Part shown: one piece after another, positions 1 to 64,000 of the stretch
How positions within the stretch are numbered: the stretch's first letter is position 1
How the letters are laid out: every line of letters begins with the position of its first letter
Position numbers and translations under genes: made by a program
Assembly: GCF_054482595.1 (NCBI RefSeq)
Contig: NZ_CM137008.1
DNA: 64,000 nucleotides
Direction: 5' to 3' (one strand)
Notes under the pieces: generated by a model
What the model saw: the letters and a program-made list of their open reading frames with translations, nothing else
Database searches by the model: none
Told to the model about the DNA's origin: nothing

Positions 1-9681: not shown

Positions 9682-10679
9682 TGGAGCGTAAAGGAATTAT
9701 CGCCGCAGGCAATATGTTGGTTGACCACGTCCATCAGATTATCCAGTGGCCAGAGCGCGGCTGGCTGGCGGAGATCACCCACAGCGAACGCTCCACCGGC
9801 GGTGCGCCGCTTAACGTCCTGCTGACGCTGGCGAAAATGCGCACCGGGCTGCCGTTACAGGCGGTTGGGCTAATCGGTCAGGACAGCGACGGCGATTACA
9901 TCATGGCGATGCTTGAGCAATATCACGTCAATCGTCAGCATGTGCAGCGCACTACCTTTGCCCCGACGTCGATGTCGCAGGTGATGACAGACCCAAGCGG
10001 GCAGCGGACGTTTTTCCATTCGCCGGGTGCAAACAGACTTTTGGATCTTCCGGCGTTCGATCAGCTCGATAACACCATGAAGATTTTCCATCTCGGCTAT
10101 TTACTGTTGCTCGACAGCCTGGATATGCCGGACGATGTTTACGGCACCCGTAGCGCACGCCTGCTGGCGCAAATGCGTGATACTGGCTTTGAAACCTCAC
10201 TCGACCTGGTCTCCCGTAAGGGCGATCCGCGTTATCAGCCGCTGGTGCTGTCCGCGTTGCGCCATCTGGATTATCTGGTAATTAACGAACTGGAGGCCGG
10301 GGAGTTTAGCGGGCTGGAAATTCGGTTACCCAACGGCGAACCGCATATCGCGCATATTGCTGCCGCCGCGCGTGAACTGTTAGATGCGGGCGTGCGCCAG
10401 CGGGTGGTGATCCACTGCCCGGAAGGGGCGTGGGGAGAGACCCCAGAACAGGGCGGCGTGTGGATCCCTTCGCAAAAGTTAGAACAACGGGAAATTATCG
10501 GCAGCGTCGGCGCGGGCGATGCATTTTGTGCCGGATTTTTATATGGCTGCCATGAACGCTGGACGCTTACCGAGAGCATCAAACTGGCACACGCCTGCGC
10601 GCGGGCAAGCCTGTTATGCGCCAATGCCATCGACGGGGCGAAAACGCTGGAAGAGCTGCAAACAGAAATGTCGGATTAA
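9678..10679 (+). CDS. PfkB/ribokinase-family carbohydrate kinase
   Basis: 333 aa; C-terminal signature GSVGAGDAFCAGF and N-terminal TGGAPLNV; start overlaps the aldolase stop (ATGA). Confidence 0.8.
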   Translation: MMERKGIIAAGNMLVDHVHQIIQWPERGWLAEITHSERSTGGAPLNVLLTLAKMRTGLPLQAVGLIGQDSDGDYIMAMLEQYHVNRQHVQRTTFAPTSMSQVMTDPSGQRTFFHSPGANRLLDLPAFDQLDNTMKIFHLGYLLLLDSLDMPDDVYGTRSARLLAQMRDTGFETSLDLVSRKGDPRYQPLVLSALRHLDYLVINELEAGEFSGLEIRLPNGEPHIAHIAAAARELLDAGVRQRVVIHCPEGAWGETPEQGGVWIPSQKLEQREIIGSVGAGDAFCAGFLYGCHERWTLTESIKLAHACARASLLCANAIDGAKTLEELQTEMSD

Positions 10680-11383
10680 TGCACGTCGGCAGCGAAGACA
10701 TACCCCAGACCGCGCAGAGTTTTAATCAACATCGGCTGATGCGGGTTGAGTTCGATTTTGCGTCGTAAGCGCATGATTAATACGTCGATGGTGCGATCAA
10801 ACACCTCCACGCTGTCGCTGTGGGTGAACGCCAGCAACTGCTCGCGGCTCAATACCCGACGCGCGTTTTGCGCCAGAGCCAGTAACAAGCCATATTCGCC
10901 CTGAGTTAACTCGACATGTTGCTGAAGCGGATTGTGCAACTGGCAGCGCATGGTATCGAGATACCAGCCATTGAATGACAGCCCGGCGCTTTTCTCGTCA
11001 TTAACCGCCAGCGCACCAACCCGTCGCAACACCGCTTTCAGTCGTGCGACCACCACCCGCGGGGTGAACGGTTTGCAGATGTAATCATCCGCGCCCATTT
11101 CCAGCCCGACCACCACATCAGACTCACTGCCCATGCCGGTCAACATCACCACCGGCAATGTCGGACGCAGTTTCTGGATTTGCTGCAATACCCTCAGGCC
11201 GTTGGTATCGGGTAGCATCATATCCAGCACCACCAGCGCAATGTCAGGATCGCCCTCAATACGCAATATGGCCTCCTGTCCGGTATGGCAGACTGAAACC
11301 GTAAAGACATGTTCACTTAACACGTCCTGCAACAGTGCGCAGATAGCCGTGTCATCATCCACCACCAGCACGACGGGTTTCAT
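10676..11383 (-). CDS. OmpR/PhoB-family response regulator (receiver + winged-helix DNA-binding domain)
   Basis: Receiver motifs VLVVDDD and LDMMLPDTNG, winged-helix C-terminus (LRGLGYVF); start at ATG 11383 with GGAG SD (ORF track starts 18 nt upstream); stop codon overlaps the kinase stop. Confidence 0.85.
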   Translation of the reverse strand: MKPVVLVVDDDTAICALLQDVLSEHVFTVSVCHTGQEAILRIEGDPDIALVVLDMMLPDTNGLRVLQQIQKLRPTLPVVMLTGMGSESDVVVGLEMGADDYICKPFTPRVVVARLKAVLRRVGALAVNDEKSAGLSFNGWYLDTMRCQLHNPLQQHVELTQGEYGLLLALAQNARRVLSREQLLAFTHSDSVEVFDRTIDVLIMRLRRKIELNPHQPMLIKTLRGLGYVFAADVH

Positions 11384-11673
11384 GGTTACACTCCGCATCA
11401 TTCATCTGATTAATCATTGTGCGTACTTCTTGTCGAAGTGAAAGCTGAAAGTAATATAAATAATAAAAATATAAGTCAGGTCACATTATTGATGATAGTA
11501 ATAAATATGCCGTACTTTTCCCTCTTCAGCACAAATGCCTAATAAAATGGATCGTTCCGCTCACACTTCCACTTATTAAAGTCGCAATTTCCCAATTATG
11601 ATAACGCCAGCTTTAAATGACGTATTTTGCATGGATTACATATTTACGACATAAATGATAAATGGAGATTTAT

Positions 11674-13659
11674 ATGAATAACTCTCGGTTATTCCGTTTG
11701 AGCAGGATTGTTATTGCGTTAACCGCCGTCAGCGGCATGATGGTAAATACCGCTAACGCGAAAGAGGAAGCGAAAGCCGCCACTCAATATACCCAACAGG
11801 TTAATCAGAATTACGCCAAATCATTACCGTTTAGCGATCGTCAGGATTTTGACGATGCCCAGCGTGGATTTATCGCCCCGCTGCTGGATGAAGGTATTCT
11901 GCGTGATGCGAACGGTAAAGTTTACTACCGCGCAGACGATTACAAATTTGATATTAATGCCGCTGCGCCGGAAACCGTAAACCCCAGCCTGTGGCGTCAG
12001 TCGCAGATCAACGGCATATCTGGCCTGTTCAAAGTCACCGATAAAATGTATCAGGTGCGCGGCCAGGATATCTCTAACATTACGTTCGTTGAGGGCGAGA
12101 AAGGCATTATTGTCATCGACCCGCTGGTGACGCCGCCTGCCGCAAAAGCCGCACTTGACCTTTACTTCCAGCATCGTCCGCAAAAACCGATTGTTGCCGT
12201 TATTTACACTCACAGCCACACTGACCACTATGGTGGCGTGAAAGGTATTATCTCTGAAGCCGATGTTAAATCCGGCAAAGTTCAGGTGATTGCCCCTGCT
12301 GGCTTTATGGACGAAGCCATCAGCGAAAACGTGCTGGCGGGTAACATCATGAGCCGCCGTGCGCTCTACTCTTACGGTCTGTTACTGCCGCACAACGCGC
12401 AAGGCAACGTGGGTAATGGCCTTGGCGTGACGCTGGCAACCGGCGACCCGAGCATTATTGCGCCAACCAAAACTATCGTCAGAACTGGCGAGAAGATGAT
12501 TATCGACGGCCTGGAGTTTGACTTCCTGATGACCCCAGGCAGCGAAGCCCCAGCCGAAATGCACTTCTATATTCCGGCCCTGAAAGCCCTGTGTACCGCC
12601 GAGAACGCCACGCATACCCTGCACAACTTCTACACTCTGCGCGGCGCGAAAACCCGCGATACCAGCAAGTGGACAGAGTACCTGAACGAAACGCTGGATA
12701 TGTGGGGTAACGACGCGGAAGTACTGTTTATGCCGCACACCTGGCCGGTCTGGGGCAATAAGCATATCAATGATTATATTGGTAAATATCGCGATACCAT
12801 CAAGTATATTCACGATCAAACCCTGCATCTGGCGAACCAGGGCTACACCATGAATGAAATCGGCGACATGATTAAGCTGCCGCCTGCGCTTGCCAATAAC
12901 TGGGCCAGCCGCGGTTATTACGGTTCTGTCAGCCACAACGCCCGCGCGGTGTATAACTTCTATCTTGGCTATTACGACGGTAACCCGGCTAACCTGCATC
13001 CGTATGGTCAGGTAGAGATGGGCAAACGTTACGTGAAAGCGCTGGGCGGTTCTGCCCGTGTCATCAACCTGGCGCAAGAAGCGAACAAGCAAGGTGATTA
13101 CCGCTGGTCGGCAGAACTGCTGAAACAGGTGATTGCCGCCAACCCGGGTGACCAGGTCGCGAAGAATCTGCAAGCGAATAACTTTGAACAGCTGGGCTAT
13201 CAGGCCGAGTCCGCCACATGGCGCGGTTTCTACCTGACCGGCGCGAAAGAGCTGCGCGAAGGGGTGCATAAGTTCAGCCACGGCACCACCGGTTCCCCGG
13301 ACACCATTCGCGGAATGTCGGTCGAAATGCTGTTCGACTTTATGTCCGTTCGCCTCGATAGCGAAAAAGCCGCGGGTAAAAATATCAGCCTGAACTTCAA
13401 TATGAGCAACGGCGATAACCTCAACCTGACGCTGAACGATAGCGTGCTTAACTACCGTAAAACGCTGCAATCCCAAGCTGACGCCTCTTTCTACATCAGT
13501 CGTGAAGATCTGCACGCCGTGCTGACCGGACAAGCCAAAATGGCGGATCTGGTAAAAGCGAAGAAAGCCAAAATTATTGGCAATGGTGCGAAACTGGAAG
13601 AAATTATTGCCTGTCTGGATAATTTCGATTTGTGGGTAAATATCGTAACCCCAAATTAA
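11674..13659 (+). CDS. yjcS: Alkyl/aryl sulfatase, metallo-beta-lactamase fold, secreted
   Basis: 661 aa from ATG 11674 (GGAG SD); signal peptide; MBL motif HSHTDHYGG; K-12 synteny next to ytcA-mdtNOP. Confidence 0.85.
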
Positions 13660-13667
13660 TGCCACTC

Positions 13668-13700
13668 ACTTTTGGGGGCGCTTAAGCCCCCAAAAGCATT
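13668..13700 (+). terminator. Stem-loop terminator downstream of yjcS
   Basis: tttgggggc / gcccccaaa stem with gcttaa loop, 10 nt after the stop. Confidence 0.5.
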
Positions 13701-13867
13701 TACTTTAAAAATATATGCAGCCAATTAATAAATAAAACATATAAGTTATGAATGCGGTGGCTGAATAAAGCTATTTTTATTCATCAAGAAAATAGCCATA
13801 CTGACGCCTTCAATGGATAGTGATATTCACTACAGATATTGTTCGCAGCAGACAGGATGTATTTAAT

Positions 13868-14143
13868 ATGCCAACAGTTCTCTCTCGCATGGCGATGCAA
13901 CTCAAAAAAACAGCCTGGATAATTCCCGTCTTCATGGTTTCGGGATGTTCATTATCTCCGGCAATCCCGGTGATCGGCGCTTATTATCCCAGCTGGTTTT
14001 TCTGCGCCATTGCCAGCCTTATATTGACGCTCATCACGAGGCGAGTTATTCAGCGGGCAAATATCAAGCTGGCATTTGTCGGAATTATTTATACCGCCCT
14101 TTTTGCTCTCTACGCCATGCTGTTCTGGCTGGCATTTTTCTAA
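13868..14143 (+). CDS. ytcA: Small lipoprotein/membrane protein
   Basis: 91 aa from ATG 13868; lipobox-like VSGCS; immediately upstream of mdtN. Confidence 0.7.
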   Translation: MPTVLSRMAMQLKKTAWIIPVFMVSGCSLSPAIPVIGAYYPSWFFCAIASLILTLITRRVIQRANIKLAFVGIIYTALFALYAMLFWLAFF

Positions 14144-14161
14144 TCTATTTGAGACGCGCTC

Positions 14162-15193
14162 ATGGAAAGTATGCCGAAAAAAGCTCCTCGCAGTAAATTC
14201 CCTGCTCTGTTAGTGGTTGCGTTGGCGCTGGTTGCCCTTGTTTTCGTTATCTGGCGCGTAGACAGTGCGCCATCAACTAATGACGCTTACGCGTCAGCAG
14301 ATACCATTGATGTGGTGCCGGAAGTCAGCGGTCGCATTGTAGAACTGGCGGTCACCGACAACCAAGCGGTGAAGCAGGGCGATTTGCTGTTCCGCATTGA
14401 CCCGCGCCCGTACGAAGCCAATCTGGCGAAAGCCGAAGCCTCCCTCGCGGCACTGGATAAGCAAATTATGCTCACCCAGCGTAGCGTTGACGCGCAACAG
14501 TTTGGTGCCGACTCGGTTAACGCCACGGTAGAAAAAGCCCGTGCCGCCGCTAAACAGGCCACAGATACATTACGCCGCACCGAGCCATTACTGAAAGAAG
14601 GTTTTGTCTCAGCGGAAGACGTTGACCGTGCGAGGACCGCGCAGCGCGCTGCAGAAGCGGATCTTAATGCCGTATTGTTACAGGCGCAGTCAGCCGCCAG
14701 CGCCGTCAGCGGCGTCGATGCGCTGGTGGCGCAACGTGCGGCGGTCGAAGCGGATATTGCCCTGACCAAACTGCATCTGGAAATGGCGACCGTTCGCGCA
14801 CCGTTTGATGGCCGGGTCATTTCCCTCAAAACCTCCGTCGGGCAATTTGCTTCTGCCATGCGCCCTATTTTTACCCTAATCGACACTCGTCACTGGTACG
14901 TGATCGCCAACTTCCGCGAAACCGATCTGAAAAATATTCGCTCAGGTACACCCGCAACGATTCGCCTGATGAGTGACAGCGGCAAAACTTTCGAGGGTAA
15001 AGTGGATTCGATTGGCTACGGCGTGCTACCGGATGACGGCGGCCTGGTGCTGGGCGGCCTGCCAAAAGTGTCTCGCTCTATTAACTGGGTCCGCGTTGCC
15101 CAGCGTTTTCCGGTCAAAATCATGGTCGATAAACCTGACCCGGAAATGTTCCGCATCGGCGCTTCGGCAGTCGCTAATCTTGAGCCGCAATAA
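14162..15193 (+). CDS. mdtN: Multidrug efflux membrane fusion protein (HlyD family)
   Basis: 343 aa with N-terminal TM anchor and coiled-coil region; first gene of mdtNOP. Confidence 0.85.
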   Translation: MESMPKKAPRSKFPALLVVALALVALVFVIWRVDSAPSTNDAYASADTIDVVPEVSGRIVELAVTDNQAVKQGDLLFRIDPRPYEANLAKAEASLAALDKQIMLTQRSVDAQQFGADSVNATVEKARAAAKQATDTLRRTEPLLKEGFVSAEDVDRARTAQRAAEADLNAVLLQAQSAASAVSGVDALVAQRAAVEADIALTKLHLEMATVRAPFDGRVISLKTSVGQFASAMRPIFTLIDTRHWYVIANFRETDLKNIRSGTPATIRLMSDSGKTFEGKVDSIGYGVLPDDGGLVLGGLPKVSRSINWVRVAQRFPVKIMVDKPDPEMFRIGASAVANLEPQ

Positions 15194-17244
15194 TGAGCGC
15201 GCTCAACTCCCTGCCATTACCGGTGGTCAGGCTGCTGGCGTTCTTTCATGAAGAGTTAAGCGAGCGGCGACCAGGTCGCGTGCCGCAGACCGTGCAACTC
15301 TGGGTAGGCTGCCTGCTGGTGATTCTGATCTCGATGACTTTTGAGATCCCTTTTGTGGCGTTATCGCTGGCAGTGCTGTTTTACGGTATTCAGTCGAACG
15401 CGTTTTACACCAAATTTGTCGCGATCTTGTTTGTGGTTGCCACGGTGCTGGAGATCGGCAGCCTGTTTTTGATCTACAAATGGTCATACGGCGAACCGTT
15501 GATCCGCTTGATCATCGCCGGACCGATCCTGATGGGCTGCATGTTTTTGATGCGCACCCATCGCTTGGGGCTGGTCTTTTTCGCCGTCGCCATTGTCGCT
15601 ATTTACGGGCAAACCTTCCCCGCCATGCTCGACTATCCGGAAGTGGTCGTGCGCTTAACGCTGTGGTGTATCGTTGTTGGCCTCTATCCAACCTTGCTGA
15701 TGACGTTAATCGGCGTGCTGTGGTTTCCCAGTCGTGCCATTTCGCAAATGCATCAGGTGCTTAATGATCGGCTTGATGATGCCATTAGCCACCTGACGGA
15801 CAGCCTCGCACCGCTACCCGAAACGCGGATTGAAAGAGAGGCGCTGGCGCTGCAAAAACTCAATGTCTTTTGCCTCGCGGACGATGCCAACTGGCGAACC
15901 CAGAGTGCATGGTGGCAAAGCTGCGTGGCAACGGTAACCTACATTTACTCGACGCTGAATCGCTACGATCCCACCTCTTTTGCTGATTCTCAGGCAATTA
16001 TTGAATTCCGACAAAAATTAGCTTCAGAAATCAACAAGCTGCAGCATGCCATTACCGAAGGTCAGTGCTGGCAAAGCGACTGGCGGATCAGTGAAAGTGA
16101 AGCGATGGCGGCACGGGAATGTAACCTGGAGAATATCTGCCAGACACTGTTACAGCTTGGTCAGATAGACCCGAATACGCCGCCAACGCCCGCAGCCAAA
16201 CCGCCATCAATGGCCGCCGATGCTTTTACCAATCCAGACTATATGCGCTACGCGGTAAAAACGCTGCTCGCCTGTTTGATCTGTTACACCTTCTACAGCG
16301 GCGTGGACTGGGAAGGCATTCACACCTGTATGCTGACCTGCGTGATCGTCGCTAATCCGAATGTCGGTTCATCGTACCAGAAGATGGTGCTGCGTTTTGG
16401 CGGGGCCTTTTGCGGCGCGATTCTGGCGCTGTTATTCACGCTACTGGTCATGCCCTGGCTGGACAATATTGTCGAATTGCTGTTTGTGCTGGCACCGATT
16501 TTCCTGTTGGGCGCATGGATTGCCACCAGCTCTGAACGCTCTTCTTATATCGGCACACAGATGGTGGTTACCTTCGCGCTCGCCACGCTCGAAAACGTTT
16601 TTGGCCCGGTGTACGACCTGGTGGAAATTCGCGATCGCGCCCTGGGTATCATCATTGGTACCGTGGTGTCCGCGGTGATTTACACCTTTGTCTGGCCTGA
16701 AAGTGAAGCGCGCACGCTGCCGCAAAAACTGGCTGTCGCGCTGGGTATGTTAAGTAAAGTAATGCGGATCCCACGCCAGCAGGAAGTCACGGCTCTGCGC
16801 ACTTATCTGCAAATTCGTATAGGTCTGCATGCGGCGTTTAATGCCTGTGAAGAGATGTGCCAACGCGTGGCGCTGGAGCGTCAACTGGACAGCGAAGAAC
16901 GCGCCTTACTGATTGAACGTTCGCAAACGGTTATTCGTCAGGGCCGCGATCTTCTTCACGCCTGGGATGCCACCTGGAACTCGGCGCAGGCGCTGGATAA
17001 CGCACTACAGCCGGACAGAGCAGGTCAGTTTGCCGACGCTCTGGAAAAATACGCTGCCGGTCTGGCAACCGCACTCAGCCGTTCTCCTCAAATAACGCTT
17101 GAAGAGACACCCGCCTCGCAGGCCATCCTGCCCACCTTATTAAAACAGGAGCAACACGTCTGCCAGCTTTTCGCCCGCTTGCCAGACTGGACAGCCCCGG
17201 CATTAACGCCCGCCACGGAACAGGCACAAGGAGCCACACAATGA
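15193..17244 (+). CDS. mdtO: Multidrug efflux inner-membrane component (FUSC-like)
   Basis: 683 aa multi-TM ORF; start overlaps mdtN stop. Confidence 0.85.
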   Translation: MSALNSLPLPVVRLLAFFHEELSERRPGRVPQTVQLWVGCLLVILISMTFEIPFVALSLAVLFYGIQSNAFYTKFVAILFVVATVLEIGSLFLIYKWSYGEPLIRLIIAGPILMGCMFLMRTHRLGLVFFAVAIVAIYGQTFPAMLDYPEVVVRLTLWCIVVGLYPTLLMTLIGVLWFPSRAISQMHQVLNDRLDDAISHLTDSLAPLPETRIEREALALQKLNVFCLADDANWRTQSAWWQSCVATVTYIYSTLNRYDPTSFADSQAIIEFRQKLASEINKLQHAITEGQCWQSDWRISESEAMAARECNLENICQTLLQLGQIDPNTPPTPAAKPPSMAADAFTNPDYMRYAVKTLLACLICYTFYSGVDWEGIHTCMLTCVIVANPNVGSSYQKMVLRFGGAFCGAILALLFTLLVMPWLDNIVELLFVLAPIFLLGAWIATSSERSSYIGTQMVVTFALATLENVFGPVYDLVEIRDRALGIIIGTVVSAVIYTFVWPESEARTLPQKLAVALGMLSKVMRIPRQQEVTALRTYLQIRIGLHAAFNACEEMCQRVALERQLDSEERALLIERSQTVIRQGRDLLHAWDATWNSAQALDNALQPDRAGQFADALEKYAAGLATALSRSPQITLEETPASQAILPTLLKQEQHVCQLFARLPDWTAPALTPATEQAQGATQ

Positions 17245-18707
17245 TCAATCGTCAACTTTCACGTCTGCTGTTGTGCAGCATTCTCGGCAGCACGACGCTG
17301 ATTTCCGGCTGTGCCCTGGTACGCAAGGATTCTGCGCCTCATCAACAGCTCAAACCGGAACAAATCAAACTGGCCGATGATATTCATCTTGCCAGCTCCG
17401 GCTGGCCGCAGGCGCAGTGGTGGAAACAACTCAATGACCCGCAGCTGGATGCGCTGATCCAACGGACGCTAAGTGGTTCACACACCCTCGCCGAAGCGAA
17501 ACTGCGGGAAGAAAAAGCGCAGTCCCAGGCCGATTTGTTAGATGCCGGTTCACAATTACAGGTCGCAGCGTTAGGGATGCTCAACCGCCAACGCGTCTCG
17601 GCGAACGGCTTTTTAAGCCCTTATGCGATGGATGCGCCAGCACTGGGTATGGACGGGCCGTACTATACGGAAGCCACAGTAGGTTTGTTTGCCGGACTGG
17701 ATCTTGATTTGTGGGGTGTGCATCGCTCAGCGGTTGCCGCCGCCATTGGCGCGCATAATGCCGCGCTGGCAGAAACCGCAGCAGTAGAGCTATCGCTGAC
17801 CACGGGCGTAGCGCAGCTTTATTACAGTATGCAGGCCAGCTATCAGATGCTCGATCTGTTAGAACAAACTCGCGATGTGATTGATTACGCGGTGAAAGCG
17901 CACCAGAGTAAAGTGGCGCAAGGTCTGGAAGCGCAAGTGCCTTTCCACGGCGCGCGGGCACAGATTCTGGCGGTCGATAAACAAATTGCTGCCGTCAAAG
18001 GGCAAATCACCGAAACGCGAGAATCTCTGCGTGCATTGATTGGCGCGGGAGCCAGCGATATGCCGGAGATCAAACCTGTAGCATTACCACGAGTTCAGAC
18101 CGGCATTCCGGCGACACTCTCTTATGAGTTGCTCGCCAGACGCCCGGATCTGCAAGCCATGCGCTGGTATGTTCAGGCGTCATTAGATCAGGTGGATTCC
18201 GCGCGGGCGTTGTTCTACCCGAGCTTTGATATCAAAGCGTTTTTCGGCCTTGATGCCATCCACCTGGATACCTTATTCAAAAAAACCAGTCGCCAGTTCA
18301 ACTTTATCCCGGGTCTGAAATTGCCGCTGTTTGACGGTGGACGGTTGAATGCCAATCTCGAAGGCACGCGCGCCACCAGCAACATGATGATTGAACGTTA
18401 CAACCAGTCAGTACTGAACGCGGTGCGTGACGTTGCCGTCAACGGCACGCGTCTGCAAACGCTCAACGACGAGCGAGAAATGCAGGCTGAACGCGTGGAA
18501 GCCACGCGCTTCACCCAGCGCGCTGCCGAGGCCGCCTATCAGCGCGGCTTAACCAGCCGCTTACAGGCCACTGAAGCCCGGTTGCCAGTACTTGCCGAAG
18601 AGATGTCATTACTGATGCTGGACAGCCGCCGGGTGATCCAAAGCATTCAGTTGATGAAATCGCTGGGCGGCGGGTATCAGGCGGCTCCCGTCGTCGAGAA
18701 AAAATAA
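17241..18707 (+). CDS. mdtP: Outer-membrane efflux factor (TolC-like lipoprotein)
   Basis: 488 aa; lipobox LISGCAL; start overlaps mdtO stop. Confidence 0.85.
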   Translation: MINRQLSRLLLCSILGSTTLISGCALVRKDSAPHQQLKPEQIKLADDIHLASSGWPQAQWWKQLNDPQLDALIQRTLSGSHTLAEAKLREEKAQSQADLLDAGSQLQVAALGMLNRQRVSANGFLSPYAMDAPALGMDGPYYTEATVGLFAGLDLDLWGVHRSAVAAAIGAHNAALAETAAVELSLTTGVAQLYYSMQASYQMLDLLEQTRDVIDYAVKAHQSKVAQGLEAQVPFHGARAQILAVDKQIAAVKGQITETRESLRALIGAGASDMPEIKPVALPRVQTGIPATLSYELLARRPDLQAMRWYVQASLDQVDSARALFYPSFDIKAFFGLDAIHLDTLFKKTSRQFNFIPGLKLPLFDGGRLNANLEGTRATSNMMIERYNQSVLNAVRDVAVNGTRLQTLNDEREMQAERVEATRFTQRAAEAAYQRGLTSRLQATEARLPVLAEEMSLLMLDSRRVIQSIQLMKSLGGGYQAAPVVEKK

Positions 18708-18836
18708 AATGTCTGCCGCGTGATGGCTGTCACGCGGTATTTCGTTTCGTCACGTCAAAACTGACGACAGCCTGTTTTTCGTCAGAGTTTTGAATAAATA
18801 GTGCCCGTAATATCAGGGAATGACCCCAAATAAAAT

Positions 18837-18853
18837 GTGGCATAAAAGATGCA
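18837..18853 (+). promoter_or_regulatory. Sigma-54 (-24/-12) promoter of fdhF
   Basis: TGGCAT-N6-TGCA with canonical GG-to-GC spacing, ~50 nt upstream of the fdhF ATG; upstream gtcacg/cgtcaaaa/tgacgac repeats (18745-18790) fit the FhlA UAS known for fdhF. Confidence 0.5.
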
Positions 18854-18904
18854 TACTGTAGTCGAGAGCGCGTATGCGTGATTTGATTAACTGGAGCGAG
18901 ACCG

Positions 18905-21052
18905 ATGAAAAAAGTCGTCACGGTTTGCCCCTATTGCGCATCAGGTTGCAAAATCAACCTGGTCGTCGATAACGGCAAAATCGTCCGGGCGGAGGCAGCG
19001 CAGGGGAAAACCAACCAGGGTACCCTGTGTCTGAAGGGTTATTATGGCTGGGATTTCATTAACGATACCCAGATCCTGACCCCGCGCCTGAAAACCCCCA
19101 TGATCCGTCGCCAGCGTGGCGGCAAACTCGAACCTGTTTCCTGGGATGAGGCACTGAATTACGTTGCCGAGCGCCTGAGCGCCATCAAAGAGAAGTACGG
19201 TCCGGATGCCATCCAGACGACCGGCTCCTCGCGTGGTACGGGTAACGAAACCAACTATGTAATGCAAAAATTTGCGCGCGCCGTTATTGGTACCAATAAC
19301 GTTGACTGCTGCGCTCGTGTCTGACACGGCCCATCGGTTGCAGGTCTGCACCAATCGGTCGGTAATGGCGCAATGAGCAATGCTATTAACGAAATTGATA
19401 ATACCGATTTAGTGTTCGTTTTCGGGTACAACCCGGCGGATTCCCACCCAATCGTGGCGAATCACGTAATTAACGCTAAACGTAACGGGGCGAAAATTAT
19501 CGTCTGCGATCCGCGCAAAATTGAAACCGCGCGCATTGCTGACATGCACATTGCACTGAAAAACGGCTCGAACATCGCGCTGTTGAATGCGATGGGCCAT
19601 GTCATTATTGAAGAAAATCTGTACGACAAAGCGTTCGTCGCTTCACGTACAGAAGGCTTTGAAGAGTATCGTAAAATCGTTGAAGGCTACACGCCGGAGT
19701 CGGTTGAAGATATCACCGGCGTCAGCGCCAGCGAGATTCGTCAGGCGGCACGGATGTATGCCCAGGCGAAAAGCGCCGCCATCCTGTGGGGCATGGGTGT
19801 AACCCAGTTCTACCAGGGCGTGGAAACCGTGCGTTCTCTGACCAGCCTCGCGATGCTGACCGGTAACCTCGGTAAGCCGCATGCGGGTGTAAACCCGGTT
19901 CGTGGTCAGAACAACGTGCAGGGTGCCTGCGATATGGGCGCGCTGCCGGATACGTATCCGGGATACCAGTACGTGAAAGATCCGGCTAACCGCGAGAAAT
20001 TCGCCAAAGCCTGGGGTGTGGAAAGCCTGCCAGCGCATACCGGCTATCGCATCAGCGAGCTGCCGCACCGCGCAGCGCATGGCGAAGTGCGTGCCGCGTA
20101 CATTATGGGCGAAGATCCGCTGCAAACTGACGCGGAGCTGTCGGCAGTACGTAAAGCCTTTGAAGATCTGGAACTGGTTATCGTTCAGGACATCTTTATG
20201 ACCAAAACCGCGTCGGCGGCGGATGTTATTTTACCGTCAACGTCGTGGGGCGAGCATGAAGGCGTGTTTACTGCGGCTGACCGTGGCTTCCAGCGTTTCT
20301 TCAAAGCAGTTGAACCGAAATGGGATCTGAAAACGGACTGGCAAATCATCAGTGAAATCGCCACCCGTATGGGTTATCCGATGCACTACAACAACACCCA
20401 GGAGATCTGGGATGAGTTGCGTCATCTGTGCCCGGATTTCTACGGTGCGACTTACGAGAAAATGGGCGAACTGGGCTTCATTCAGTGGCCTTGCCGCGAT
20501 ACTTCAGATGCCGATCAGGGGACTTCTTATCTGTTTAAAGAGAAGTTTGATACCCCGAACGGTCTGGCGCAGTTCTTCACCTGCGACTGGGTAGCGCCAA
20601 TCGACAAACTCACCGACGAGTACCCGATGGTACTGTCAACGGTGCGTGAAGTTGGTCACTACTCTTGCCGTTCGATGACCGGTAACTGTGCGGCACTGGC
20701 GGCGCTGGCGGATGAACCTGGCTACGCACAAATCAATACCGAAGACGCCAAACGTCTGGGTATTGAAGATGAGGCATTGGTTTGGGTGCACTCGCGTAAA
20801 GGCAAAATTATCACCCGTGCGCAGGTCAGCGATCGTCCGAACAAAGGGGCGATTTACATGACCTACCAGTGGTGGATTGGTGCCTGTAACGAGCTGGTTA
20901 CCGAAAACTTAAGCCCGATTACGAAAACGCCGGAATACAAATACTGCGCCGTGCGCGTCGAGCCGATCGCCGATCAGCGCGCCGCCGAGCAGTACGTGAT
21001 TGACGAGTACAACAAGTTGAAAACTCGCCTGCGCGAAGCGGCACTGGCGTAA
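18905..21052 (+). CDS. fdhF: Formate dehydrogenase H, selenocysteine-containing (UGA at codon 140 recoded as Sec)
   Basis: Two in-frame ORFs (18905-19324, 19373-21052) separated only by TGA 19322-19324 in the conserved CCARV-U-HGPSVAG context; N-terminal Fe-S motif CPYCASGCK; 715 aa total. Confidence 0.9.
19322..19366 (+). other. Selenocysteine UGA codon plus SECIS stem-loop
   Basis: tgacacggcccatcggttgcaggtctgcaccaatcggtcggtaatggcg: hairpin immediately 3' of the in-frame UGA, matching the fdhF SECIS as I recall it. Confidence 0.8.
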
Positions 21053-21065
21053 TACAGTCCTTTCT

Positions 21066-21094
21066 ACAGCCTCCTTTCGGAGGCTGTTTTTTTA
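21066..21094 (+). terminator. Rho-independent terminator of fdhF
   Basis: cagcctcc-tttc-ggaggctg stem-loop followed by a T7 run. Confidence 0.8.
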
Positions 21095-21145
21095 TCCATT
21101 CGAACTCTTTATACTGGTTACTCCCTACCCAATCGTATTATCAAA

Positions 21146-21835
21146 ATGAAAAAAATTATCGCATTGATGTTGTTTTTGACATTCTTTGCCCACGCCAACG
21201 ACTCCGAGCCTGGCAGCCAGTATTTAAAGGCAGCAGAGGCCGGGGACCGACGCGCACAATATTTTCTTGCCGACAGCTGGTTTAGCTCCGGCGATTTGAG
21301 CAAAGCCGAATATTGGGCACAGAAAGCCGCCGACAGCGGTGATGCTGATGCCTGCGCGCTGTTGGCGCAGATCAAAATCACCAATCCGGTCAGTCTGGAC
21401 TATCCACAAGCAAAAGTTCTTGCAGAGAAAGCGGCGCAAGCGGGCAGTAAAGAAGGTGAAGTAACGCTGGCGCATATTCTGGTAAATACTCAAGCGGGCA
21501 AACCGGATTATCCAAAGGCGATTTCGCTGTTAGAAAACGCCTCGGAAGATCTGGAGAACGACTCTGCCGTCGATGCCCAAATGCTGCTTGGTTTGATTTA
21601 CGCCAACGGCGTGGGCATTAAGGCCGACGATGACAAGGCAACCTGGTATTTCAAACGCAGCTCTGCAATTTCCCGAACCGGTTATTCCGAGTACTGGGCG
21701 GGAATGATGTTCTTAAACGGTGAAGAAGGTTTTATCGAGAAGAATAAACAAAAGGCGCTGCACTGGTTGAACCTGAGCTGTATGGAAGGGTTTGATACCG
21801 GGTGTGAAGAGTTTGAAAAATTAACCAACGGTTAA
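21146..21835 (+). CDS. yjcO: Sel1-repeat (TPR-like) periplasmic protein
   Basis: 229 aa; signal peptide; repeated Sel1-like A-x-YxLA/G motifs; K-12 position between fdhF and gltP. Confidence 0.8.
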   Translation: MKKIIALMLFLTFFAHANDSEPGSQYLKAAEAGDRRAQYFLADSWFSSGDLSKAEYWAQKAADSGDADACALLAQIKITNPVSLDYPQAKVLAEKAAQAGSKEGEVTLAHILVNTQAGKPDYPKAISLLENASEDLENDSAVDAQMLLGLIYANGVGIKADDDKATWYFKRSSAISRTGYSEYWAGMMFLNGEEGFIEKNKQKALHWLNLSCMEGFDTGCEEFEKLTNG

Positions 21836-21838
21836 GGT

Positions 21839-22105
21839 AGGCCTGATAAGACGCGTTAAGCGTCGCATCAGGCGTTGATGTCGGATGCGGCGTAAACGCC
21901 TTATCCGACCTACAAAATCACGCTAAATCAGGCTATTGCGCTGTCTGGCGTAGGCCTGATAAGACGCGGCAAGCGTCGCATCAGGCGTTGATGTCGGATG
22001 CGGCGTAAACGCCTTATCCGACCTACAAAATCACGCTAAATCAGGCTATTGCGCTGTCTGGCGTAGGCCTGATAAGACGCACCAGCGTCGCATCAGGCAT
22101 CCACA
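21839..22105. repeat. BIME/REP array: 113-bp unit tandemly repeated (2 full copies plus a partial third)
   Basis: Unit aggcctgataagacgcg...cgtcgcatcaggcgttgatgtcggatgcggcgtaaacgccttatccgacc... recurs with starts at 21841, 21954 and 22067; contains canonical REP palindromes. Confidence 0.85.
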
Positions 22106-22137
22106 CATTGCCGGGGGATAACCCCGGCAATCTTCAA

Positions 22138-23451
22138 TTATTGATCCGCAGTTTTATCAAATTTGCCCAGCACTTCACGCTCATAAGCCAGCGCCTTTTT
22201 GCGGTCAAATTTGTGTTCCCACTTGGCAATCACCAGCACCGCCAGCGCATTACCCACCACGTTCAGCGCAGTACGCGCCATGTCGAGGATACGGTCAACA
22301 CCGGCAATAAACGCCAGACCTTCCAGCGGAATACCTACGCTACCCAGCGTTGCCAGCAACACCACAAACGACACGCCAGGCACGCCAGCAATCCCTTTCG
22401 AGGTCACCATCAGCGTCAGCACCAGAATGATTTCCTGCCAGATGGACAGGTCAATGCCATACAGCTGAGCGATGAAAATAGCGGCAATACTTTGGTACAG
22501 CGTCGAACCATCAAGGTTAAAAGAGTAACCGGTTGGCACCACGAAGCTGGTGATCGACGCCGGTGCTCCGTAGGCTTCCATCTTCTCAATAATTCGCGGC
22601 AGTACGCTTTCAGAGCTGGCAGTGGAGTACGCCAGAATCAGCTCATCTTTCAGAATACGAATCAGGATCCAGACGCTTAACCCGCACAGGTGCGCCACAA
22701 TGCCCAGCACTACCAGCGCGAAGAACAGAATGGCGAAATGCACCAGCAGCACCAGTTTCGCCAGTGGCCACAGAGAAGAGAAACCAAAGTTAGCCACCGT
22801 CACCGCAATCAGCGCAAACACACCCACCGGCGCATAACGCATCACCATGTGAGTCACTTTAAACATGGTTTCAGAGATGGAGCGGAACACGGTCACCAGC
22901 GGTTCACGATGCGTCGCGGGCAGGGAAGAAAGCCCCAGACCAAACAGCACCGAGAAGAAGATGATCGGCAGCATTTCGCCTTTCGCCATCGACGCCACAA
23001 TGTTCGTCGGCACCAGCGACAAAATCGTGCCCATAATGCCGTGGGAACTGCTTTGTACCGCTTCCGTAGTGCTCTGATATTTCGAGATATCGACGGTCGC
23101 CAGCTGCGACATATCCACCCCGGCACCGGGCTGGAAGACGTTCGCCAGAGTGATCCCCAAAATGATGGCGACGGTGGTGATCACCTCGAAGTAGATAATG
23201 GTTTTCGCGCCAATACGCCCGAGCTGTTTGGCATCACCAACACCCGCGATACCCACCACCAGCGTGGAGATCACAATCGGCACAACAATCATTTTGATCA
23301 AATGGATGAAGATATCACCCGCCGGAGAGAGCAAATTGACGACCAGCCAGTCGCGGCTGTCGCTATGGTAGTGCAGGTAGCTTCCCAGGAGAATGCCCAG
23401 CACCATAGCAAACAGAATCTGCCAGGCCAGGCTGAATTTTATATTTTTCAT
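22138..23451 (-). CDS. gltP: Glutamate/aspartate:proton symporter (DAACS family)
   Basis: 437 aa multi-TM ORF; K-12 synteny. Confidence 0.9.
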   Translation of the reverse strand: MKNIKFSLAWQILFAMVLGILLGSYLHYHSDSRDWLVVNLLSPAGDIFIHLIKMIVVPIVISTLVVGIAGVGDAKQLGRIGAKTIIYFEVITTVAIILGITLANVFQPGAGVDMSQLATVDISKYQSTTEAVQSSSHGIMGTILSLVPTNIVASMAKGEMLPIIFFSVLFGLGLSSLPATHREPLVTVFRSISETMFKVTHMVMRYAPVGVFALIAVTVANFGFSSLWPLAKLVLLVHFAILFFALVVLGIVAHLCGLSVWILIRILKDELILAYSTASSESVLPRIIEKMEAYGAPASITSFVVPTGYSFNLDGSTLYQSIAAIFIAQLYGIDLSIWQEIILVLTLMVTSKGIAGVPGVSFVVLLATLGSVGIPLEGLAFIAGVDRILDMARTALNVVGNALAVLVIAKWEHKFDRKKALAYEREVLGKFDKTADQ

Positions 23452-23792
23452 CAGAATAACTTCCTCAATGGAGCGCCGTTCCCCGTTCAGAAACGCGAGA
23501 ACGTGACATACTGCCAGGGCATGAATTGTGTTGCGTTGGTTTGTAGATTTTTTTAACGCTTATGATCAGTATCATTTGCGCGGTATGTTGCGCAACCCTT
23601 TAACAACAGAGCTTTTCGCTGCATTAATGCATAATAACGCGAGTTTATGGCAGGATTAATGAATAACCATTTGTTATGGAAAGATTTTTATTTGTTTAAT
23701 CTGCAATAATACTGATTAGTGATTATTTTTGACATATGTTCATTCGATTATTTTTTATGCAGCTCAATAACATAATCTTCATCACCAGATGA

Positions 23793-24389
23793 TTAATCCG
23801 ATCTCCGCTGCAACAGTTTCGCCATATTAATCGACTCGACCAGCTGTGTCCGGTTGATCCGGGGTGAGTTGAGATCCATCACTTTTTGCCATAGTTCGAT
23901 GGCTTGCGCGTAATTCGCCTGCATAAACGCATCGGAAGCCAGCAGCATCAGAGCGGTGATTTCGTTAGAGTCCAGCGCGAGGGCTTTGTCGATCATTGCG
24001 CGAGTCTGGGCGGTCATATGCTGGCTGGCCTGGTAATAAAGCACCGTCGCCAGCGCCGCATACAGTTCAGCGTTCTCACCACGTAGTTGCAACGCCTGAC
24101 GGTACGCCAGCAGCGAATTGCTGTAATCGTTTTGCCACAGATAGTACTCGCCCAGTAGCGCCCATTGTTCGCTGTTTTGTGGATTAGCGCGGATTTTATC
24201 CTGCAATGCCTGAAGCTGCGCTTCCGGGGTTTGCTGGCTGGCAAACTGATGTAGCGGATCGCGCTGACGCTGGTACTCCGCACGTACCGCCTGCCATTTT
24301 GGGCTTAACAGATAACTGCCGACACAGAGGAATACCATCAATATCGTGAGTGTTGTCAGCATTTTCACCGGTATTTGAGGCCGTTTCAT
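23793..24389 (-). CDS. nrfG: Nitrite reductase heme-lyase accessory TPR protein
   Basis: 198 aa from the internal ATG (MKRPQIPVK...) that overlaps the nrfF stop; TPR repeats. Confidence 0.8.
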
Positions 24390-24769
24390 CGCTTCGCCCT
24401 CACTCGCCAGAGGATCAGTGCCATCAGCAGTAACAACACCACTGGCAGCGCCCACAACACCAGCGTCTGACCCGTTAACGGTGGGTTATAGCGAACAAAA
24501 TCTCCGTAGCGTTCGGTCATCCAGCCAATGATTTCGACTTCACTTTTCCCCTCCGCCACCATGCTGTAAACCTGATGGCGCATACTGACTGCCACCGGCG
24601 CGTTGGATTCCAGTAAGTTTTGATTCTGGCACTGCGGACAACGTAACTGGCTGGCAATATTTAACGCCTGTTGCTGTTGTTGCGGATTGGCGAATTGCCA
24701 GGTGTCTACAACCTGAGCGCGCGCAAAACAGGTAAATAACAGCAGTAGCGTGAGAAGTCCTTTATTCAT
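24386..24769 (-). CDS. nrfF: Cytochrome c maturation CcmH-like protein for NrfA
   Basis: 127 aa; signal peptide; CPQC thiol-redox motif. Confidence 0.85.
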
Positions 24770-26420
24770 CGCGCTTCCTCCCCCGCCATCCGCTTAACAA
24801 TGCGCCCGCAATCATCAACAATCCTCCCCCCCAGATCCAGCGCACACCGCTTTGTACATACAAACGAAAAGCGTAACGATCCGGCCCAGTTTTCTCCCCC
24901 ATGACCGCATACCAGTCATGGATGCCGTTCCAGCGAATTGACGGTTCCATCATTTGCTGACGGCGTGCTTCATAAAAACGCCGCTCCGGCGTCAGTTCAC
25001 CAATACGTTGCTGATGGTCAAACAGTGCCACTATCGCTTTTTCGCTGGTGTAATTGCCTCTGGCTTGCAGATCGAGGCGCTCAAAACGGAAGGTGTATCC
25101 TGCCAGCGTCACCTGCTGACCCGGCTGTAAATTCAGGCTGATTTCCTGACGGCTGACGCTGGAAACCACGACCCCAGCGGCAAATAACAGCACGCCCGCA
25201 TGAGCTACCAGCGCCGGAAGCTGCACGCGTTTGCCAGAGACAAACGTCGCCAGCACAATCACCACCAACATCAACAGACCAAACGGTAACGTCGCGCGGT
25301 TAAAATACGGTGCGCCAACGGAGAGGCGTCCCCAGCCCAGCAGGCCGTAAATCATCGGATAAAGCGTTCCCACCAGCACGATCAGTAGCACTGCGCAAAA
25401 CAGCAACAGCGTAGCGAGGATTAACATTTCCCGCGATAACCCCGAAAAACGCACCGCCGGGCCACCGTCCCGCGCTCGCCAGCCATACAGAGCCAGAGAC
25501 GCAAGGCTAATCAGTACAAACAGACTGAACAACGGCACGGCGCGGACGTTATCCAGCGCGAACGCATGAACCGAAACCAGAATGCCAGAACGGACAATTA
25601 AGGTGCCCAGCAGCGACAGCATCAGAGTAACTATCGCCAGTAACAGCGACCAGTGGCGAAAAATCCCCCGCTGGCGTGTCAGGGATAAACTGTGCAGCAG
25701 CGCAGTGGCAGAAAGCCAGGGTAATAAAGAGGCGTTTTCCACCGGATCCCAGAACCACCAGCCGCCCCAGCCCAGTTCGCAATAGGCCCACCAGGAACCG
25801 AGGATGATCCCCGCCGTTAATGCGCTCCAGCCAGGTAGTGCCCAACGCCAGCAAATTCGGGCGCAGGCCGCATCAAACTCGCCGCGCAGTAAACTCGCCA
25901 GCACCACGCTCGCCGCTACCATCAAACCGCCATAGCCAAGGTAAAGCAGCGGTGGATGAAAGATAAGACCGGGATGTTGCAGCATCGGATTGAGATCGCG
26001 GCCTTCGATTGCTGGTGGAAATATCCGCACGAAGGGATCGGACCACAGCACCACAAACAGTAGCAGTGCGGCGAGCATGAGAGATAAAACGGCTAACGTC
26101 AGCGGAAATAGCGGATCGGTTTGCTGCCGATAATGCCAGGCAAACAGCGCGCTCCAGGCGGAAAGCAGCAGCACCCAAAGCAGCAGCGAACCTTCATGGC
26201 CGCCCCACACCGCTGCCAGCTTGAGTTCCCACGACAGCAGGCTGTAGCTATGTTGCGCGACATAAATGACCGAGAAATCGCTGATGAGAAAACAATACGT
26301 CAGTACGCCAAAGGCGAGCAGCTGGAGCGCGAACTGCGCCAGAATGCCGACGCAAGTGAGTCGCATCATGGCAGGCCAGCGCAACCGCACTCCCGCAAAG
26401 GCCGTCAACGGGGTCAACAC
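24762..26420 (-). CDS. nrfE: CcmF-like heme lyase for NrfA
   Basis: Multi-TM protein; ORF track begins at a TTG (26441); a GTG at 26420 gives the 552 aa length I recall for NrfE. Start uncertain by 7 codons. Confidence 0.8.
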   Translation of the reverse strand: MLTPLTAFAGVRLRWPAMMRLTCVGILAQFALQLLAFGVLTYCFLISDFSVIYVAQHSYSLLSWELKLAAVWGGHEGSLLLWVLLLSAWSALFAWHYRQQTDPLFPLTLAVLSLMLAALLLFVVLWSDPFVRIFPPAIEGRDLNPMLQHPGLIFHPPLLYLGYGGLMVAASVVLASLLRGEFDAACARICWRWALPGWSALTAGIILGSWWAYCELGWGGWWFWDPVENASLLPWLSATALLHSLSLTRQRGIFRHWSLLLAIVTLMLSLLGTLIVRSGILVSVHAFALDNVRAVPLFSLFVLISLASLALYGWRARDGGPAVRFSGLSREMLILATLLLFCAVLLIVLVGTLYPMIYGLLGWGRLSVGAPYFNRATLPFGLLMLVVIVLATFVSGKRVQLPALVAHAGVLLFAAGVVVSSVSRQEISLNLQPGQQVTLAGYTFRFERLDLQARGNYTSEKAIVALFDHQQRIGELTPERRFYEARRQQMMEPSIRWNGIHDWYAVMGEKTGPDRYAFRLYVQSGVRWIWGGGLLMIAGALLSGWRGRKRDE

Positions 26421-26499
26421 ATTGACCCCGAGACTTAACAACAGCGCCAGAAAACCGACTTCAGGAAGGAATACGTCCAGAAACCACCTCTGTTCTGGC

Positions 26500-27456
26500 T
26501 TACGCCACCGTTAACTGCCCGGCGTAGAGAATGAAAAATCGCAACATCAACACGCCGACCAGACTGGCCCCACACGCCGCCAGCACGGCAGGAATGCCGG
26601 AACTGCGATTGACCCACGGTTTGAGCAACATTGGCACAATCAGCCCCAGCCCGGCGACACCAAGCCAGAACCACCACGTCCAGAAACCGCCGCCCAATGC
26701 CGCCACCAGCGCACGCACTTTACCGTCATCGCCCAGCGCCAGACCGACAAAAAACGCCACCAGCAGGAAGATTTCACCCCATACCACGGGGATTTCCATA
26801 CGGTGTACAAACTGCGCTTCCGTGGAATGCGGGTTACTGCGTTGGCGTATCGCCATGGCGATCAGTGCCACCGCCGCACCGGACGAGATGCCGGAGAAGA
26901 GGAACAGCACCGGCAGGATCGGGTTATTAAGGAACGGATACGATTTCAGCGCCGACAGCAGAAAACCGGTATAAGCCCCCAACAACACCGCCAGCACCAG
27001 CATCAATGTTTCCAGTCCGCGATGAACGGGCGTCAGCAGGCTCAGAACCTTTTGCACGATCCCCAGCTTCGGCAACCAGCGTTGTTGCAGGGCAAGCAAA
27101 TCATGTTCAAAGATTTTCGCCAGCCACAGCACCAGCACCACCATGTAAAGCTGAAACAGCATCACCCCCATCGACATCACCGAGGTAAAACTGTAGTGGA
27201 ACATCAGCTTCCAGAAGGTCCACGGTCTTGTCAGGTGGAAGACGAGGATCAACAGACCGAGGATCACCGCGCCCGGCCCGACAATCAGCGTGGTGCGCAG
27301 CAACGTACTGTCTGCACCGCCCGCCTGCGGGTAGAAGCGACGTAACAGCACAGCCAGCGTCACCAAACCAGCAGAAATACCAATCAAAAACAGGTAGATG
27401 GCAATCGGCCAGTCCCACACCAGCGATTCAAAATGAAATGCGGAAGTCTGCGTCAT
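26500..27456 (-). CDS. nrfD: NrfD membrane quinol-oxidising subunit
   Basis: 318 aa polytopic membrane protein; start overlaps nrfC stop. Confidence 0.85.
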   Translation of the reverse strand: MTQTSAFHFESLVWDWPIAIYLFLIGISAGLVTLAVLLRRFYPQAGGADSTLLRTTLIVGPGAVILGLLILVFHLTRPWTFWKLMFHYSFTSVMSMGVMLFQLYMVVLVLWLAKIFEHDLLALQQRWLPKLGIVQKVLSLLTPVHRGLETLMLVLAVLLGAYTGFLLSALKSYPFLNNPILPVLFLFSGISSGAAVALIAMAIRQRSNPHSTEAQFVHRMEIPVVWGEIFLLVAFFVGLALGDDGKVRALVAALGGGFWTWWFWLGVAGLGLIVPMLLKPWVNRSSGIPAVLAACGASLVGVLMLRFFILYAGQLTVA

Positions 27457-28124
27457 TGGCTCACCTCCCCGTATTTAAACGGTACGCGGTACAGCTTCGG
27501 TTTGGTTCCCAGCGCCAGCTTGTAGCGGTAAGTAGGCTTCTGGCGCAGCAGTTGCGAAATCTCACTGTTAGGATCGTCCAGATTGCCAAACGTCAGCGCC
27601 TTCGTCGGGCAAGCCTCAACGCACGCGGGCAGCTTACCGGCCTGCAAATTGGTCTTACGGCAGAAATCGCATTTGTCCGCCGTCTTCGTGACCGGATGGA
27701 TAAAGCGCACGCGGTACGGACAGGCGGCGATGCAGTACTGACAACCGACGCAGAGATCAGGATTAACATCGACAATCCCGCTAGCGGCATCACGAAAAGA
27801 CGCACCGGTCGGGCAGACGTCAACGCACGGCGCATGATCACAGTGCTGGCAAGACTTACGGAAGAAGCGATATTTCACATCAGGAAATTCGCCCTGCGGC
27901 TCGCTACGAATAATCGTCAGGCGCGAGACGCCTTCCGGCACCTTGTTCACTTCCCGACAAGCATCCATACAGGCGGTACAGCCGATGCATAACGACTCGT
28001 CATGCACCATGCCGTAACGTACCCCATTGATATTCAACGTTTTCGCCACCACGCGTCCTGCGGTGCCGCTGACGGCTGCCAGCACGCCGACGCCGGTGAG
28101 AAACTGGCGACGAGACCAGGTCAT
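27453..28124 (-). CDS. nrfC: NrfC 4Fe-4S ferredoxin-type subunit (Tat-exported)
   Basis: 223 aa; twin-arginine signal (SRRQFLTG); multiple CxxCxxC clusters. Confidence 0.9.
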
Positions 28125-28687
28125 GGCTGCTCCTTAAGCAACGGAACAGACGCCGGGTTAAAGTTCGGATTGGTGCGCTGATCGCTGTGGCAATCGACGC
28201 AAATCTTAATCCGTCCTTTGTCACTTAACGTCTGCATCGTATCTTGCTGTGGATGCAGGGAATGGCAGCTGGCGCACGCCACTTTGGTTACGTGGACATC
28301 GTGCGGCCAGAACGCTTTTTGCAACTGTTCCGGCAGATGGCAGGACATACAGACGCTGTTCTGCTCTCCAACCTTGTACATCGGCTCGTTAAAGCGCATC
28401 ACATCTTTCACCCCTTCGCGGTGTTGCGGTGATGGCTGGCCGTGACAGTTGGTGCAGGTGACCGGCAGTTTGTTATTCGGGTTGATAACGGAAGCATGTT
28501 TGCCATGCATACCTTCGGTATCTGGCTTATGACAGTCCAGACAGGCGGCATCCGGGTTACGCTGCTGGGTAACTTCGTAGCGATCATCAGATGCCTGCGC
28601 CGCAGGGGTAGCGGTAATTCCGTTCAGGCTCCACAACAGGCCCGACGCCAGCACCCCGGCAGTTAATAACGAACGTAATACGCTCAT
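28121..28687 (-). CDS. nrfB: Pentaheme cytochrome c NrfB
   Basis: 188 aa from MSVLRSLL; five CxxCH motifs (CLDCH, CTNCH, CMSCH, CASCH, CVDCH). Confidence 0.85.
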
Positions 28688-28731
28688 ATTCACTCCATTG
28701 TGTTTTCCGCCCCTTGCGAGGCGGAACGGGG

Positions 28732-32519
<3,788 letters not shown>

Positions 32520-32526
32520 CCCACAA

Positions 32527-32630
32527 TTGCCGGATGCGAGTCGGTAACGGTTTGTAGGCCTGATAAGACGCGACAGCGTCGCATCAGGCATTGATTGCCG
32601 GATGCGGCGTATAACGCCTTATCCGGCCTA
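32527..32630. repeat. REP/BIME elements downstream of acs
   Basis: gccggatgcg..., aggcctgataagacgcg...cgtcgcatcaggc and gccggatgcggcgtataacgccttatccggcc palindromic units. Confidence 0.75.
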
Positions 32631-32719
32631 CATTCGGCAAGGGTTACCCGAGCGTTAACCTTCTCCCATAAGGGAGCGGGAATTAAAACAATCCCTACAT
32701 TACCTCTGGAGAATCTGTG

Positions 32720-34680
<1,961 letters not shown>

Positions 34681-34857
34681 TATCTCCCCTTCCCCGGTCG
34701 CCTGACCGGGGAATACTCTTCCTCTCCCAAATGCATCACCTTTTCCCATAATATTAAACAAATAAACTCATTAAAAAATGAGCGATTTTTGACAGTCGTA
34801 GAAAATGATAATGCAGAGAATATGCCTTTTCTTTCTTGTTAATTATAAGGATATTTT

Positions 34858-64000: not shown

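What the first reader, a model, noticed from the sequence alone, without database searches (positions are those of the whole stretch)
10676..10679. Tail-to-tail overlap of kinase and response-regulator stop codons
The PfkB kinase stop (TAA 10677-10679) and the regulator stop (complement of 10676-10678) share nucleotides, so the convergent genes have no intergenic space for a terminator. Transcription of the catabolic operon must read into the antisense of the regulator gene and vice versa, a potential built-in negative feedback by transcriptional interference.
Basis: seen in the sequence. Interest (0 to 1): 0.35.

Follow-up and report, generated by a model that had tools for sequence, protein, structure and literature searches.

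The report
Ordinary four-base overlap of gene ends
Two E. coli genes that face each other, a sugar kinase and the regulator RbfR, end on the same four bases (TTAA); this is a common kind of gene junction, made here by a small deletion, and nothing shows that it works as a regulatory device.

Summary
Window 10676-10679 reads TTAA. The PfkB kinase (9678-10679, +) stops at TAA 10677-10679, and the OmpR/TorR-type response regulator (10676-11383, -) stops on the complement of 10676-10678. RefSeq annotates the same 4-nt overlap, and 410 of 5,426 complete E. coli genomes carry this junction. The locus is O-island 167; the regulator is the published RbfR (Z5684).

The feature is ordinary. TTAA is one of four tetramers (CTAA, TTAA, CTAG, TTAG) that define the known spike of 4-nt convergent overlaps. 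E. coli has about 58 convergent overlaps among about 700 convergent pairs. In this window soxS and pdeC are only 2 nt apart.

I compared 71 related loci in other species. The convergent kinase/regulator layout is conserved, but the junction ranges from -22 to +2824 nt and includes REP and hok/sok insertions. The E. coli TTAA is a derived state: a 24-28 nt deletion removed a conserved six-residue regulator tail ending in Ala-Ala.

I found no convincing intrinsic terminator on either strand, so each transcript must end inside the antisense of the other gene. Termination by Rho or by polymerase collision is my inference. Feedback by transcriptional interference is coherent but untested, and the comparison argues against selection for it.

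The parts
10676..10679 (.). TTAA tetramer that carries both stop codons: kinase TAA at 10677-10679 on the + strand, regulator TAA as the complement of 10676-10678
   Evidence: Read directly from the sequence. ORF list. PGAP annotation shows the same overlap.
9678..10679 (+). PfkB-family carbohydrate kinase (333 aa), the last gene of the sugar operon; by its position in the EDL933 numbering it should be Z5685
   Evidence: PF00294 match covers residues 29-322 of 333, E 2.3e-36. No NCBIfam equivalog reaches its cut-off. The C-terminal tail varies among orthologues.
10676..11383 (-). OmpR/TorR-type response regulator (235 aa; an alternative upstream ATG lies at 11401); this is RbfR / Z5684 of O-island 167
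   Evidence: Response_reg plus Trans_reg_C matches. Aligns to BaeR up to residue 233 of 235. PGAP protein WP_000805929.1. Phosphotransfer from the kinase and binding to the ler promoter are published (PMC9860305).
4617..10679 (+). Six-gene operon that runs into the regulator gene: ABC ATPase 4617-6137, permease 6134-7108, RbsB-like binding protein 7127-8068, D-lyxose/mannose isomerase 8123-8806, ketose-1,6-bisphosphate aldolase 8821-9681, kinase 9678-10679
   Evidence: Pfam and NCBIfam matches. PGAP annotation. Gaps between neighbouring genes run from -4 to +54 nt. That the six genes form one transcript is inferred.
2242..4503 (-). Hybrid sensor histidine kinase (753 aa), RbfS / Z5692, transcribed divergently from the operon
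   Evidence: HAMP, HisKA, HATPase_c and Response_reg matches. PGAP annotation. PMC9860305.
4531..4569 (+). Conserved control block TATGACAAATATGAAC-N-GC-N-TCTGACATTTTGCATTTAC. On the reverse strand it reads as two tor-box-like repeats (CCGTTCATAT and TTGTCATAT). They sit next to a -35-like CTGACA.
   Evidence: Nearly invariant in the alignment of 61 related loci while the flanks vary. The tor box consensus is CTGTTCATAT (PMC9239176). Binding by the regulator is inferred.
10940..11150 (+). C-rich, G-poor stretch in the RNA downstream of the kinase stop, antisense to the regulator gene; a candidate Rho loading region
   Evidence: C/G ratio 1.4-2.2 in 78-nt windows, against a background 90th percentile of 1.53. 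Inference only.
10415..10545 (-). C-rich, G-poor stretch in the RNA downstream of the regulator stop, antisense to the kinase gene; a candidate Rho loading region
   Evidence: C/G ratio 1.35-1.75. Inference only.
10500..10544 (+). Terminator-like hairpin followed by a T run, inside the kinase coding sequence about 140 nt before its stop; probably a chance match over the codons of the conserved GAGDAF motif
   Evidence: dG -16 kcal/mol. Folding z-score 0.03 against shuffles.

Best explanation
This is a routine compact junction between two convergent genes, and I see no sign that it is a dedicated regulatory element. The sugar operon of O-island 167 ends with a PfkB kinase gene. The TorR-like regulator gene rbfR faces it. 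Both reading frames stop on one palindromic TTAA. That arrangement belongs to the well-known 4-nt class of tail-to-tail overlaps. In the E. coli lineage it arose from a 24-28 nt deletion across an already tight junction. The deletion removed the kinase's previous tail and the regulator's last six codons. It was tolerated because both protein domains remain complete (shown). Because the junction encodes no hairpin terminator, each transcript has to extend into the antisense of the other gene (follows directly from the sequence). I infer that transcription is then ended within a few hundred nucleotides. Rho could do this by acting on the untranslated, C-rich RNA. When both promoters fire, head-on polymerase collisions at scattered positions could also do it. 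Some mutual damping of the two genes is a likely side effect (inferred). The overlap itself was not selected to produce it.
For: The sequence and the annotation agree on the overlap. The class is documented. [quoted passage not shown] E. coli has 58 convergent overlaps, and only 20% of the genes involved have a predicted rho-independent terminator (PMC2174442). There are about 704 convergent pairs in E. coli. A local control exists: soxS and pdeC are 2 nt apart at 40870-40877. In 71 related loci with an adjacent convergent regulator, 21 overlap (-4, -13, -19, -22), 14 have 0-5 nt, 10 have 8-40 nt, 12 have 52-184 nt, 11 have 0.5-1.1 kb and 3 have about 2.6-2.8 kb. The 4-nt state occurs at two different alignment positions. 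In E. coli the regulator is the shortened partner. In the Enterobacter/Lelliottia/Leclercia group the kinase is the shortened partner, with TTAA, TTAG or CTAG. So the 4-nt state arose at least twice. Alignment A1 shows that E. coli lacks 24-28 nt present in Citrobacter and Pseudescherichia. Sixty-four orthologues keep a tail ending in Ala-Ala that E. coli lacks. No convincing terminator hairpin was found, and folding z-scores are about 0. C>G tracts lie downstream on both strands. Without a hairpin element, converging polymerases collide at heterogeneous sites (bioRxiv 10.1101/2022.10.23.513370).
Against: No transcript ends were measured, so Rho or collision termination is inference. Half of the related loci keep 5 nt or fewer between the genes, against roughly 8% overlap genome-wide. 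That could mean the terminator-less layout is favoured rather than merely tolerated, although the loci are phylogenetically related and so not independent. The regulator probably controls the operon that runs into it, which gives a feedback model a plausible logic.
Confidence: 0.75

Rival explanations
1. Selected negative feedback. The regulator activates the operon. Operon transcription then runs antisense through rbfR. It lowers regulator output by polymerase collision, by promoter occlusion, or by RNase III cleavage of paired 3' ends. The lack of a terminator is kept by selection for this purpose.
For: There is no intergenic space and no convincing terminator. A conserved tor-box-like block at the operon promoter suggests that the regulator controls the operon. 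The convergent layout is conserved from Enterobacteriaceae to Tolumonas, and half of the loci have 5 nt or fewer between the genes.
Against: The junction is not conserved. Twelve loci carry spacers of 52-184 nt, most of them REP-like hairpin repeats, which are reported to act as bidirectional terminators or decay blocks. Fourteen loci carry 0.5-2.8 kb insertions; the three tested contain hok/sok. The system persists in all of these. The E. coli overlap stems from a deletion. No expression data exist for the operon. The published riboflavin transcriptome text reports induction of rbfR and rbfS and does not mention the operon genes. C-rich tracts make early Rho termination plausible.
Confidence: 0.12
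2. Terminators are embedded in the coding sequences. Weak hairpins followed by T runs inside the partner gene (+ strand 10717-10755 followed by TTTTGCG; - strand around 10710-10669 followed by ATTTCTGTTT) give defined 3' ends just past the stops, so antisense overlap is short and harmless.
For: My relaxed scan found these candidates at dG -10 to -12 kcal/mol. In the literature, 23 of 116 E. coli genes in convergent overlaps have a predicted rho-independent terminator inside the partner gene.
Against: The stems are AU-rich or have large loops. The stricter scan did not report them, and its total count was within the shuffle expectation (8 found against 4.8 +/- 2.5). Folding energy equals that of shuffled sequence (z 0.46 and 0.14).
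Confidence: 0.08
3. Annotation artefact or decaying gene. One of the two reading frames is not a functional gene, or its true end lies elsewhere, so the overlap has no meaning.
For: The E. coli regulator is six residues shorter than 64 orthologues. One goat isolate has the aldolase and kinase as pseudogenes.
Against: Both proteins have complete domains. PGAP calls both genes intact in O157:H7 and in XH990. RbfR accepts phosphate from RbfS and binds the ler promoter in published experiments.
Confidence: 0.02

Closest known systems
The 4-nt class of convergent (tail-to-tail) gene overlaps in prokaryotes: CTAA, TTAA, CTAG, TTAG (Lillo & Krakauer 2007, PMC2174442)
   Same: Two opposite-strand genes whose stop codons share one tetramer. 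The tetramer here is TTAA. Origin by shifting of stop positions fits the stop-codon-mutation model in that paper.
   Different: Nothing differs in kind. Here the origin can be traced to a 24-28 nt deletion rather than a single stop-codon mutation.
The soxS / pdeC junction in the same window (40870-40877)
   Same: A convergent pair with no room for an intergenic terminator: TAA, then tt, then TTA, a 2-nt gap.
   Different: The stop codons do not share bases. The two genes are not linked in function.
Overlapping bidirectional terminators and collision-driven termination between convergent E. coli genes (Ju et al. 2019; bioRxiv 10.1101/2022.10.23.513370)
   Same: Convergent transcription units whose polymerases must meet. 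Termination needs neither a classic intrinsic terminator nor Rho.
   Different: Those sites contain a hairpin-encoding element in an intergenic spacer, which fixes the collision point. Here there is no spacer and no such element, so collisions would be scattered.
Transcriptional interference and excludon-type antisense control between convergent units (phage 186 pR/pL, Enterococcus prgQ/prgX, Listeria excludons; from my own knowledge)
   Same: Convergent promoters with overlapping transcripts. One partner is a regulator.
   Different: In those systems the reciprocal expression has been shown experimentally. Here nothing is measured, the promoters lie about 6 kb and about 0.7 kb from the junction, and the overlap is not conserved among orthologous loci.
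The TorS / TorT / TorR system of E. coli
   Same: A hybrid sensor kinase, a periplasmic binding protein of the ribose-binding family and an OmpR-type regulator, with decamer direct repeats like CTGTTCATAT at the target promoter.
   Different: No NCBIfam TorR or TorS equivalog cut-off is reached (163 bits against 275; 137 against 676). The regulated genes are a sugar ABC importer and catabolic enzymes, not TMAO reductase. The published signal is riboflavin.

Membership tests
4-nt convergent stop-codon overlap (CTAA/TTAA/CTAG/TTAG) | Two credible protein-coding genes on opposite strands with their 3' ends facing | tested here: met
   Full-length Pfam domains for both genes. PGAP annotation. PDB homologues align to residue 233 of 235 of the regulator.
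4-nt convergent stop-codon overlap (CTAA/TTAA/CTAG/TTAG) | The coding sequences, stops included, overlap by exactly 4 nt, and the tetramer is one of the four that give a stop on both strands | tested here: met
   10676-10679 = TTAA.
Bidirectional hairpin terminator between convergent genes | A palindromic, hairpin-encoding element at the junction, usually flanked by an A run and a T run | tested here: not met
   No such element in the scans. Folding z-scores 0.46 and 0.14.
Bidirectional hairpin terminator between convergent genes | Mapped, overlapping 3' ends of both transcripts at the element | not testable with these tools
   Needs SEnd-seq or Term-seq of a strain that carries O-island 167.
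Transcriptional interference / excludon-type control | Transcripts from convergent promoters overlap over a substantial length | tested here: inconclusive
   The sequence forces some overlap because there is no spacer and no terminator. The length is unknown. C>G tracts suggest Rho could end transcription after about 130-500 nt.
Transcriptional interference / excludon-type control | Expression of one partner falls when the other is transcribed, and the effect depends on the cis arrangement | not testable with these tools
   No strand-specific expression data are accessible. The supplements of PMC9860305 are not held.
OmpR/PhoB-family response regulator (TorR-like) | An N-terminal receiver domain plus a C-terminal winged-helix DNA-binding domain, both complete | tested here: met
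   PF00072 covers residues 11-121 and PF00486 covers 161-236 of the 241-aa ORF. NCBIfam OmpR, PhoB and TorR models align end to end but below their equivalog cut-offs.
PfkB carbohydrate kinase | A full-length PfkB fold with the C-terminal GAGD motif | tested here: met
   PF00294 covers residues 29-322 of 333. The translation contains GSVGAGDAFCAGF.

The most novel reading that the evidence does not exclude
The deletion that made the TTAA overlap may matter for the protein more than for transcription. It removed a C-terminal tail, ...x-H-x-[D/E/N]-[K/N/R/Q]-Ala-Ala, whose terminal Ala-Ala is invariant in 64 orthologues despite synonymous codon turnover. A terminal Ala-Ala is the critical part of ssrA-like ClpXP degrons in E. 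coli. If the tail is a degron, the E. coli form of the virulence regulator RbfR has escaped a proteolytic control that its relatives keep. In addition, the terminator-less convergent layout, which is ancestral in the family, could give operon-driven antisense damping of the regulator.
Probability: 0.12. Interest if true: 0.5.

Novelty: already known. Interest (0 to 1): 0.12.

Why it matters
As a genome feature it matters little. Four-base tail-to-tail overlaps occur by the dozen in any E. coli genome, and this one is already in the RefSeq annotation. Its modest value is as context for RbfSR, a two-component system reported to raise O157:H7 virulence. The comparison shows three things. The regulator gene sits at the end of, and facing, a sugar operon that it probably controls. 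E. coli carries a uniquely shortened regulator. The island is widespread in Enterobacteriaceae and occurs in E. coli isolates whose records carry no EHEC serotype label. If read-through or loss of the tail changes RbfR levels, that would affect how the virulence circuit is tuned, but this is untested.

Tried and rejected
1. Intrinsic terminators. The consensus scan of 8000-12000 gave 8 sites against 4.8 +/- 2.5 expected, and none lay just past either stop. My relaxed hairpin/T-run scan gave only weak candidates. Folding of 10660-10775 (+), 10580-10700 (-) and 10490-10550 (+) gave z-scores of 0.46, 0.14 and 0.03. I rejected these as evidence for embedded terminators.
2. The published RbfR footprint TCTCACATAATTTATATCATT. 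It has no match in the window with up to 3 mismatches. The core TCACATWWT has 3 matches against 1.9 expected. It is not informative.
3. Tor-box-like motifs upstream of the regulator gene. None occur within 200 nt in any of 72 loci, so there is no sign of autoregulation through that motif.
4. Literature on Z5685-Z5691. Nothing relevant turned up; the hits were chemical catalogue numbers. The supplements of PMC9860305, with the transcriptome and ChIP tables, are not held.
5. Locus L074, with an apparent -136 nt overlap. The kinase there matches at only 58-68% identity and is probably disrupted, so I ignored this value.
6. Direction of change at the junction. I considered that E. coli keeps the ancestral state and the others gained sequence. 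I rejected this because the Ala-Ala tail is present in 64 orthologues across many genera.

Full report
OBSERVATION. Window 10676-10679 reads TTAA. The ORF 9678..10679 on the + strand ends with TAA at 10677-10679. The ORF 10676..11401 on the - strand ends with TAA, read as the complement of 10676-10678. The two stop codons share 10677-10678, so the coding sequences, stops included, overlap by four bases.

BOTH GENES ARE REAL. The + strand protein matches PfkB over residues 29-322 of 333 (E 2e-36). The - strand protein has a receiver domain and an OmpR-type winged-helix domain that reaches residue 236 of 241. It aligns to solved regulators such as BaeR up to residue 233 of 235. RefSeq/PGAP annotates the same 4-nt overlap in O157:H7 Rafaela_II and in strain XH990, which is 100% identical to the window over the 2.1-kb query (window 9600-11700). 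PGAP starts the regulator at 11383.

WHERE THIS IS. The window is an E. coli chromosome segment. An accessory island lies between phnP/yjdP and yjcS. From my own knowledge of the K-12 map, K-12 has the als operon and rpiB at this position. Running along the window, the island contains:
- a hybrid sensor kinase (2242-4503, - strand);
- a six-gene + strand operon: ABC ATPase, permease, RbsB-like binding protein, D-lyxose/mannose isomerase, ketose-1,6-bisphosphate aldolase and PfkB kinase (4617-10679);
- the convergent regulator.

This is O-island 167. Liu et al. 2022 (PMC9860305) named the kinase RbfS (Z5692) and the regulator RbfR (Z5684). [quoted passage not shown] Of 5,426 complete E. coli genomes, 410 carry the junction, 399 of them at >=99% identity over 121 nt.

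IS IT MORE THAN CHANCE? No. It is a member of a documented class. Lillo & Krakauer (PMC2174442) describe a jump at length 4 in the distribution of convergent overlaps. The jump is caused by exactly four tetramers (CTAA, TTAA, CTAG, TTAG) that give a stop on both strands. They count 58 convergent overlaps in E. coli. Only 23 of those 116 genes have a predicted rho-independent terminator. Of 1,890 convergent overlaps in 58 genomes, 672 are shorter than 5 nt. A recent preprint counts 704 convergent pairs in E. coli, so roughly 8% overlap. This window supplies its own control. Its first seven convergent pairs have gaps of 143, -4, 302, 153, 2, 98 and 34 nt. The soxS and pdeC stops are separated by only 'tt'.

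TERMINATORS. The consensus scan of 8000-12000 found 8 terminator-like sites against 4.8 +/- 2.5 in shuffles, and none lies just beyond either stop. The best hit, a + strand hairpin at 10507-10534 followed by ATTTTTATAT, lies inside the kinase gene over the codons of the conserved GAGDAF motif. My relaxed scan added only weak, AU-rich or wide-looped candidates. Folding of the junction on both strands, and of the internal hairpin, is no better than shuffled sequence (z 0.46, 0.14, 0.03). A complete mRNA on either strand must therefore end inside the antisense of the other gene; this follows directly from the sequence. How far it runs is unknown. C-rich, G-poor stretches that could load Rho lie at 10940-11150 on the + strand RNA (C/G up to 2.2) and at 10545-10415 on the - strand RNA (C/G up to 1.75). 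The background 90th percentile is 1.53. Termination by Rho, or by head-on collision at scattered sites when no hairpin element fixes the meeting point, is my inference.

COMPARATIVE EVIDENCE. A scan of one genome per species with the kinase protein returned 79 loci. They span Citrobacter, Enterobacter, Kosakonia, Buttiauxella, Lelliottia, Leclercia, Atlantibacter and others, down to Tolumonas at about 50% identity. In 71 of them an orthologous regulator lies convergent and next to the kinase, so the layout is old. The junction itself is not conserved.

| Junction | Loci |
|---|---|
| Overlap (-4 in 13; -13 in 2; -19 in 2; -22 in 3; one dubious -136) | 21 |
| 0-5 nt | 14 |
| 8-40 nt | 10 |
| 52-184 nt | 12 |
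| 0.5-1.1 kb | 11 |
| 2.6-2.8 kb | 3 |

- Most of the 52-184 nt spacers look like REP sequences. One of them, taken from the Citrobacter loci, occurs a median of 28 times per E. coli genome in unannotated positions.
- REPs between convergent genes are reported to act as bidirectional terminators or decay blocks.
- Three of the 0.5-1.1 kb spacers were tested and contain hok/sok toxin-antitoxin loci: Rfam sok hits at 73-116 bits and a Hok-like ORF.
- The system therefore persists with the two genes insulated or far apart.

The 4-nt state itself arose at least twice. In twelve loci from Enterobacter, Lelliottia, Leclercia, Silvania and Huaxiibacter the regulator keeps its full tail, and the kinase stop (TAG or TAA) falls on the regulator's stop, giving TTAG, TTAA or CTAG. 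In E. coli the shared tetramer sits about 20 nt further along the alignment, and the regulator is the shortened partner.

ORIGIN OF THE E. COLI JUNCTION. Alignment A1 shows that E. coli O157 and a divergent goat isolate lack 24-28 nt that Citrobacter and Pseudescherichia vulneris have between '...ATG' and 'TCG...'. The kinase stop lies in the same alignment columns as in P. vulneris (TAA against TGA). The segment that P. vulneris carries beyond E. coli is 24 nt, which is in frame for the kinase. In P. vulneris the regulator reads through that point to ...ADVVHNEIAA*. In E. coli it ends ...ADVH*. Across 72 non-E. coli orthologues, 64 end in Ala-Ala. All four Ala codons are used at both positions, all three stop codons occur, and the five preceding residues vary. 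The longer tail is therefore ancestral and under protein-level constraint. The E. coli TTAA is a derived product of a deletion. Both domains remain complete, and the truncated regulator works in published experiments.

THE FEEDBACK IDEA. The idea is coherent. The intergenic region between the sensor kinase gene and the operon contains TATGACAAATATGAAC-N-GC-N-TCTGACATTTTGCATTTAC (4531-4569). This block is nearly invariant in 61 related loci while the flanks vary. On the reverse strand it reads CCGTTCATAT (CTGTTCATAT in many relatives) followed by TTGTCATAT. These are tor-box-like direct repeats; the TorR consensus is CTGTTCATAT (PMC9239176). The repeats sit next to a -35-like CTGACA. The TorR-like regulator therefore probably controls the operon that runs into its own gene (inferred). 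However, no expression data are available, and the variety of junctions argues that the overlap is tolerated rather than selected. No tor-like box lies upstream of the regulator gene in any locus. I put the selected-feedback reading at about 0.12. I put the ordinary compact junction, with incidental antisense overlap, at about 0.75.

VERDICT. The kind of feature is known and this instance is already annotated, so interest is low (0.12). The most interesting by-product is that the deletion which made the overlap removed a conserved Ala-Ala terminus from RbfR. A terminal Ala-Ala is the critical part of ssrA-like ClpXP degrons in E. coli, necessary but not sufficient (PMC10862746). Whether the tail is a degron is speculation, at a probability of about 0.1.

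Noticed in passing
window 4531-4569: The block TATGACAAATATGAAC-N-GC-N-TCTGACATTTTGCATTTAC lies between the sensor kinase gene and the ABC operon. It is nearly invariant in 61 related loci while the flanks vary. On the reverse strand it contains tor-box-like direct repeats (CCGTTCATAT / TTGTCATAT; TorR consensus CTGTTCATAT) next to a -35-like CTGACA. It is probably the regulator's native binding site, which would mean that the sugar operon, and not only ler, is its target.
   Followed up: partly
window 10676-10696 (regulator C-terminus); loci L002-L080: Sixty-four of 72 non-E. coli orthologues end ...ADV-x-H-x-[DEN]-[KNRQ]-Ala-Ala. The terminal Ala-Ala is invariant through synonymous codon and stop-codon turnover. 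The E. coli form ends ...ADVH and lacks this tail. A terminal Ala-Ala is the key part of ssrA-like ClpXP degrons, so the tail may be a degron that E. coli RbfR has lost.
   Followed up: partly
window 2242-11383; The island is carried by 410 of 5,426 complete E. coli genomes. Some carriers have no EHEC serotype in their record title, for example XH990 (human urine), S51 (poultry meat), KV7 (pig) and JX21CE8 (chicken). Orthologous clusters occur in about 79 species of Enterobacteriaceae and in Tolumonas. This is broader than the published statement that rbfSR is found only in EHEC and O55:H7 among E. coli. I did not check the pathotypes of these strains.
   Followed up: partly
L039 7130-7446; L077 7161-7330; L080 7145-7301 and 7703-7859: In Cedecea, Buttiauxella and Atlantibacter the kinase/regulator junction holds hok/sok type I toxin-antitoxin loci (Rfam sok hits at 73-116 bits; a Hok-like ORF in L039). 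L080 has two tandem copies. Eight further loci have spacers of similar size that I did not test.
   Followed up: partly
L002, L003, L013, L014 (Citrobacter) junction spacers of 86-154 nt; L005, L011, L058, L061: REP elements sit in the junction; one such sequence occurs a median of 28 times per E. coli genome. In L005 and L011 the kinase stop lies inside a REP-like sequence. In L058 and L061 the regulator's C-terminal residues appear to be encoded by REP-like sequence.
   Followed up: partly
window 40870-40877: The soxS stop (TAA 40870-40872) and the pdeC stop (complement of 40875-40877) are separated by only 2 nt. This is a second convergent pair in the window with no room for a terminator.
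   Followed up: yes
L081 413-1560 (E. coli R32_14_1F, goat): In this divergent E. coli isolate the aldolase and kinase genes are annotated as partial pseudogenes, apparently joined by an internal deletion. The regulator gene and the TTAA junction remain intact.
   Followed up: no
window 10500-10544: A terminator-like hairpin (dG about -16 kcal/mol) followed by TTTTTATAT lies inside the kinase gene over the codons of the catalytic GAGDAF motif. Its folding energy equals that of shuffled sequence, so it is probably a coincidence of coding.
   Followed up: yes
window 11383-11401 and 4503-4680: There are start-site ambiguities. The regulator ORF extends to an ATG at 11401, but PGAP starts it at 11383 (MKPVVLVVDD...). 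The sensor kinase ORF extends to a GTG at 4680, which would overlap the ATPase gene, but PGAP starts it at 4503.
   Followed up: no

Follow-up and report, generated by a model that had tools for sequence, protein, structure and literature searches.

The fdhF promoter is a classic system of sigma-54 and an enhancer-binding protein, and it has been characterised since the late 1980s. The upstream activating sequence of fdhF reportedly lies about 110 bp upstream of the transcription start, as Birkmann and Bock are said to have found in 1989. The hyc and hyp promoters use IHF, and the hyf operon is activated by HyfR, a paralogue of FhlA. According to the literature, FhlA is activated by formate and binds upstream of fdhF and hyc, and fdhF is listed as FhlA-dependent (PMC3844500, PMC4987338). 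Bonocora et al. (2015) describe a 17-mer upstream of the gene as the sigma-54 ChIP-seq site OS41, which they assign to fdhF (fold-above-threshold score 41) and for which they predict a start 19 bp past the centre of the motif, at a distance of 41 bp from the gene; the fdhF promoter is flagged there as experimentally confirmed in EcoCyc (PMC4591121). Genomic SELEX also places a peak of the RpoN holoenzyme in the spacer between fdhF and mdtP (PMC8743547). In Salmonella, the homologous fdhF site TGGCATAAAACATGCATA is bound by sigma-54 in ChIP-chip, and fdhF induction is 29-fold and sigma-54-dependent (PMC3844500). A Proteus mirabilis fdhF reporter is less active in fhlA and rpoN mutants and more active with formate (PMC7658346).

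The window, by which we mean the whole stretch of 64,000 nucleotides analysed here, carries the 197-bp mdtP-fdhF spacer of Escherichia coli at 18708-18904, with both flanking genes on the plus strand. On the 5′ side, the coding sequence at 17241-18707 matches the NCBIfam model for MdtP (NF007390) with 1022 bits against a cut-off of 597, in agreement with the RefSeq annotation, and its stop codon ends at 18707. On the 3′ side, an in-frame TGA (19322-19324) breaks fdhF into two entries of the ORF list, 18905-19324 and 19373-21052; the two lie in one frame and together form a plus-strand coding sequence of 715 codons at 18905-21052. The halves on either side of the TGA match the NCBIfam Fdh-alpha model TIGR01591 at profile positions 1-128 and 130-672. 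A bacterial SECIS hairpin at 19317-19371 on the plus strand (Rfam RF01988, SECIS_2; 87.1 bits against a gathering score of 70, E = 3e-19) recodes the TGA as selenocysteine. Together these matches identify 18905-21052 as fdhF, which encodes the selenoprotein formate dehydrogenase H of the formate hydrogenlyase complex.

A 311-bp query covering the spacer is found at 95% identity or more in 5419 of 5426 complete E. coli genomes, everywhere between genes annotated as mdtP and fdhF. A comparison with K-12 MG1655 over 297 bp shows three base differences. The only one of these in the spacer is at 18829 (A here, C in K-12), 9 bp upstream of TGGCA and outside both the promoter and the enhancer elements. 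The spacer being otherwise that of K-12, the published K-12 data carry over directly. We conclude that the region is almost certainly the native regulatory region of E. coli fdhF, comprising a sigma-54 promoter and upstream FhlA repeats. As such, it is already known and has no discovery value.

The sequence-only reading of this DNA had proposed a -24/-12 promoter, TGGCAT-N6-TGCA, at 18837-18853. The motif is present, but TGGCAT starts one base later, at 18838. The match TGGCATAAAAGATGCA occupies 18838-18853, and the 17-nt form GTGGCATAAAAGATGCA, at 18837-18853 on the plus strand, is the same as ChIP-seq motif OS41. Its GG (18839-18840) and GC (18851-18852) are 10 nt apart, the canonical -24/-12 spacing within the consensus TGGCAC-N5-TTGCA/T. 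The motif is intergenic, in the sense orientation, and starts 67 bp before the fdhF ATG. Its assignment as a -24/-12 promoter is borne out by the GG/GC spacing, the context, the conservation and the published sigma-54 occupancy of an identical sequence. The same reading had named a sigma-70 promoter elsewhere as the finding that would speak against it, and such a promoter gains no support from a scan of 18500-19100, where no sigma-70-like promoter was found.

A bare pattern match was dropped as evidence by itself since its frequency is within chance. The expectation for TGGCAY-N6-TGCW in a shuffled 64-kb window is 0.87 matches, and one or more turned up in 56 of 100 shuffles; by itself, the pattern does not stand out from chance in a sequence of this length. 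The fdhF motif is instead counted as real because of its position, orientation, conservation and published occupancy. Scored with an RpoN matrix of 186 sites (PMC7658346, Table 2), it reaches 13.6 bits and ranks third of about 128,000 positions in the window, below two intragenic sites and directly above the pspG promoter.

The two sites that outscore fdhF on the RpoN matrix are TGGCAGACGTGTTGCT at 17150-17165 on the minus strand, antisense inside the mdtO coding sequence, and TGGCGCAGCAGTTGCG at 27541-27556 on the plus strand. The genes that hold them were not found in the published ChIP-seq tables. The mdtO antisense site is probably a chance match, since it is not among the published ChIP-seq sites of the paper’s main text.

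The predicted transcription start, 18864 on the plus strand, follows the motif centre by 19 bp and precedes the ATG by 41 bp; this rule comes from Table 1 of PMC4591121 and is carried over by sequence identity. A Shine-Dalgarno sequence, GGAG, can be read at 18893-18896 on the plus strand, 8 nt before the fdhF ATG. An inverted repeat with arms at 18844-18856 and 18872-18884 was examined as a candidate regulatory hairpin and discarded, since its left arm falls before the predicted start and its sequence lacks conservation.

Upstream of the promoter, repeats of the types gtcacg, cgtcaaaa and tgacgac had been noticed in 18745-18790 and taken for the site of an enhancer-binding activator. Our analysis recovers these repeats. 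The core upstream activating sequence spans 18745-18785 and consists of TTTCGTCA at 18745-18752, the palindrome CGTCAAAACTGACG at 18753-18766, TGACGA at 18762-18767 and TTTCGTCAG at 18777-18785. The two copies of TTTCGTCA, starting at 18745 and 18777, flank the palindrome as half-sites, and the inverted repeats TCGTCA, TGACGA and TCGTCAG start at 18747, 18762 and 18779. GTCACG occurs twice, at 18729 and 18749.

This arrangement is singular within the window. CGTCAAAACTGACG is the only occurrence of CGWCA-N4-TGWCG in the 64 kb, where 0.29 are expected; the three-copy cluster of TCGWCA at the enhancer is likewise the only one, as is the cluster of three TTTCGT copies at 18740, 18745 and 18777. 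Counted from the predicted start (18864), the array of half-sites at 18729-18785 covers -135 to -79, and the centre of the palindrome lies at -104.5. The reported position of the activating sequence, about -110, agrees with this centre.

The proposed extent of the enhancer needs adjustment. The region 18745-18790 does hold the core, but the first GTCACG lies outside it, and the array probably begins at about 18729. This distal GTCACG (18729-18734, plus strand), at -135 to -130 from the predicted start, is a probable outer activator half-site, a putative function suggested by its direct repeat and by the conservation of GTCAC. The enhancer thus probably starts inside the mdtP terminator hairpin. 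The bases contacted by FhlA and the exact start site are predictions.

Existing descriptions of FhlA motifs do not single out the fdhF site. The 16-mer consensus CATTTCGTACGAAATG, which PMC4987338 quotes from Leonhartsberger et al. (2000), reaches 9 of 16 positions at its best local match, and its best match in the window is elsewhere. We rejected it as a site descriptor, only its half-site TTTCGT being informative here. A weight matrix of 13 FhlA sites (PMC7658346, Table 2) does select CGTCAAAACTGACG as the best local site, with 8.1 of a possible 17.4 bits, which ranks 117th in the window; it was therefore set aside as a discriminator too. Other FhlA targets also fit poorly, the consensus CATTTCGTACGAAATG being matched at only 10-11 of 16 positions at the hyc/hyp, hydN and hyfA loci, in some cases within coding sequence. 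For this reason we hold both the consensus and the 13-site matrix to be weak descriptors, and the 16-mer not to be a strict test; its mismatch at fdhF nonetheless counts against the FhlA assignment.

In operational terms, the footprint across species describes the fdhF enhancer more cleanly than either of these. We scanned one genome per species with a degenerate pattern derived from the N-terminal coding sequence of fdhF, which yielded 120 loci, 118 of them with enough upstream sequence; a matrix score of at least 11 within 200 nt upstream was counted as a sigma-54 motif. Such a motif occurs in the sense orientation in 84 of the 118 fdhF-like loci and in the antisense orientation in one. The palindrome CGWCA-N4-TGWCG lies within 200 bp upstream in 79 of 85 sigma-54-positive loci (the window itself counted) and in none of the 34 fdhF loci that lack the motif. 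The centre of the palindrome is 78-79 bp from the T of TGGCA in 56 loci, and 78 bp in the window. Minor distance classes of 69, 100-104 and 110-113 bp are roughly whole helical turns apart. The enhancer can thus be described as CGWCA-N4-TGWCG with flanking TTTCGWCA half-sites, 78-79 bp before TGGCA.

Loci that lack the sigma-54 motif include those of Pasteurellaceae and Burkholderiales and the second paralogues of some Enterobacteriaceae. In Enterobacter, Leclercia and Entomohabitans, a second fdhF-like gene (L013, L016, L071, L085) has neither the sigma-54 motif nor the palindrome upstream, and the same is true of the fdhF homologues of Pasteurellaceae (e.g. L009, L036, L038). Genes of this kind must be under different control. 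A further variant occurs in Edwardsiella, Hafnia and Enterobacillus (L017, L025, L054, L083, L089), where 110-165 bp separate the sigma-54 promoter from the ATG and the leaders are much longer. These loci share a common CTTTATAGTTCA block between enhancer and promoter that may be a bend site of the IHF type, absent from E. coli.

A MAFFT alignment of about 30 genera, anchored on the promoter and read in window coordinates, resolves the conservation along the spacer. Among these enterobacterial genera, no part of the spacer is better conserved than the palindrome with its TTTCGTCA half-sites. Block 18746-18768, TTCGTCACGTCAAAACTGACGA, is nearly invariant: most of its columns reach 90-100% identity, and variation is greater in the four bases that separate the arms. 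Column identity is 70-90% in the adjacent block 18772-18786 (CTGTTTTTCGTCAG) and 60-70% in the GTCAC at 18729-18733. The promoter block at 18838-18855 exceeds 90%, including the TGGCA and TGCA columns. Sequence upstream of the enhancer block cannot be aligned between genera, and the conservation of the enhancer is therefore not carried over from mdtP. The proposal that the repeats are an enhancer-binding activator site thus finds backing in their co-occurrence with the sigma-54 motif only and in their being the most conserved upstream block.

Between enhancer and promoter, a further conserved block at 18806-18828 (CCGTAATAT ... AAT.CCC.C) has 70-90% column identity in the roughly 30 genera, at 18806-18814 and 18820-18828. 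No IHF consensus occurs in 18806-18828 at up to one mismatch. This block may correspond to a ‘spacer’ region reported to matter for the control of fdhF by oxygen and nitrate.

The 5′ end of the spacer encodes a second element. A terminator scan identified a terminator-like hairpin with a T-rich tail at 18714-18749 on the plus strand (stem-loop 18714-18739, 11 pairs), whose 3′ arm holds the distal GTCACG. As RNA, the hairpin folds with -19.6 kcal/mol (z = -4.3) and is followed by the tail TTTCGTTTCG. In the alignment, paired changes in Kluyvera cryocrescens, from CGTGA to CATGA and from TCACG to TCATG, keep the stem. From its sequence, the hairpin with its tail looks like the intrinsic terminator of mdtP.

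The GTCAC of this arm is kept in 60-70% of the genera other than Escherichia; where the upstream sequence is unrelated, it still lies about 18-19 bp before the first TCGWCA, and it could thus serve as an outer activator half-site as well. Conservation of the distal GTCACG may also be due only to its place in the mdtP terminator. We tentatively speculate that the terminator’s 3′ arm (GTCACG, 18729-18734) might double as the outermost FhlA half-site and that FhlA, working without an IHF bend, might have a strict face-of-helix requirement; taken jointly, these two propositions are a possibility that we regard as rather doubtful. If true, one stretch of DNA would serve both as the RNA terminator of mdtP and as part of the fdhF enhancer.

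The overlap raises the question of whether the upstream repeats belong to the 3′ end of mdtP and nothing else, as terminator and 3′-UTR structure, with fdhF activated from elsewhere or without an enhancer. The strength of the hairpin at 18714-18739, which with its T-rich tail overlaps the first GTCACG, and the stem-preserving changes in Kluyvera cryocrescens would fit such an explanation, but the hairpin ends at 18739, whereas the most conserved block is 18746-18786. This block is kept in Enterobacter, Kosakonia, Klebsiella, Buttiauxella and Cedecea, where the upstream sequence cannot be aligned with mdtP. Its distance to the -24 element is fixed, and loci without a sigma-54 motif do not have it. 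Palindromes of this type upstream of hydN and hyfA also speak for an enhancer, and we consider an exclusively mdtP-related origin of the repeats highly improbable. Even less can be said for transcription of fdhF from a conventional sigma-70 promoter in the spacer, with a fortuitous match to TGGCAT-N6-TGCA. The chance frequency of the bare pattern and the two higher-scoring intragenic sites would permit a fortuitous match, but the scan of 18500-19100 yielded no sigma-70-like site, and occupancy of the identical sequence by sigma-54 is on record both in vivo and in vitro (PMC4591121, PMC8743547). The strong bias for the sense orientation (84 against 1 of the 118 loci) and the rpoN dependence in Salmonella (PMC3844500) and Proteus (PMC7658346) make a sigma-70 origin next to impossible.

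The identity of the activator is a separate matter. Another enhancer-binding protein such as HyfR might use the enhancer mainly or additionally, so that FhlA would not act alone. The hyfA gene, too, is preceded by a palindrome of the fdhF type, the fit of published FhlA motif models to the fdhF site is poor, and hyfR lies inside the operon hyfABCDEFGHIJR-focB and encodes a member of the same activator family as FhlA (PMC8743547). The sequence holds nothing to tell HyfR from FhlA, but the literature assigns fdhF to FhlA (PMC3844500, PMC4987338), and a Proteus fhlA mutant loses fdhF promoter activity (PMC7658346). We thus deem a main or additional role of HyfR very unlikely and retain FhlA as the activator of the fdhF promoter.

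With FhlA as the activator, the elements of the spacer suggest the following mechanism. Sigma-54 RNA polymerase would bind the -24/-12 element at 18837-18853 and form a closed complex that is unable to start alone. Formate would activate FhlA, an enhancer-binding AAA+ ATPase, whose predicted target is the array at 18729-18785, made up of TCG(T/A)CA-type half-sites roughly 80-135 bp upstream with CGTCAAAACTGACG at its centre, at about -105. FhlA may then oligomerise on the array and contact the bound polymerase by looping out the intervening DNA, and its ATP hydrolysis would open the promoter. Transcription from near 18864 would give a 41-nt leader before the fdhF ATG. No IHF-like site occurs between enhancer and promoter in the fdhF spacer at up to one mismatch, and we therefore do not propose an IHF-assisted loop. 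The distance classes across Enterobacterales, which differ by approximately whole helical turns, suggest that helical phasing may matter more than an assisted bend.

Like fdhF, the FhlA-dependent genes hycA, hypA, hydN and hyfA each have TCG(T/A)CA-type half-sites clustered upstream of a sigma-54 promoter, but these half-sites differ from those of fdhF in number, orientation and spacing. In K-12, palindromes of the CGWCA-N4-TGWCG type occur in the spacers upstream of hydN (CGACACTAGTGACG) and hyfA (CGACACGGGTGTCG). The exact palindrome is absent from the K-12 hyc/hyp region, and a copy with one mismatch lies in the hycA-hycB spacer. The 1.8-kb K-12 hyc/hyp locus contains seven copies of TCGWCA against 1.9 expected, and these cluster in the hycA-hypA and hycA-hycB spacers.

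The window offers a second promoter for comparison. The pspG promoter TTGGCATGATTCTTGTA, at 55165-55181 on the minus strand with the pspG ATG at 55130, is the published ChIP-seq site OS40 (PMC4591121). A perfect IHF consensus, AATCAATAGATTA, lies at 55186-55198, directly upstream of its -24 element. The quoted enhancer consensus of PspF has no match within three mismatches anywhere in the 64-kb window. The two promoters belong to the same class, but that of pspG is PspF-dependent, adjoins an IHF consensus and lacks a TCGWCA array. The closest described system is the K-12 fdhF promoter (fdhFp) itself, with which the locus shares its spacer (bar one base), its flanking genes, the 17-nt sigma-54 motif and the 41-bp distance from the predicted start to the ATG. 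The single substitution at 18829 is the only departure from it, and there is no consequential difference between the two.

Follow-up and report, generated by a model that had tools for sequence, protein, structure and literature searches.

Match of a UGA-interrupted fdhF gene in an E. coli genome to the known selenocysteine recoding site and its SECIS hairpin

The stretch of DNA analysed here (64,000 nucleotides, hereafter the window) contains a gene that the open reading frame list gives as two pieces, 18905-19324 (+, 139 aa plus TGA) and 19373-21052 (+, 559 aa), and the question raised by this locus is whether the TGA between them is a nonsense mutation that has destroyed the gene or a codon that is read as selenocysteine (Sec). 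Translation in one frame showed both pieces to lie in the same frame with no frameshift between them; positions 18905-21052 (+) form a single frame of 716 codons that ends with TAA, and the TGA at 19322-19324, codon 140, was shown to be the only internal stop. The second listed ORF begins at 19373 because the first ATG is found there, and the frame is open from 19325. The split of fdhF by a lone in-frame TGA, as given in the preliminary description, was thereby borne out, and the frameshift named there as a possible refutation was not found between the two ORFs. We regard it as practically certain that the window is E. coli chromosome, that 18905-21052 is the fdhF gene and that UGA140 is read as selenocysteine by means of a SECIS directly 3′ of it, and is no nonsense mutation. 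The two features concerned are the following:

18905..21052, + strand: fdhF CDS (formate dehydrogenase H, 715 residues including Sec140), based on the reading frame, TIGR01591, identity to PDB chains and the RefSeq CDS
19322..19324, + strand: UGA codon 140, recoded as selenocysteine, based on alignment with X140 in the PDB and on PMC4513850

For comparison with protein profiles, Cys was put in place of Sec at codon 140 of the query protein. The product scored 1095.7 bits against NCBIfam TIGR01591 (formate dehydrogenase subunit alpha, a Mo-bisPGD oxidoreductase; cut-off 666.25), with residues 6-685 aligned to profile positions 1-672 of 672, and stayed well under the cut-offs of FDH-N alpha, NapA, NasC and other related families. 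Besides, it showed 100% identity over residues 1-715 with the proteins named ‘formate dehydrogenase H’ in PDB 1AA6, 1FDI, 1FDO, 2IV2 and 7Z0T. In 1aa6_A, residue 140 is given as X (non-standard), matching the TGA in the window, and the other 714 residues were identical; in this alignment the metal-ligand position of FdhF, 140, at which Sec or Cys was looked for, was found to be taken by the UGA codon. On DNA level, fdhF from the window was 100% identical to many complete E. coli RefSeq genomes, in which it is annotated as fdhF, and the gene was found in 5419 of 5426 complete E. coli genomes. Positions 1-50000 of the window differed by three bases from E. coli strain XH990, and the RefSeq fdhF CDS of this near-identical strain was found at coordinates exactly equivalent to 18905-21052. 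The neighbourhood of fdhF was canonical (mdtN-mdtO-mdtP, fdhF, yjcO, gltP, nrfGFEDCBA, acs). Profile score, PDB identity and RefSeq name agree with the gene name that had been proposed from the letters of the sequence. Within the formate hydrogenlyase pathway, FdhF provides formate dehydrogenase H with its catalytic subunit.

These identities bear directly on the explanation that the TGA arose by a true nonsense mutation or by a sequencing error and that fdhF is a pseudogene lying in two dead pieces. A mechanical ORF list does give two pieces, as this explanation would have it, but the 575 codons past the TGA encode a sequence 100% identical to that of the crystallised functional enzyme, and in the solved structure the residue encoded at the TGA, 140, is a non-standard one. 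Furthermore, of 5420 E. coli records, 5415 matched the 131 bp around the UGA with an identity of 99% or more. When positions are numbered from the U of the UGA as position 1, so that positions 1-42 correspond to 19322-19363, the most divergent record (strain 14EC007) showed four synonymous substitutions, at -3, 45, 63 and 78, and none within the hairpin positions 1-42. One fdhF feature was present under the match in every RefSeq record listed, in some of them with a name including ‘selenocysteine-containing’, and the feature tables of three of them (XH990, 14EC007 and K-12 MG1655) gave fdhF as a CDS that is not flagged as a pseudogene. For XH990 the whole gene was seen as one CDS of 2148 bases; in K-12 MG1655 and 14EC007 the CDS lay partly outside the stretch viewed. 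The concern that automated annotation could mis-call this gene as a pseudogene is therefore well founded for naive ORF callers but moot for current RefSeq/PGAP records, because these list fdhF as one CDS. A pseudogene is, in our judgement, extremely improbable here, and the hairpin that follows the TGA adds to the evidence against it.

This hairpin was recognised in two extents:

19317..19371, + strand: full SECIS hairpin (outer 5-bp helix, lower stem and upper stem-loop, with the UGA in the 5′ arm), based on Rfam SECIS_2
19336..19352, + strand: minimal SECIS, positions 15-31 from the U of UGA, based on pairs, invariance, covariation and PMC8659212

An all-Rfam covariance-model scan gave a single SECIS hit in the 64-kb window. 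Rfam SECIS_2 (RF01988) matched 19317-19371 (+) with 87.1 bits, well above its gathering score of 70, and covered model positions 1-55 of 55; the E-value was 1.1e-18 for a search of 4 kb and 1.8e-17 when the whole window was searched; a SECIS above the curated Rfam threshold thus lies exactly where recoding requires it, which argues against a dead gene. Membership of SECIS_3 (RF01989) was also considered and rejected, since this model gave a weak overlapping match at 19319-19377 with 35.8 bits, short of its gathering score of 63.

Numbered from the UGA, the sequence reads UGACACGGCCCAUCGGUUGCAGGUCUGCACCAAUCGGUCGGU. The upper stem was found to consist of the pairs G15-C31, G16-C30, U18-A29, G19-C28, C20-G27 and A21-U26, with U17 (19338) bulged and unpaired. 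The apical loop is formed by G22, G23, U24 and C25 (GGUC; 19343-19346, with G23 at 19344 and U24 at 19345), and the spacer between the UGA and the apical stem-loop is 11 nt long (positions 4-14). According to a review (PMC8659212), the SECIS of E. coli fdhF is a 17-nt upper stem-loop comprising nt 15-31, at a distance of 11 nt from the UGA; binding by SelB requires U17, G23 and U24, and the lower stem can be dispensed with. By this published definition, the apical loop at 19343-19346 is the predicted SelB-binding part. The SECIS has also been assigned to codons 141-153 following UGA140 of fdhF (PMC4513850), and these codons correspond to 19325-19363 in the window. The preliminary description had identified the stem-loop directly 3′ of the TGA as the fdhF SECIS and had placed UGA and hairpin at 19322-19366; both statements proved accurate, the former by the SECIS_2 score together with G23, U24, the bulged U17 and the 11-nt spacing, the latter by the extent of positions 1-42.

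Folding of this region had been proposed as a check, and the outcome was twofold. The MFE fold of 19322-19370 contained the hairpin, with positions 3-21 pairing with 26-42, and the published SECIS features were matched, but the folding energy did not discriminate: it was unexceptional (-14.9 kcal/mol, where shuffles averaged -13.67; z = -0.49), and 54 of 200 dinucleotide shuffles folded at least as well. A hairpin energy indistinguishable from that of shuffles is what a pseudogene might show as well; stability alone is, however, no evidence either way because of this z value. The fdhF SECIS is defined by specific nucleotides and their register and not by exceptional stability, and the case made here rests on the family model, the sequence features and covariation, the folding energy by itself being non-discriminating.

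For the analysis of covariation, a degenerate pattern for CCARV-UGA-HGP was scanned in one genome per species, which gave at least 120 loci. The loci listed (at least 120) came mostly from Enterobacterales and Pasteurellaceae and included 42 distinct 55-mers; as the retrieval pattern demanded the TGA together with CCARV-U-HGP, they are silent on the conservation of the TGA itself. When the published structure was laid over the 42 distinct sequences among the matches listed, 91.4% of cells were paired, as compared to 22-49% in controls in which the 3′ partners were slid by 1-3 columns. Double-sided pair changes were present among the matches listed, G15-C31 being replaced by U-A in eight sequences and U18-A29 by A-U in nine. 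In total, 17 compensatory cells were found in the 42 distinct sequences among the matches listed, where 3.6 were expected and none of 500 shuffles reached 17, and these changes probably go back to no more than one or two events in the evolution of the Pasteurellaceae lineage. The changes in the 3′ arm alter the protein (His149Leu and Gln150Lys) and were matched in the 5′ arm by synonymous third-position changes in Ser144 and Val145. Protein-altering changes on the 3′ side matched by synonymous ones on the 5′ side are the expected signature of an RNA helix within a coding sequence.

Invariance showed a similar distribution. U17 and the GGUC loop were invariant in the 42 distinct sequences among the matches listed, and the third positions of Ala146 (A21), Gly147 (U24) and Leu148 (G27) had an entropy of 0 in 104 distinct 105-mers among the matches listed, as compared to 1.35-1.7 bits at the four-fold sites of Ala137, Pro143, Ala156 and codon 160 in the same loci listed. 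The lower stem was imperfectly kept, and the pairs 12-34, 7-39 and 10-36 were broken in several taxa among the matches listed. This looseness of the lower stem agrees with its reported dispensability (PMC8659212).

With regard to the register of the upper stem, the covariation between these sequences supports the biochemical register, in which U17 would be bulged and U18 paired with A29, over the one drawn both in the consensus of Rfam SECIS_2 and in the MFE fold. The register of Rfam and MFE, with U17-A29 paired and U18 bulged, was tried and rejected, 9 of the 42 distinct sequences being unpaired there and none at U18-A29. A separate observation concerns Morganella, Proteus, Hafnia, Edwardsiella and some Serratia, in which a change of C30 to G (His149Gln) removes the G16-C30 pair; the MFE prediction for these taxa is an uninterrupted stem in which U17 and G30 form a wobble pair and no U is bulged. 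It could be proposed that the U17-bulged register backed by covariation holds and, jointly, that SelB in these other genomes recognises a differently shaped SECIS, but as a combined statement derived from modelled folds we consider this improbable. For the E. coli site itself, no novel reading survives.

The invariant nucleotides also bear on the explanation that the UGA is read by a near-cognate Trp or Cys tRNA without the Sec machinery, the hairpin acting by slowing the ribosome or by blocking RF2. UGA is generally known as the leakiest stop codon, and structures 3′ of stop codons can stimulate read-through in other systems. The determinants of SelB binding (U17, G23 and U24) were nevertheless invariant in the 42 distinct sequences listed, even at synonymous sites, and a non-standard residue is found at position 140 of the solved structure. 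Moreover, reconstituted translation of an fdhF fragment showed Sec insertion to depend on SelB/Sec-tRNA(Sec), with a construct without the SECIS serving as control for Sec-independent read-through (PMC4513850). Read-through of this kind is accordingly judged very unlikely at this site. The claim that the UGA is recoded as Sec and is not a nonsense codon is supported by the X at residue 140 in the PDB, by the SECIS match and by covariation.

The proposed route of recoding may be outlined as follows. The mRNA directly 3′ of the UGA would fold into the SECIS hairpin, and the apical stem-loop with its bulged U17 and the loop nucleotides G23 and U24 would, as known from the literature, be bound by the C-terminal domain of SelB. 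SelB would carry Sec-tRNA(Sec); this tRNA, the product of selC, would first receive Ser, which SelA would then convert to Sec with selenophosphate supplied by SelD. The SelB-bound hairpin would keep the factor tethered beside the ribosome arriving at the UGA. Sec would then be inserted at the UGA in the A-site, a step taken from the literature, and translation would proceed for 575 more codons. Sec140 would become the selenium ligand of the molybdenum centre and, as in the crystal structures of FDH-H, would coordinate the molybdenum of the bis-MGD cofactor. On protein level, the window encodes exactly the FdhF residues 130-179, the region that was assayed in vivo and in the reconstituted system in PMC4513850, and it is from such literature that we infer SelB binding, Sec insertion and the efficiency of recoding for the present site.

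This efficiency is limited; about 30-40% of ribosomes recode UGA140, and the rest are released by RF2, which yields a fragment of 139 residues (PMC4513850). The peptide is thus really made, and it could be argued that this N-terminal fragment is the main product, with the UGA acting in the main as a regulated stop signal and full-length FdhF being minor. The downstream 575 codons are, however, strictly conserved and encode most of the crystallised enzyme, and no function for the fragment was found in this analysis or in the literature consulted. In addition, such a view describes the inefficiency of the same mechanism and offers no alternative to recoding. We therefore give it hardly any weight, and reading of UGA140 as Sec is kept as the explanation.

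Recoding of UGA140 as Sec requires attention to the genes for the Sec machinery. No tRNA genes were found in the whole 64-kb window, and no sel genes were present in the gene list for positions 1-50000; positions 50001-64000 were scanned for tRNAs only. When 5426 complete E. coli genomes were searched with the K-12 genes as queries, selAB were found in 5425 of them, selC in 5424 and selD in 5425. None of the four sel genes having been found in the window, we deduce from this species-wide frequency that the source genome contains them, and this is very probable on account of both this frequency and the difference of the window from XH990 at only 3 of 50000 bases.

Upstream of the gene, the following candidate element was detected:

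18838..18853, + strand: sigma-54-type -24/-12 element TGGCATAAAAGATGCA, found by consensus scan, 52 nt upstream of the fdhF ATG

The sigma-54 pattern showed no enrichment, as 44.7 matches were expected in the window and 31 were found, and because of this the assignment of 18838-18853 draws on position. The element is probably the fdhF promoter; expression of fdhF is presumably dependent on sigma-54 and FhlA.

Compared with known systems, the site corresponds to UGA140 and the SECIS (RF01988) of fdhF in E. coli K-12, with the same gene at the same locus (mdtP-fdhF-yjcO-gltP) and a protein identical to PDB 1AA6. The hairpin likewise corresponds to that of K-12 fdhF, with a match to the full model and with U17, G23, U24 and the 11-nt spacing as published. 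No difference of any weight was seen; other E. coli strains differ in the 131-bp region by occasional synonymous changes, and these are located outside positions 1-42 only. In E. coli, fdnG and fdoG, which encode formate dehydrogenases N and O, work in a similar way: the Mo ligand is encoded by an in-frame UGA, and directly behind it comes a hairpin that binds SelB and contains G and U in its apical loop. Both genes lie elsewhere on the chromosome; the window, with one SECIS hit in 64 kb, contains neither of them, and the protein from the window is neither FdnG nor FdoG, because it scored 249 bits against TIGR01553 (FDH-N alpha), for which the cut-off is 814. The SECIS elements of eukaryotes and archaea similarly serve to recode UGA as Sec through mRNA structure. 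As is generally known (see also PMC9622424), those elements are located in the 3′ (or 5′) UTR, depend on a kink-turn together with SBP2 or other factors, and exert their effect from afar. Unlike them, the SECIS in the window lies inside the coding sequence and directly 3′ of the UGA. The site is thus already known and fully described as the founding example of bacterial selenocysteine insertion, and its confirmation adds nothing new to biology because it has been characterised genetically, biochemically and structurally. The result is of value for quality control only: fdhF is cut in two by a naive ORF caller, and this split should be read as recoding and not as gene decay, the recoding site being correctly recognisable from raw sequence.

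A match to fdhF was present in all but 7 of the 5426 complete E. coli genomes searched, and records typed as plasmids held 4 of the 5420 fdhF matches found in this search. A few RefSeq records, e.g., NZ_CP076230.1 and NZ_CM144251.1, named the fdhF product 'formate dehydrogenase N subunit alpha, selenocysteine-containing'. In these two records the name is a slip, because the gene encodes FDH-H.

Three sequence elements were located between mdtP and fdhF:

18716-18745: inverted repeat CCGCGTGA...TCACGCGG, rich in G+C and with a T-rich run behind it, read from the sequence directly past the mdtP stop codon
18747-18790: TCGTCA/TGACGA repeats, upstream of the sigma-54-like element
18838-18853: sigma-54-like -24/-12 element TGGCATAAAAGATGCA, 52 nt 5′ of the fdhF ATG

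The inverted repeat with its T-rich run looks like an intrinsic terminator between mdtNOP and fdhF, and the TCGTCA/TGACGA repeats resemble a binding site for an activator of the FhlA type. Matches to the sigma-54 consensus pattern were not enriched in the window (31 found vs 44.7 expected).

Besides fdhF, the window contained the following genes and RNA elements:

2242-11383: sugar-utilisation cluster, between phnP/yjdP and yjcS
21840-21910, 21953-22023 and 32557-32628, all minus strand: naRNA4 (Rfam; REP/BIME-type palindromic repeats), matches above threshold
34858-36150, plus strand: espX5, a pentapeptide-repeat T3SS effector according to its annotation, between actP and yjcE
39866-40006, plus strand: sraL (RyjA), an Hfq-binding sRNA (153 bits)
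48936-49158, plus strand: short hypothetical CDS flagged 'frameshifted' (pseudogene) in the annotation of E. coli strain XH990, whose sequence is nearly identical, between aphA and tyrB

A hybrid sensor kinase and a response regulator are encoded in the sugar-utilisation cluster, along with an ABC transporter, a D-lyxose/D-mannose isomerase, a ketose-bisphosphate aldolase and a kinase. K-12 presumably carries als/rpi genes at this site, so the cluster may be a strain-variable island. The region 8000-32000 was covered to at least 80% in only 3392 of 5426 E. coli genomes. The three naRNA4 matches lie within the yjcO-gltP and acs-yjcH intergenic spacers, and soxR (39999-40463, minus strand) converges with sraL, which slightly overlaps its 3′ end.

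In the 55 nt around the UGA, the fdhF SECIS of Morganella, Proteus, Hafnia, Edwardsiella and a Serratia sp. carried a C30-to-G change (His149Gln; SECIS positions counted from the U of UGA), by which the G16-C30 pair is lost. The MFE fold predicted for these variants has an unbroken upper stem of 6 bp with a U17-G30 wobble, and thus no bulged U; such variants may co-vary with the SelB of the same organisms. QKDT01000278.1, a 3.8-kb MAG contig labelled Desulfovibrio desulfuricans, also had an fdhF SECIS context of the enterobacterial type, with CCARV-U-HGP and a near-identical hairpin; this may reflect a binning contaminant or horizontal transfer.

For the upper stem of the fdhF SECIS in the window (19336-19352), the ViennaRNA MFE and the consensus structure of Rfam SECIS_2 agree on a U17-A29 pair with a bulged U18. 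In the cross-species alignment (42 distinct sequences from at least 120 loci), the U17-A29 register left 9 distinct sequences unpaired vs 0 for U18-A29. Judged from these aligned sequences, covariation favours the register in which U18-A29 is paired and U17 bulged. This agrees with the register reported biochemically, whereas the Rfam SECIS_2 consensus and the MFE differ from it.

Follow-up and report, generated by a model that had tools for sequence, protein, structure and literature searches.

The closest described systems to the repeat array reported here are the BIME-2 clusters of Escherichia coli. As defined in earlier work, a BIME-2 combines y and z2 REPs with a short S linker, occurs in tandem and varies in copy number from strain to strain (PMC3333891), and its linkers differ from locus to locus while being well conserved inside one locus (Ton-Hoang et al. 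2012, PMC3333891). The gltP-yjcO BIME of MG1655 was itself named in Ton-Hoang et al. 2012, in which a partial copy served as oligonucleotide B319 (PMC3333891). TnpA(REP) cuts this oligonucleotide in vitro at four positions in the linkers, and the consensus places the cut between C and T (PMC3333891). Another array, REP325, was studied as the source of naRNA4 in the original work on that RNA (PMC4550694). According to a recent preprint, REP325 acts locally, as a partially Rho-dependent attenuator and a protector of upstream mRNA, and its Rho dependence is confined to the full-length array (preprint 10.64898/2026.03.23.713779). In the same preprint, REPs located between convergent genes were proposed to be bidirectional (10.64898/2026.03.23.713779).

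The array examined here is found in the window, which is the whole analysed stretch of 64,000 nucleotides, between the convergent genes yjcO (+) and gltP (-). Both were named by the RefSeq annotation of E. coli strain XH990, which is 100% identical over 1,301 bp. It is an ordinary BIME-2-type REP array at a locus present in the literature, and no new kind of element. A tandem BIME unit between these two genes had been predicted from the letters of the DNA, and the unit found consists of a Y REP, a short linker, an inverted Z2 REP and a spacer, with the predicted flanking genes confirmed. The whole array lies between the two stop codons and takes up most of the 302-nt gap. Tandem Repeats Finder reports 21837-22098 as a single array with 96% matches, no indels and a score of 489, and returns the same period (113) and copy number (2.3) as the original prediction; the internal periodicity is thereby present. 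The predicted coordinates, 21839-22105, gave the right place, and their ends were off by 2 and 7 bases. The two full 113-bp units, 21837-21949 and 21950-22062, show 98% identity in a repeat search, and the differences anticipated at about two positions near the 5' end are TT (21856-21857) versus GC (21969-21970), the only ones between the units, in the loop of the first hairpin. The diverged partial third copy also stands, as a 36-nt hairpin at 22063-22098 with a different loop. There are exactly two copies of the 36-bp spacer in the 64-kb window, and 100 shuffles gave none. All features are listed in the table.

Features of the yjcO-gltP array and its flanks (positions in the window)
Feature	Position	Strand	Evidence and remarks
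yjcO CDS (Sel1-repeat protein), left flank	21146..21835	+	ORF; RefSeq annotation in 100%-identical genome; stop TAA at 21833-21835
Y-type REP no. 1, GTAG foot at 5' end, loop GTTAA	21837..21873	+	Sequence, pattern match; DNA hairpin -12.7 kcal/mol, z -6.45
Rfam RF02564 (naRNA4) match, Z2-linker-Y module of unit 1, gltP sense	21840..21910	-	75.2 bits
Head-to-head linker GTTGAT ('S' position), copy 1	21874..21879	.	Sequence comparison
Z2-type REP no. 1, CTAC foot at 3' end on + strand	21880..21913	-	Hairpin -9.7 kcal/mol, z -4.04
Tail-to-tail spacer no. 1, AAAATCACGCTAAATCAGGCTATTGCGCTGTCTGGC, 36 bp, unstructured	21914..21949	.	z +0.12; IHF-like core at 21926-21938
Y-type REP no. 2, loop GGCAA	21950..21986	+	Sequence, pattern match
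Rfam RF02564 (naRNA4) match, module of unit 2	21953..22023	-	77.1 bits
Head-to-head linker GTTGAT, copy 2	21987..21992	.	
Z2-type REP no. 2	21993..22026	-	Repeat search, comparison
Tail-to-tail spacer no. 2, identical to no. 1	22027..22062	.	Exact match
Terminal Y-type REP no. 3 ('anchor' REP), loop ACCA	22063..22098	+	-12.8 kcal/mol, z -6.36
Non-REP hairpin, perfect 10-bp stem ATTGCCGGGG/CCCCGGCAAT	22107..22131	.	-12.7 kcal/mol, z -5.59; 6 nt past gltP stop
gltP CDS (glutamate/aspartate:proton symporter), right flank	22138..23451	-	ORF; annotation

Each unit is made up of a 37-nt Y REP (GTAGGCCTGATAAGACGC-loop-GCGTCGCATCAGGC), the 6-bp GTTGAT, a 34-nt inverted Z2 REP (GTCGGATGCGGCGTAAACGCCTTATCCGACCTAC) and the 36-bp spacer, with the heads of the REPs meeting across the 6-bp linker and their tails meeting across the spacer. 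All REPs form DNA hairpins of -9.7 to -12.8 kcal/mol, with z values of -4.0 to -6.5 against shuffles. RNA folding of the interval in the two orientations gave z values of -9.85 and -10.31 against shuffles, and the centroid structure gives each REP its own stem-loop. The anchor REP is the sole REP remaining in strains without any 113-bp unit, and exactly that REP is retained in the 77-nt allele (L002).

The yjcO-gltP BIME is a BIME-2-type cluster of five REPs, in which a 113-bp module present twice lies upstream of a resident terminal Y REP; this assignment rests on the y/z2 alternation, the S linker and the tandem variable copies, and not on the tail-to-tail s/l/r motif. As in the REP/PU class, whose imperfect palindromes of 20-40 nt can form stem-loops, the five units measure 34-37 nt, and on the + strand every Y REP has the GTAG foot on its 5' side and every Z2 REP has CTAC on its 3' side. 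They are also multicopy: with 28-nt words the query had a median of 11 matching places in an E. coli genome, and further REPs were found elsewhere in the window and at other K-12 loci. The order Y<, Z2>, Y<, Z2>, Y< displays the alternation of BIME-2. The Z REP is identical at 32 of 34 positions to the Z2 REP of REP325 (labelled in PMC4550694), and the two changes together form one compensating base pair. The 6-bp head-to-head linker is short, as the S linker is, and in the form (A/G)TTGAT it recurs in all sampled alleles save that of E. whittamii (ATTATTGAT), as well as in a separate module at 32554-32631, the related form ATTGAT(T) being found in other alleles and in that module. Tandem arrangement and strain-variable copy number are likewise observed, with 2.3 copies here and 0-9 spacers per genome among 5,426 genomes.

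Several other classes were considered for the interval. A CRISPR array was rejected, as the 'spacers' do not differ from one another; the repeats are also two different REP hairpins. A coding gene fails as a reading, the ORF list containing no ORF of at least 40 aa inside 21836-22107. No mobile element with its own ends or genes was seen at the array, and the hairpins keep the REP consensus and the GTAG foot. No REP annotation is given in the RefSeq MG1655 record, which lists only coding sequences in this stretch.

The comparison of copy number across E. coli genomes that had been proposed was run as a spacer search in 5,426 complete E. coli genomes. The spacer was found in 2,808 of them, at 1-9 places each (median 4; 9,700 places in total), and was not detectable in about 48%. 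Among 60 evenly spaced spacer-positive genomes, the counts were 1 (6 genomes), 2 (10), 3 (4), 4 (31), 5 (2), 6 (2) and 7 (5). MG1655-like genomes have 5 spacer places, which equal the 5 spacers at yjcO-gltP, and therefore the spacer is locus-specific in that background.

Allele lengths, sampled from a ranked list of the 5,426 complete genomes, range from 72 to 828 nt between the two genes. The shortest allele, 72 nt, is without an intact REP (L006), and the 77-nt allele, with the terminal Y REP alone, makes up about 40% of the ranked 60-row sample. A 147-nt allele has a truncated Y, one Z2 and a variant spacer (L004); the 177-nt allele of O157:H7 (L003) has a spacer with an internal 12-bp deletion; and 190 nt corresponds to 1.3 copies (L005). 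The window, with 302 nt and 2.3 copies, is followed by C600 and another 'MG1655' assembly (530 nt, 4.3 copies), the MG1655 reference (641 nt, 5.3 copies) and three longer alleles of 827-828 nt with about 7 copies (L007, L008 and L010). Two series can be recognised among these lengths, 77 + n x 113 (77, 190, 302, 530, 641) and 147 + n x 113 (147, 827/828), and the array changes mainly by whole units. The copy-number polymorphism predicted earlier for yjcO-gltP is now quantified. In the O157 allele, the spacer was reduced from 36 to 24 nt (AAAATCACGCTAGCGCTGTCTGAC) through the loss of AATCAGGCTATT, between two short GCTA/GCG repeats (L003 intergenic 79-102). This allele is stable in its lineage, since all four sampled O157-type rows share a 1176-bp span.

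In a scan for the exact pattern, which covered one genome for each prokaryotic species, the spacer was detected in two other genomes, and both hits lie between yjcO and gltP. At this locus, 5.0 copies of 113 bp were counted in Escherichia sp. E1V33 and 1.9 copies of a variant with a 117-bp period in E. whittamii. The presence of the array at the same locus in other Escherichia indicates that it is older than E. coli and fixed at the locus. A separate observation concerns NZ_JAAIYA010000177.1, a contig of 240 bp with coverage 0.53 from a Pyxidicoccus caerfyrddinensis assembly, which consists entirely of the K-12-type gltP-yjcO BIME (Z2 centre GGCATAAACG) and is almost certainly E. coli contamination of the myxobacterial assembly.

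The K-12 assemblies themselves conflict at this locus, with 5.3 copies in the reference and 4.3 copies in C600 and in CP010439 ('K-12 MG1655'). In addition, the first Z2 of the MG1655 reference lacks a CG (GGTAAACG) that is present in the other units and in other K-12 assemblies (GGCGTAAACG). Recurrent breseq calls against MG1655 at gltP/yjcO include +CG at 4,296,380 and a polymorphic C->T at 4,296,060 (PMC4330922); both lie within the array, and the +CG call agrees with the Z2 difference. The K-12 discrepancy reflects either a copy-number change among laboratory stocks or an error in the reference or the assemblies. With such conflicts in view, it could be asked whether the 2.3 copies of the window are an artefact in which a longer array was collapsed, as short-read assemblies can collapse tandem 113-bp repeats and K-12 assemblies do differ by 4.3 versus 5.3 copies. 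This reading deserves almost no credence because the 2.3-copy allele recurs in independent complete genomes: a span of 1301-1303 bp is found in five further complete genomes from different sources in the 60-row sample, and exactly 2 spacers are present in about 17% of the 60 sampled spacer-positive genomes.

Larger rearrangements have also been associated with the locus. In an amoxicillin-evolved E. coli line, 164-kb amplified and 86-kb duplicated segments around ampC have boundaries at gltP/yjcO (PMC12625342), which is consistent with the array as a recombination endpoint. In E. coli BL21(RP) (NZ_CP084683.1, locus positions about 1450-1510), yjcO is missing and the locus adjoins a truncated DUF2207 pseudogene. 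A fragment of about 54 bp (GGTAATGACTCCAACTTATTGATAG...), which we take to be the terminal end of IS1, is fused there directly to a BIME spacer at the Z2/spacer junction. This arrangement suggests that IS1 was associated with a rearrangement of which one end lies in the array.

With regard to how copy number changes, unequal recombination or replication slippage between the near-identical (98%) units is the most likely route. Cleavage and rejoining by TnpA(REP)/RAYT may be an alternative or additional one, a contribution that is possible since the enzyme cuts the gltP-yjcO BIME in vitro. The spacer contains exactly four CT dinucleotides on the + strand and one on the - strand, and the four on the + strand presumably represent the four TnpA(REP) sites. 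About half of the genomes are without a full unit, and therefore the tandem amplification is dispensable; it is probably close to neutral.

These data also raise the reading that the array has no locus-specific function at all, having arisen as a neutral or selfish side product of the spread of REPs through TnpA(REP)/RAYT and of repeat recombination, and being tolerated between gene ends. The absence of the full unit from about half of E. coli genomes and a copy number of 0 to 9 fit such an origin, as do the drift of the spacer between lineages, including the 12-bp internal deletion in O157, the cleavage of the gltP-yjcO BIME by TnpA(REP) in vitro (PMC3333891) and the one-unit difference among K-12 laboratory derivatives. 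However, the array was already at the locus before E. whittamii and a further Escherichia lineage split off and has been retained there, the REP hairpins are intact while loops and spacers vary, and effects of REP arrays on neighbour genes have been measured elsewhere (preprint 10.64898/2026.03.23.713779). Absence of function is thus a real possibility that we nevertheless regard as somewhat improbable, and a neutral reading is compatible with a weak tuning role.

The preferred reading places the main activity of the array at the RNA level, where both convergent transcripts would end in stable REP stem-loops. Such stem-loops would block 3'-to-5' exonucleases and partly attenuate read-through with the assistance of Rho, and the number of hairpins would set the strength of the effect. 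By analogy with REP325, a bidirectional 3'-UTR hairpin barrier, combining mRNA protection with partial termination, is most likely the role of the array. At the yjcO end, the first REP starts 1 nt past the stop codon, from which it is separated by one base, and its stem begins 5 nt past. As reported by Liang 2015 in the form cited in PMC12306157, ribosomes stall and translation falls when the distance between a stop codon and a REP is no more than 15 nt. With its first REP only 1 nt after the stop, yjcO falls under the rule as given there, and the closeness of this REP may down-regulate yjcO translation. Counter-evidence to a general stabilising effect is that mRNA half-lives are not systematically longer for genes associated with REPs (preprint 10.64898/2026.03.23.713779). 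Moreover, the lack of units in about 48% of genomes (no spacer) and in about 40% of the ranked sample (one Y REP) argues against a strong requirement.

A scan of 21000-23700 detected no intrinsic terminator, defined as a G+C-rich hairpin leading straight into a T-run, at 21836-22137 on either strand. Since the array has none, any termination by it would be partial and Rho-assisted. The non-REP hairpin at 22107-22131 is followed by no T-run on either strand and was not reported by the terminator scan. Every sampled allele has it, but its loop and the top of its stem vary (GGGGGATAACCCC, GGGTGGATATCCCC, GGGTGGATATAATCCCCC and others); it may be gltP's own 3'-end structure. On the other side of yjcO, a hairpin with a 9-bp stem followed by TTTTTTT was observed at 21066-21087, just past the ORF at 19373-21052; it is intrinsic-terminator-like, unlike the REP array. 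That ORF precedes yjcO, a position held by fdhF in other genomes, and an Rfam SECIS_2 match above threshold (87.1 bits) lies at 19317-19371, at an in-frame break just upstream of it. Further away, at 39866-40006, the Rfam model of the sRNA sraL matches above threshold (153.3 bits).

Rfam also bears on a different reading of the transcripts, in which the array would be a cluster of genes whose products, naRNA4-like non-coding RNAs associated with the nucleoid, condense the chromosome together with HU. Both full modules exceed the gathering score of RF02564, 59.5 bits, on the gltP-sense strand, in a model built on REP325 modules; a third, partial match at the array remains under the threshold with 50.4 bits. 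However, RF02564 is in effect a Z2-linker-Y profile that any BIME-2 module matches. At 32554-32631 there is a single BIME-2-type module (Y REP, linker ATTGATT, Z2 REP), and its - strand matches RF02564 at 32557-32628 with 76.9 bits. Since this unrelated module matches as well, the model recognises the Z2-linker-Y double hairpin and not a specific function. The module is also missing at yjcO-gltP in many strains. Finally, REP325/naRNA4 was reported to be without measurable nucleoid compaction, and REP-REP contacts were not seen, in a preprint that shares its senior author with the original work (10.64898/2026.03.23.713779). The nucleoid role with HU was accordingly set aside as very improbable, the match in sequence being real and the function being contradicted by that preprint.

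Binding of IHF was likewise considered, as the array might resemble the IHF-binding BIME-1 (RIP/RIB). In each 36-bp spacer, AATCAGGCTATTG fits WATCARNNNNTTR exactly, and an A-tract precedes it by about one turn of the helix. However, this consensus is loose and matches the window 13 times versus 4.4 expected. In almost every spacer of the 7-copy arrays the core reads CATCAG, and in the O157 allele it has been deleted. Given these changes in other lineages, the IHF site was rejected as a conserved feature. IHF binding is documented for the L linker of the single-copy BIME-1 with Y and Z1 (PMC3333891), while at yjcO-gltP the head-to-head linker is only 6 bp long and the element is tandem. The main text of an IHF ChIP-seq paper (PMC3333857) makes no mention of BIMEs. 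Membership in BIME-1/RIP/RIB was excluded on the same features, namely the 6-bp head-to-head linker, the tandem arrangement and an IHF-like core that is located in the tail-to-tail spacer and is unconserved, and an IHF-binding role is highly unlikely. Among the functions that the original prediction had listed for such arrays, IHF binding therefore falls away as a BIME-1 property resting here on an unconserved spacer core, and terminator activity survives at most in the partial, Rho-assisted kind, the intrinsic type being absent.

At the DNA level, gyrase could plausibly act on the Y REPs, as in other BIME-2 arrays. A stronger version would make this the main role, with the array acting as a transcription-independent, strong gyrase site that absorbs positive supercoiling between convergent yjcO and gltP. 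Gyrase cleavage sites are significantly enriched in BIME-2, Y REPs are cleaved more frequently than Z2 REPs, and blocking transcription increases the signal (PMC6379681); the array offers three Y REPs between convergent genes. However, only a subset of BIME-2 is cleaved, most table rows having zero sites, the similarly sized REP325 has 0-2 sites, and yjcO-gltP is without a row in the BIME/cleavage table (PMC6379681). From the offsets of aceA-aceK, lamB-malM and REP325, the locus was put at about 4.3005-4.3022 Mb in the Topo-seq genome. Table DS3 (PMC6379681) has no row between 4,290,015 and 4,316,815, and the portion of the file covered by a coordinate search has no start at 4,301,5xx-4,302,0xx. 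Absence of the locus from this table leaves a DNA-level role only plausible, and as the main role we consider it unlikely.

A further proposal takes the number of units, 0 to 9, as a heritable and lineage-specific dial on gltP/yjcO, exerted through graded hairpin protection and the Rho attenuation of long arrays, in which the 36-bp locus-specific spacer, whose K-12-type alleles have an IHF-like core, may contribute a further layer of protein binding absent from other BIME-2 arrays. This proposal is speculative, and we would give it little weight. By comparison, we are confident in the explanation as a whole, that of a BIME-2-type array which changes copy number by recombination or slippage, acts through 3'-UTR hairpins, offers plausible gyrase targets and is amplified in a near-neutral manner.

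The discovery value is small: REP and BIME elements have been known since the 1980s and 1990s, the locus was an experimental substrate in 2012 and copy variation is a published property. The natural length polymorphism at yjcO-gltP, 72-828 nt between conserved genes, could be a typing marker. The array is also a known trap for read mapping and assembly, as exemplified by the 'gltP/yjcO +CG' call and by K-12 assemblies one unit apart. Additionally, its alleles are a ready-made series for testing the proposal that REP arrays tune the 3' ends of neighbour genes.

Compared with the gltP-yjcO BIME of MG1655, the array in the window has the same locus, flanking genes and 113-bp unit and an identical 36-bp spacer. 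The differences lie in the copy number, 5.3 in the MG1655 reference (641-nt intergenic) versus 2.3 (302 nt) here, in a few positions of the Y loops and Z2 centres, and in the terminal Y loop, GGCAA in MG1655 versus ACCA. Among three other K-12 arrays, tldD-yhdP has a period of 91 bp with 7 bp head-to-head and 15-16 bp tail-to-tail, REP325 (yjdM-yjdN) has a period of 100 bp with 13 and 17 bp, and aceA-aceK has 14 bp in both places; the corresponding values for yjcO-gltP are 113, 6 and 36 bp. The alternation of Y and Z is common to all four arrays, and Z is the Z2 form in the three tandem arrays, tldD-yhdP, REP325 and yjcO-gltP. The 36-bp spacer is two to three times as long as the tail-to-tail linkers of the three others (14-17 bp). 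Since its head-to-head linker is the shortest of the four arrays compared and its tail-to-tail spacer exceeds the others by a wide margin, the yjcO-gltP array might be filed as an 'atypical BIME' in the old nomenclature.

REP325, the naRNA1-6 array (PMC4550694), shares with yjcO-gltP the tandem Y/Z2 hairpins, identical spacers between modules and the same Rfam model. However, its linker and spacer sequences are unrelated, its Z2 foot is GCCGG...CCGGC versus GTCGG...CCGAC in yjcO-gltP, a compensated pair, and it lies between tandem genes of one operon whereas the yjcO-gltP array lies between convergent genes. The tldD-yhdP BIME-2 has tandem alternating Y/Z2 REPs as well, with the identical Z2 34-mer. 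It is the strongest gyrase-cleaved BIME-2 in Topo-seq, with 35 ciprofloxacin-induced sites, while cleavage at yjcO-gltP is undocumented there (PMC6379681). BIME-1 (RIP/RIB) resembles yjcO-gltP in having inverted REP pairs at gene 3' ends, but it joins Y to Z1 across a long conserved L linker with an IHF site and is single-copy, whereas yjcO-gltP joins Y to Z2 across 6 bp and is repeated in tandem.
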